From assembly GCA_963845665.1 (NCBI GenBank), contig CAWJTA010000004.1, forward strand, positions 64,428 to 128,427: 64,000 nt of DNA. Reading direction: 5' to 3'. The position numbers were made by a program, and so were the translations under genes. Source of the stretch: an uncultured Verrucomicrobiae bacterium. Its GTDB lineage: Bacteria > Verrucomicrobiota > Verrucomicrobiia > Limisphaerales > UBA11358. A model generated the notes under the pieces. It worked only from the letters and a program-made list of their open reading frames with translations, made no database searches and was not told where the DNA came from. Below are positions 1 to 64,000 of this stretch, piece by piece (positions within the stretch are counted from its first letter, which is position 1; every line of letters starts with the position of its first letter).

Positions 1-78
1 CTGTGGCACGGCCGAAACGATGACGGCCACGAGGAAGAAAAAGATGACGATTACGCGTGGACGTCGAATATTTGCCAT
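1..78 (-). CDS. 5' end of a gene running off the window; N-terminal signal peptide or TM helix
   Basis: ATG at 78 reads MANIRRPRVIVIFFFLVAVIVSAVPQ (basic n-region then hydrophobic h-region); same strand as and just downstream of rpiB; too short for the ORF track. Confidence 0.55.
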   Translation of the reverse strand, partial: MANIRRPRVIVIFFFLVAVIVSAVPQ

Positions 79-154
79 AGCTTAAAGCTGATGTTATGGC
101 ACGGGCACACTGCTTTCAAGCACGAGGCAGATTCGACGGATCGGATGGATCAAA

Positions 155-601
155 TTATTTCTTTTCCAGAGCGGCGACTTTGGCCAGACGGCGTTTGTGG
201 CGCTCGGCGCCGCTGAATTCGGCTTTGAGATAAGTTTGGATCAAATCCCAGGCCAGTTCAGGGCCTTGAATGCGCCCGCCCAGGCAAAGGAGATTCATGT
301 TGTCGTCTTCGACTCCCTGCCGTGCGGAAAAATTGTCTTCGATCAGACAGGCGCGCACGCCGTGGGTTTTATTTGCGCAAACCGAGGCGCCAACACCGCT
401 TCCGCAAACGGCCACGCCCCGGTCCACTTTTCCGGCGGCCACAGCCTGGGCAAGGGGAGTGACAAAATCGGGATAATCGTCCTCAGGCGTCAATTGATGG
501 GCACCGAAATCCAGAACTTGGTGGCCAGCGGCGCGAAGCCGGTCGACGATTTTTTGTTTTAGTTCGAATCCGCCATGATCGGTCGCAATACCTATGAGCA
601 T
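155..601 (-). CDS. rpiB: Ribose-5-phosphate isomerase B (RpiB/LacA/LacB family)
   Basis: DHGG, DYPD, CGSGVG, ANK and RH.RR motifs; last full gene of the PPP cluster. Confidence 0.93.
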   Translation of the reverse strand: MLIGIATDHGGFELKQKIVDRLRAAGHQVLDFGAHQLTPEDDYPDFVTPLAQAVAAGKVDRGVAVCGSGVGASVCANKTHGVRACLIEDNFSARQGVEDDNMNLLCLGGRIQGPELAWDLIQTYLKAEFSGAERHKRRLAKVAALEKK

Positions 602-613
602 AAGAGACTCCTT

Positions 614-1981
614 TCAAGTCACTACTGGATTATGCCAGCCACCACGAGGGTGGACCCCGTTCATTTCAGCCGGGCCCCATGTTTTTGGTTCATATTCGTG
701 GATCGGCGTATCACTTTTGAGCACGGGGTCAACGATGCGCCAGGCTTCTTCGACATAATCTTCGCGAGCGAAGAGCGTCGGATCGCCGGCCATGGCGTCG
801 GTCAGGACACGTTCGTATGCATCCATTTCTTTGGCGGTGGGATGACGGCTGGCTTGTAATTCTGTCAATTGGCTGATGGATTCATTTTCAGGCGCAATGA
901 CGTTGAGACCAAAGGCGGCAATGACATCCGGGCTAATCCGAAAACGAAAGTAATTCGATTTGAGATCGAAGTTTGTGTACATCGTGGGAGGTTTCCGGAG
1001 GGCCACGAGGATTTCGGTGCAGGTGACAGGCAACGACTTTCCAGCGCGGATATAAAATGGAACGCCGCGCCAGCGCCACGAATCAATTTCCAGTTTGATT
1101 GCGGCAAAGGTTTCGACTTTGGAATTGGGAGCCACGCCCGGTTCATTGCGATAGCCCTTGAATTGTCCGCGGACGATGCATTTTGAATCAATCGGCGGTA
1201 TCGCTTTGAGGACCTTCACCTTTTCATCACGGATCGATTCGCTATCAGTGCGAATGGGCGGTTCCATGGCGAGATTGGCCATGACCTGAAACAAATGGTT
1301 CTGGATGACGTCGCGGACGGTGCCGACCTGGTCGTAGAATGAGCCGCGGCCCTGGACCCCGAAATCTTCCGCCATGGTTATTTGCACGTTTTCAACATGG
1401 TGCCGGTTCCAAAAGGGCTCGAGCATCGCGTTGCCGAAGCGAAAGAAGAGCATGTTATGCACGGGCGCCTTGCCGAGGTAATGATCAATGCGGAAAATGG
1501 CCGGTTCGTCAAAAGTTTTCAACAGGATGGCATTCAGATCTTTGGCGGAGGGCAGATCGCGGCCAAAGGGTTTTTCGATAATGACACGCGCCTCTTTATT
1601 GCATCCGGTTTGCGAAAGATGTTCCACAACGGTTCCGAATGCGGCGGGCGGAATGGCCAGATAGTGCGCCGGGCGTTGGCAAGTGCCCATCTCCTTGCGC
1701 AGGGCTTGAAACGTCGCGGCATCGTTGTAATCGCCATCCACGTAATGCAATAATTGGGAGAGTTTTTGAAAGGCGGAAGGATCGAGCCCGCCGTGTTTTT
1801 CGACGCTGTCTTTGGCGCGGGCTTTAAGTTGATCCAGATTCCAGCCAGCCTTGGCCACGCCGATGACAGGGACATTTAGAGTTCCGCGTTTGACCATGGC
1901 CTGCAGCGCGGGGAAGATCTTTTTGTACGCCAGATCGCCTGTGGCGCCGAAAAATACCAGAGTGTCAGAAGACGAATTCAT
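614..1981 (-). CDS. zwf: Glucose-6-phosphate 1-dehydrogenase
   Basis: [28 protein letters not shown] motifs; start placed at MNSSSD (1981) directly after the gnd stop, with GGAGG-like RBS upstream. Confidence 0.96.
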
Positions 1982-1982
1982 T

Positions 1983-3002
1983 TTATTTTCCCTCCTTTTT
2001 TTCCAAATGCCCGCCAAAACCAAAACGCATTGCCGAGAGCAATTTGTCCTGGTAATCCGCCTCGCCACGTGACGCAAATCTTTCATAGAGCGCCGTCGTG
2101 AGGACGGGGACTGGCACGCCTTCGTCAATGGCCGCTTTGATGGTCCAGCGCCCTTCGCCGGAATCGGAAACGCGTCCGGCGAATTGCGCCAGGTTGGGAT
2201 CGGCCGCCAGGGCGCTCGCCGTTAGGTCCAGCAGCCACGAGGCGACGACACTGCCTCGCCGCCAAACCTCGGTCACGTTGGCCAGGTTGAAGTCGAACTG
2301 ATACAGTTCCGGATCACGCAAAGGTGTTGTTTCGGCGTCTGTTTCCCCGGTCTTAAGTCCGACATTTGCGGATTTCAAAACGCCGAGGCCCTCGGCGTAG
2401 GCGGCCATCATGCCGTACTCAATACCGTTGTGGACCATCTTCACGAAATGGCCCGCGCCATTTGGACCACAATGGAGGTAGCCTTTCTCAGCGGTTCCTC
2501 CGAGTTTTTCCCGGCCCGGTGTGCGCGGGATATCGCCAACGCCGGGCGCCAGGGTATTGAAGATGGGGTCCAATCGCTGGACGACTTCATTTTCGCCGCC
2601 AATCATCATGCAATACCCGCGTTCCAACCCCCAAACACCGCCGCTGGTGCCTACGTCCACGTAATGAATTTTTTTGACGGCCAGTTCTTTCGCGCGGCGG
2701 ACATCATCCACGTAATATGAATTACCGCCGTCAATGAGGATATCATCGGGTTCCAACAAGGGAACAAACGACGCGATGGTCTTATCCACGACGCCTGCCG
2801 GAACCATGAGCCAAACCGCGCGGGGCTTGGCAAGGCTTTTGACGAAGTCGGCGAGGGACTCCGCGCCCGTGGCCTTCTCGGCGACTAGAGATTTCACCGC
2901 CTGAGGTGATTGATCGTAAACGACGCATTGGTGACCACCTTTAATAAGCCGCCGAACCATGTTGGCGCCCATGCGGCCAAGTCCTACCATTCCTAGTTGC
3001 AT
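1983..3002 (-). CDS. gnd: 6-phosphogluconate dehydrogenase (short decarboxylating type)
   Basis: [40 protein letters not shown]. Confidence 0.96.
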
Positions 3003-3118
3003 AATATTTCTCCTTTTCTTTTTAAGTTATTGCAAATGTTCCGCCCGTCCCGCAACTGCGGGAGACGGTAGCAGCGCCATTCGCGAAAAGCGCCGCCCTC
3101 CGACCAGTTCGTTGAAAC

Positions 3119-4033
3119 TCAAGCTCCGTCTTTTGTGACGGATGCCTCGTAAATGCTCTGAATCGCCGAATCCATCTCGGCGTCAAACTCTTCAGCGGAT
3201 TGTTGCGCTGTCACACCTTCGACTAAGGCTCTGGAAAAGCTCGCTATGATGCCATGTTGGTGCTGGAGACGGGCATTGGCTTCGTCGCGCGAATAGCCGC
3301 CCGATAGCGCCACGACTTTCAAAACCTTTGGATGATGAACCAGTTCGTCATAAAGATCATTCTGGTCCGGGATTGTGAGTTTCAGCATTACTTTTCGACT
3401 CGCATCCAGGCCCTTGAGTTTTTCGAGAATCGCTAGTTTGAGGAGATTCTCAGCCTCATTTTTTTTCGGGCAATGGATGTCGACTTCGGGTTCAATAATC
3501 GGCATGAGTCCGGCCGCCAGGATTTGCCCTCCCACCTCGAACTGCTGTTGAACAATAGCCTTGATGCCTGCGGGGTTGGCCTGAGCGATGAACGAGCGCA
3601 TTTTAGTACCGTAAATGCGTTTGGCATTGGCCCGCTTAAGCAAATCCGGCAGGTTAGGCATCGGTTTCAACAGTTGGACGCCATCTTTTTCTTCGACAAG
3701 TCCTTTGTCCACTTTCAAAAACGGCACAACCCGTTTTACATTCCAAAGGAAATCCGCCGTGGGTTTGCCTTCGATGTCACGGTCCATGGTACCGTCGAAC
3801 AAAATGGCGCCAAGAATCCGGTCGCCATTGAAAGCGGGAGTGGTAATGATGCGAGCGCGCATTTGGTGAACCAGCGCAAACATGTCGTCGTCGTTGGACC
3901 ATGAACCGTCTTTGATACCGTAGGCCTTCAACGCTTTGGGCGTGCTTCCGCCGCTTTGGTCCAGCGCCGCCAGGAAGCCGGGTTGCGTCCTGATTTTTCG
4001 CTCTTGTTGTTCTTTTAAGCCGGGTGTTTTCAT
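3119..4033 (-). CDS. fda: Class I fructose-bisphosphate aldolase (short bacterial type)
   Basis: [49 protein letters not shown]. Confidence 0.92.
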
Positions 4034-5673
4034 GCTGTGCCTTTCATTTTTCGGTAACGACGGATGAGGTTGTTCGTTGAACTGTCATGGGCCGGTTTCG
4101 GTTCGGAGCGGCTTTCCAATTCGGGGATAATGCGCTGGGCCAGCGCTTTTCCAAGTTCCACGCCCCATTGATCGAAGGAATTGATGTTCCAGATAACCCC
4201 TTGCGTGAAGACGCTGTGTTCATATAGCGCCACAAGCACGCCCAGTATTTTGGGCGTAAGCCGTTCGGAAAGGATGATGTTGGACGGGCGATTGCCCTCG
4301 AAGACGCGATGCGGTACGAGCCAATCGGGCGTGCCTTCGGCCTTGACCTGCGCCGGCGTCTTGCCAAAGGCCAGGGCTTCGGCCTGCGCAAAGACGTTTG
4401 CCATGAGGATGTCATGATGACGCCCCAGCGGCGTCAGCGCATGCGCGAAGGCGATAAAATCGCAAGGTATCAGCCTGGTACCCTGATGGATCAATTGATA
4501 GAAGGAGTGCTGGCCGTTTGTGCCGGGTTCGCCCCAAAAAATGGCTCCCGTGTCATATGTGACCGTCTTGCCATCGAGGGTGACGTGTTTGCCATTGCTT
4601 TCCATGGTCAACTGCTGGAGATACGCCGGGAAGCGCTTGAGATATTGTTCGTAGGGCAGGACCGCGACGGTCTGGGCATCAAAAAAGTCATTGTACCAGA
4701 CGTTTAGCAGGCCCATCAGCGCCGGGAGGTTTTTTTCAAACGGAGTGGTGCGGAAATGCTCGTCCATTTCATGAAAACCGCTGAGCATTGCGTGGAAATT
4801 CTCCGGACCAATTGCCAGCATCGTTGACAATCCGATGGCTGAATCCATGGAATAGCGTCCGCCGACCCAGTCCCAGAAACCGAACATATTGGCCGTATCG
4901 ATGCCGAACGCCGAAACCTTCTCGGCGTTAGTAGAGACAGCCACGAAATGTTTTGCCACGGCCTTTTTGTCGCCGCCCAGTCCGTCAAGCAGCCACTGGC
5001 GCGCGGACTCGGCATTGGTCATCGTTTCGAGTGTGGTAAAGGTTTTGGAGGAAACAATGAATAGCGTTTCAGCTGGATCCAGGTCACGGACAGCTTCCAC
5101 AAAATCGATTCCATCCACATTTGAGACAAACCGAAATACCATTTCACGCGCGCTATAATGCCGAAGGGCTTCGTACGCCATCACGGGTCCGAGGTCGGAA
5201 CCACCGATGCCGATGTTGACGACATTTCGGATGCGTTTGCCGGTATGCCCCTGCCATTGGCCGCCGCGAACGCGATTTGAGAACGCCGCCATTTTATCGA
5301 GGACGGCGTGGACTTCCGGCACGACGTTCTTGCCGTCCACGAGGACGGATGCGTCCCTGGGGGCGCGCAAGGCGGTGTGCAGGACGGCGCGATTTTCGGT
5401 GATGTTGATTTTCTGGCCGCTAAACATCGCGTCAATTTTCGCGCGCAAGCCGGATTCTTTGGCCAGTTGCAAAAGCGATTTCAACGCCTTGTCGGTGATG
5501 CGATTTTTGGAATAGTCCAGAAATAGACCCGCGCCTTCCGCGGTAAAGCGCTCGCCCCGTTTGGCGTCTTTAGCAAACAAATCCTTGAGGTGAAGTTTCT
5601 TGATCTGTTTGCTGTCCGCCGCCAGGGCCTTCCAGGCAGCGTATTGAGTAAGTGATTTGACGGTCTTTTTCAT
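4030..5673 (-). CDS. pgi: Glucose-6-phosphate isomerase
   Basis: [47 protein letters not shown]. Confidence 0.97.
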
Positions 5674-6404
5674 TTTCTTAAGGTGACATTTCTTTTGTGT
5701 TCCGAGATGACATCCATCGCATCAGCCGTGGCTGATGAAACGCAACGTGGAGCGCCATTAAATTCCCACAGGCGGAACCCGCCGAGAAAGGCATTATCGT
5801 TGCTGACGGCGCGGCAAAGCGGCGGCATTTTTTTCAACAGTCGAACGTTGCCGCCTCCCAGTGCGACTTCATCCGGCTCGAGCGCGGCAATCAGTCGTGC
5901 GACAATATCGGCCACGAGTCTGCGCCATTTTTTCTTGCCGTGCTTTTCCAATCCGCGCAGCCCGACATAATCTTCAAACGTGGATGAACGATAAGGCAGA
6001 TGAGCCAGTTCCATCGGGGCGATGAGTCCGTCCAGGATTAAAGTTGATCCCAGGCCTGTGCCGAGTCCAAGAAACAACAACTTGCCCTGCCGATAACTTC
6101 CCATTGCCTGCATGGCTGCGTCATTGATGACTTGAACCGGACACTTAAACGCCTTTTCGAAGTTAAAACCGACCCATCCTTTTCCAAGGTTCCATGGTTC
6201 CAGTACTACCTTATTTTTAACGACCGGGCCGGGATAACCGATGGAGACGGCCTTATACGGCCAGTCCGCCACCAGTTTTTGAATCTGCGAAATCATTCGT
6301 TTCGGAGTCAGGTCCTTGCCCGAATCAAATTGGCGATGAATTTTTTGTCCTGTGACCAGGACCTTGACGTGAGTTCCTCCAATGTCGACAGCCAACACAT
6401 TCAT
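5670..6404 (-). CDS. ROK-family sugar kinase (polyphosphate glucokinase-like)
   Basis: DIGGT, GYPG, NDA, LGTGLG, ELAHL, GGGN; 4-nt overlap with pgi. Confidence 0.85.
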
Positions 6405-6422
6405 AGTTTATCTGTGAGTTCT

Positions 6423-7508
6423 TTAGGCGGCCTTTTTAAGCGATTCGGTCTTGGAACTGAGAACCTCCATTAGTTCATTCCACGATTTTACAAACGATTT
6501 GGCACCCTCATCCTGGAGTTGGGCCGCCAGCGCGTCAATCTTTATGCCGGCCTGGATGAATTTCCGCAAAACACTTTCATAGTTGCCGCCGTCGGTTGCC
6601 ATGATGTGACTTATGTCGCCATGGTCCGCGAACGCATTCAATGTTCCTTCAGGCATTGTGTTAACCGTATTTGCAGCTGCCAATGCTTTGACATAGAGGA
6701 CATCGGACGCTTTGGGGTCTTTTGTTCCGGTGCTGGCCCACAACAGACGCTGGGGCCGAGCGCCCTCGTTAAAGACGCGTTGCCATCGGGGCGAGGCCAG
6801 CACTTCACGATAGGCTTTGTAAGTCTGGCTGGAGACGACGATACCCAGCTGATTATTTAATTCCGCCGGGACTTTTCCCACGATTGCGGCGTCCCATCGG
6901 CTGACGAAGACCGAGGCCACCGAACCGACCTGTGGATTCAAGCCGGCCTCAATGCGGCGTTCAACCCCGCGCATGAACGCGTCGGCGGCGGCCAGGTAAT
7001 GGTCACGCGAAAAGAGCAGGGTGACATTGATCGGTATGCCTGCAAAAATTGCTTCTTCGATGGCGGGCAAACCTTCTCTCGTTCCGGGAATTTTAATCAA
7101 TAAATTGGGCCGCCCGGCATACTTGTGAAGTTCTTTTGCCGCTGCCAGCGTTTTGGCTGTGTCATAAGCCAGGAGGGGCGAGACTTCCAGTGACACCCAA
7201 CCATCAACTCCATTTGTCCGGTCATAAATCGGCCGGAACATATCAGCGGCGCGGACCAAATCCTCGATCGCCAAATTAAAGAAAAGGGATTCGCCGGCTT
7301 TGCCTTTGTTTTGACATTCGCGAATCGAGGCGTCATAGGACGCGCTGTTTTTGAAGGCATGATCGAAGATGGTCGGGTTCGACGTTAGTCCCGTTACTGA
7401 GAAATCCTTGATGTAATGTTCGAGCGTGCCGTTGTTGAGCAGGTCGCGTGTGATGTTATCGAGCCAGAGACTCTGGCCAAGGTCATGCAGTTCTTGCGTG
7501 GCTTTCAT
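6423..7508 (-). CDS. tal: Transaldolase
   Basis: QSLWLDNI, TSNPTIF, SLEVSP, IKIP, NVTLLF, SVFVSR, LWASTGTK; start at MKATQEL. Confidence 0.95.
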   Translation of the reverse strand: MKATQELHDLGQSLWLDNITRDLLNNGTLEHYIKDFSVTGLTSNPTIFDHAFKNSASYDASIRECQNKGKAGESLFFNLAIEDLVRAADMFRPIYDRTNGVDGWVSLEVSPLLAYDTAKTLAAAKELHKYAGRPNLLIKIPGTREGLPAIEEAIFAGIPINVTLLFSRDHYLAAADAFMRGVERRIEAGLNPQVGSVASVFVSRWDAAIVGKVPAELNNQLGIVVSSQTYKAYREVLASPRWQRVFNEGARPQRLLWASTGTKDPKASDVLYVKALAAANTVNTMPEGTLNAFADHGDISHIMATDGGNYESVLRKFIQAGIKIDALAAQLQDEGAKSFVKSWNELMEVLSSKTESLKKAA

Positions 7509-7849
7509 ATTTTGATTGAATTCATTTTCTTTTGTTGCAGCGATAGACGTCTCCCACCGGCTAAAGGCTATATAGACGGATTGGGACAACAACTAACGCC
7601 GCGCTGTTTTTTGCGCATCCTCCATGAGTGCGCTTTCCTCCTGCCGGGCATTTTTTGCGTGGATATTGGCCACGATGCTCCCTCTTCAAAAAGTTGCCAT
7701 TGCACCGCCGGCCCGGCATCCAATATCGGCTGGCATCATTAAACCAGCTGCACAGATACCTTTTGCACACCTGCGACGCCTGTCAACGAAAACTTGGAAA
7801 AAAATCACCTTCGGCCTTCCTCGATCCGCGCCCTGGCCGCCCAAAAACT

Positions 7850-8830
7850 TCACGCCTCCGCGGTTCGCATAATGATTTCCCGGAGCGCTGTTTGCGGCTG
7901 AAAATGCAAATATCGTTCCAGCTTTTCCATGCGCGGCTTGCGCCGGCGCATGTCGTCGAACCCAGGCGCATACGCTTTATCGTAGGGCACCAACTCGATT
8001 TTGGAATTCGAACCCAGGGTTTTGAGTACCAATTCGGCGAGTTGCAAAATAGAAACTTCTTCCGTGCCGCCAATGTTGAAAATCTCTCCGCGCGCCGCGT
8101 CGCAATCCTTTAAGCGTACGAGCGCCTCGACCACGTCGTTGACCAGGCAAAAGCAGCGCGTTTGCCGGCCATCGCCAAAAACCCGCAAGGGCTTGTTTTG
8201 TTTGGCTGCTGCGATAAAGCGCGGCAACACCATTCCGTAACGGCCGGTTTGTCGCGGGCCCACCGTGTTGAACAGCCGCGAAATAATCACCGGCAGGTCC
8301 TTTTCACGGGCACAAGCCAGCGCAAAAAATTCGTCCGAAAGCTTCGAACAGGCGTAGCTCCAGCGCGCCTGGTTCGGCGGACCGATGAGCAGATCGTCGT
8401 CTTCGCCAAATTCGGTCTTGGCGCTTTTGCCATAGACTTCAGAGGTTGACGTGAGCAGCACGGGCGTGGACGCTTTGACCGCGGCGCGGAGCAGCGCCTG
8501 CGTTTCGGTAAAATTGGATTCGAGCACCTGCAGGGCTGATTTAACGACGAGTTCGACACCCACGGTCGCGGCGAGGTGGTAAACAAACGCCGATTTCTCA
8601 ACCAGTCCTGGCAGGTTTTTGCATTCGGATATTTTGGAGCGGATGATTTTCAACCGCGGAGTCTTTTCGATCGCTCCCAGGTTATCAATGTTGCCGGTGG
8701 AAAAATCGTCAATGACCACAACGCTATGGCCGTCATGCAACAGGCGCTCAACCAAATGCGAACCTATAAAGCCGGCGCCGCCTGTTACCAGAATGGGCGA
8801 GGGCCGAGGATGAAGAGTAGAGGATGGCAT
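7850..8830 (-). CDS. NAD-dependent nucleotide-sugar epimerase/dehydratase (extended SDR)
   Basis: [32 protein letters not shown]. Confidence 0.88.
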   Translation of the reverse strand: MPSSTLHPRPSPILVTGGAGFIGSHLVERLLHDGHSVVVIDDFSTGNIDNLGAIEKTPRLKIIRSKISECKNLPGLVEKSAFVYHLAATVGVELVVKSALQVLESNFTETQALLRAAVKASTPVLLTSTSEVYGKSAKTEFGEDDDLLIGPPNQARWSYACSKLSDEFFALACAREKDLPVIISRLFNTVGPRQTGRYGMVLPRFIAAAKQNKPLRVFGDGRQTRCFCLVNDVVEALVRLKDCDAARGEIFNIGGTEEVSILQLAELVLKTLGSNSKIELVPYDKAYAPGFDDMRRRKPRMEKLERYLHFQPQTALREIIMRTAEA

Positions 8831-8835
8831 TTTGG

Positions 8836-9936
8836 CTACCTTTTATCCTCGTTAATAGGTTTTAAGGCCGCCGCAAGAGTTTGCGCGAGTTTCTGACGAT
8901 AGAGGTCGTTCTCGATTAAAGAGGCTTCGTGAGGATTGGACAGGTAGCCGGCTTCAATCAAAATGGCCGGCCGCAGTTGCCCTTGCAGGACGGTAAGGAA
9001 CCGGGCCCGGCGTACGCCGCGGTCGGGCATGCCAATTGTATGGAGCAACGCCGTATGGATTCGGACCGCCAATCGCAGGTTCTGCGCATCAAAAGCGTTG
9101 TTCGGAAAACCTTGTGTCCATGGATCCGAGTAATTGCCGCGCGAGATGCTTGAGGGTGTTCCGACCGGCGGCAGGCAATAGGTCTCCAGCCCGGCTTGGG
9201 TCGTGTCCGGAGCGCTGGAATTGAAGTGAAGGCTGATAAATACATCTGCCTGACGTTCATTGGCGAAGACATAGCGGTCCGAATTGGTCACAAAAACGTC
9301 GCGATCGCGTGTCAGATAGACTTTCCATCCTTCGGCTTCGAGCAGCGGCCTGAGCCGCTTCGCCAGGTCCAGGGTAAATTCCTTTTCGAAACGTCCGTCC
9401 AAAACGCTATGTGTGCCGACGTTTGAACCGCCATGGCCAGGGTCAAGTACGATGATCTCGTGTGGCGTAAAGGCCATGGGGGGCTCGCACAGCAGCGGTT
9501 CGAGGTTCTTTTCCAAGTCCAGCGTATAAAGGGAGATTTCGCCGTCGATTAATTGCGGCGCAAATCCGAGTGAAATTTGGACGCCGTTCCAGGCTGCTTC
9601 GCGGCTGCCGATTTCCAGGACTATGGTGCCATACTTTGATGTTACGGAATATGCCGCTACTGGCGCATCGGAGAGACGTTGTGGTGCCGCGATGTGGTTC
9701 TCCGCCGTCCAGTCAGCCAGTGATGTCCATGTTGCGGTGGGCACGGAGACCGGCGGCGATGGAAAAGGAGCATGGACCGGCGGTATCGGCTGTATCGGCC
9801 GTACTGGCGCCGGGCTCGGAAAGGAATGGACCACGTTCGTTCCCGGCGACTCCGACGGTGGCAGCCGGTGGACTGAATTTTCGACGCAACCAGCCAGCAA
9901 AATGACGGCAACAAAAAGGAAACCGGGTTTTAACAC
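8836..9936 (-). CDS. N-acetylmuramoyl-L-alanine amidase (Amidase_3), predicted lipoprotein
   Basis: LAGC lipobox; LDPGHGG, EK, LTRDRD, FISLHFNS, ILIEAGYLSN Zn-binding motifs. Confidence 0.9.
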   Translation of the reverse strand: MLKPGFLFVAVILLAGCVENSVHRLPPSESPGTNVVHSFPSPAPVRPIQPIPPVHAPFPSPPVSVPTATWTSLADWTAENHIAAPQRLSDAPVAAYSVTSKYGTIVLEIGSREAAWNGVQISLGFAPQLIDGEISLYTLDLEKNLEPLLCEPPMAFTPHEIIVLDPGHGGSNVGTHSVLDGRFEKEFTLDLAKRLRPLLEAEGWKVYLTRDRDVFVTNSDRYVFANERQADVFISLHFNSSAPDTTQAGLETYCLPPVGTPSSISRGNYSDPWTQGFPNNAFDAQNLRLAVRIHTALLHTIGMPDRGVRRARFLTVLQGQLRPAILIEAGYLSNPHEASLIENDLYRQKLAQTLAAALKPINEDKR

Positions 9937-9940
9937 GCCG

Positions 9941-11134
9941 CTATTTTGCTGAAGCCGAGGGCGGACTCAAGAGAATTGCGGATTGTGGGTTGCAGATTGC
10001 GAAACGACCCATTGTTGTGTCGTCGGAACGTTGGACCTGTGCCGTGCGGGTCTCAAAAGTCACGCGGATGAAGCGTGGCCAGTAGAGGCGCGTGTCGTTC
10101 ATTACCTCGGAAAGGCTCTCAGAATTGGCGGCGTAACTGATCAGGAGTTCGTTGTTTGAGCTCAATTCGGGATGTCCTTTAGCCGCGTAACAAAAGACTT
10201 GCGGTGAGATTTTCATGTCGGGACATTGATACAGTTTCATTGGGGCGCTCCATGGGCCCTCCGGCGCCTCGGCGGCGCGCATGAGAACAGTTCCCCATAT
10301 TCCATCCGAATAGACATACACAAATTTTTTTAAGAATGGCTGCCAGGAAACCGAACCCTCCGCGCCTGCGCCGGAAAAAACGGGCGTCGTTTCGCCAAAG
10401 TTCTTCGTCCAGTGCCCATTTGAATAGAATTCCCACAAGTTGGTATTGCCGATGTCATTTTCCGGCGCGCGGGCAAGAATTAGATTTTTAACCGCAGTGG
10501 AGTTCGTCCGATTGCTGTAACCGTAGATGTAAATTTGATTCGAAGTTCGGAGTATTTCGCAGCCCAGGAGCGCGTCCTGGCCGTTCGGAAGCCGGGTGAA
10601 GGGCAATTCGCGCGTGGAGATTTTCCAAAGAGCGGGCACCGCGTCTGGATTCTCCACGACGGCCAGCCATGTGCCTACGCATTGGAATCCCCACGTCGAA
10701 TCGTTGAGCCATTTCACTTCCTGCATGAAAATGTAGAGCCCCTGTTCAGTTCGTACGCCATCGCTCAGCCAGAAATAGGTCCGGGGGCCGGGCGATCTTA
10801 TAAGAGATTGTGGCTGATGCTTTTTGTCGAGCGGATAGTAAAACCGCGGGAGATCCCCGAACCGTTCGACGGCAATGGAGCTATGAATCATTTTGGTCTG
10901 GGTTCGCTTGCCGTCATGGATTCGGCCAACAAACGTATCGCCGAAAATCCAGAGTGTTTTATCAGCGTCCAGCGGAACCGAATACGCCACGTCCGCGCCC
11001 AGCCAGCCATTGGTGCGTTGAAACATTTGGTTCCATTCGGGCGCCGGAGACGCGTGAAATGAAAAATCAGCAGCCATGGCGGAAACGGCCAGCAGGGCAA
11101 ATGCGGCGACGAGAATTTTTGTAGGCCTAAACAT
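9941..11134 (-). CDS. Secreted DUF4185/DUF5005-like beta-propeller protein
   Basis: Signal peptide; WLGAD..YSVPL...LWIFGDTF, GPWS.P, YAAKGHPEL, Y.PRF motifs recalled from this family. Confidence 0.6.
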   Translation of the reverse strand: MFRPTKILVAAFALLAVSAMAADFSFHASPAPEWNQMFQRTNGWLGADVAYSVPLDADKTLWIFGDTFVGRIHDGKRTQTKMIHSSIAVERFGDLPRFYYPLDKKHQPQSLIRSPGPRTYFWLSDGVRTEQGLYIFMQEVKWLNDSTWGFQCVGTWLAVVENPDAVPALWKISTRELPFTRLPNGQDALLGCEILRTSNQIYIYGYSNRTNSTAVKNLILARAPENDIGNTNLWEFYSNGHWTKNFGETTPVFSGAGAEGSVSWQPFLKKFVYVYSDGIWGTVLMRAAEAPEGPWSAPMKLYQCPDMKISPQVFCYAAKGHPELSSNNELLISYAANSESLSEVMNDTRLYWPRFIRVTFETRTAQVQRSDDTTMGRFAICNPQSAILLSPPSASAK

Positions 11135-11287
11135 ACGTCAGGCAATCATTATAAACAGTCAAATTCCAACATCCAAGCTCCAGAGAATACTCAAGCGCCG
11201 GGCCGCCAAGGTTGGTGCCTGGGTTTTAGAACTTGCCTGGAATTTGGATGTTACCGTTGGTGCTTTTGTTCGGGCTTTGTGCAGGTT

Positions 11288-11857
11288 ATGCTTCCGGCCA
11301 GTTTGAAAATTCTTGTGGCCATTACCGGGGCCAGCGGCGCGCTCTACGCGCAACGGTTGCTGGACAATCTGAACCCGCGCGAACACGAAATCCACGTCGT
11401 GCAAAGCAATTACGCGCAGCAGGTTATCGCGGCGGAATTGCCGGGCGGCCTGAAGCTTCCTGAAGGCGCGAAGCTGCACGGCCTTAAGAGCATGAATGCC
11501 CCCTTCGCCAGCGGCTCGAATCCGCCAGACGCGATGATCGTCATTCCCTGCACCATGGGCACCATGGGCCGTATTGCCCACGGCTACAGTGAGGATGTAT
11601 TGTTGCGAGCGGCGGATGTCGTCCTGAAAGAGAAGAAAAAGCTGGTCGTCGTACCGCGCGAAACGCCGCTTAGCCTGGTCCATGTCAGGAACATGGAATT
11701 GCTTCTGCTTGCCGGCGCGACGATTTTGCCGGCCAACCCGACTTTCTATTCCGGGGCAAAAACAATTGTTGAGCTGGCCGACACGGTCGTTGCGCGCGTG
11801 CTCGATCACCTTGGCGTCAAAAATAATTTGGCGCCACGTTGGGCGGAGCCCGAGTAA
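11288..11857 (+). CDS. ubiX: Flavin prenyltransferase UbiX (MqnM role likely)
   Basis: ITGASG, SGS, PCTMGT, LKE, PRETP, PANPTFY; alternative GTG start at 11279. Confidence 0.93.
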   Translation: MLPASLKILVAITGASGALYAQRLLDNLNPREHEIHVVQSNYAQQVIAAELPGGLKLPEGAKLHGLKSMNAPFASGSNPPDAMIVIPCTMGTMGRIAHGYSEDVLLRAADVVLKEKKKLVVVPRETPLSLVHVRNMELLLLAGATILPANPTFYSGAKTIVELADTVVARVLDHLGVKNNLAPRWAEPE

Positions 11858-11967
11858 ACGATTTTGGATTAGTGGATAAATGGACCTATGGATTGTTGGG
11901 AGCATGCCGAGAGGCAGGCGAGTTCGGTCATCAATCCATCAATTCATTAATCCGATAATCCAATTCG

Positions 11968-13632
11968 TTAGGGTTGTTGGTGGAAGGGATGGCCTGATTT
12001 ATACGAATTCACCAAAGGCTCATTTGCCGTGACGAGGCTGGTTTCTCCGCGCTCCAAAGCCAGCGAACGAGCCTGATCTGCCGCGGCGATGGCGTCGGCG
12101 AAGCGTCCGGCCTCGGCGTACGCTGCCGCGAGGGTATAGATAAGGGCAGGCTCGTGGTATTGGGTTAAGTCGCAGGCCCGTCGGGCCAAAATTACCGCGC
12201 GATTGCCATCGCGCAATTGTGTGTCCGAATCCGTCGCGAGCAAGGTGGCCAGGTTATTCATGGCGTAAATTGAGTTCGTATCCATTTGCAGGGCGTCCTG
12301 GTATTGCGCCTCAGCGTCCCTGTCGCGATGTTCCAATTGAGCATTGATTCCGAGCTTGAGAGATGTGTCGGCATATCCGGTTCCAAACAGCTGTGACAGG
12401 GCCTTCAGTGTTGCCGTCTTTCCGCCGTTGTAAACAAATTTGCCGATCGGAGACTGTGACTGATTTGCAGACTGGAGGTCTTGAAAAAGGACATTGTACT
12501 GCAAGGTCGCGATACCCATCGTTAATAAGATTACGGTTATGACAATTGGCGAAAGGAGCCGAAAGGTCGGGCGTACCGCCCAAGCGGCGGGCTTAGTTGA
12601 AGCCGTTTCCGGGTGCAAGCCAAGATGGTCGATCCATAAGATGCCCAGGATGATGAGGCTCAGAGGAAGGACCTCCATAAAATCGCGAACTTCACTGATA
12701 CCCGGAGCCCTGGCAAATAGAAAAAGCCCGCCAATAAAGGCGGCGATCACCGTCATGTAAGGCAGGAAACGCCTTTGCCAGCCCAGGACAAAAACAGCGG
12801 TCAGCGTCCCGGCGTTCACGAAAAAAATGCTATTCAACGTCGGTGAAAAAAGAGCCCTCAGGTTATCGAAAATGCCGCCTTCAAAAGCGGACGGACTGAA
12901 CGATCCGCGGAGGTGGAGAGCGTCTCCGGGCGAAAACATCGGCGCGGCGATCTGCAGATTGCTTAAGAGCCAATTTTTCCCTGCCAGGTAAACAATCACA
13001 AGGCTGGCAAACAGCAGAGCTTTCCTTTTCCAGTCCCATTGTTCCACGAATAAAATCAGCAACGCGCAGACAAGCGCGGTTTCCTTGAAAAATGCGCCCG
13101 CGCAAATGGCTGCTGCCATCATCCAAATCTTTCGGCGTTCGAAGAACAAAATCGCCAGCGTGAAAAAGAACATGGCCGGCATGTCCCATGGATAAAAATA
13201 GGGCCCGGAGGTGGGCGAAAAATTATACATGAGACCAGCAAAAATGCCGAGATTGACAAACAAGGAATAGCGGAGAGCGAAGATAATGCAGACAAACAAC
13301 AACAAGAGCCAGCACGCGTGATAGAGTCCAAAAATGTTTATGAGGCTGTGGAGCTGGGCCGCATCGCCGCTATTTTCGACCAGTGAAGAGTCTGTTAAAG
13401 CGCCGGTAAGCAGCAAGCCCGACATGCGTCCATTCCATTGCGGGCCCATGAAAGGCTGATCCAGCCGGAAAAGCTTTTCGGAGCCGGCAGTGAAGACGTT
13501 GAAACTCATGGGATTGCCGTAGGCGAAGAAATTTCTCACCAGGTAGAAATAAGCGACAGCCAGTGAAACGGCTACGAACAACTCAAAAAGCAGAGGCCGC
13601 CATCGGGCCCATTGCGTCTGTGTCGAATTCAT
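11968..13632 (-). CDS. Polytopic membrane protein (GT-C-like) with C-terminal TPR domain
   Basis: About 10 hydrophobic segments, YPWDMP and FFKET motifs; C-terminal NNLATLLAT...RDGNRAVILARRAC...TLAAAYAEAGRF TPR region. Confidence 0.6.
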   Translation of the reverse strand: MNSTQTQWARWRPLLFELFVAVSLAVAYFYLVRNFFAYGNPMSFNVFTAGSEKLFRLDQPFMGPQWNGRMSGLLLTGALTDSSLVENSGDAAQLHSLINIFGLYHACWLLLLFVCIIFALRYSLFVNLGIFAGLMYNFSPTSGPYFYPWDMPAMFFFTLAILFFERRKIWMMAAAICAGAFFKETALVCALLILFVEQWDWKRKALLFASLVIVYLAGKNWLLSNLQIAAPMFSPGDALHLRGSFSPSAFEGGIFDNLRALFSPTLNSIFFVNAGTLTAVFVLGWQRRFLPYMTVIAAFIGGLFLFARAPGISEVRDFMEVLPLSLIILGILWIDHLGLHPETASTKPAAWAVRPTFRLLSPIVITVILLTMGIATLQYNVLFQDLQSANQSQSPIGKFVYNGGKTATLKALSQLFGTGYADTSLKLGINAQLEHRDRDAEAQYQDALQMDTNSIYAMNNLATLLATDSDTQLRDGNRAVILARRACDLTQYHEPALIYTLAAAYAEAGRFADAIAAADQARSLALERGETSLVTANEPLVNSYKSGHPFHQQP

Positions 13633-13656
13633 TATCCCTGGAGTAATCGTGGCGTT

Positions 13657-15156
13657 TCAATTTGGGGCCGCGCCCGCGCTGGCCGGGGTTGTAACAGGAA
13701 TGCCTGCGGGCGAATTTGCCGGTTCAAGATATTTTGCCACAAGCGCCGCCACAAAAACCAATGCAACGCAGGCCGCGTAAATTCCCGCAAGACGGATGAC
13801 CCATTTGCGAACCGGGCGTTGACCGGAAACCAGCATATTCGCGCCGCAGACGATGACCGTGAGCATGGCAATGAACAAAGGGATTCGTTCCATCGTTTCA
13901 TGGACGGGAGATTCCAACCAGAGTTCCCATTGGATTGCACGCATGCCGAAGTGATTTCTAATCACCATTGACCACTGCGAATCAGCCGTACTGGCCGCCT
14001 GGGACAGGATATAAAGAAAATTATATCCGTACGCGCGGTCCAGGCCGTAGTCTATTACAAAAGCGATCGCACTGACGGCAGCAAAGCCGATTAATAACTT
14101 GCGCCACAGGCCGCTGTAGGCTGCATAGGAAATCACCAAAAAGGGCAGGAACCAGTAATAATATTGCCCGCCAAAGCCCGGTCCAAGGCCAGGAATTGCA
14201 AGGAATGCCAGCGCGATATAAAGAACCGTCTCACGGTCACTCAGGCAGTCGTGTTTCCACAAATGACGCCAGGTCAACACCATGATGCCAATGCCCAACA
14301 GATAGAAGGCATCGTCAAAATATGTCGTCAACTTATCCATCCCCATGGCATGCAGGAAACCGGGGAAGCCGAAGAAAATGCCCCTGGCGCGGTATTCCAG
14401 CACGTTATGCAAAACCTCCGATGGCGCTAAAACGAAGATGACGCTCATGCCGAGGGCCACCGGCCCCAGGACCAGGGTCGTTCCCAAAAGCCTTTCGGAG
14501 GCGCCGGCTTTGCGGAAACCGCCCGCGAGCAAAGGAATAAAAGCCAATGGCACAGTTTTTGTCAAAATGCCAAGACCCAGGAACAGGCAGGCACAGAGCC
14601 AGTCCATAAGGTTTTTTGAGGCGTTGTATCGCAAGAGACTGGCTGCGGCTAACAGGACCCATAACGCCACCAGCACGTCAAAGTTGCAGTGCTGGCATAC
14701 GAGAAAGACAGCCACCGGGTTCAGGGCGATTCCGAGCATTCCTATGGCCCGGGTTTTTGCGGCCGGAGCGATCGTTTGCATCAAGCGCATCGTCTGGACG
14801 ATGACGGCCGATTCAACAAGGACGAGAAAAAGCTGAAGGACGCGGAAAAAGGGGACATTGAGGAAATCGGCTATTTTGGAAATGAGAAAGACACACTGCA
14901 TCCAGAGAGGGGGCCAATTGAATAAGTTGTCGGCCTGATAGGGGTTTATTCCGGACTTCAGGAGGTCGGCCTGATGTCCCCACGAAAACGCATCAAATGA
15001 GCGGGCCTTGTCCGGAACCATGCAAATGAAAGCCATTCGTACCGCCCAGGAAGCAATCAATACAATAAATATGTCGCGCCAAAGTGAATTTGAAGGCCGG
15101 CTGGAGATTTCGATTGTCTGCGCGATGGAATCAGCCTCTGTTTCTACGGCTTCCAT
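13657..15156 (-). CDS. GT-C fold membrane glycosyltransferase (GT87/PIG-M-like)
   Basis: Many TM helices; PYQ...FNWPP loop, NP..H.NFD, LGILTKTVP, QYYYWFLP motifs. Confidence 0.65.
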   Translation of the reverse strand: MEAVETEADSIAQTIEISSRPSNSLWRDIFIVLIASWAVRMAFICMVPDKARSFDAFSWGHQADLLKSGINPYQADNLFNWPPLWMQCVFLISKIADFLNVPFFRVLQLFLVLVESAVIVQTMRLMQTIAPAAKTRAIGMLGIALNPVAVFLVCQHCNFDVLVALWVLLAAASLLRYNASKNLMDWLCACLFLGLGILTKTVPLAFIPLLAGGFRKAGASERLLGTTLVLGPVALGMSVIFVLAPSEVLHNVLEYRARGIFFGFPGFLHAMGMDKLTTYFDDAFYLLGIGIMVLTWRHLWKHDCLSDRETVLYIALAFLAIPGLGPGFGGQYYYWFLPFLVISYAAYSGLWRKLLIGFAAVSAIAFVIDYGLDRAYGYNFLYILSQAASTADSQWSMVIRNHFGMRAIQWELWLESPVHETMERIPLFIAMLTVIVCGANMLVSGQRPVRKWVIRLAGIYAACVALVFVAALVAKYLEPANSPAGIPVTTPASAGAAPN

Positions 15157-15341
15157 AAATAAGCTGGGTTCGAGTTGCTCTTATGAATGGAATCATAGCC
15201 GTTGGAGACCAAAAAGCCAGATTATTGGCGTCTCATTTCGAGAGGAGGGCGAGAATGAGAACGGTGATTCCACTTGAAAAATTTGTGGATAAGCATGATG
15301 GCGCCGTTATGATGTGTTGCCCGCGCAAAATGCCGGGGAAA

Positions 15342-16238
15342 ATGATATCTGCGATACAGAAATGGGGAAGTTTCGTGCGTTTTTCGCATACGGTGTTTGC
15401 GCTGCCTTTTGCGCTGGCGGCCATGATGATTGCCGCGCGCGGGCATCATGGGTGGCCGGGTTGGAGGACGTTTCTGCTGATTCTTGCGGCAATGGTTTCG
15501 GCGCGAACCTGCGCGATGGCTTTCAACCGCATTGTGGACCGCAAGTTCGACGCGCTCAACCCACGGACAAAAAACCGGCATTTGCCGACAGGTCAAATCT
15601 CCTTGGCCGGCGCTATTTTGCTTTGCGCCTTTTCTGCGGGGGGGCTGGTTATTGCCAGCTATTTTCTCAACCCCATTTGTTTTTATCTGTCGCCGGCAGC
15701 GCTCATTGTCATCTGCTTTTACTCGCTGACTAAGCGATTTACCGATTACACGCACGTGTTTCTCGGCATCGCATTGGCCCTGGCCCCCATCGGCGCATGG
15801 CTGGCGGTAAGAGGCACGGAGGTTTCGGCCGGAGAAGTTGTTCAAATGACCGTCCTTGCGCTTTCGGTAGTACTGTGGCTGGTGGGCTTTGATATTATTT
15901 ATGCGCTTCAGGACCATGACTTTGACAAAGCGCATGGGCTGCGTTCCCTCGTTGTTGCGTGGGGACACAATAACGCCCTGGCCGCCGCCTTCCTTGCCCA
16001 TATGGTCATGTGCGGCCTGTTGCTGGCCTTTGGATTCCTTTGCGGTTTCCGTATCGCGTATCTCATTGGCTGGTTCATCATTGTCGGCTGTCTTTCATTG
16101 GAACATTGGATTGCCCGGCGCCGCAGCTTGAACTGGATCAATCTTGCGTTCTTCCGTCTTAACGCGCTGGTCAGCGCCGTGTTTTTTGTTGTTGTCGCCA
16201 CGGAAGTTGTCTTTCCCGGACCGTTTTCGATTCGATAA
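15342..16238 (+). CDS. ubiA: UbiA-family prenyltransferase (MqnP-like)
   Basis: FSHTVFALPFA, NRIVDRKFDALNPRT.NR, YSLTKR, GFDIIYA.QD..FD; start placed at MISAIQK. Confidence 0.9.
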   Translation: MISAIQKWGSFVRFSHTVFALPFALAAMMIAARGHHGWPGWRTFLLILAAMVSARTCAMAFNRIVDRKFDALNPRTKNRHLPTGQISLAGAILLCAFSAGGLVIASYFLNPICFYLSPAALIVICFYSLTKRFTDYTHVFLGIALALAPIGAWLAVRGTEVSAGEVVQMTVLALSVVLWLVGFDIIYALQDHDFDKAHGLRSLVVAWGHNNALAAAFLAHMVMCGLLLAFGFLCGFRIAYLIGWFIIVGCLSLEHWIARRRSLNWINLAFFRLNALVSAVFFVVVATEVVFPGPFSIR

Positions 16239-16297
16239 AATCCTGAATTGGTCCGGAATTCGGCAACTTGGCATAAATCCAGCTAAAGGAGTTTTCC

Positions 16298-17044
16298 ATG
16301 GACACTTTTTCTCAGTTTTACGGAACCGGACTACATTCAGAAGATTCTGAGTCGCCCAACGATAATGCCGGGCGCAAGCTCGTCGCCTTTGTTCTCCGCG
16401 AATTTTTTGAAGGACTCGTCTCGCTGCGAACCCAGGACCTGATCGCCAATCTTTTGGATCTCAATGCGATTGAACAGTTTATTGGCAAGCGGGAGCGCTG
16501 CGACGTCGGCGCGTTGCTCCGGCAAAGTCTCGAACGCCATCAATTGGCCGCCGCGCGCAGGCAAATTGTTTTCCTGAGCGGCATTTCAGGGGGACTCTGG
16601 GCGCAGGCTGATCCGATTGTCCTCAGGCGTGTCTTCGATAAAGTCATTTCCAACGCTGTAAAATATTCTCCTCCCAATTCGACCATCCAGGTGCATGCCC
16701 TGCCTGAAAACGGCAATATCACGGTCAATGTCCGTGACCAGGGTATGGGCATTAATGAGGAAGGCCGGCAAAGACTTTTCCAGAAATTTGCGCAGCTTGT
16801 GGCTTGTCCCTCAGGCGCCCCGTGTTCGGCGGGCGTTCGGCTGGCCATTGTCAAGAAATTGGCCGAAACACTGTCCGGTTCCGTTCGCTGGCGCAGCGCG
16901 CTGGGGTCCGGTTCCACCTTCACCTTGAAATTGCCCATTTCGGCCAGCTCTGTGGAATCCGAAGACGCGCCTGATATCACGATGCTCGCGCGAAATATCG
17001 TGGAACTGCCGGAACCGGCGCCGCGATTTGCGGCCAGGAATTAA
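16298..17044 (+). CDS. Stand-alone HATPase_c domain protein (truncated histidine-kinase-like)
   Basis: N box (SNAVKYS), G1 (DQGMGI), F box (LFQKF), degenerate G2 (AGVRLAIVK), GSGSTF; no H box. Confidence 0.75.
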   Translation: MDTFSQFYGTGLHSEDSESPNDNAGRKLVAFVLREFFEGLVSLRTQDLIANLLDLNAIEQFIGKRERCDVGALLRQSLERHQLAAARRQIVFLSGISGGLWAQADPIVLRRVFDKVISNAVKYSPPNSTIQVHALPENGNITVNVRDQGMGINEEGRQRLFQKFAQLVACPSGAPCSAGVRLAIVKKLAETLSGSVRWRSALGSGSTFTLKLPISASSVESEDAPDITMLARNIVELPEPAPRFAARN

Positions 17045-17151
17045 GGCCGGGTCGGTCGTGTTCTGGCGGGTGAGTTGATCGGTTGAGTCTCTTCAGTTCG
17101 TATTCCATTAAACTGCTTTCAAAAGCTCCGTCGTCTGCTAACTTAAATTCA

Positions 17152-18321
17152 ATGAATTTTTTCGTTCAGCGAAGCGAGCTGCGGGACATTTATGACAAGG
17201 TTGTGGCGGGTGAACGGATTTCCGAAGCGGACGCGTTGCGACTGTTTGAATCCAGGGACCTCAATGCCCTGGGCGCAATAGCGGATTTTGCGCGCCAGCG
17301 CAAAGTGGGCAATCGTGCCAGTTATATCGTCAACCGGTACATCAATTATTCCAATTATTGTATTCTTTCCTGTCAGTTTTGCTCTTTTGCCCGCAAGAAA
17401 CGGGACGCGGATGGTTTTCAATTTACCGTTGAGGAAATCGTAGAGAAGGCCCGTGAGGCGCTTAAAATCGGCATCACAGAACTTCACATCGTGGGGGGAT
17501 TGCACCCGTCGCTGCCGTTCAGCTATTACACGGAGATGCTTCGCGCATTGAAAAATCTTGATTCGCGCCTGCAACTGAAATGTTTCACCGCCATCGAAAT
17601 CCTGCATCTGGCGTGGCTCGCCAAAAAATCCGTGGAACAGACGCTTATTGAATTGAAGGACGCCGGCCTCGAATCCCTGACCGGCGGCGGCGCGGAAATC
17701 TTTCGCAAGGAAGTCCGCAGTTCGATCGCTCGTGGAAAGGAATCCGCGGAGGAATATTTGGACGTTCATCGCATCTGGCACCGGCTCGGCGGGCGCAGCA
17801 CGTGCACGATGCTATACGGCCACGTCGAGAGTCTGGCTGACCGTGTGGACCACCTGCGGCAACTGCGCGCGCTGCAGGACGAAACCGGCGGTTTCGTTGG
17901 CTTTGTTCCACTCGCCTATCAGCCCAAAGACAACGATATTCCGGTTGATCATCCGCCGACCGGTTTTGATTCCCTTCGGACTATCGCCATCAGCCGCATC
18001 TATCTGGACAATTTCGACCATATTACCGCCTATTGGGTCGGCCTTGGCCTCAAGCTGGCTCAAGTCGCGTTAAGTTACGGGGCGGATGATTTGCATGGGA
18101 CGATCGTTGAGGAACATATATTCCATATGGCCGGGGCTGAATCGCCGCAACTCCAGACGGAGGCGGACATGCTCAAAGCCATTCGCGAAGCTGGTCGTAC
18201 GCCTGTTCAGCGCAACACGTTCTACAAGCCGATTAAGATTCTGGAAAACGGGACTCTCGCCCAGCCCGGCGAAAACTCCGGTCACTCCAAGGTCCTGGAA
18301 GAAAATCTGGCGACGGCGTGA
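17152..18321 (+). CDS. mqnE: Aminofutalosine synthase (radical SAM)
   Basis: INYSNYCILSCQFC CxxxCxxC, HIVGG, GGGAEIF, TMLYGH, HITAYW, GADDLHGT; near ubiA and ubiX. Confidence 0.85.
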   Translation: MNFFVQRSELRDIYDKVVAGERISEADALRLFESRDLNALGAIADFARQRKVGNRASYIVNRYINYSNYCILSCQFCSFARKKRDADGFQFTVEEIVEKAREALKIGITELHIVGGLHPSLPFSYYTEMLRALKNLDSRLQLKCFTAIEILHLAWLAKKSVEQTLIELKDAGLESLTGGGAEIFRKEVRSSIARGKESAEEYLDVHRIWHRLGGRSTCTMLYGHVESLADRVDHLRQLRALQDETGGFVGFVPLAYQPKDNDIPVDHPPTGFDSLRTIAISRIYLDNFDHITAYWVGLGLKLAQVALSYGADDLHGTIVEEHIFHMAGAESPQLQTEADMLKAIREAGRTPVQRNTFYKPIKILENGTLAQPGENSGHSKVLEENLATA

Positions 18322-18437
18322 CCGTCTTTGCTGAAAAGTCTGATTTTCCTCTTCGTTGTTTAACGTTCGATGTTCGAGTTATGGGATCACTATTAACGCT
18401 GAATATCGAACTCTCAACCGCAGCGAACTTTCAACGA

Positions 18438-19625
18438 TTATAGCCGTTCCGGCTGTTGCATCAAACGGGCGATCCGCTGGAGCAAGCGGCCTGCTGCGCC
18501 GCCATCGAGCACGCGGTGATCAAAACTGAGCGTCAAATAAGCTTCGATGACCGGCACAAATTGGCCTTTCTTATCGTCCCAATGCGGTGCGGGGAGCCCG
18601 GCGCCCATGCCTAATACGAGCGTTTGTTCGGGCAAGGGAATGGGCGTGGCCCACGTGAGCCCAAACGTTCCAAAGTTCGTGACGGTGGCTATTGAGCCGC
18701 CGGTGGCGTCGGACGGGAGCTTCCGTTGGCGGGCCAGTTCTACAAGGTCATTGTAACGGTCCGTCAGGTCGCGCAGCCCTTTTTGATCAGCCTGGCGGAT
18801 GACCGGGACCAGCACGCCGTCCTCGGCTTCGACGGCAAAGCCAACGTCGATCGAACCGGGATGAACGATTTTGTTTCCAACGAGACGGCCGGCGGGCGCG
18901 GAGTTTTCTGAAAGCGCTATGGCCAGGGCGCGCAATGCATAAAGGGCCGGGCCGGGTTTCGGGTCCAGCGTTTTTCTGTGCGCCAGGACCGCATCCAACT
19001 GGACGGGCATGCCAACGCTTGCCAGCGGCCGTGTCCAACTGCGGCGCATTGCGTCCGCCACGGCCACGCGCATTGACGAGGCGGCGCTCATTTTATGTTT
19101 TTCCAGGCCGGTGATGAATTTTTCAAAGTCTTCTATGGTGACGCGCCCGGCGGCGCCGCTGCCGGCCACGCCGGCCAAATCCGCCGCGCTCAAACCCAGT
19201 TCCGCCATGCGCGCCTTAAGGCGCGGTGAAAGATAGCTGGCCCCGGCGGCGTTGGCCGGAACGGGCAGGCCGCGCACTGTCGGCTGCACTCGGGTGCGGC
19301 CGTTGGAGCCGGCTTTGGGGATACGGTCGGTGTCCGAGGTTTTTGCCTGAGCCCCGGTATCCAGGCCAAGCCGAACGGCTTCTTCCTTTGTCGCCTCGAT
19401 AAAGCCCAGCACCGCGTCCACGGCGTAACTCTCGTTGAGCTGGGCCGAAAAGGTTTCAATGATGCCGGCGCAGGGCGACGTCACGGTCATCGTGGCTTTG
19501 TTTGTTTCGACTTCGATGATTCCCTGGTCAGCCGAGACGTTGTCCCCGGGCTTAACGAGGAAAGCGACGATGTTTGCCTCGGCGATGGCTTCGCCAAACT
19601 GGGGCATGGTGATTGAGACGCGCAT
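18438..19625 (-). CDS. 2-oxoacid dehydrogenase E2 (dihydrolipoamide acyltransferase)
   Basis: One lipoyl domain (EVETNKA), E3/E1-binding domain (SPR...GSG..GRVT..D), catalytic DHRVLDG. Confidence 0.9.
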   Translation of the reverse strand: MRVSITMPQFGEAIAEANIVAFLVKPGDNVSADQGIIEVETNKATMTVTSPCAGIIETFSAQLNESYAVDAVLGFIEATKEEAVRLGLDTGAQAKTSDTDRIPKAGSNGRTRVQPTVRGLPVPANAAGASYLSPRLKARMAELGLSAADLAGVAGSGAAGRVTIEDFEKFITGLEKHKMSAASSMRVAVADAMRRSWTRPLASVGMPVQLDAVLAHRKTLDPKPGPALYALRALAIALSENSAPAGRLVGNKIVHPGSIDVGFAVEAEDGVLVPVIRQADQKGLRDLTDRYNDLVELARQRKLPSDATGGSIATVTNFGTFGLTWATPIPLPEQTLVLGMGAGLPAPHWDDKKGQFVPVIEAYLTLSFDHRVLDGGAAGRLLQRIARLMQQPERL

Positions 19626-19655
19626 ACGATTAAAAGCTTTTAACGAGGGGCGAAT

Positions 19656-20621
19656 TCATTGCCTTAAAAGGTTTCTTGCCGCGGCGGCCACACTGCGTGC
19701 GGTCGGCCGGTGTGCTTTCCAAAGATTCGGGTGATAGGGGACGGGCGTGTCCCTGGCGTTGAGACGTTGGGGCGGGGCATCCAGCAGGCCGAAGCCTTCG
19801 GCGGCCACGCGAGAAACGATTTCAGCCGTCACACCACCCCATGGCCACGCTTCGCCGACGCACAGAAGCTTTCCCGTTCGCGCGACGCTCGCCACGATCG
19901 TGTCCGTGTCCAACGGTTTCACCGACCGCAAATCAACAACCTCGATTTCCCAGCCTTCGCTGGAAAGTTCGTTGGCGGCTTCAATGGATTCGTGGAGCAT
20001 CGCACTGTAGGTGACGATCGTCAGGTCGCGGCCTTCGCGCGCGATTCGCGCCTTGCCAACTGGCAGCGCTTCAAGCGGTAATTTATCAGCCTTAAGATGG
20101 TAATAGAGAAACCGGTGCTCACAGAATATGACCGGATCATCCAGGGCAACGGCCTCCAGGAGCATCGAGTAGGCGTCTTCGACCGTGGCAGGCATGAGGA
20201 CGATCAAACCCGGATAATGTGCGTAGAGAGCTTCGATGCACTGGCTGTGAAACGGGCCGCTGCCCACGGTCCCGCCAAAGGGCAGCCGCACTGTGATGGG
20301 GCAGGGCACCTTTGTGCGCCAGAATAACGTACCGGCCTGATTGACGATTTGATTAAAACCCACGAGCGAGAAATCGGCAAATTGCATTTCTATAATGGGC
20401 CGCATCCCTTCGATGGCCGCGCCCACCGCCATCCCGACCATCGCATCCTCGGAAATGGGAGAATCCAGCACGCGTCCGGGAAATTCCACCGCAAGGTTCT
20501 TCGTGGCTTTAAACGCTCCGCCAAATGCGCCAACGTCCTGCCCGTAGATAAAAACTCGCGGGTCGTCGCGCAATGCGCGCGCCTGCGCTTCACGAATGGC
20601 TTCCAGATAAGTCAGGCTCAC
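19656..20621 (-). CDS. 2-oxoacid dehydrogenase E1 beta subunit
   Basis: GQDVG..GG.F, DSPISE, EMQFADF, GPFHSQ, VIDL-like VVDLRS. Confidence 0.92.
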   Translation of the reverse strand: MSLTYLEAIREAQARALRDDPRVFIYGQDVGAFGGAFKATKNLAVEFPGRVLDSPISEDAMVGMAVGAAIEGMRPIIEMQFADFSLVGFNQIVNQAGTLFWRTKVPCPITVRLPFGGTVGSGPFHSQCIEALYAHYPGLIVLMPATVEDAYSMLLEAVALDDPVIFCEHRFLYYHLKADKLPLEALPVGKARIAREGRDLTIVTYSAMLHESIEAANELSSEGWEIEVVDLRSVKPLDTDTIVASVARTGKLLCVGEAWPWGGVTAEIVSRVAAEGFGLLDAPPQRLNARDTPVPYHPNLWKAHRPTARSVAAAARNLLRQ

Positions 20622-20661
20622 AGCAGCAGTGTCCGGGATGGATTGAATAAATGGGTCTGTT

Positions 20662-21693
20662 TCATTCGATATTTCCCTCGCTTAGATCTTCGGAGGCGAG
20701 GGCGCGCCATTCCTCAGCAAACGGGTCGGGGGTGGGTTCGCGCTGCGCCTGCGCCACGGCTGCCTCAATTTCATGGGCAATCTCTTCCTTCATATTGGCA
20801 AGCTGAGATTCATCGATCCATTGTTTTTGCGTCAAAAATTCCTGCGCCACCTTCAGACAGTCGCGCCCCAGCGGGGATTTTTTCAACTCGGGATCCACGT
20901 AATCGGCCACGTCGTGCTCGCCGTGCCCGCACAGGCGCAGTAAACTTGCAATAATCAATTGAGGACCGCTCCCATGCCGAGCGCGTGACACTGCATCGCC
21001 CAGGACTTTGATACAGGCCGAAAAATCCGTGCCGTCAACCGCATGGACATCCACGCCATAGCCCACGGCCTTATGGGTCAGGCTTTCGCACGCAAATTGC
21101 CGGGAAGTGGGTGTGGAATAGGCGTATTGGTTATCGGCGACAACCAGGATGAGCGGCAATTTTTCAACGGCAGCCTGGTTGAGCGATTCGTGGAACGCGC
21201 CGGTCGAAGTGGCTCCATCGCCAATGACCGCCGCGCCGACGGTCCCGAATTTCTTCCGGAATCGGCGCGCCAGCAAAATGCCGTTCACTACGGAAATCAT
21301 TGCGCCCAAATGGCTGATCATAGGGAGCAGTCCTTCGGCCACGTTTCCGCGATGAACGTTGCCGTCGCGCCCGCGCATGGGACCGTGGGTCGAGCCTAAA
21401 AACGTTCGCACCGCATCCAGAATCGTTTCGCCAAATGCAAGGCGTCCGGCGCCATCGCGAATCAGTGGCGCGAAAACATCGCCCTTTTGAAGGGAAATTC
21501 CAATGGCTGCGCTCAGACCCTCCTGTCCGCGGCCAAGATAGACGCCGCCGTGGATTTTCCCGGCTCGAAATAGGGCGGCCAGTTTATCGTCCAACGCCCT
21601 GGCCATCAGCATATAACGAAACGCGGACAAATGAATGTCGCGCGCGGATTTTGTAACCTGAGACGGCTTTGTCTCCAGCGCCGTTTGAAGCAT
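20662..21693 (-). CDS. 2-oxoacid dehydrogenase E1 alpha subunit
   Basis: TPP motif GDGA-x24-NQY, GQE, VDG.D, GHGEHD. Confidence 0.92.
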   Translation of the reverse strand: MLQTALETKPSQVTKSARDIHLSAFRYMLMARALDDKLAALFRAGKIHGGVYLGRGQEGLSAAIGISLQKGDVFAPLIRDGAGRLAFGETILDAVRTFLGSTHGPMRGRDGNVHRGNVAEGLLPMISHLGAMISVVNGILLARRFRKKFGTVGAAVIGDGATSTGAFHESLNQAAVEKLPLILVVADNQYAYSTPTSRQFACESLTHKAVGYGVDVHAVDGTDFSACIKVLGDAVSRARHGSGPQLIIASLLRLCGHGEHDVADYVDPELKKSPLGRDCLKVAQEFLTQKQWIDESQLANMKEEIAHEIEAAVAQAQREPTPDPFAEEWRALASEDLSEGNIE

Positions 21694-21783
21694 GACGAAA
21701 GTTTATCCTCAAAGTGCCCTATCAGCAATACCTAACAGGGAGGGCAATAGTCGCCTGTTCGGACGGCCAGACCGGGTTCCGGC

Positions 21784-22641
21784 TCAATGGGCAAGTTGTT
21801 CGGGTGTTTTTACCAGCGGGACTTCGTTCGACTCGACTCGACGCACGCCGCCCCGAACAATGATGTTGCCGTCGTTGTCCTCGCCCAAACGCGGGCGCGT
21901 GGTGATATAATCGTAAACGTCCCGCTCGACCACTTTGCCGTCCGTGCCAATCACGGAGTAGGTAAAGGCCGTCGCGCCACTTTGGCAGAGCACATGCAAT
22001 CTGCTGGCGCGGTCCAATTGCGCTTCCGGCTGGCTGAAGGATATCATTGGCGCTATCGCTCGCACTTTCAGAACCGTGCCGTCGCTTTCGTCGCTAACCT
22101 GGACGTACAGGCGCAGCTGGTCCTTGAGATAGTTTGCCTCCATCAACGTGTATTTGCGCACGCGCGGGGGCTGGTCGGGCATCTCAGGGTCCGGCACGCC
22201 AAAGGACTGCGACCACATTTGCGACCCTTGAATGACATCAAAACTTGAGGCCGGACTGCCGACGTCCACGTTCCACGCGGCGATGTGGACGTTGGCGGTC
22301 ACGCGGTAAGTCCCGGTGCGCTGTAAATTGAAATAAGGCCCAAGGTTTACCTGCTTGATCGCCACTTCCGAATTATCCAAATCAAAAAAGCCCTTAACCG
22401 GGGGGGCCGATTTCCTCACAACGACCGTGCCATCACTGGATTGTACGAAAAACGACAGCCAGTTCGAATCACCCAAATGCAGCAATTGGCCCGAGTGGTT
22501 GGTGACATGCACGGTGACCACCAAATCTTCGCCCGGCAGAAACTGCCCCTGGTCCAAAGTCATCTCCACAGTTACTTGCGCCGAAGCCTCGAAGGCAAAC
22601 ATCGCCAGCCCGAGGCAAAAAATGCGAAACAGGAATTTCAT
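21784..22641 (-). CDS. Secreted hypothetical protein (beta-rich)
   Basis: Signal peptide MKFLFRIFCLGLAMFAFEASA; only the 3' part of the 636-aa track ORF is credible. Confidence 0.7.
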   Translation of the reverse strand: MKFLFRIFCLGLAMFAFEASAQVTVEMTLDQGQFLPGEDLVVTVHVTNHSGQLLHLGDSNWLSFFVQSSDGTVVVRKSAPPVKGFFDLDNSEVAIKQVNLGPYFNLQRTGTYRVTANVHIAAWNVDVGSPASSFDVIQGSQMWSQSFGVPDPEMPDQPPRVRKYTLMEANYLKDQLRLYVQVSDESDGTVLKVRAIAPMISFSQPEAQLDRASRLHVLCQSGATAFTYSVIGTDGKVVERDVYDYITTRPRLGEDNDGNIIVRGGVRRVESNEVPLVKTPEQLAH

Positions 22642-22813
22642 CGAGAGCATCATTCTAAATGCGCTGTCTCGAACCGCAACATAAATTCTTGTGTTCATTA
22701 ATCCACCAATCTGTCTTGCGGTGATGGCTGGGCACATCCTGACATGCGATGCGTTATGGCAGGTGGCGCTGGCACCGGCGCAACGAGTGTGGTTGGACGC
22801 CGTACCGCGAAAA

Positions 22814-22860
22814 TTCCGCCCGCTGTACGGGCGGTGACGGCGCAGCGCGCCGTCCCTACC
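22814..22860 (-). repeat. REP-like double hairpin, copy A
   Basis: GGTAGGGACGGCGCGCTGCGCCGTCACCGCCCGTACAGCGGGCGGAA; 44/47 identical to 46117-46163. Confidence 0.85.
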
Positions 22861-22908
22861 CCCCAACTTCTGCTTTAATTCTTCGCCGGAAAAACATATT
22901 CTGTCAGA

Positions 22909-23784
22909 ATGAAAGGCATCATCCTTGCCGGCGGTTCCGGGTCGCGGCTGTATCCGCTTACGCTCGTCGCCAGCAAACAGCTTCAACCCGTCTATGATAA
23001 ACCAATGGTTTATTACGCCCTCACGGCGCTCATCGAAGGGGGCATTCGCGAGCTTTGCCTTATTTCCACGCCGCATGATTTGCCGCGGTTCAAGCAGTTG
23101 CTGGGCGACGGCTCGCGCTTTGGAATCTCCATCGGCTATCGCGAACAGCCCAAACCCGAAGGCATTGCCCAGGCCTTTCTCATCGCGGAAAGTTTTATCG
23201 GCAGGGACAATGTCACGTTGATCCTGGGCGACAATATTTTTAACGGCGGCGATTCTTTTTACCGCGTGCTCGGAGAGTTCAAATCCGGCGCGACGATCTT
23301 CGGCTACCACGTCAATGACCCGGAACGTTACGGCGTTGTCGAGTTTAACGATGGCAAGGCCATTTCCATCGAGGAAAAGCCAAAACAGCCCAAGAGCAGT
23401 TACGCCGTGCCCGGAATTTATGTTTATGACAACGACGTGATTGGCATCGCAAAAAATTTGAAGCCGTCCGCGCGCGGAGAGCTGGAAATCACGGACGTGA
23501 ATGTCGCGTATCTGCGCCGTGGCGATCTCAGCGTCCATCGGCTCAACCGTGGTTTTGCCTGGCTGGATGCCGGCACGAGCAGCAGTCTGCACGACGCCAG
23601 CGCATATGTGCAAACGATCGAAAAACGAACGGGAATCAAAATAGGCTGTCCGGAGGAAGCGGCGTTTCGACACGGATTTTTGTCCCTGGAACAACTCGAA
23701 AAACTCGCCGGTGAAATGCCGCGCTGTGAATATCGCGATTACCTGTGCGAAGTGGTCGCCGAAGCAAAACGACTAAAACAATGA
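22909..23784 (+). CDS. rmlA: Glucose-1-phosphate thymidylyltransferase
   Basis: [41 protein letters not shown]. Confidence 0.96.
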
Positions 23785-24731
23785 TTCTCTTACTTGGCGC
23801 ATCAGGCTATATCGGAACCGCTTTTGCGGAAGAATTGCAGCGGCGCAAGCGCGACTTTGTGTCGGTCTCACGGGGACGGTTGGACTATAGCCGATTCGAT
23901 GTGCTGATCGAATTTCTAACGTCAAAGAAACCGGAATTTGTCATCAACGCCGCCGGTTACACCGGCAAGCCAAACGTGGACGCCTGCGAAAACGCAAAGG
24001 CCGACACCCTGGCCGGCAATACGCTGCTGCCGCAAACCATCGCGCACGCGTGCGCGGCGGCCGGCATCCCGTGGGGCCACGTTTCCAGCGGCTGTATTTT
24101 TAGCGGAGCAAAAATAGTCGAAGACGGCCGTGTCACGACGGAAAAAGACATGACCAAACCCGAGGCGCGCGCCGTGTTGGAAAAATCGCCGGATAAGATC
24201 CGGGGTTTCATCGAAACAGACGTGCCCAATTTTTCCTTCCGCGATTTGCCGTGCAGCTTCTACAGCGGCACAAAGGCGCTGGCGGAGGAAGGAATTTCCG
24301 GGGTGGGGCGCAGTTATATTTGGCGTTTGCGGATTCCCTTTGATGAATTTGACAACGCGCGAAATTATTTGAGCAAACTCCAGCGTTACCCAAAGGTTTA
24401 CGACAACGTGAATTCCATATCCCATCGGGCCGATTTCGTCCGGGCCTGTTTGGATCTCTGGGATAAGCGCGCGCCGTTTGGCACCTACAATGTGACCAAT
24501 CAGGGGTTTATCACCAGCCGTCAAGTGATAGAACGGGTCGAGAAGATCCTCAAACCGGGCCGGAAGTTTGAGTTTTGGAAGGATGACAACGAGTTTTACG
24601 GGCAGGCTGCGAAAACGCCGCGCTCCAACTGTGTGATGGATGTGTCGAAACTTTTGGCCGCGGGCGTGAAGATGCGCGACGTGCACGAAGCGCTGGAGGA
24701 TTCGCTGACAAAATGGAAATCAGAAAAATGA
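23781..24731 (+). CDS. NDP-4-keto-6-deoxyglucose reductase of the NRS/ER (3,5-epimerase/4-reductase) type
   Basis: [45 protein letters not shown]; ATGA overlaps with both neighbours. Confidence 0.75.
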
Positions 24732-25744
24732 ATCTTCTCATCACAGGCGGCGCGGGTTTCATCGGCTCAAATGTCATTCACCATGTGATTGACCGTCCCG
24801 AAGTCAGGAAACTCGTCAATCTCGATTGCCTTACTTACGCCGGCCATCTGGGAAATCTAGCGAAAATCTCGAACCATCCAAAATATGTTTTCGAAAAAGT
24901 GGATTTACGCGACAAAACTGAAACGCTTCGCGTGGTGCGGCAGCACGAAATTACCCATGTCATGCACCTGGCGGCCGAATCGCACGTGGACCGTTCCATC
25001 TCCGGGCCGGGGGATTTTATCCATACGAATGTGAACGGCACGTTCCATCTGCTGGAGGCCTGCCGTGCCTGCTGGCCCAACAGCGGCCCATCGGTGCGAT
25101 TTCATCACGTTTCGACCGATGAAGTCTTTGGATCGCTCGGGCCGACTGGATTTTTTACCGAGACGACGCCGTACGCGCCAAATTCGCCCTATTCGGCGAG
25201 CAAAGCCGCCAGCGACATGCTCGTGCGCGCCTACCATCATACTTACGGCCTGCCGACGGTTATCACGAATTGCTCGAACAATTACGGCCCCTATCAATTC
25301 CCTGAAAAATTGATCCCAGTGGTGATTCAAAGCGCGCTGGGACGCAAGCCGATTCCTGTCTATGGCGACGGCATGAACGTTCGAGACTGGCTCTATGTGC
25401 GCGACCATGCGGAAGCGCTTTGGGCCGTATTGGCCCGGGGAGAAACCGGCGAGACCTATAACATTGGCGGCCGAAACGAATGGCCGAACATTCGCATCGT
25501 CGAGACCATTTGCGATTTGATTGACGAACTCAAACCGGCGGCCGGCGGCCAGACCCGAAAATTGATTCAGTTTGTCAAAGACCGTCCCGGGCACGATCGC
25601 CGTTACGCCATCGACGCCTCTAAAATTGAACATGACTTGGGATGGACGCCCGCGCATAAATTCGAAGACGGAATCCGCGAAACGGTGCGGTGGTATATAG
25701 AGAATCAGTCATGGGTCCAGGCAGTGCTGGCGGAGAAAAAGTAA
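24728..25744 (+). CDS. rmlB: dTDP-glucose 4,6-dehydratase
   Basis: [48 protein letters not shown]. Confidence 0.96.
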
Positions 25745-25839
25745 TGGACGAGGGCATCCGACGGTCAAAACACATTGATATTTGTTGTTACCTGTTTTAC
25801 AGTGAGGCAAACCGTTAGGATGCAGGCTTCTGCAAGACG

Positions 25840-27198
25840 ATGAACCGGTTATTTAAAATTGCGGCGATTGTATGTTTGTCTGTGGCCGTGAGCATGGGCG
25901 CTTATGCGCAGACCAACGTGCTGGTCTGGCACAAGGGCGCCGGCACGGTGGACGCCAGCGTAGACCATGAAGCCCTCCTGCCGTTGCTCACGAGCATCGC
26001 CGTTCAGACGGGCTGGCATATTTATGTGGAACCGGGTTCCACTCTGGACGCCTCCACTCAGTTCAAAAATGTTCCTTCCGGCGACGCCCTTAAAATGTTG
26101 CTTGGGGATTTGAATTTCGCCCTGGTTCCCAAATCAAATTCGCCGTGGCAACTCTATGTTTTTCGGACCACGATGAAAAACGCGACGCATCTGGTCAGCT
26201 CGGAAAAGCCGAAGCATGTCGCGAATGAATTGCTGGTGAAAGTGAAACCGGGAACGGACATTAACGCGCTTGCGAAAATGCTGGGTGCGAAAGTAACCGG
26301 GCAGCTGGATAAATACGGTCTTTATCGCTTGCAATTTACTGATGAAAACGCGACGGCCAACGCGCTGGCCCAACTTCAGACGGATAGTGACGTTCAATCT
26401 GTGGGTTACGACAATTACTACGACCCGCCGCCAACGCCTCAGGCCGTTGCTTCGTCCGGCGCTCCCTCGATGCCTTTGACACTCAGCCCGCCGCCGGCTT
26501 CGGGAAAAGTCGTTGTCGGTTTGGTCGATACGGCCGTCGACCCGCAATCGCTTGGCGCGGGTGCCTCTCAATTTCTCCTCCCGGGTGTGAATGTCGCCGG
26601 TGGAACGGAAACCGATTCCGGCCCGACACACGGCGATGCCATGGCATCGCTGGTATTGCAGGCGATTGCCAATACAACCGGCAGTCAACAAACCTCGGTG
26701 CAAATCCAGCCATTCGACGTTTATGCATCCGGAGAACAGACAACGACATGGGACGTGATGCAAGGCTTTACGGATGCGGTCAATGCCGGGGATAATCCAA
26801 TCAATCTAAGTTTGGGAGCGCAGCAGGATGACCCGACTTTGGACGCCCTCATCAATCAGTCTAAGCAGGATGGTATTACCGTATTTGCCGCTGCAGGCAA
26901 TACTCCGACGGACAGTCCTTATTACCCTGCGGCGGCTTCGGGCGCTATTGCTGTCACTGCTTTGGGCCAGTCTGGTCAGCTTGCATCCTACGCAAATTAC
27001 TGGAATGACCCGACCATGATTGCACTGCCAGGTACCGGGGTATTCGGTTATGACGGCCAAAATTGGGAAGTTGAAGGAACCTCAGGAGCGACGGCACTGG
27101 CATCGGGCATATTCGCGGGAAATTCTGCTTCGAAAGGCTGGCCGTCCCAGCAAATTCTCTCCGCAATGATGGGCAGGTTCCCTGTGCCGGGTAAATAA
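25840..27198 (+). CDS. Secreted subtilisin-like S8 peptidase with an extra N-terminal domain and a propeptide
   Basis: Signal peptide; triad D (GLVDTAV), H (THGDAMA), S (GTSGA); oxyanion AAAGN. Confidence 0.8.
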   Translation: MNRLFKIAAIVCLSVAVSMGAYAQTNVLVWHKGAGTVDASVDHEALLPLLTSIAVQTGWHIYVEPGSTLDASTQFKNVPSGDALKMLLGDLNFALVPKSNSPWQLYVFRTTMKNATHLVSSEKPKHVANELLVKVKPGTDINALAKMLGAKVTGQLDKYGLYRLQFTDENATANALAQLQTDSDVQSVGYDNYYDPPPTPQAVASSGAPSMPLTLSPPPASGKVVVGLVDTAVDPQSLGAGASQFLLPGVNVAGGTETDSGPTHGDAMASLVLQAIANTTGSQQTSVQIQPFDVYASGEQTTTWDVMQGFTDAVNAGDNPINLSLGAQQDDPTLDALINQSKQDGITVFAAAGNTPTDSPYYPAAASGAIAVTALGQSGQLASYANYWNDPTMIALPGTGVFGYDGQNWEVEGTSGATALASGIFAGNSASKGWPSQQILSAMMGRFPVPGK

Positions 27199-27208
27199 CC
27201 GGACGGTT

Positions 27209-27364
27209 TTAGTGCGTCATGCAGCCGAGCTTGCCAAAGGCCACGACGTACACGATTAAGGCAATGATGAGAAATAATGGCTTTCCCGAAACGATCAGCA
27301 GGATTCCCGCGCCCAGAATCGCGGCCATGAGCAAATAAACCAAAATTGCCAATGCAAACTTCAT
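27209..27364 (-). CDS. Small two-TM membrane protein
   Basis: 51 aa, two hydrophobic helices from MKFALAIL. Confidence 0.55.
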   Translation of the reverse strand: MKFALAILVYLLMAAILGAGILLIVSGKPLFLIIALIVYVVAFGKLGCMTH

Positions 27365-27444
27365 AGGCGAAATTCTAAGCCTTCTTTCCGCGAATGCAAG
27401 CAAGCTCTAAAGTTGGCAGGTCTTAATTCCGACGCCACGATCCT

Positions 27445-27520
27445 GTAGCGGCAGGCGTCTCGCCTGCCGGTTAAGGCACCGTCCCGGTGCCAGTCTCGAG
27501 ACCGCTATGGCGCTCCCGAA
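27445..27520. repeat. REP-like hairpin cluster
   Basis: GTAGCGGCAGGCGTCTCGCCTGCCG followed by GGCACCGTCCCGGTGCC hairpin, downstream of uppS. Confidence 0.6.
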
Positions 27521-27526
27521 TTAACC

Positions 27527-28261
27527 CTAAATCCCGCCGAACCTCCGGTGCCGACGCGCGTATTCTTCCAAAGCGGAATGGAATTGTGGTTTGCGAAAAT
27601 CAGGCCAAAGGGTCTGCGTGATGACCAATTCCGCGTACGAGATTTGCCAGAGCAAAAAATTGCTCACGCGCATTTCGCCGCTCGTACGAATGAGCAAGTC
27701 CGGGTCGGGGATGTTTCGCGTCCAGAGATGGTCGGAGATGACCTTTTCCGTAATGTCCGCGTTTTCCAATTGGCCGCGCCGCACTTTTTCGGCAATGGCG
27801 CGCACGGCGTCCACGATTTCTATTCGGCTGCCGTAACTTAACGCCATCACCAGAGTCAATCCGTTGTTTTTGGACAATGTGGCGATGGATTTTTTGAGGT
27901 GTTCCTGGACATTTTCGGGCAAACGCCAAATCTGGCCTATGACTTCAAGCTGCACATTGTTTTTATTCAGTTCCGGAGTTTCTGATTTGAGGTAATGGAC
28001 CAGGTATTTCATCAACGCGTCCACTTCCTCCTTTGGCCGGTTCCAATTCTCCGCTGAAAACGCGTAGAGGGTAAGGTATTTGATTCCCAGCTCCCCGGCG
28101 GCGCGAATGATGGCCCGGGCTGATTCGGCGCCCACGCGATGGCCTTCGATGCGCGGCAGACCGTGCAGTTTCGCCCAGCGGCCATTGCCGTCCATGATCA
28201 CGGCCACATGCTGCGGCAGCGATGCTTTGGCCTCTGCGCTGAGGTGCGGGGCGGAACTCAT
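27527..28261 (-). CDS. uppS: Undecaprenyl diphosphate synthase (cis-isoprenyl transferase)
   Basis: HVAVIMDGNGRWA, GH, FSAENW.RP, DLLIRTSGE.RVSNFLLWQ. Confidence 0.96.
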   Translation of the reverse strand: MSSAPHLSAEAKASLPQHVAVIMDGNGRWAKLHGLPRIEGHRVGAESARAIIRAAGELGIKYLTLYAFSAENWNRPKEEVDALMKYLVHYLKSETPELNKNNVQLEVIGQIWRLPENVQEHLKKSIATLSKNNGLTLVMALSYGSRIEIVDAVRAIAEKVRRGQLENADITEKVISDHLWTRNIPDPDLLIRTSGEMRVSNFLLWQISYAELVITQTLWPDFRKPQFHSALEEYARRHRRFGGI

Positions 28262-28290
28262 TCGGCCATGTTAAGCCAATCCAGCTGATT

Positions 28291-29043
28291 TCAAAGGTGA
28301 AAGAATCTCCGGTTCCATTCCGGCATGGCGTATTTGCCGCGCGCGAGGGCCGAAATGCCGGCCAGCGGGGGCGTTTGCAGGGGTGCACCCGCATTCCAGA
28401 TTTTTATCATGGCCTCCTTCACGGCAGATGCCGGCAAGTTCAGGTTCATCAAAAAATCTGTGTGACGGCGGCTTTGGCGATACTCCGGCTGGCGTGAGGG
28501 AAACGTTAAATATTTTCCGATGAGTTCCAGATCAAAGTTCAATAGAAATGTCCCATGAAAAAGCAAAAAGGCCTTGTGCCGCCGCTGCGAATTGCCAGAG
28601 AACTTTCGAAAGACGGACAATAAAGGATTGGCGGCAGCCAGGTCTGTATGGCCCTGCACTTTTACCAGAAGCGAATCGCTGACGATAGACTGAATCGCCT
28701 CACGATTCCGGTCCATGATGTATTTATTTGCGCCGGAAATTTCGGAAAGGGAGGAATTTTCCACCATTTGCAAAATCAGGGAATAGTTCAAACAACCAGT
28801 CCCCTGCAAAACCGTTCCGCCGCCCGAACAACGGCGAAAAATGGGAATATTTTGCGCCTCACACTGTGCCACATTCACTTCGGCCTGGATCTTATTGGCG
28901 TATCCAACGACGACAAACGGTTCGGATGATTCCCAAAAGCGCAGAATGCCAGTTCCGCCGTTCTCTTCACGCCAGTCGAGCAGGGCTTCATCGCAGGCCA
29001 GATTCTCCGCCGGTGTCGGGAAACTCAAATCAATAAATTCCAT
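28291..29043 (-). CDS. Lipoate-protein ligase / octanoyltransferase family (catalytic domain only)
   Basis: NLACDEALL, RRCSGGGTV, KFSGNSQRR, HGTFL. Confidence 0.85.
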   Translation of the reverse strand: MEFIDLSFPTPAENLACDEALLDWREENGGTGILRFWESSEPFVVVGYANKIQAEVNVAQCEAQNIPIFRRCSGGGTVLQGTGCLNYSLILQMVENSSLSEISGANKYIMDRNREAIQSIVSDSLLVKVQGHTDLAAANPLLSVFRKFSGNSQRRHKAFLLFHGTFLLNFDLELIGKYLTFPSRQPEYRQSRRHTDFLMNLNLPASAVKEAMIKIWNAGAPLQTPPLAGISALARGKYAMPEWNRRFFHL

Positions 29044-29262
29044 GGTCTGAAAAGGTGGGGATGCGACGGCGCTGCGCGGGCGTCCTCGCCGCCAGTTCCC
29101 AAACAGATGCCGGGAAGGCGTCCGAACCCGCAGCCGGGGGACGGTTTGTGCCTCTTTCACAATTCATAGACAACGATATATACGCAACATTGCTTCAATT
29201 TTTCAACGTTTCAACGCATTTACGGTTCAACATTTCACTAGCGCAGACTGCGGAAGTTAAGC

Positions 29263-29268
29263 TATAAT
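29263..29268 (+). promoter_or_regulatory. Possible -10 element upstream of aceE
   Basis: Perfect TATAAT 42 nt before the aceE GTG; no convincing -35. Confidence 0.3.
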
Positions 29269-29309
29269 TCTTTCGCGTTTTCAGGCACATTGTGGAAAAT
29301 TGAATCAAA

Positions 29310-32015
29310 GTGAACGTCGAAACACCAAAAGAAATTTACAGTTCGCGTCCCGCCAGCCGGTCTTATACGAATGGCAATGGCGATAAATGGGATGAATCTC
29401 TGAAGTCGGTAATCGAGTTGGCCCTCGAAAATCAAGGTCCGGAGCGAACGGCCAAATTCTTGGAAAGACTGGCAAACCAATTGCGCATCGCCCCACGTCC
29501 GTCGGCGGGCGCGACCACGCCTTACGTTAATACTATTCTCCCGGAAGAGCAGCCGAAATACCCTGGAAACCGGGAAATCGAACGTCGCATCAAGAGCCTC
29601 ATGCGGTGGAACGCCATGGCGATGGTTGTGAAGGCCAATTCGACCACCAATGTCGGCGGGCATATCTCCACGTACGCGTCGTCGGCTACGCTTTACGAGG
29701 TCGGTTACAACCATTTCTTCCGGGGCGCAACTGAAAATTTCCCGGGTGACCTCATTTTCTTTCAGGGCCATGCCTCGCCTGGGATGTATGCGCGGGCGTT
29801 TTTGGAAGGGCGTTTGAACGAGCAACATCTGCAGAATTTCCGGCAGGAATTGGCGCCGGGCGGCGGGCTTTCATCGTATCCGCACCCCTATTTGATGCCC
29901 GATTTTTGGCAATTTCCCACGGTTTCGATGGGGTTGGGGCCGATTGTTTCGCTCTATCAGGCGCGATTCAACCGCTATATGCAGGCGCGCGGGCTGGTGC
30001 GTTGGCAGGAAGAACCGAAGGTTTGGGCGTTCCTGGGCGATGGTGAATCCGATGAACCCGAGACGTTGGGCGCCATCACGCTGGGCGCGCGCGAAAATCT
30101 CGACAACCTCATCTGGGTCATTAACTGTAATTTACAGCGCCTGGACGGCCCGGTTCGCGGCAACGGAAAAATCATCCAGGAACTGGAAGGGCTCTTCCGT
30201 GGCGCGGGCTGGAACGTCATCAAAGTCATCTGGGGCAGCAATTGGGATGAGCTCTTTGCCCGGGACAAATCCGGTTTGTTGCTCAAACGCATGGAGGAAT
30301 GCGTTGACGGCGATTTCCAAAAGTATTCGGTCGAACCCGGCAGCTATACCCGCAAACATTTCTTTGGGAAATATCCTGAATTGCTGGCGTTGGTGAATCA
30401 TCTGACTGACGAGCAAATTCATAAACTACTGCGCGGCGGCCATGATCCGCTCAAGGTCTACACGGCTTACAAGGCCGCAGTGTCCCACAAGGGCCAGCCC
30501 ACCGTCATCCTTGCAAAGACGGTAAAAGGCTACGGCCTGGGCGAAGCCGGCGAAGGACGCAACATCACCCATCAGCAGAAAAAGCTGAATGAAAAAGAAT
30601 TGCGCGAGTTTCGACGCCGTTTTGAAATCCCTATTACTGACGACGTAATCGCCGAGACGCCATTTTATCGGCCGGCCCCGGAGAGCGCGGAGACGAAGTA
30701 CATGCTGGAACGGCGAAAAGTGCTCGGCGGATTTTTGCCGGCGCGAATCGTCAAACCGTCGACTTTAAAAGTTCCGCCGCTCGAAGAATTCTCCCGGCTG
30801 CTCAAGGCCGATAATTCTGGAGAAGTATCTACGACCAAGGCGTTTACAATGCTGCTGGGCGCGCTTGTCCGGGACCGGGACGTTGGACGTAATATTGTGC
30901 CCATTATTCCAGACGAAGCCCGGACTTTTGGTCTGGACGGTCTTTTCAAAGAAATTGGCATTTATTCCTCCAAAGGCCAGCTCTACGAACCAGTAGACAA
31001 GGCATCGTTGCTTTATTATCACGAAGCCAAAGACGGCCAGATCCTCGAGGAAGGCATCACTGAATCAGGCTCCATGTCATCGTTCATCTCGGCCGGGACC
31101 AGCTTCGCGTCGCTCGGTGTTCCGATGATTCCGTTCTATATTTACTATTCCATGTTCGGCCCGCAACGTGTTGGCGATTTGTTCTGGCTGGCTGGCGATA
31201 TTCGGGCCAAAGGCTTCCTGCTTGGGGCGACCGCCGGGCGCACGACGTTGAACGGCGAGGGTTTGCAGCATCAGGACGGCCATAGCCTCCTGCACTCGGG
31301 CACCGTCCCGACCTGTTTGCCATATGATCCGGCATTCGGCTACGAACTGGCGGTCATCGTTGTGGACGGCATGCGCCGCATGTTCGTGGAAAACGAAGAC
31401 ATTTTCTACTACATCTCTCTTTACAACGAGAACCACGCCATGCCGGCAATGCCGGAAGGTTGTACCGAGGGCATTTTAAAGGGCCTTTATAAGTTCAAAA
31501 CCGGTCCGGAAGGCAAAAAAGCGAGGGCCCACATTTTCGGGAGCGGTCCCATCATCAATTCCGCTTTGCGCGCCCAGGAAATTTTGGCCGAACGTTATGA
31601 TGTTTGCGCCGATGTCTGGAGCGCAACCAGTTACAAACTGTTGCGCAACGACGCGATTCGCTGCCAGCGTTGGAACATGCTCCATCCGACGGAGCCACCC
31701 AAAAAATCCTACGTTGAAAATCTCCTGGCGAAAGAGCAGGGGACATTCGTCGCTGTTTCGGACAATGTCCGCACTGTGCCCGACCAAATTTCACCCTGGG
31801 TTCCCGGCGGCTTGTTCACGCTCGGTACCGACGGCTTCGGCCGCAGCGATACCCGAGCCCGATTGCGCCGGTTTTTCGAAGTAGACGCCGAAAGCACAGT
31901 AATCGGGACTCTGTACGCCCTGGCCGAAAAAGGTCAGATCGGCCGCGAAATCGTCGCCAAGGCCATCAAAGACCTAGGCGTAGACCCGGAAAAAGTCCAT
32001 CCTCAATTGGTCTAG
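29310..32015 (+). CDS. aceE: Pyruvate dehydrogenase E1, homodimeric type
   Basis: GGHISTYAS, QGHASPG, SSYPHP, PTVSMGLGP, GDGESDEPE, NLQRLDGP, GLQHQDG, DGFGRSD. Confidence 0.95.
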   Translation: MNVETPKEIYSSRPASRSYTNGNGDKWDESLKSVIELALENQGPERTAKFLERLANQLRIAPRPSAGATTPYVNTILPEEQPKYPGNREIERRIKSLMRWNAMAMVVKANSTTNVGGHISTYASSATLYEVGYNHFFRGATENFPGDLIFFQGHASPGMYARAFLEGRLNEQHLQNFRQELAPGGGLSSYPHPYLMPDFWQFPTVSMGLGPIVSLYQARFNRYMQARGLVRWQEEPKVWAFLGDGESDEPETLGAITLGARENLDNLIWVINCNLQRLDGPVRGNGKIIQELEGLFRGAGWNVIKVIWGSNWDELFARDKSGLLLKRMEECVDGDFQKYSVEPGSYTRKHFFGKYPELLALVNHLTDEQIHKLLRGGHDPLKVYTAYKAAVSHKGQPTVILAKTVKGYGLGEAGEGRNITHQQKKLNEKELREFRRRFEIPITDDVIAETPFYRPAPESAETKYMLERRKVLGGFLPARIVKPSTLKVPPLEEFSRLLKADNSGEVSTTKAFTMLLGALVRDRDVGRNIVPIIPDEARTFGLDGLFKEIGIYSSKGQLYEPVDKASLLYYHEAKDGQILEEGITESGSMSSFISAGTSFASLGVPMIPFYIYYSMFGPQRVGDLFWLAGDIRAKGFLLGATAGRTTLNGEGLQHQDGHSLLHSGTVPTCLPYDPAFGYELAVIVVDGMRRMFVENEDIFYYISLYNENHAMPAMPEGCTEGILKGLYKFKTGPEGKKARAHIFGSGPIINSALRAQEILAERYDVCADVWSATSYKLLRNDAIRCQRWNMLHPTEPPKKSYVENLLAKEQGTFVAVSDNVRTVPDQISPWVPGGLFTLGTDGFGRSDTRARLRRFFEVDAESTVIGTLYALAEKGQIGREIVAKAIKDLGVDPEKVHPQLV

Positions 32016-32165
32016 CCGGGAATCATTCTCATCGTCATCCTCATCCTCGACGGGGAAAGGTGCGCTCAATTCGCCGCATAGCGTATAGGTCCTATACCAC
32101 CTATATGTCTTATTATGTCCCAGCGGACGCGCTCCTCCGGATCAGTCCACAAATCCAACCATCCG

Positions 32166-33020
32166 TCATGCCGTTCGTGCGACGGTGCCAACCAGCTTTC
32201 GTAAATTGGCCTCGATGCGGTTCAGATAAAAGTTTGGTCCGTCGGGATAAGGATTATTCAGAAAAAGGTGCATGCCCGCGAAGTCGCGCTCTAATTTTTC
32301 ACGCACGTGGTTTTTCCAAAAGAGCGGGGTTTTGCTCATCAAATCTTCCACGCTGGAAAACCCGCCAAAAAAGCGCGCCTGACTTTTGCCTGAGGCCGCC
32401 GCCTCGGCAAATTCTTCGTAAAGCGCCGGAAGTTTTTCCACGTAATCCTCGGCGGCCATCTGGCCGACCAAATCCGCCGCGCCCAATGCCAGACCGGTGA
32501 CTTCTTCCATCTCGCTTTGGAAGGGGATGGCGGTCAGGACTGCGTCCACCCCGGTGCAGCGGATCATATTTTGGACCGCCCAAATGTCTTCGCCGGTGAA
32601 TTTCTTCTTCGTGAGCAGCCGCGCGGCAAATTCCATGCTTCGGTTCACATGAGTCGCCGTATATTTTGCGCCGGTTCCCTGGGTATCATCCCGTTTTTTG
32701 AGGTAACCAGTGTCGTGCAACAGGATAGCCAGCAGGCCAAGTTCGAAATACTTTTGCGTCAACGCCGGCTTGGCCCCCGCACAATGGCGTCCGTACAATA
32801 TCCGTCCCATACAGAGCGTGCCTTGAAGAGTGTGTTCAAAATCGTGATAGTGCGTGTCAACGGGTTGGTAGTCTTCGAAATAACCAGTGAAACAGTCAAT
32901 AACCCAGCCGAATGCCTGCGGAACGAAAAAGTGGCCCGCCCCTGGAAAGATGCTCTGGTAACGGTCCTGGATTTCACTGGCCACAGCCAACGGGTCGTGA
33001 GTCAATAAGGTCTGATTCAC
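32166..33020 (-). CDS. HD-domain metal-dependent phosphohydrolase
   Basis: YHD..HT, LLHDTG, H, ADL metal-ligand pattern; start uncertain (GTG 33020 chosen). Confidence 0.7.
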   Translation of the reverse strand: MNQTLLTHDPLAVASEIQDRYQSIFPGAGHFFVPQAFGWVIDCFTGYFEDYQPVDTHYHDFEHTLQGTLCMGRILYGRHCAGAKPALTQKYFELGLLAILLHDTGYLKKRDDTQGTGAKYTATHVNRSMEFAARLLTKKKFTGEDIWAVQNMIRCTGVDAVLTAIPFQSEMEEVTGLALGAADLVGQMAAEDYVEKLPALYEEFAEAAASGKSQARFFGGFSSVEDLMSKTPLFWKNHVREKLERDFAGMHLFLNNPYPDGPNFYLNRIEANLRKLVGTVARTA

Positions 33021-33164
33021 GCGCTTAATATACGAGGGTTTGGCGAATTTTCCATATTTTGATTTGCGATTTGCGATTCGCCGGCCATCAGCCAAAACTC
33101 CAATTCCGTTATTGAATTAATCGTGCGTTGCATGGGTCACTGTTGCATGTTTAATGCAGAGAAA

Positions 33165-33377
33165 ATGAACGAGCTCGGAAAATTCCTGGTGGTCGTTGGC
33201 CTGTTAATTGCCGTTGCCGGGGCAGTCCTTTGGTCGGGCTTTGGCCGAAGTTGGCTCGGCCGTTTGCCCGGCGACATTCAATTCTCCAGGGGCAATTTCC
33301 ATTTTTATTTTCCAATTGTCACTTGCCTCCTGTTAAGCATTCTGCTGACCGTGATACTGTGGCTGCTGAGAAAATAA
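33165..33377 (+). CDS. DUF2905-family small membrane protein
   Basis: LGRLPGDI...FYFPI..CLL.S motif. Confidence 0.8.
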   Translation: MNELGKFLVVVGLLIAVAGAVLWSGFGRSWLGRLPGDIQFSRGNFHFYFPIVTCLLLSILLTVILWLLRK

Positions 33378-33555
33378 TGTTCGCCGGTTCGACATTGACA
33401 ACGGCCGCAGGATAGGGTATTCATTTGGCTGGCGTTCGCAATCATCCTGGTCGAACAATGCCGGAAGGTTTTCCCAAAGTAACCGTCACTACGGCAGGGG
33501 TGTTTCCATTTCTACGAATGGAATCGGAATCGATGTGGGCGACCGCCAGAAAATC

Positions 33556-36235
33556 ATGCGCCTTTCCAAATTCATACCCGGCGGCAGCTTCAATGCCCGC
33601 GAGTTTTCCAGTTCTTTGATGTTTTTTTCAGGAGAGTTCGGCCTTCGCCTTTGGCGCCGTTTGTTTGCGATCCTTCCTCTGCTTCTGCTGGCGGTTCCCG
33701 CCGTCGTCCGGGCAGATTATACGGCGACGATTAATCCCAATTCGATTCTGGTGAATAATTATCAAGGCTGGGGCACGTCGCTCTGTTGGTGGGCCAATGT
33801 CGTTGGGGGTTATCCCAACCGCACTAATTTTGTTAACATGGCCTTTAGCCAACTCAAGTTGAACATCGCCCGTTACAATATCGGCGGCGGCGAGAATCCG
33901 GCCAGTCCAGTTGCCAACCAGGGTTATCGCACCATTATGCAGGGATTCGAGCCAACCAATGGGATTTGGAACTGGAATGCGGACGCCAATCAGCGCTGGG
34001 TTTTGCAGCAAGCCAGGGCTCGGGGGGTGAACCTCGTAGATGCTTTCGCAAATTCCCCACCCTGGTGGATGTGCGTCAACAGTAATGTGGTTGGCAACGC
34101 CAGCCACACCAACAATCTTCAGGTGGACTGTGAAGTGCCATTCGCCGTCTATCTGGCCACTGTGGTGAGCAATCTGACCGTGCTGGATGGCGACCATTTC
34201 AATTATGTGACGCCCATGAACGAGCCGAATGGCTCGGAGTGGTATAACGGCAGTCCATCCCAGGAAGGCTGCAACATGAGTCCCGCCATGCAATCGGTTG
34301 TCGTCGGTGATTTGTACTCCCAACTCCAAACCATCGCGCCCTCGGTAGGAATTGATGCTGCCGAGGACGTTGATCCATATCAGAGCTGGAACGATCTTAA
34401 TAGCTACGCCTCAGCCTCTCTGAGCGATGTTTCATTGCTCTCAACGCATACCTATTCGTTCACAGGCGCGTCCGATATGACAGAGTGAAGCGAGTTCACA
34501 AAATAAACCACTGTGGGTCACCGAGTACGGCGATTCTGACGGCTCGGGAATGACCATGGCACGCTACATTTACAATGGCATCGACAGCATGAGGGCGCGG
34601 GCATGGTGTTACTGGCAGGTGATAGACAGCGCCAGCGGTTGGGGCTTTCTCCTCAATTCGCTCCTGGCCCCGACCAATTCCAGCTACACCACCAATTATA
34701 CCATCAACGAAAAATTTTACGTCATGGGTCAGTTTAGCGAATTTATCCGGCCCGGCTGCAACATCGTCTCAGTCAACGACACCAACACGCTGGCTGCCTG
34801 GAACCCGGCCAATTCGACGCTCGTGTTGGTATTGGTCAACAACAATACCAGCGGCTTCAATGTTTCCTACAATTTAAACGATTTTCCGTCCGAACCGTGG
34901 CAGGTTTCCATCACACAAACGGCTTCTGGAAAGAATATGGCCGCGCTGGCGTCGCCGTTGGTGGTGAACGGACAATTCACCGAGGCCATTCCAGCCAGTT
35001 CAGTCACGACCTTTGTCCTGACTACGAATGTTTACCCGCCCCAAATCACAGGCCAGTCGCCCTCAAGTTTTACAAACCTCACACTGTACGCGGGAGAAAC
35101 ACCTACCTTTTCAATTTCAGTCCAGGGCAGCGTTCCGCTTTATTATCAATGGTCGAGCAACGGCGTACCGATGGCCGGCGCCACCAGCGCGACTTACTTG
35201 CCATCGGTCATTGCTTCAGGTGGTTCTGCATCGTTCCAATGTGTTGTGAGCAACGTCGCCGGTCTGGCGACGAACTCGTGGTCGGTCACTGTTGTTCCGG
35301 CGCCGGTTATGTCCTATCCGCATGCGGCCCTGGCTCTGAATCCCATCGGCTTTTGGCCACTGAACGAACCGCAACAGAGCGCCGGCAACGATGGCGTCAT
35401 TGCCGAAGATTATGTGGGTGGCAATAATGGAATTTATACGAACGTACTGCTTGGCCAGATGAGTTATAATACGTTGACAGATCCCTCGGCCACTTCGGCA
35501 CGCTTTGGCTATGTGGCTGCTGCAAACAGTTGCGCCTATAATATTACGGGCCCGGATTTTTCATTGCCGAACGGTTCGAACGCCGAGTTCACTGTTTCGG
35601 CATGGGTAATTTCAACGGGCAACAATGGGCTCAATACACCAACGATCGCGGCTAAGGGTTATTACAATCAGGAAGAATACGCCCTGGATGCCGGCGCTTC
35701 CGATTGCTACCGGTTCACAGTCCGCAACGCCGCGGGCACGGCCTATAACGCAAGCTCAATCCTGTCCCTCAGCAGCAGCGGCCAATGGTATCACCTGGTG
35801 GGCGTATGCAATGAGGCGATTGGTGTAGTCCAGCTATATACGAATGCCGTGCTGGCCGCCAGCGTGGCGATACCCACCTCCAGCGGCATCACCAATTCCT
35901 CAGAAACACCCATGACGATCGGTTGCCGGGCGAGCACGGCTTCCTCGGGCTTTAACCAGCAATTCCCGGGGTACATCGCGAACGTGGCCATTTACAAATA
36001 TCCGTTGACCGCGGCCCAGGTCCAAACGCTCTACCAATCGGGCATTTCGCTGTCGCCGTCCGGGCTCGCGTTCACGAACCTCAACGGCAACGCGACGGGT
36101 TTGAATTGGAATTACGGTGTCCTGCAAACTGCCACAAATATTGCCGGACCGTTCAACGACGCTACCAACGTCACTCCACCGTACGTGATACCGTTCACAA
36201 ATGCTCAGCAGTTCTTCCGTATTCGGCAGAATTAG
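33556..36235 (+). CDS. GH30 glycoside hydrolase (endo-beta-1,6-galactanase-like) + Ig-like + LamG domain; split by one frameshift near 34480
   Basis: GWGTSLCWWAN, RYNIGGG, acid/base PMNEP in the first frame; nucleophile LWVTEYG in the second frame, open from 34481; LamG W.HLVGV; start uncertain. Confidence 0.8.
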
Positions 36236-36256
36236 CGACTGGAACTAAGGCGCACT

Positions 36257-37126
36257 CTAATCTCCAGCCGCTGCCGCCACAAATTCCTTCACCACGCCCG
36301 CTCCATTTTTCCACGCCGCGCCGACGGGAATCAGTTCCGGCGCCGGTTCCAGCGGCACTAAATTCACACGCGGCCCGGCTATGCTTTGCACGCATTGAGG
36401 CACGAGGGCGACACCGCGCCCGGATTCGACAGCGGCGATAATGCTGGTGACGCCGTCGTGTTCCTCGACGATTTGTGGCTTCTGCTTGCCGAACAACCGC
36501 CCCAGCATCTCGTGGTATTCGGGATAATCCCCCCGGCTGTAGGCGATGAGCGGTTCGCCGGCGAGTTGGTCGAAATTAACCGTTTTGGACGCGGCCAACG
36601 GATGTTTTAGCGGCAGCGCCACGCAGATCGGGTAACGCGCCAGTTCCTTAAATTTCAGGCCCCGCAGCATCTTGCGCGGCGGGTGTACCATCAGCGCCAC
36701 GTGCAATTTCCCCGCGCGAAGTCCTGCGAGCATTTCTTCCGTAGACAAATCATGCAGCGACACGCGGGCACGGGGAAATTTTGATTGAAACGCCCGAAGC
36801 GCTTTCGGCAATATTTGAATGGTCAGCGACGGCGCATAGCCGACATGAATTTCCGCACCCGCCCCGATGGCAACGGCCCGGGCATTTTTGACGGCTTCAT
36901 CCACCCGTAGCAAAACCGCTCGCGCCTCGTCCAAAAACTTTCGCCCTGCATCGGTTAGCTTCAGCGCTTTCGCGCTGCGTTCGAAAAGCGGGAAGCCGAT
37001 TTCATCCTCAAGGTCGTGGATTTGGCGGCTGACGCCCGGCTGCGAGACATGCAGTTTCAGCGCCGCGCGCGAAACATTTTCCTGCTCAGCCGCTGCGACG
37101 AAATAACGGAGGTGGCGCAGTTCCAT
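36257..37126 (-). CDS. LysR-family transcriptional regulator
   Basis: MELRHLRYFVAAAE..NVSRAA..LHVSQP HTH, LT.AG, substrate-binding domain. Confidence 0.93.
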   Translation of the reverse strand: MELRHLRYFVAAAEQENVSRAALKLHVSQPGVSRQIHDLEDEIGFPLFERSAKALKLTDAGRKFLDEARAVLLRVDEAVKNARAVAIGAGAEIHVGYAPSLTIQILPKALRAFQSKFPRARVSLHDLSTEEMLAGLRAGKLHVALMVHPPRKMLRGLKFKELARYPICVALPLKHPLAASKTVNFDQLAGEPLIAYSRGDYPEYHEMLGRLFGKQKPQIVEEHDGVTSIIAAVESGRGVALVPQCVQSIAGPRVNLVPLEPAPELIPVGAAWKNGAGVVKEFVAAAAGD

Positions 37127-37133
37127 CGCGATT

Positions 37134-37544
37134 CTAAAGCCCAAGGTCGCTGCGATCTTTTTTGTGCAACCGTCTTGCGATGTCCGCCAGGGCTGTCATG
37201 TACGCTTTAAACTGGCCGCGCGGGACGAGGAATAGAAATACCAGATTGACCGGTTCGCCTTTCTGGGCGCTAAAACGAATCCCCTGGCGCGAACGTCCAA
37301 TAATCCCCACGAGTTCCGGAACCAAATTGGTCAAGGCATGTGGTACCGCGATGCCAAACCCGGCTCCGGTCGTCATTGACATCTCACGCTTTTTGACTGC
37401 GTCCGCAATCGCGCGCTTATCGTCCGATTTAATCTTCTGATGCGTTACAAGGTGATCGAGCAACTCGTCAATCGCCTCCGAGCGCTCCTGCGCGCGCAGG
37501 TCGACGACTATCCGTTTGGGCCCTAAAAAATCATTCAAGTCCAT
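37134..37544 (-). CDS. Stand-alone PTS EIIA (Ntr/fructose-mannitol type) domain protein
   Basis: RE..MTTG.G.GIAVPHA with the phospho-acceptor His; V.LVFL. Confidence 0.85.
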   Translation of the reverse strand: MDLNDFLGPKRIVVDLRAQERSEAIDELLDHLVTHQKIKSDDKRAIADAVKKREMSMTTGAGFGIAVPHALTNLVPELVGIIGRSRQGIRFSAQKGEPVNLVFLFLVPRGQFKAYMTALADIARRLHKKDRSDLGL

Positions 37545-37649
37545 CCAACTATTCTGCTGATTTTGTCCGTTCTGTCTAAATAATTCTCGCGATTTGGCTT
37601 TCCGGGACCAAATTCATCAATCCTGAAATCCGATAAGCCATTCGTTCCG

Positions 37650-40600
37650 CTATGGTGTTACCGTAACTGTCTGTGTCTGCGTCCTGTACTGCAATCCACT
37701 GAACGTTTGAACGACTGCATAAAACGGATGCGCCCCCTGCCAAAAATTAGTTCCTGCAACCTGGAAGGTCGCCGCGGATTCATTCGTTACCGTGGCGAAC
37801 GGTCCGCCGGTGCTGAACAAAGTGATCAGGCTCACATTATTGGTATTGGCGTTCACCAAAATTTGGAACGACCCGCCAACCGGCACCGTGTTGGTCACGC
37901 CGAGCACCGTCAATGTCGCGTTCAAGGAGCTGTTTTGAATTTGGACGGGCAGGCTCGTTTGAGTTTCGGTTCGAACGTCAGTGCCTTCGTAAGCCACGGC
38001 GGTCAACACATGGTAGCCGTCAGAAAGGTTCGTCGTTGCCAGGGGAAACGTCAGTGCGAGTCGGCTTGCTCCAGCGGTAACATAAAGATGATTGCGAGGT
38101 TCGAGGTTGGAGAGGTTCTGTGTCAGCGGCCCCTGTGTTAGCGGCCCCTGGGGCGGCTTGATCATATAGACATTCGCGGAGCACTGTGGTTGAACTTGAA
38201 TTTGAGCCGCTGCCAGGCCTGGGCTCCGGGCATAGATATTGAAAGTCAGCCAGGTTGAATTCAGTACGAAATCCTCGGCTTGCGCGCCGTCGTTTCCCTG
38301 CAAAGCCGGGCTGGCGTTAATGGCATTGTACACCTGACTGGCTAGCGCGGCTGCATTTCCTCCGGGCTGATTTGTGATGGCAATGGTAACGACCTGGCCA
38401 TTGGTTTTGGTAAACGTAAACTGCATCCAGGCACTCGTGGTAAACGCATTGCTGATGCTATAGACATTATACCCCTGCACTCCTACCGCCTGTGATGCTA
38501 CGAACTGAGGCTGGGCGGCGCTCAAAAACGTTGAAAGGCCTGTATTGCTTCCTGAAGCGCTCGTCGTGGTTGTTTGGATTTCTCCGATGGCGAAATTCGT
38601 TGTCAGCGGAGTCCATTGGCCGGCGTTGGTCGAAACCCCGACACTAAACGGCAACGAGGCGTTGCTGACGCGCAACAGGGTAAGGTTCGTTGCGACATTC
38701 GACACACTAAGCGCGGGGGCTGGCGTAGGAATCAGAAAGGCTCGATAGAATCGGAAGGGGGAATCTGCAGAATTGGTGTCTTCAAATTCCACGGTGCCGC
38801 CGGCCTGGTTCGTAAAAATGGAAATCCAGTCAACCAAATTGGTCGAGTTTTGAACGACCCATGGTTCACTTGGCGTGCCCGAAACCTGCATTCGAAAGGC
38901 CCCCCCGACCATGAGGGGCGCCGATACCTGTGGAGGTCCTGGCGCCGGCCAGGACATCTGATAAAACCGGGTTGGAAAGTTCGTGGAACCCCAATCGGTA
39001 AAATTCAACACCCCCGGAGTGTCATTCGTAAAAATGGGCTGCCAACTTAATAAATTTGTCGAGGCCCGGACCACATACGGGAGTGCGGTGGGAATGTCTA
39101 CGGTCATCGTATAGGCGCCGCTTCGATTCCGCGAACCCGCCATCATTTCCGGTGGAAAGGTATCCGGCAAATATTTGACACTGTATGAAGGGGCAGGGGC
39201 GCTGCCGGAAGTATTGACAGCCACGTAAAAAGGTACGGTGGCTGGATTCGTGGCGGTGCATTCCAGTTGAATCCGGTCGCCATAAGGTGTGCCTGTGATT
39301 TGCGTCGCCGCGCTGGCCGCGTTAATTGAAGCGGCCAGACCGCTGGCCACCGTGCTCAAAGTCGCATTTTGAGGGATGGTATAGGTGATTGGATAACCGC
39401 TTACAGTTGCGGTTATCACATTGCCGGCTGCAGGAGGAATGTTGGTCAGCGTAGTGAAATAGACCCCGTCAACGAATAAATCCATCTGTTGGAGGGGGCG
39501 GCCGGAGTCGTGAGCATTGAGATTCACAGATAGGTTCGTCGTGCCGCTTAAAACGGCGTTTAGGAGGTTCGTACCCCATTGTCCGTTGCCGGTCCGGGCA
39601 AATGGCGCGGCCAGAGGCTCGCCAACAATAAGACCCAGGAACGGTGCGTTAATACTTTGATAATAGGCTTCAGCCAAATCAAAGCCCCGAGCCTGATAAA
39701 AATATACCAGCGGATTCGGAAATTTTTGCGTGTCATCGTCCGGCTCGGTTACCGTGCCATAACTGCCCGCTGCCCCGCCGTCAATAAAGGCCAGCTCACT
39801 GGTTTGGCCGGTGTTCTCGAATATGATGCCGCCGTACGATGTCAGGCTGTCTGCGATGGCGCCCGGAGCGAATATTGCCTGAGGCACACTGAAATCGGCC
39901 AAACCCGTTTCATAACCCGTGCAGGGCGTTGGCCACCACACCGAATCCGTATTCGTCCGAAGGATTGAGGAAACCCCGAGAATGTTCACGTTAAAGATGG
40001 CATTGTCGAAGTACACGTACCGGATGTTGCGATCGATGTCCGAACTCTTGGCCAGAATGACGGGTTGCTGTGGGAATGTCCCATCGCTGGCGACCCCCTG
40101 GTTTACCAGTTGCTCTGCCTGCGCGAGCGAATCGCCAGTAATCATAGTTGTCAGAAACGAATAACCAGGCGAACCCACCAGCGGGGCGGCCTGGCTGAAG
40201 ATTCCCTCACTGGCAGCGTAACTGTTGGTGACTCCCAGCGGATCAGTTCCATTGCCCAGCCTTAATCCGTAGAGTAAGGCCGATGTTGTGCCGTTGACCG
40301 TGGAGCCGTCGCTGGTCTGAAATGGAATGTCCATCGAAAGGACAACCAAATCAACCTGCCTGGTCAACTGCCGCGCGGCGAGCATGTTCAGAAGGGGTGT
40401 GACCAGAGTGGTTTGCAGGTCATTGCTGCCCCAGAGGGTGTTGCCGCCGGTCCAATTGATATAGAGGACATTTTGCGGAGGTATCTGGCGCTGCTGGCAA
40501 TAGTAATTAGCCAGTTGACATGAGTTTGAACTGTCCTGGTTGACGACCACTACAGTGTTTAACCCGCTGCCTCCCGCGTGTAGTTTAAGCGTTGCGAGGG

Positions 40601-49900: not shown

Positions 49901-49934
49901 GCGCGAAAATCACGATGCAACATTTCCCTTTCAT
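46926..49934 (-). CDS. Secreted ankyrin-repeat protein (12 full repeats) with an N-terminal coiled coil and C-terminal SLBB-like domains
   Basis: Signal peptide MKGKCC...AWAQ; repeated PL..A....LL..GA.PN; two D...V.I.R...L..GD.I.VPE motifs. Confidence 0.85.
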   Translation of the reverse strand: MKGKCCIVIFALLAPCAWAQIDLTELLRQGIFGKQTNQNLNGGITETNGNLAAQATNGNGSAETALLANRIFGIESLTNTVEKALAVVANFPADSADLRKMLMQVPMLQDRDAWLKEHPGLGNLIQQQVDFILGLQKAELKALQAVAGTQTAQQALQSPNVWDKVKDLPQPELEKVLPTLVPDSALTSLLQQRDTAETVLAQKRTVIFSEADPQILAQKAELTMINQQISNRISGIMEALKIQHAVSADSETSAEKDEDQEIARLEEMIENSPDLINTPGDDRPPPLVDAAAKGQLRVAAFLLDHGAEVNAGGLGGPPLVAAAKAGHRTMVEFLLEHGADVNIGSGAALDAAIENGYETVASTLLKAYADVNVENNIGQTPLMVAAMGGKTKIIQMLLDAGANPNIADNDGVTALSMAALVNSPADPAPLKLLLAANAEPNGGGCNAPLLCAINNRNTKSAELLLQGGANPNLKGLVDDNLRNLDRDGLNYTSPLWAAVRMNDALMVQLLLKYKADPNSSEINNSPIIFSALDKSSVLEALLAAGANPNVMNQDGHTPLSFAAQDNLLEAIKLLLAARANPNGGAFDAPLLCAIGKHGLGSAELLLQAGADPNIEFIWESKLHSNLSAAGRSATPLWLAIDTHQLPMVQLLLKYKANPNGSQPGNSPLIFWALSNPDIVQALLESGANPNVRDGDDKTPLTLVEDVLSGNSNIDHIIPHPTKNNSRFDGDLLRQYGALEMLPDWNHISVSRAATKYSATIFERGTNDWNQFTLYDLLGVQYGLLSASVRPNWSQDSGTYNLDPVNNSLSFPDFSSIVIHRPPDRGTAWTDLKIDLARALDSSDGAADVPLKFGDIVEIPESEHVLNAPWTGLTTNQLITLAHCLTRHLQISVNGTTTAVKIGPDVEIGGAWHSQFNSYEVPGLVKLTSEGFMLWPALEDSQLLLSSSDLSHVVVKRHDAVTGQIHQWTLNCSDANSAPYFWVRDGDEIDVPEGKSDYRTSGL

Positions 49935-50226
49935 TATTTTGAACCTCCTCAGTCTTACATTCGGCGATTGTTGTGCTTTTTGCAAAATTGTTTTGTGGGA
50001 ACTTTTACCAGCCCGTGGTGGGTCACGGCGTGCCCGCCGTGACGGCACGCGCCTCGGCGCGTGCGATTGGAAATTGAACCACTATTCGTCGGCGGTTCCG
50101 TGGTAGCTTCAGCGACGGAGGGTTTACAGACTTCAACGTTTCAACGTTTTCTATTGACTGTTTGCCGCTATTCGCCTTGATTTTGTGTACGCGGGAAATC
50201 CACAGCAGCGGCAACGGCCATTAAAA

Positions 50227-52085
50227 ATGAATACCAGCGCAAATTCCATTGGAAGCAACAAGACAGGCTACAACCGTTTTCTTCTCCTGGTCGCCGGACT
50301 GGGCGGCCTGCTCTATGGCATTGACGTTGGGATTATTTCAGGCGTTTTGCCTTATTTGCAGGCCACTTTCACTCTGCCCGATGGCAGCCTTCTTAACGCC
50401 CAGCAAATCTCGTTCATTGTCGCTGCCGTTTTGCTTGGCACCGTCATTTCGACCCTGTTCGCCGGCATGTTGGCGGATATGTTTGGCCGCAGGACTATTA
50501 TGACGGCCAGCGGCGTCCTGTTTGTTGTCAGCGTTCCGATGATTGCGCTGGCGCACACTTATGGGCTGCTGGTCTGTGGGCGGATTTTGCAGGGGATCAG
50601 CGGCGGACTCATCGGCGTCGCGGCGCCATTGTATTTGGCGGAATGTCTCGGCGCCTCCAGCCGCGGCAAGGGCACGGGCATTTTTCAATGGATGCTGGTC
50701 TCTGGCATTCTGGCCGCGTCTTTGGTTGGCCTTTTTTACAGTTATCACGTGGACGCCGTGGCCAAACTCGGCGATGCCGCAAAAATTATTCGCCGCCAAA
50801 GAAAACGCGTGGCGCAGCGTTTTCTGGGTTTCGCTCCCGCCGGGAATTTTATTTGTCATCGGCGGACTTTTATGGTGGCTGAATCGCCGCGCTGGCTGTT
50901 CCGCCGCGGCAAAAATGAAGCTGCCCGCGCCGCTCTTCTTGCGTTCGCGCAACACTGAAGAGGCGGAAATGGAATTGAAGGAAATGGAGGAAACCGCGGC
51001 GCGAAGAGAAAAATAAAGTGTCCAGCTACGCGGCGAAAAAATCCGCTGAATCGCTGCTTCGCCGCAAATATGTCATTCCTTTTTTGCTGGCCTGCGTCAT
51101 CCTTTCCTGCAATCAGGCCACCGGCATCAATTCTGTCATCGGTTACAATGCGACCATTCTGATCCAGGCCGGAATGGGCGACCGCATGGCGCACCTTGGC
51201 TCCGTTATTTTCAATTTCGTCAATTTTGTGCGCCACTCCCATCGCCGTTTTCCTGGTGGACCGCAAAGGCCGCAAATTTTTGCTCTCCGTCGGCACCGCC
51301 GGAATTGTTATTTCCATGACTTGCATCGGATTGCTCTTTCTAAACACCGAAAAAGCCCGTGTGGACGTCAAGGACCAATTGCAGGCCATGGTTTCCACGA
51401 ACCAAACCCTGACGCTGACGTTCAATCAGGAAACTGCGACGAATCTTCTGCCTGCTGCGACGCGGCAAACATTCGACGCCTTCAGCGCCGTTCACGATGA
51501 CAATCATTTATTCCTATGGCGATTTCAGCGCCGCGACACCCGCGGAGCGTTCGGATGACTTGTCGGCAAAGCCGATTGAAATCACCCGCGAAGATTGTAT
51601 TCCCGCCAACAAAGTCATCGCTTTTTTCAAAAATCCATTTGCCAATCTCGACGCCGCGCGAGCCGCTCCGCTAAAAATTGACAATGCGATCATCACGCCA
51701 GTCCCGGACGCACGCAATGGCTGGCTGACGGCCATTGCGCATGTATGTTTATATGGCATTTTTTGCGGTCGGTCCCGGGCGTTATGCGTCTGGCTGGCCC
51801 TCTCTGAACTCATGCCCACGCGCATTCGCTCCAACGGCATGAGCATCGCGCTCCTCATCAATCAGACCGTTTCCACCACCATCGCCGCCGTCTTTCCTGC
51901 CCACCGTCGGCAAATACGGCTATTCGACGCATGTTTTTCTTCTTCGCCGGCTGCACGGTGATTTATTTCATCACCGCCGCGTTCTTCCTGCCGGAAACAA
52001 AGGCAAAACCCTCGAAGAAATCGAAGAATACTTTGAAGGCGGCAAACCGGCCAATGCCAACGCCCCCGAAGTGGCAAAAAAATGA
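50227..52085 (+). pseudogene. Sugar porter (SP) MFS transporter, multiply frameshifted (probably assembly errors)
   Basis: GGLLYGID.G, D.FGRR, GRILQG, YLAE, ESPRWL, QATGIN, VDRKGRK, ELMPT.IRS, LPETK..TLEEIE spread over all three frames. Confidence 0.8.
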
Positions 52086-52144
52086 AACCGCTTGGCGAAC
52101 GGTTGAGTTTGGCTGGCCGGGTCCGCGAGCGAGGCCGTCTTCTA

Positions 52145-52307
52145 CGTAGCAGCGGACATGAGTCCGCTCTGACTATTTCGCGGAACCATCGCTTGCCTTG
52201 GCTTCCCACCCAATATGTCCAACCATCGGCCGATAATTCCCCCTCTCCTGGGGGAGAGGGCAGGGGTGAGGGCGAGCTTTTCGCAGCCGAGGTACGAGGC
52301 TCTAACT
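52145..52307 (+). repeat. Composite REP-like element, copy 1
   Basis: GTAGCAGC..GAC..GAG..GCTCTGACT ... CCCTCTCC-TGGG-GGAGAGGG hairpin ... GCCGAGGTACGAGGCTCT; colinear with 54534-54713. Confidence 0.85.
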
Positions 52308-52316
52308 AATAGGTTC

Positions 52317-54529
52317 ATGGCAAGATTCATCATTCTCCTCGCCGCTCTGTTCCTCGCGACCAACAACCTCGCCGCAGACACGTCGCCCTCAACAACAGTC
52401 CGCGCCGCTGAAGCCCTCATCGCCCGTGTCGTGCCCGACGCCGCGCAGCATTTCATCGTCGAAACCATTCCACCCGACAACGGCCATGACGTTTTTGAAG
52501 TGGAAAGCCGCGGCGATAAAATCGTTCTTCGCGGCAACACCGCTGTTTCCATTGCTTCCGCGCTGAATTGGTATCTGGAAAACCCCTGCCATTGCGAGAT
52601 TTCGTGGAATGCCGGCGAGCCAACTCAACTTGCCGCGTCCATTGCCGTCGCTGCCCGCAAAAATCCATGTCGTCAGCCCGCACCAGTTTCGTTATGCCTA
52701 CAATTTTTGCACGTACGGTTACACGATGGCGTGGTGGGATTGGCCGGATTTCGAGCATGAACTGGATTTTCTGGCGCTCAAGGGCGTGAACCTCGCGCTG
52801 GTCATCGAAGGGCAGGAATCCGCGTGGATTCAAACGTTCAAACAGTTCGGCTATTCGGACGAGGCCATTCGCCAATGGGTGGTGGACCCGGCGCATTTGC
52901 CGTGGATGGAAATGGACAATATGGAAAGCTACGGCGGCCCGCTCTCGTCCGCAACTGGTCTCCCGGCGGCTGGCGCTGGGACAAAAAATCATCAGCCCGC
53001 ATGCGCGAATTGGGCATTGAACCGGTATTGCCCGGCTATTACGGCATGGTGCCGCCGGATTTTCACGAGAAATTTCCAAAGGCAAATGTCCATGCCGCAA
53101 GGCGATTGGGTGAAACTAAAGCGGCCGGACATTCTGGATCCCAACGACCCGATGTTTCCCAAAGTCGCGGCGGCCTATTACGCTGCCGAGCAAAATCTTT
53201 TCGGTGGCGCGAATTTTTACGACGCCGACCCGTTTCACGAAGGCGGCTCGACCAATAACATTGACGTGCCTGCCGCCGGACGCGCCATTCAAAAAGCCAT
53301 GGGCAACGCCACTTGGGTCCTGCAATCGTGGGGCGCCAATCCGCGCCCGGAAATGGTGGACGCACTGGACAAGGACAAAGTGCTGGTCCTGGATTTGTAT
53401 TGCGACGACCACGAGAACTGGCGGTTGCGCAATAATTTCGACGGCTCGCCCTGGCTTTGGTGCGTCGTCAATTGTTTCGGCGGCAACACCAAATTGGGCG
53501 GACGCCTTGCCTGGATGGCCCAGGGACCGGACGCGGCCCTGACCGACCCGCACAAAGGCCGCATGTCCGGCATCGGCGCACTGATGGAAGCCACTGGCGT
53601 GAATCCCGGCTCTTTGGGAAATGTTTTGGCAAAATTCGTGGCGCGCCGACGCGCCGGACATGGATTCATGGCTGAAGACTTACGCGGAGCGCCGTTACGG
53701 CGCAAAAATTCCCGCGGCGGAACAGGCGTGGAAAATCCTGGCTGACCACAACTTATGACGAACCGCCCGCGGTGCACGGCGCACGTCGATCAAACCCGCC
53801 ATCTGCTCGCGCCCAACGTTGATTCAGCCGAAATTGCCATCGGTCATGCAGCAACCGATCCAGAACCGGCCAATCACCCAGTTGCACTATGATCCGGCGC
53901 GGCTGGTCGAAGCTTGGAAATTCTTGCTGGATGCCGCGCCGCAGGCGCAAACGTCGGACGCTTATCGTTTTGACCTTTGCGACGTCAGCCGTCAGGTGCT
54001 GGCGAATTTGAGCGCCAGTTACAATCGGCAAATCATCGCGGCCTATCGAAGCGCATGACGCGAAAGGTCTTCGCGAGCCGATAGTGACAAAATGCTCGGC
54101 CTGATTCGCGACATGGATGTATTGGCCGGCACGCGCCACGAATGGTTGCTGGGCGATTGGATTGCCGACGCCCGTAGCTGGGGCGCCAGCCGCGACGAAC
54201 GCGACATGTGCGAGCGCAACGCCCGCGAATTGCTCACCACCTGGACCCGCTACGACAACATCACCGATTACGCGAACCGCCAATGGAACGGCCTGCTGGG
54301 CGATTTTTATTATCATCGCTGGCAAATATGGCTGGATGCGTTGAATGATTCTGTCGACAACAACACGCCGCTCGACGAAAAAGCCGTCAACGCCAAAATC
54401 CGCGACTGGGAAGTGGCATGGACACGCCAAACGGGCGGACACTATTTGATCAAACCGCGCGGCGACGCCGTGGCCATTTCACAAAAACTTTATGACAAAT
54501 ACGCACGCGACGCCTCGATGCCAAATTGA
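52317..54529 (+). pseudogene. Alpha-N-acetylglucosaminidase (GH89), multiply frameshifted (probably assembly errors)
   Basis: Signal peptide; N.CTYGYT.AWWDW, DFLALKGVN, PVLPG, DPFHE, LQSW, LVLDL, FGGN, LMEA, DYANRQWNGL. Confidence 0.85.
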
Positions 54530-54533
54530 TTGG

Positions 54534-54713
54534 CGTAGCAGCCGACGTGAGGAGGCTCTGACTAACGGCAGCTGGCACTGCCACTCGCGACTTAACCGTG
54601 GGATCGCCTTGGCGGCCCAATCTGTCCAGCCATCTGACGACAATTCCCCTTCTCCTGGGGGAGAAGGCCGGGATGAGGGTGGGCTCTCTGTAGCCGAGGT
54701 ACGAGACTCTGAT
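54534..54713 (+). repeat. Composite REP-like element, copy 2
   Basis: Same order of blocks as 52145-52307; hairpin CCTTCTCC-TGGG-GGAGAAGG. Confidence 0.85.
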
Positions 54714-54757
54714 TTTTTGGTTCACGAAGAGCACTTTCTCTATTTTTCTCTCAAGCA

Positions 54758-55801
54758 ATGAAAACTACTTTTTTTTCCGTCGCCCTATTGTTGCTCATTA
54801 CCAGCTGCCGAACCCTTTCCCCAAATCCGTCAACGCCTGAAATTTCCGTAACCGAAACCTGGCGCGGTCTGCACGTCCCGGTTCGGGACGATGAACAATT
54901 AGCCTCTCTCCAACAGCAACTCCCGCAACTTGCCGCCGCCGGCGTCAACGTGCTGGTCATCGAGGTAAACTACAACTTTGATTTTAAATCGCATCCCGAG
55001 TTGCACAACTCCAGGTACATGACAAAAGCAAAAGCCCGTGAATTTACGGCGGCTGCGCGGAAACTGGGCATTCGCGTCATTCCCGAATTCGATTGTTTGG
55101 GTCATCAATCCTGGGCGGGAACAACGTTTCCGTTGCTGAAAAAGTATCCACAACTGGACGAAACACCTGGAAAATTCCTGGATAACAAAGGCATCTATTG
55201 CCGAAGCTGGTGCCCACAAAACCCGCAGGTCTATCAAATTGTCTTTCCTTTGATTGACGAAATCGCCGATGCATTTCAAGCGGACATGTTTCACGTGGGC
55301 ATGGACGAAGTCTTTATCATTGCCGACAAAAGCTGCCCGCGCTGCCACGATGAGGACCCTGCAAAGCTCTTTGCCGAATGCATCAACAAATTGCACGCGC
55401 ACATTACCGGCGAGCGCCATATGCAAATGCTGATGTGGGGCGACCGCCTGCTGAACGCGCACACCATGGGCAATCACATGTACGAAGAATCCATGAACGG
55501 CACCTGGCCCGCCGTCGACATGATTCCCAAAGACATCATTATTTGCGATTGGCATTACGACTATCACCCCAATTATCCGTCCGTGCCCTTCTTTCTGAGC
55601 AAAGGCTTTCGCGTCTGGCCTTCAGGCTTCCGGCCGCTGGAGGCAACCCAGGCCTTCAGCCAATTCTCGCTCGAACAACGCGACCACAACAAACACGTTA
55701 TCGGCTATCTCGCCACAACATGGAGCATGGCCCTGACCAACGGCGATCTGGGCACCTGGCCTCCAGTCACTAAAATTTTGCCGGAATGGAAGGGGAAATA
55801 A
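54758..55801 (+). CDS. GH20 family glycoside hydrolase (N-acetylhexosaminidase-like), possible lipoprotein
   Basis: VIPEF...GH, FHVGMDEV catalytic DE pair, LMWGD, DWHY; LITSC possible lipobox. Confidence 0.82.
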   Translation: MKTTFFSVALLLLITSCRTLSPNPSTPEISVTETWRGLHVPVRDDEQLASLQQQLPQLAAAGVNVLVIEVNYNFDFKSHPELHNSRYMTKAKAREFTAAARKLGIRVIPEFDCLGHQSWAGTTFPLLKKYPQLDETPGKFLDNKGIYCRSWCPQNPQVYQIVFPLIDEIADAFQADMFHVGMDEVFIIADKSCPRCHDEDPAKLFAECINKLHAHITGERHMQMLMWGDRLLNAHTMGNHMYEESMNGTWPAVDMIPKDIIICDWHYDYHPNYPSVPFFLSKGFRVWPSGFRPLEATQAFSQFSLEQRDHNKHVIGYLATTWSMALTNGDLGTWPPVTKILPEWKGK

Positions 55802-56058
55802 GGTGGAGCATGGATATTCACAACTTTTTCACTTTTTGAAGTGTGCATTTTGCCATCCACAATCATAGAATCCTCCAGCAAAAATCCCACTCCGAGGTTC
55901 CCGTCACCTAACAATCAGAAAAATTGCAATGAAATAGTTCAATTTGCAAGGTCACTGTTGCGCTATTGTTAACACGTATTTTGGGGCGTTTTCTCTGTCA
56001 GGGTGCTGAAACCGTTTAATAATTTGGAGATTCTTCGATAATTGACTAATCTAGGACA

Positions 56059-56271
56059 ATGAAAGGCAATTTCACGGCGGTCGTTAAACAGGATGAGGGA
56101 TGGTGGATTGGCTGGATTGAGGAGATCCCTGGTGTCAATTCGCAGGGTAAGACTCGCACTGAACTATTGAAAAACCTGCGATCGGCCCTGAAAGAAGCGT
56201 TGGAATTTAATCGTGAAGATGCCCTGGCGGCAGCCCAATCGGGTTACGAAGAAGAGTCTATTCTTGTGTGA
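56059..56271 (+). CDS. hicB: HicB-family antitoxin
   Basis: FTAV..QD.GWWIGWIEEIPGVNSQGKT..EL..NL..AL. Confidence 0.88.
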   Translation: MKGNFTAVVKQDEGWWIGWIEEIPGVNSQGKTRTELLKNLRSALKEALEFNREDALAAAQSGYEEESILV

Positions 56272-56272
56272 T

Positions 56273-56302
56273 CGTCGTTCCGCGGTCCCGAGACATACTG
56301 AG
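56273..56302 (+). pseudogene. Remnant of a HicA toxin gene
   Basis: Encodes RRSAVPRHTE (HicA VP.H signature) 1 nt after the hicB stop; rest of the toxin absent. Confidence 0.6.
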
Positions 56303-56335
56303 GCGCCCAATCAGGCAACTTTAATTCAGGTTCCA

Positions 56336-58735
56336 ATGCGCGTCCCATTGTTGCTTATCCTTCTTCTTTCGCTTACTGCAACAGCCTTCGCCGCCGACGA
56401 AAAATACATCGGCTTGTCCCCGACCGTGCTAAAACCAAATAATCCTCGACCCTCCATCCTCAATTTTTACGGCGTTCCTTTCATGTCCGGAGCGTTACCC
56501 TTGGAAAATGGTGGTTCCAGTCAGGTCAAAGTCGGTGGCAAGGCTGACTGCATCTTTCTCCTGGGCATGACCGACCAAATTTCCGAGGAAGAACGAATTG
56601 GCCGTTCACGGCGCGGTCCCTCCGAAATAATTCGCCCCGCGGTTCCCGTGGATGCATGGACAGATCCTTTGGACCAATCAACCCGTTTTTGGGTCGGCGA
56701 TAAGCTCGGCCAGATTGGAGTGACGTACGCCGATGGCACAACTCAGGTTTATCCCCTGGTCCTCGGCCAAAGCGTTTGGTGGGGACGAATATTTTACGAT
56801 TACTCCGAACCTTTTCAAACCGATGCGCAACTTCGCAATGCCTTTACGTCCGCAATTCGACTATATCCGCCCCGGCCGGTCGCCGACGGCAATTATATTG
56901 CCGTAATCAAGCCCCGGCCTGTTCCAATCGTAAGCATTACATTTGAAGTGACCCCGGAAAAGCGAGGAACAATTGGAATCCGGGGACTCACACTCGAAAC
57001 GGGTGCCACAAATGAAATCGCAAACACCGTTCCGCTTTCCCCAGGCAATTTTTCACAGGAGTTTTCCCGGTTCGTCGCAGAGAAACCCCTTCGCTCAGCC
57101 GGCGAAGATGATAAACAAACGCATCGTGAATTGGCCCGTCTCAGCTTCGCCCTTTACAGTACGGACAAAAGCTTCAAAGGCCCAATCGCGCCAGGCCTTC
57201 CTCCCGGCTATACCGGCCCGCGCGTTTCATTCAAAGGAAATATCAGTGCCGACATTCTGACGGAAGCCTTCTATTACAACGTCCAGGACATTCGAAACAA
57301 AATCGATGGGGCCGGAATGTATCATACGTCCACCAAAGACGCTTTGTCCTGGGGCGGTTACAAAGGCATTGGAACGTTCCGCGAAGGTCTCGGACGTTAC
57401 AACGACGTCGCCTATTCGCGTGACATGGGACGAAGCCTTCAGGAAATTACCATGCTCGGCTATACGAACGAGGCCCTGCGCTGCGGCGATTGGGCGCTCC
57501 AAATCGCCCGTCGGTGGGAAACTGAACCACGCCTGCAAATCGACGGCGCGCGGGTGCCGCAACACTTTAGCATGTTCGTGGACAGGCCCGACCGCGGCAG
57601 TTACGAGAACGATGGCCATGGTCTGACAACGCTCTTCATCTATAAACTCTGGCAATGGTTACCCGACCGTGACGAATGGCTTCGCGCGCATTGGCCCGAT
57701 GTTGAAGGACTTGGCGATTGGGTCTTGTGGCAGTTCGATCATCCTGAAATTTCCAAATCCACCAACGGTCTCCTGCACACACTGAGCGAAAGCTCCGGGG
57801 GCAACGGCTATTCCGTTTATCCAGACTCGATCTGCATGGATGCGTTCCGCGGGCTCGCGACGATGGCCGATTCCATCGGCGAAACCAACTCAGCCGTCCA
57901 ATGGCGCGACCGGGCCGACAGAATGCAGCAGGCAATTACCGAACATTACATCATCAACGACCCGAAATACGGGCGAGTTTGGACCCTCGAACATTCCGGT
58001 TGGCCAAATAAAAGCACCGTGCTCGGTCCATTAATTTTCCGGGCTGATTATGAAGGCTGGGCACCTGGCGATGAGAATGACGACTGGCGTTCCGTTAATG
58101 AATCGGCCTACCAACGCCTGATTGACACGTATCATCCGTTCGGGTTCTACGGCCAGGCCATGGGTTATGGACAGGGATTCGTCAGTCAATCGGCGCTCCT
58201 TTTGGACCGAATGCGCGACGCCACAACCATGCTGGATTGGGGCGCGCGCGAAATTTATGACCCTCGTTTCAACCAGTTCGATCATTTCATCGTGCCCGAA
58301 GGCGTCCAGATTGCGCCCTCGGGACAGTTCTGGTATCGCATGGGCGACCTCGGCAATGGCGTGCAGGAAGCCGAAATTGTCAAAACCCTGCGCCTCGTCA
58401 TCGGCCTGGACGACACACGCCCCGATCGAATCCAGTTTTATCCACGAATGCCTTACGGTTGGAACGAAATTGCCGTGACCGATTATCCAGTCCTTTTCGA
58501 CAAAGCCGAAAAAACGGTCGTTGCCCACGTGAGCTATAAATTGAAACGCTCTGGCAAACGAATGCTCCTCGAAATCCATTCCGATCAGAATCTGGGCCCG
58601 ATTCCAATTCGATTAGGCCCGTTCGCAAAACAACCCACCATTTCGGACGTCCGCGTCAACGGCCAAACCCCAACCAACGCCATTGTGGAAAAGAGCGGCG
58701 ATTCCTGGTGGGTCCGTTCCGCTTCTGAATTCTGA
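56336..58735 (+). CDS. Secreted protein with a probable (alpha/alpha)6 six-hairpin glycosidase-like domain
   Basis: Signal peptide; AYSRD, YENDGHG, W..V..L.DWV, GLL, helical LA.MA..IG.....QWRD.A..MQ.AI repeat. Confidence 0.55.
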   Translation: MRVPLLLILLLSLTATAFAADEKYIGLSPTVLKPNNPRPSILNFYGVPFMSGALPLENGGSSQVKVGGKADCIFLLGMTDQISEEERIGRSRRGPSEIIRPAVPVDAWTDPLDQSTRFWVGDKLGQIGVTYADGTTQVYPLVLGQSVWWGRIFYDYSEPFQTDAQLRNAFTSAIRLYPPRPVADGNYIAVIKPRPVPIVSITFEVTPEKRGTIGIRGLTLETGATNEIANTVPLSPGNFSQEFSRFVAEKPLRSAGEDDKQTHRELARLSFALYSTDKSFKGPIAPGLPPGYTGPRVSFKGNISADILTEAFYYNVQDIRNKIDGAGMYHTSTKDALSWGGYKGIGTFREGLGRYNDVAYSRDMGRSLQEITMLGYTNEALRCGDWALQIARRWETEPRLQIDGARVPQHFSMFVDRPDRGSYENDGHGLTTLFIYKLWQWLPDRDEWLRAHWPDVEGLGDWVLWQFDHPEISKSTNGLLHTLSESSGGNGYSVYPDSICMDAFRGLATMADSIGETNSAVQWRDRADRMQQAITEHYIINDPKYGRVWTLEHSGWPNKSTVLGPLIFRADYEGWAPGDENDDWRSVNESAYQRLIDTYHPFGFYGQAMGYGQGFVSQSALLLDRMRDATTMLDWGAREIYDPRFNQFDHFIVPEGVQIAPSGQFWYRMGDLGNGVQEAEIVKTLRLVIGLDDTRPDRIQFYPRMPYGWNEIAVTDYPVLFDKAEKTVVAHVSYKLKRSGKRMLLEIHSDQNLGPIPIRLGPFAKQPTISDVRVNGQTPTNAIVEKSGDSWWVRSASEF

Positions 58736-58761
58736 TTTGAATCACGACGCCGAAAACCTCA

Positions 58762-58843
58762 AGCGCCAAAGGCGCGGTGTTATACCAGCCTGGGGCAAAG
58801 CCCCAGGAAATAGCGCACGAGACGCCTCAAGGGCTGAAGGCCC
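58762..58843 (+). repeat. REP-like triple hairpin
   Basis: GCGCC-AAA-GGCGC, CCTGGGGC-AAA-GCCCCAGG and GGGC-TGAAG-GCCC stems. Confidence 0.75.
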
Positions 58844-59175
58844 GTCTTATCAATGCACAATGTCCGAAGGAATAAGCCGCTGACTTGCGAAACCGCGCGG
58901 CTGTCCTCCCGAAGGCAGGCTTGAGTTATACCAGCAGAAAAAGCCGTACATTGAGAGGCTGAGGTGAAAGGAAGGCCTGCCGCGCCATAGCGAACGAAAG
59001 CTTCATGCGGTTCAGGAGGTCAAGGAGATGGCGGACTTGCGTGCTTTTTTCAGGAGCGGCGACGGCTCGTCGCCGCGATTCCCCTCAGGCGTAGGTTTGG
59101 CGAGCACGCTTGTTTACGCGCGCGGCTCTGCTCATCGGAATCGGTCATCCCGTACCACGGGACGCATGCGCGTCT

Positions 59176-59544
59176 CGTTCACACTCGCCAGCGCCAGAAT
59201 CTTTAAAATCCCCAATAAAACAGTACTTTTTGCTCCAAAAACAAATCTCGTTCACACATGCAAAACCTATGCAAATAAAATGTGTACGACCTTCTCTTTC
59301 GGTAGGAGACGACGTCAGGAGACTCTGACTGATCCCCATCTTCCATCTCCAATCTTCCACCCCCACTCTTCGCTCACCGATGCCGGGCGTTCGGCGTTCG
59401 GCGTTCGGCGTTCGATGTGGTTCGATGTTTTTGGGGGCTGCTCCGTTTACACCCCCCAAAATCCTAAAAACCCAATAAACACGAGGGTTTTCGCTTTAAA
59501 ACAGTCTCGTTTACACGTTTACTTCCTTACACAAAAAAAATGTG
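59176..59544 (+). repeat. Two diverged AT-rich direct repeats of about 100-110 nt (59176-59284, 59444-59544)
   Basis: Shared ordered anchors CGTTYACAC, CCCAATAAA, AAAACA, TCTCGTTYACAC, AAAATGTG. Confidence 0.65.
59386..59413 (+). repeat. Perfect heptamer tandem repeat (GGCGTTC)x4
   Basis: Read directly from the sequence. Confidence 0.9.
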
Positions 59545-59713
59545 CGGCTGGTCCTGTCCAGCTTGGAAGCGCAGCCGTCTCGCTTGCCAGTTCTGCGCCC
59601 AATCAAGCAATCCGTCACACCAATCTGTTCAACTGAGGATTTGTTCGCGCTCTTTGGGTTCTCCTGTGGCTAAAAATTCTGCGGATTCCGCCAATTCTTG
59701 TCCGAATCCAATT

Positions 59714-60868
59714 CTACTTAAACGGAATCACCATGTATTCCTTCGTCTCAACCAAATGAAAACCATCTTCTTCAATCCCCTTCGAGATTGCCGGCATATG
59801 AGCAGCGCCCCAGGGCACAATCAGGATATTCGATCGCGGCAGCTCGTTTTTTAACTTTTCCAGAAGATGTTCGTTGCGCTTCCTCACAATATCGTCAAAA
59901 AGCTCTCGCTCGACGTTCGGCGGTGCCGAATACGTCGCCAACGCCGTCAGGGTAGCCGCATCCCTCACCCCTTTGGCCTGGAAGAGCATGACAAGATTCA
60001 GCAAATTAATCGTGTTCGTCGAAAACTCGTCCACGTCTATGTCTGCCCGAACTCTCTCTCCCTGGGGCTTGAACGTCTTCACTTGCTCGACTAATCCAAA
60101 TGAACGCGCCGTGCGTTTATAACTGATTCCGTTCGTCAGCAGATGTTTTTCATCGGTCACACCTTCCATAAGAACAATGGAATTGGTTGGGAAAGATTGC
60201 GAAATGTTCCGATAAAATTTCGCGTCGGCAATATGCATCATGGGGACCAATTCAACGGTCTTGCCGTCACTGCGGACGTATTGTTTCACGTGGGAAGTCA
60301 AGCCTGTCGTGCGCAAGGTCAAAAATCCCGCGGTAAAGTGATTCACGGCCAGCGCCGCGCAAATGGCCAGATAAATGGCAACCGCCGGCAGCAATACGAA
60401 AACGTTCACCAGGACAAAGACCGACAGATTAAGCCAGCTAAACGCGCGGTTTCCTAAATACTTGTCGTCCACAACCGGCCATTTAAATTTCCAACCGCCC
60501 CGGACCCAGCGAAAGATGCCCAGGCCGACCAAGAGCTGACCGAGCGAAATGGCCCAGTCCGTTTCCACACCCCGGCGCAGCCAATCGCCGCCGCCATAAA
60601 TTAAAGCCGGACACGTAACAAAAAGACCTGCCAGGGGAAAGAGCGCAATTGGCAAAAAAAACCGCTTGGGAACCAGGGGAGTAAGTCCCATGAGGAAATA
60701 AACCAGCACCATCAAAAGGAATGAGAGGAAGCCCAAAATCGCGTTGAGCAACATTAGAAAACGAACCCCCAAAAGGAGTTGCAAAGAATCGTCGGCGAAG
60801 GAAACCGCGCCACTGGCGATGAAAACGCACAGGCACACGTTCAAGATAATGGAAATCGCTTGTTTCAT
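59714..60868 (-). CDS. Membrane protein with a C-terminal TraB/GumN/Tiki-like domain
   Basis: About 5 N-terminal TM helices; PMMHI..FY, LMEG, RN, GAAH motifs. Confidence 0.55.
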   Translation of the reverse strand: MKQAISIILNVCLCVFIASGAVSFADDSLQLLLGVRFLMLLNAILGFLSFLLMVLVYFLMGLTPLVPKRFFLPIALFPLAGLFVTCPALIYGGGDWLRRGVETDWAISLGQLLVGLGIFRWVRGGWKFKWPVVDDKYLGNRAFSWLNLSVFVLVNVFVLLPAVAIYLAICAALAVNHFTAGFLTLRTTGLTSHVKQYVRSDGKTVELVPMMHIADAKFYRNISQSFPTNSIVLMEGVTDEKHLLTNGISYKRTARSFGLVEQVKTFKPQGERVRADIDVDEFSTNTINLLNLVMLFQAKGVRDAATLTALATYSAPPNVERELFDDIVRKRNEHLLEKLKNELPRSNILIVPWGAAHMPAISKGIEEDGFHLVETKEYMVIPFK

Positions 60869-61656
60869 TGTAATCTGAAGAAATCCCGCGCCGTCCGGCA
60901 CGTCGCCGCGCTCAATTCCTCGAGTGAACAGGCTTTCACTTGCGCGATCGTCTCGGAAATCTCCTTAACATACGCCGGTTCGCAACGTTTCCCTCGGTAT
61001 GGCACGGGCGCCAGGAATGGGCAATCGGTTTCCAGCATGAATTTATCCATCGGCGTGGCGGCCACCGTCTCGCGAACGTTCTGGCCGTTTTTAAACGTGA
61101 CGATTCCGGTGAAACTGACAAGTGAACCGATTTCCAGGACCTGTTTCATACGGTCTGCGGTTTCTCCAAAACAATGAAACACACCACGAACTTTGGAAGC
61201 GAACGGCTTGAGTTGCGCCAGGGTGTCATCAAAGCAGTCGCGCTGATGAATCACGCAGTTCAATCCAAACTCCGCCGCAACCTCCAATTGTTGCTCGAAA
61301 ACCGCCGCCTGCCGCCGCTTATATTCCCCGCGCTTCGATTCATCCTCCGGAAGTCGATGATAGTCCAATCCGGTCTCGCCAATCGCCGCGACTTTGGGAT
61401 GCTTCGCCAGTTCGCGCAATGCGGGCCGCAAATCATCCGGAGCCCCGGACGCGTCCGACGGATGCCAGCCGATGACGGCATAGACATTCGGAAATTTGTC
61501 CGCTAATTGCACTGCGCGCCGGCTGCTGTCCAGGCTTGTGCCAATAGAGATAATCTTTGATATGCCGGCTGATTGCGCGCGGGCGATCGCCTCACTTAAA
61601 TCCTGCGTGTAATCGGGATAATCCAGGTGTGCGTGCGTATCGAAAAATACAGTCAT
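60865..61656 (-). CDS. tatD: TatD-family DNase
   Basis: DTHAHL, GWHP, IGETGLDY, IH.RD, VFHCF, LETDCPFLAP. Confidence 0.94.
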   Translation of the reverse strand: MTVFFDTHAHLDYPDYTQDLSEAIARAQSAGISKIISIGTSLDSSRRAVQLADKFPNVYAVIGWHPSDASGAPDDLRPALRELAKHPKVAAIGETGLDYHRLPEDESKRGEYKRRQAAVFEQQLEVAAEFGLNCVIHQRDCFDDTLAQLKPFASKVRGVFHCFGETADRMKQVLEIGSLVSFTGIVTFKNGQNVRETVAATPMDKFMLETDCPFLAPVPYRGKRCEPAYVKEISETIAQVKACSLEELSAATCRTARDFFRLQ

Positions 61657-63256
61657 TTCGCGCTGGAGATTTTCTGTTCCAATGTGGCGATCTTATTGGA
61701 AACTGCTCCAGCGCCCGGGTACGTGGGTGATTCTTCCAGAAGAGCCCGATAATCGGCAATGGCCTGGCTGGTTTGGTTTTGTGCGAGCAATTCGTTGGCA
61801 AGCGCCAACCGAATCTGGATTCGTTGCTCGGGCGACGGGTCCAACGTCAAAGCGCGTCGATAAAATTCGATTGCTGAATCCGGCTTGCCCTGCAGATCGC
61901 ACAAGTCAGCCAATTTCTCGGTCAGCACGGCGCTCGTGGCTGTCGCAGGGAGGCCTTCCAGATAATTTTCCAATTCAAACAGCGGCTTCCCTTTGGCCTG
62001 GTAAAAATTACAAACGCGCCAGTAAAACCACTGCAGATTCGGGCTGTGCGTCCGCGTCAATTGGTGAAAAAGTTGCTCCGGCGGTTTTCAAACGGGCGGT
62101 ATAATGGGTCGCCAACAACCGTGGTTTGCCAGGACAACGCGGTCTGTGCGGCCCATGCCGCCTGACCAAATGTGAATCCACGCGCCATCCACCGATCCAG
62201 AAAAGTCTCTACGTCGGGCGTGAATTGGATGGATGGTTCGTCCACACAACCCATCGTGCAGGTCGCTCCTTTGGCCAAAAGTGGGCCGCACCAATGCTCT
62301 GTTGTGCTTCGCAGTGTGGCCGCACTGTAGGAGTGCAAGTGATATGCAAACGCGCCGGGCATGAACTCGACTGTCGGCTGTGCAAACGGCCCATCAACAT
62401 CCTCGGTGTACCACCCGGCGTAAATCGCAATCTGGCTCATGGGAAAATCGGCCGGGAACGTTGCCGGATTGGTGTCAGTGATCGGATCAAAACCATTCAC
62501 CTGGCACAATCTCGCCGCGCCGGAAATCCACTCATCTCCCAGCTTGTACGCGCCATCCGTGATACTTCGCGTGTCGAAATAGCTCCGTCCCCAAAGTCCA
62601 TTTTGTTCAGCTTCAACCGATTTTTGTACCAAACCCATCGCGATGTCCGGTCCCGGCCCGTCCAGCCGGGTCACCAAAAATATGCCGTTGGTAGGGTCCA
62701 GGAGCGCCGCATTAGTGCACCCGTACAGCCGGTTTATCATGGGTCCGGACAATCGCTCGTTGTTTTCAATCAACGGAAGCCACGCCAGTTCCGAATCCAC
62801 CGAAGCGCCGTTGCCTCGAAAGATTCCCGGCGCGGATTTATCTTCCGGTTCCTGGATATTCGGGTCCTGGTCGATCCGAAGCGGAACCCCGTAACACAAC
62901 ACGGCGTAGCGGACCTTGGATGCGATGACGCAGCGGACAAAGTGCACGGCCAGTCCGTTTGCGCCCTGGATAGTCGTTTCGCCAAATTTCCATAGGCCGG
63001 CTGACTGTAGTTTTTCTGCCAGGGGCAATTGAAGCTCGCTTTTGAAGTCGTCCCTGGACATGTCCTCGGTTTCCGGCAATTGGAGACCAAAAAGCTGTTT
63101 CGAAGGAACATGGCGCATTTTGGCATAATATTCGGCCACGTCCCTGGAACTGGCCATTTTGGCATTGTAGATGACCACGACTTCGTCGCCGCCAGCCCGG
63201 GCAAAGCACGGTGCCAGGGCGAAAAACAACAGGGCGAATCGAATAAAATCTTTCAT
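61653..63256 (-). CDS. Secreted TIGR03790-family protein with C-terminal TPR; split by one frameshift at 62085-62088
   Basis: YYAKMRHVP, LCYGVPL, VTRLDG, PGAFAYHL.S, GCV.EP, VGDPLYRPF; TPR frame continues as KPPEQLFHQL if one base is added to the A4 run. Confidence 0.78.
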
Positions 63257-63305
63257 TATTTCCCTGCAATTTGACGCCGTTAGCCCGGGAACGTTGTAAA
63301 ATATT

Positions 63306-63998
63306 TCAATTAGCGCCAAATAGTGCTTCGCGCATGCCGGACGCGGGACGGTTTTTGGCTTTGTTCCAATAGCGAAAACCCGCGCTCCAATCCCAAATGG
63401 CCCAGCCGATTTTGTCCTGCGCCAGCGCTTTCCGATATGCGGTATACAGGCGCGCGCGCGATGCCGGATCGGCCTTCGTGAAACATCCAAATTCGCCGAG
63501 ATGGATGGGCCGGCCGTAATAATCCGACCATTCCCGCGCGTACTTTAGCCTGCCCTCAAATGCCCTGGGGCTGCTGGGATTTTCGTCAGCAGGCAAAGTG
63601 TTGTAACGGTGGATCCAATCCAGCGCGGAATCGGGCAGATGAAGCGATGGGTCAGGCGTGAGCGGTGTCGCCGGCGGTCCGGGAAATTGGATTCCCGTTT
63701 GGCGCGGCATCGGGCCGGCCCACGTCGCGCCCTGGTGGGTGAACATAAACGGTTCGTAACAATGAACCGAAACAATCACGTCATCGTCGGGCGGCAAGAC
63801 GAGATTTTTTAATTCAGGAATGGAACCCCATCCACCCGGTTCCACAAAAATCACGCGCTGCGGATTGGTTCGTCGAATTTCCTTTATGGCCCGCGCATAA
63901 ATCGGGTTCATCGCTGCGGTCGTCGCGTTGGCATGAGGCTCATTGTCCAATTCGAACGCCAGTTGATTCGGAAAGCTTTTGTAATACCGGGCGATCTG
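63306..63998 (-). CDS. GH5 glycoside hydrolase, 3' part (gene enters from beyond the window)
   Basis: Frame open to the window edge; FELDNEP acid/base, VHCYEPFMFTHQGA, IHLGEFG nucleophile, W..WD. Confidence 0.88.
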   Translation of the reverse strand, partial: QIARYYKSFPNQLAFELDNEPHANATTAAMNPIYARAIKEIRRTNPQRVIFVEPGGWGSIPELKNLVLPPDDDVIVSVHCYEPFMFTHQGATWAGPMPRQTGIQFPGPPATPLTPDPSLHLPDSALDWIHRYNTLPADENPSSPRAFEGRLKYAREWSDYYGRPIHLGEFGCFTKADPASRARLYTAYRKALAQDKIGWAIWDWSAGFRYWNKAKNRPASGMREALFGAN

Positions 63999-64000
63999 AT

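Follow-up and report, generated by a model that had tools for sequence, protein, structure and literature searches.

A predicted single-protein 3,5-epimerase/4-reductase of the NRS/ER type encoded between rmlA and rmlB in a verrucomicrobial dTDP-sugar operon

How might a bacterial operon that carries rmlA and rmlB, and neither rmlC nor rmlD, lead to dTDP-L-rhamnose? According to reviews, bacteria need separate RmlB, RmlC and RmlD proteins, and the single-protein epimerase/reductase is found in plants, fungi, algae and giant viruses. The locus considered here lies in a 64,000-nucleotide stretch of DNA (the window) from a soil Verrucomicrobium, and the gene between its rmlA and rmlB, which we call X, was suggested by a first-pass annotation to encode an enzyme of the latter kind, completing a three-enzyme bacterial pathway. 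On this reading, a 'eukaryotic' enzyme type would sit inside the otherwise classical dTDP operon of a bacterial order, swapped for rmlC-rmlD.

All three genes are on the forward strand. The first, rmlA (rfbA; 22909..23784), encodes a glucose-1-phosphate thymidylyltransferase of 291 aa that scores 415.2 bits on TIGR01207 against an equivalog-level cut-off of 360.65 and matches Pfam NTP_transferase at 2.3e-63, while the last, rmlB (rfbB; 24728..25744), encodes a dTDP-glucose 4,6-dehydratase of 338 aa that scores 481.2 bits on TIGR01181 against an equivalog-level cut-off of 365.1. Genome-wide, this rmlA is the sole true copy and this rmlB the sole close copy. X itself (23781..24731) encodes an NRS/ER-type SDR of 316 aa, the proposed bifunctional dTDP-4-keto-6-deoxy-D-glucose 3,5-epimerase/4-reductase. 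The coupling of the three genes by ATGA overlaps, as first described from the open reading frames, can be read directly in the sequence at both junctions: the X start codon (ATG, 23781-23783) overlaps the rmlA stop codon (TGA, 23782-23784), and the rmlB start codon (ATG, 24728-24730) overlaps the X stop codon (TGA, 24729-24731). A second candidate start for rmlB is the ATG at 24713. The description of the operon as one without a cupin rmlC also holds, as RmlC-like cupins are absent both from the window and from the contig to which it belongs (C4). A search for RNA runs that would bear on co-transcription of rmlA-X-rmlB found none, its sole returns being three DNA runs from soil that contained 5-7% of words, and a scan of the locus for promoters and terminators yielded sites no commoner than in shuffled sequence. 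Judged from their sequences, the three genes probably constitute, jointly with bifunctionality of X, a single dTDP-L-rhamnose operon.

To place X within its superfamily, we compared it with RmlD and with NRS/ER by profile, structure and phylogeny. The RmlD model TIGR01214, with a cut-off of 224.05 bits, gives X 72.9 bits, over residues 2-127 only, that is, the N-terminal half; canonical RmlDs within the order score 255-349 bits on the same model. In phmmer searches of the PDB, the best match to X is the Arabidopsis 3,5-epimerase/4-reductase (4qqr; E 5.7e-29, X residues 3-305), Mimivirus L780 (7jid) matches at 6.8e-13, and RmlDs align to X residues 1 to about 125 only, at 9e-9 or worse. The predicted fold of X is that of an extended SDR (pLDDT 85.6), for which Foldseek ranks 7jid (TM 0.88, E 2.7e-22) and 4qqr (TM 0.84) above all RmlDs (about 0.79). 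Maximum-likelihood phylogeny unites X with 110 relatives, NRS/ER and L780 in one clade (SH-aLRT 100), outside which lie 11 canonical RmlDs from the same order. Grouping of X with canonical RmlD had been set beforehand as an outcome that would refute the bifunctional assignment, and the tree instead places X with NRS/ER and L780, apart from RmlD. The motifs quoted in the first-pass annotation, PRSN among them, are all present in X, and the RmlD signature STDYVFDG is indeed missing, its place being taken by SSGCIFSG; the identification of X as an RmlD is thus ruled out by HMM score, by the absence of STDYVFDG and by its separate clade. GDP-L-fucose synthase (Fcl/WcaG) was likewise ruled out as an identity for X, with 25.3 bits on NF047922 against a cut-off of 500. 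A 744-aa 'fusion' (P0136) was discarded because it contains an internal signal-peptide-like stretch and probably represents two genes merged in gene calling.

The likeness of X to plant NRS/ER, first proposed from motifs, is borne out by the best PDB match, by the two best folds and by retention of the epimerisation Cys and Lys. X shares with Arabidopsis thaliana NRS/ER (UER1; 4qqr) and with the RHM C-terminal domain an SDR fold as well as the catalytic residues Thr/Ser, Cys, Tyr-x3-Lys and Lys, and it shares with the Arabidopsis enzyme the motifs GKPNVD.CE, GCIF, PRN(F/Y)..K..RY and PRSN. Cys105 (codon TGT, 24093..24095, forward strand, motif SSGCIF) aligns with L780 Cys108 and with Arabidopsis TGCIF, and is the predicted epimerisation acid/base; Lys199 (codon AAA, 24375..24377, forward strand) corresponds in the alignment to Lys175 of L780 (chain residue 178) and to Arabidopsis NFITKIARY, and is the predicted second acid/base. 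In L780, Cys108 and Lys175 were identified as epimerisation residues and proved necessary on mutagenesis, with GDP-L-fucose synthase serving as the template for finding them (review PMC9614988). At the corresponding positions RmlD has a Tyr (STDYVF) in place of Cys105 and no Lys in place of Lys199. The predicted SDR Tyr-x3-Lys for 4-keto reduction is Tyr161-Lys165 (YSGTK; 24261..24275, forward strand), which aligns with YSKTK in NRS/ER and YSVVK in L780, and the glycine-rich nucleotide-binding motif at the N-terminus is GASGYIG. Ser103, Cys105, Tyr161, Lys165 and Lys199 are invariant in 120/120 X orthologues, and the catalytic residues are lost in two X paralogues encoded in the same genome outside rml operons. 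Directly after Cys105, the alignment reveals an insert of about 30 residues that is specific to the lineage (positions 107-140 of X; 24099..24200, forward strand), modelled as a beta-hairpin plus helix with a pLDDT of about 68-84, which is missing from Arabidopsis NRS/ER, L780, RmlD and bacterial forms of roughly 290 aa.

These features suggest a pathway in which RmlA would form dTDP-glucose, RmlB would dehydrate it to dTDP-4-keto-6-deoxy-D-glucose, and X, as a single SDR of the NRS/ER (UGER) type, would carry out both remaining steps in one active site. Inversion at C3 and C5 would rely on Cys105 and Lys199 as acid/base, reduction of the 4-keto group by Tyr161/Lys165 with NAD(P)H would follow, and X would stand in for two proteins, the RmlC cupin and the RmlD reductase. 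We infer the enzymatic activities, the dTDP (not UDP) substrate and the L-rhamnose product from sequence, and consider it likely that X is a bifunctional dTDP-4-keto-6-deoxyglucose 3,5-epimerase/4-reductase. A literature search for biochemically characterised bacterial members of the NRS/ER type found none.

The arrangement of genes around X argues for the same reading. The rmlA-X-rmlB operon was found in about 80 Limisphaerales species; rmlA lies 5' of X and rmlB 3' in most of the 80 loci compared in other species. Loci that depart from this mainly end at a contig edge; in four (L058, L060, L069 and L070) neither gene is beside X. No RmlC or RmlD match falls within 8 kb of X in any of the 80. 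In the window, the order is rmlA, X, rmlB and then an S8 protease, and in a genome of the same genus (G135) rmlC and rmlD, in that order, lie between an rmlA and an rmlB that are 85% and 81% identical to those of the window, with the same S8 protease following at 50% identity, so X occupies the place of rmlC-rmlD. The four-gene order rmlA-rmlC-rmlD-rmlB recurs in two further genomes (G016 and G099), whose RmlA and RmlB share 78-80% identity with the proteins encoded in the window.

We then surveyed 151 genomes of the order, a design in which MAG incompleteness could hide genes. X orthologues occur in 59/151 genomes. An RmlD above cut-off is present in 4/59 X-bearing versus 33/92 other genomes (Fisher p = 3e-5, phylogenetic relatedness ignored), and a high-scoring RmlC in 1/59 versus 31/92 (Fisher p = 4e-7, again ignoring relatedness). 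The distribution of X across the order is complementary to that of canonical RmlC/RmlD. Among apparent exceptions, one genome (G026) has a canonical rmlA-rmlC operon ended by a contig edge, and another (G076) a divergent RmlD-type gene far from all rml genes. The three-enzyme pathway put forward in the first-pass annotation is in this way strongly backed, as a prediction from genomic context, by conserved synteny, by the rmlC-rmlD position in a congener and by complementary distribution.

The occupied position and the distribution also bear on what the product would be. The sequence leaves the stereochemical course of the reduction free, so that 6-deoxy-L-talose could be made instead of L-rhamnose, and X, whether bi- or monofunctional, might make another 6-deoxyhexose: dTDP-6-deoxy-L-talose, a single-carbon epimer, dTDP-D-fucose or dTDP-D-quinovose. 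Talose would correspond to reduction from the opposite face, and fucose or quinovose to reduction only. This alternative, which we regard as unlikely, draws on that freedom of stereochemistry, on the identity of only about 30-35% between X and characterised NRS/ER, and on the insert beside the catalytic Cys; against it, X sits at the rmlC-rmlD place between rmlA and rmlB that are orthologous within the genus, and is complementary order-wide to the rhamnose-specific RmlC/RmlD, which argues for the same end product.

A check of the rest of the genome for rmlC gave a different picture from the operon alone. RmlC-like genes lie at C1:626512-627057 and C2:1947978-1948580; the two score about 169 and 166 bits, just over the TIGR01221 cut-off of 155.75, and are the only RmlC-like matches genome-wide; a genome without rmlC is thereby ruled out, although both cupins belong to clusters of heptose and CDP-sugar type: the neighbours of one are GmhA and a fusion of GmhB with a nucleotidyltransferase, and a glucose-1-phosphate cytidylyltransferase-like gene accompanies the other. 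Both score in the low mode of the bimodal RmlC matches across the order. There is also an RmlD-like gene (C1:816763-817611) at 166 bits, under the cut-off of 224. It was set aside as a missing partner of X, since most genomes of the order yield RmlD-like matches of 150-190 bits, whether or not X or RmlC/RmlD is present. Given two RmlC-like cupins and one RmlD-like SDR, this organism may nevertheless possess a canonical rhamnose route from scattered genes.

The cupins further raise the reading in which X is a 4-reductase only, a divergent substitute for RmlD, with 3,5-epimerisation supplied by an RmlC-like cupin elsewhere in the genome. Their scores above cut-off speak for it, as does one genome (G078) that pairs the X operon with an orphan high-scoring RmlC, adjoining two-component regulator genes. 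Yet 30/59 X-bearing genomes, many of them at least 95% complete, have no RmlC-like match in six-frame searches at E <= 1e-10, and the two cupins here are of the low-scoring mode and sited in other sugar clusters. A reductase-only role would in addition leave unexplained the invariance of Cys105 and Lys199 in orthologues and their loss in the paralogues outside the operon, and we hold it to be distinctly improbable.

As to the nucleotide carried by the substrate, use of dTDP-sugars by X is predicted from its operon partners RmlA and RmlB. Plant NRS/ER enzymes are eukaryotic, prefer UDP and stand alone or are fused behind a dehydratase, whereas X comes from a bacterium, is encoded in an operon with RmlA and RmlB, and carries the insert. 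Mimivirus L780, a UDP-L-rhamnose synthase (UGER; 7jid), is the best structural match to X and has Cys108/Lys175 as counterparts of Cys105/Lys199, but is viral, about 25% identical, free of the insert and partnered by the UDP-glucose dehydratase R141 rather than by RmlA and RmlB. Characterised family members favour UDP substrates, as would be expected if X used UDP-sugars as plants do to make UDP-L-rhamnose and its siting with rmlA and rmlB did not reflect a shared dTDP pathway. We give this very little credence: the overlaps couple X in translation to RmlA (an equivalog-level thymidylyltransferase) and RmlB (a dTDP-glucose dehydratase), the arrangement is conserved in about 80 species, X replaces the dTDP-specific RmlC/RmlD in place, and L780 itself takes dTDP- as well as UDP-4-keto-6-deoxyglucose (PMC9614988).

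Compared with other routes, the bifunctional X that we favour would perform the same overall chemistry as RmlC plus RmlD of canonical rmlABCD, from the same operon position. RmlD and X have in common an extended-SDR fold and a Rossmann half at the N-terminus, but RmlC and RmlD are two proteins, whereas X is one protein without a cupin domain. Closer in logic to what is proposed for X is GDP-L-fucose synthase (GER/GMER/WcaG/Fcl), in which one SDR site performs 3,5-epimerisation by a Cys and a second acid/base and then 4-reduction, although its substrate is derived from GDP-mannose and its similarity to X is weak (PDB matches E 5e-4 or worse). In Prymnesium parvum and some bacteria, an RmlC-RmlD fusion acts as 3,5-epimerase and 4-reductase for dTDP- and UDP-rhamnose (PMC6556577). 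Such fusions place both activities on one polypeptide, as proposed for X, but do so with cupin RmlC and RmlD domains and two active sites, in contrast to a single SDR domain without a cupin.

Bacterial enzymes of the NRS/ER type are not a wholly new finding: four verrucomicrobial NRS/ER homologues were already noticed in 2011 (PMC3220709), and an integrated bacterial epimerase-reductase was hypothesised by Yin et al. (2011). It is tempting to see in the verrucomicrobial rmlA-X-rmlB type the prokaryotic stock of the eukaryotic and giant-virus NRS/ER and of the RHM C-terminal domain, with the integrated enzyme passing into an early eukaryote and fusing later to a dehydratase, a doubtful proposal at present, by which bacteria would be the source of a rhamnose route supposed to be specific to eukaryotes. 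Under this proposal, the X family, with > 1000 clusters at 50% identity, would also constitute a second route to dTDP-rhamnose, widespread in bacteria and phages. The maximum-likelihood tree is a polytomy at the depth that would bear on a possible link between X and the origin of the eukaryotic enzyme, which the first-pass annotation had raised; a search with L780 returned giant-virus-like metagenomic sequences only. X and its relatives nonetheless offer bacterial sequences with a clear functional context for probing the origin of NRS/ER and RHM.

If X acts as predicted, it would shorten the route to dTDP-rhamnose for biocatalysis. On a phage-like contig, a short-form X homologue has RmlA-like and RmlB-like genes immediately after it; in a Puniceicoccaceae genome, another short-form homologue lies two genes from an RmlA-like gene, with no dehydratase within 5 kb. 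X-type genes are at present labelled 'dTDP-4-dehydrorhamnose reductase', 'sugar nucleotide-binding protein' or 'UDP-glucose 4,6-dehydratase', and pathway surveys would count genomes that carry them as being without rhamnose synthesis. In KEGG-based pipelines, some members of the X family already bear the label '3,5-epimerase/4-reductase'.

The rml locus consists of three open reading frames on one strand (window 22909-25744) and stands alone amid housekeeping genes, with a 2-oxoacid dehydrogenase E1 gene upstream and genes for an S8 protease, UppS and a lipoate ligase downstream. The first-pass annotation had described it as an overlap-coupled rmlA-X-rmlB operon, and the sequence bears this out: the ATG of X (23781-23783) overlaps the TGA of rmlA (23782-23784), and the ATG of rmlB (24728-24730) overlaps the TGA of X (24729-24731). 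The first and third proteins are equivalog-level RmlA (TIGR01207, 415 bits against a cut-off of 361) and RmlB (TIGR01181, 481 bits against 365), respectively. A 636-aa ORF listed antisense through rmlA (window 21784-23694, minus strand) is an ORF-listing artefact, and the true gene within it is probably the C-terminal ~300 aa, from ~22722 downwards, which has a signal-peptide-like start and no Pfam match.

Models of RmlD, the usual bacterial reductase, match only the N-terminal Rossmann half of the 316-aa protein X (Pfam RmlD_sub_bind, residues 2-128), and X scores 72.9 bits against TIGR01214, for which the cut-off is 224. All the motifs previously quoted for X are found in the protein and, as had also been noted, the RmlD motif STDYVFDG is missing from it. 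The proposed likeness to plant and giant-virus enzymes holds at the level of PDB sequence matches, where the Arabidopsis 3,5-epimerase/4-reductase NRS/ER ranks first (4qqr, E 5.7e-29, X residues 3-305) and Mimivirus L780, a UDP-L-rhamnose synthase, second (7jid, 6.8e-13), while RmlD structures match the N-terminal part only (residues 1 to ~125, E 9e-9 or worse). We then placed X in a maximum-likelihood tree with 5 close orthologues, 104 family representatives (50% identity) and 2 paralogues from the same genome, together with NRS/ER, L780, 11 canonical RmlDs of the same order and the RmlD-like protein of the source genome. Rather than grouping with canonical RmlD, the outcome set beforehand as speaking against this assignment, X fell into one clade with NRS/ER and L780 (SH-aLRT 100), apart from RmlD. 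The AlphaFold model of X (pLDDT 85.6, pTM 0.86) likewise has 7jid (TM 0.88) and 4qqr (TM 0.84) as its nearest folds, with RmlDs next at ~0.79. Foldseek matches also include the RmlD-like MAT2B subunit, and this fold thus serves non-rhamnose roles as well.

In L780, Cys108 and Lys175 were picked as key catalytic residues by analogy with GDP-fucose synthase and confirmed by mutagenesis (PMC9614988, a review of giant-virus glycobiology). HMMER and MAFFT alignments place these opposite Cys105 (motif SSGCIF) and Lys199 ([10 protein letters not shown]) of X, and identify its reductase Tyr-x3-Lys as Tyr161/Lys165; RmlD, in contrast, has Tyr in place of Cys105 and lacks the second-site Lys. Ser103, Cys105, Tyr161, Lys165, Arg184 and Lys199 are kept in 120/120 orthologues (78-100% identity). 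The catalytic Cys is followed by an insert of ~30 residues (X 107-140), modelled as a hairpin plus helix and confined to the X clade and its paralogues.

The same operon recurs widely. Each GTDB species being represented by one genome, a scan for stretches encoding relatives of X gave 572, the best 80 of which are 68-80% identical. Verrucomicrobiota is the label on most records (Limisphaerales, Pedosphaera or 'subdivision 3'); some 15 carry another phylum label or none (e.g. Bifidobacteriaceae, Pseudomonadales, Methylomirabilota), and we take these to be mis-assigned bins. X has rmlA upstream and rmlB downstream in most of the 80 loci; exceptions are mostly due to contig ends, and in four loci (L058, L060, L069 and L070) neither gene was found beside X. 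No RmlC- or RmlD-like match lies within 8 kb of X in any of the 80. The decisive comparison comes from a genome of the same genus (G135), which carries rmlA (85% identical), rmlC, rmlD and rmlB (81% identical), followed by an orthologue of the S8 protease (50% identical to that 3' of rmlB in the window). Two further genomes, G016 and G099, share this four-gene arrangement (rmlA-rmlC-rmlD-rmlB), and their RmlA and RmlB are 78-80% identical to those of the window. X thus occupies the exact place that rmlC and rmlD take up between orthologous neighbours.

A six-frame search of 151 genomes of the order, spanning 86 family codes, gave a matching phyletic pattern, with the switch between X and rmlCD visible inside a single genus. 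X orthologues (at least 55% identity) occur in 59/151 genomes and RmlD above cut-off in 37/151. RmlC scores (TIGR01221) are bimodal, with a high mode of 215-258 bits (32 genomes), typically adjoining RmlD, and a low mode of 118-192 bits, located elsewhere, away from RmlD. RmlD is present in 4/59 genomes with X against 33/92 others (Fisher p = 3e-5, shared ancestry ignored), and high-scoring RmlC in 1/59 against 31/92 (Fisher p = 4e-7, shared ancestry likewise ignored). In this search, 30/59 X genomes have no RmlC-like match at E <= 1e-10, and 27/59 lack both RmlC and RmlD. The apparent exceptions leave this pattern standing: in G026 a contig end truncates a canonical rmlA-rmlC operon, in G078 the X operon is accompanied by an orphan RmlC beside two-component regulator genes, and in G076 a divergent RmlD-type gene lies far from any rml gene.

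The absence of rmlC did not extend to the source genome (G000) as a whole, since two RmlC-like cupins there exceed the TIGR01221 cut-off of 155.75 bits (169.7 and 166.4 bits in an hmmscan of proteins). That curated cut-off lets in members of the low-scoring mode, to which both belong. The first (G000:C1:626512-627057) belongs to a heptose-type cluster: a gene for a GmhA-like isomerase lies 6 kb upstream of it, and one for a GmhB-nucleotidyltransferase fusion 4 kb downstream. The second (G000:C2:1947978-1948580) belongs to a CDP-sugar-type cluster, whose genes include one like glucose-1-phosphate cytidylyltransferase and one like a C-methyltransferase. Because of these scores and clusters, the automatic name 'dTDP-4-dehydrorhamnose 3,5-epimerase' is probably wrong for both cupins, which most likely serve other nucleotide sugars; some cross-activity is nevertheless conceivable. 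The genome also encodes an RmlD-like SDR (G000:C1:816763-817611, plus strand; motifs STDLVFDG and YGETK) that at 166 bits falls below the TIGR01214 cut-off; RmlD-model matches of 150-190 bits occur in most of the 151 genomes, whichever rhamnose genes are present. Within the heptose-type cluster, two adjoining short ORFs of 113 and 147 aa (G000:C1:628720-629678, minus strand) look by eye like the halves of an HddA-like GHMP-type sugar kinase, and may derive from one gene that has been frameshifted or split; farther downstream, an SDR gene is apparently split too (ORFs 630197-630607 and 630697-631242).

The tree, residues, rmlCD slot and distribution thus support the earlier assignment of X, by family placement, to the bifunctional 3,5-epimerase/4-reductase type, and favour X as a known enzyme type (NRS/ER/UGER) that was probably recruited to a bacterial dTDP operon to stand in for RmlC and RmlD. 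In the pathway we infer, RmlA would make dTDP-glucose and RmlB would convert it to dTDP-4-keto-6-deoxy-D-glucose, which X would bind with NAD(P)H. The 4-keto group acidifies C3 and C5; there, Cys105 and Lys199 would remove and return protons, forming the L-lyxo intermediate, and Tyr161/Lys165 would then promote hydride transfer to C4, yielding dTDP-L-rhamnose. The activities, nucleotide preference and product stereochemistry of X are predictions. L780 takes UDP- and dTDP-4-keto-6-deoxyglucose alike (PMC9614988).

Reviews and surveys assign the single-protein epimerase/reductase to plants, fungi, algae and giant viruses and the RmlB/C/D route to bacteria, a textbook generalisation that the X operon contradicts. 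The chemistry is already known, and bacterial homologues have been noticed before: Yin et al. 2011 (PMC3220709) found no more than four homologues of the RHM C-terminal/NRS-ER domain in bacteria, all from Verrucomicrobia, and speculated that a prokaryotic donor might already hold an integrated epimerase-reductase. The rmlA-X-rmlB operon and the displacement of rmlCD are absent from that paper, and we found no biochemical characterisation of a bacterial X-family member in open-access papers or preprints. Source names for X-type proteins range from 'dTDP-4-dehydrorhamnose reductase', 'sugar nucleotide-binding protein' and 'UDP-glucose 4,6-dehydratase' to, in some cases, '3,5-epimerase/4-reductase'.

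An exhaustive HMMER search with a limit of E <= 1e-30 yielded 270 X-family clusters (50% identity), rising to 1068 when the limit was relaxed to E <= 1e-10; most are ~290-aa forms without the insert. Sampled settings include a Puniceicoccaceae locus (X, GT2, an RmlA-like gene and further glycosyltransferases), a stand-alone bacterial gene, and a glycan cluster suspected to be of giant-virus type, in which DUF5672 and CAP59-like genes occur. A 9.5 kb metagenome contig (ENA ERZ1426841) is phage-like, with a series of 60-100-aa ORFs, all on the same strand, followed by a 273-aa X-type enzyme (P0245), an RmlA-like nucleotidyltransferase and an RmlB-like dehydratase; the last three have the look of a viral three-gene cassette for rhamnose. 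P0245 is the nearest tree neighbour of the Arabidopsis/Mimivirus pair (support 86), and the node bearing on the origin of the eukaryotic enzyme is a polytomy.

The source genome holds two paralogues of X, each ~49% identical to it. One (G000:C1:204526-205491, minus strand) has lost the Cys, the Tyr and both Lys (Cys to Gly, Tyr to Phe, Lys to Ala, Lys199 to Gln) and the other (G000:C2:1958648-1959706, plus strand) the Cys (to Asn), leaving the operon copy as the only one predicted to be catalytically complete. The catalytic Cys is mostly missing throughout the paralogue clade (SH-aLRT 99). Each paralogue is directly followed by a ~440-aa predicted protein of EpsL-like outer-membrane type; that beside the C2 copy has a weak EpsL match and an outer-membrane beta-barrel-like end. 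Further downstream of the C2 copy come a fragment of the exosortase XrtC and a long TPR protein, marking a polysaccharide-export locus. The paralogues could be pseudo-enzymes or sugar-nucleotide sensors in PEP-CTERM/exosortase polysaccharide loci. A 744-aa JGI metagenome protein (P0136) is annotated as a degenerate X paralogue fused to an EpsL-like beta-barrel; given its signal-peptide-like stretch at residues ~330-360, it more likely represents two adjoining genes read as one.
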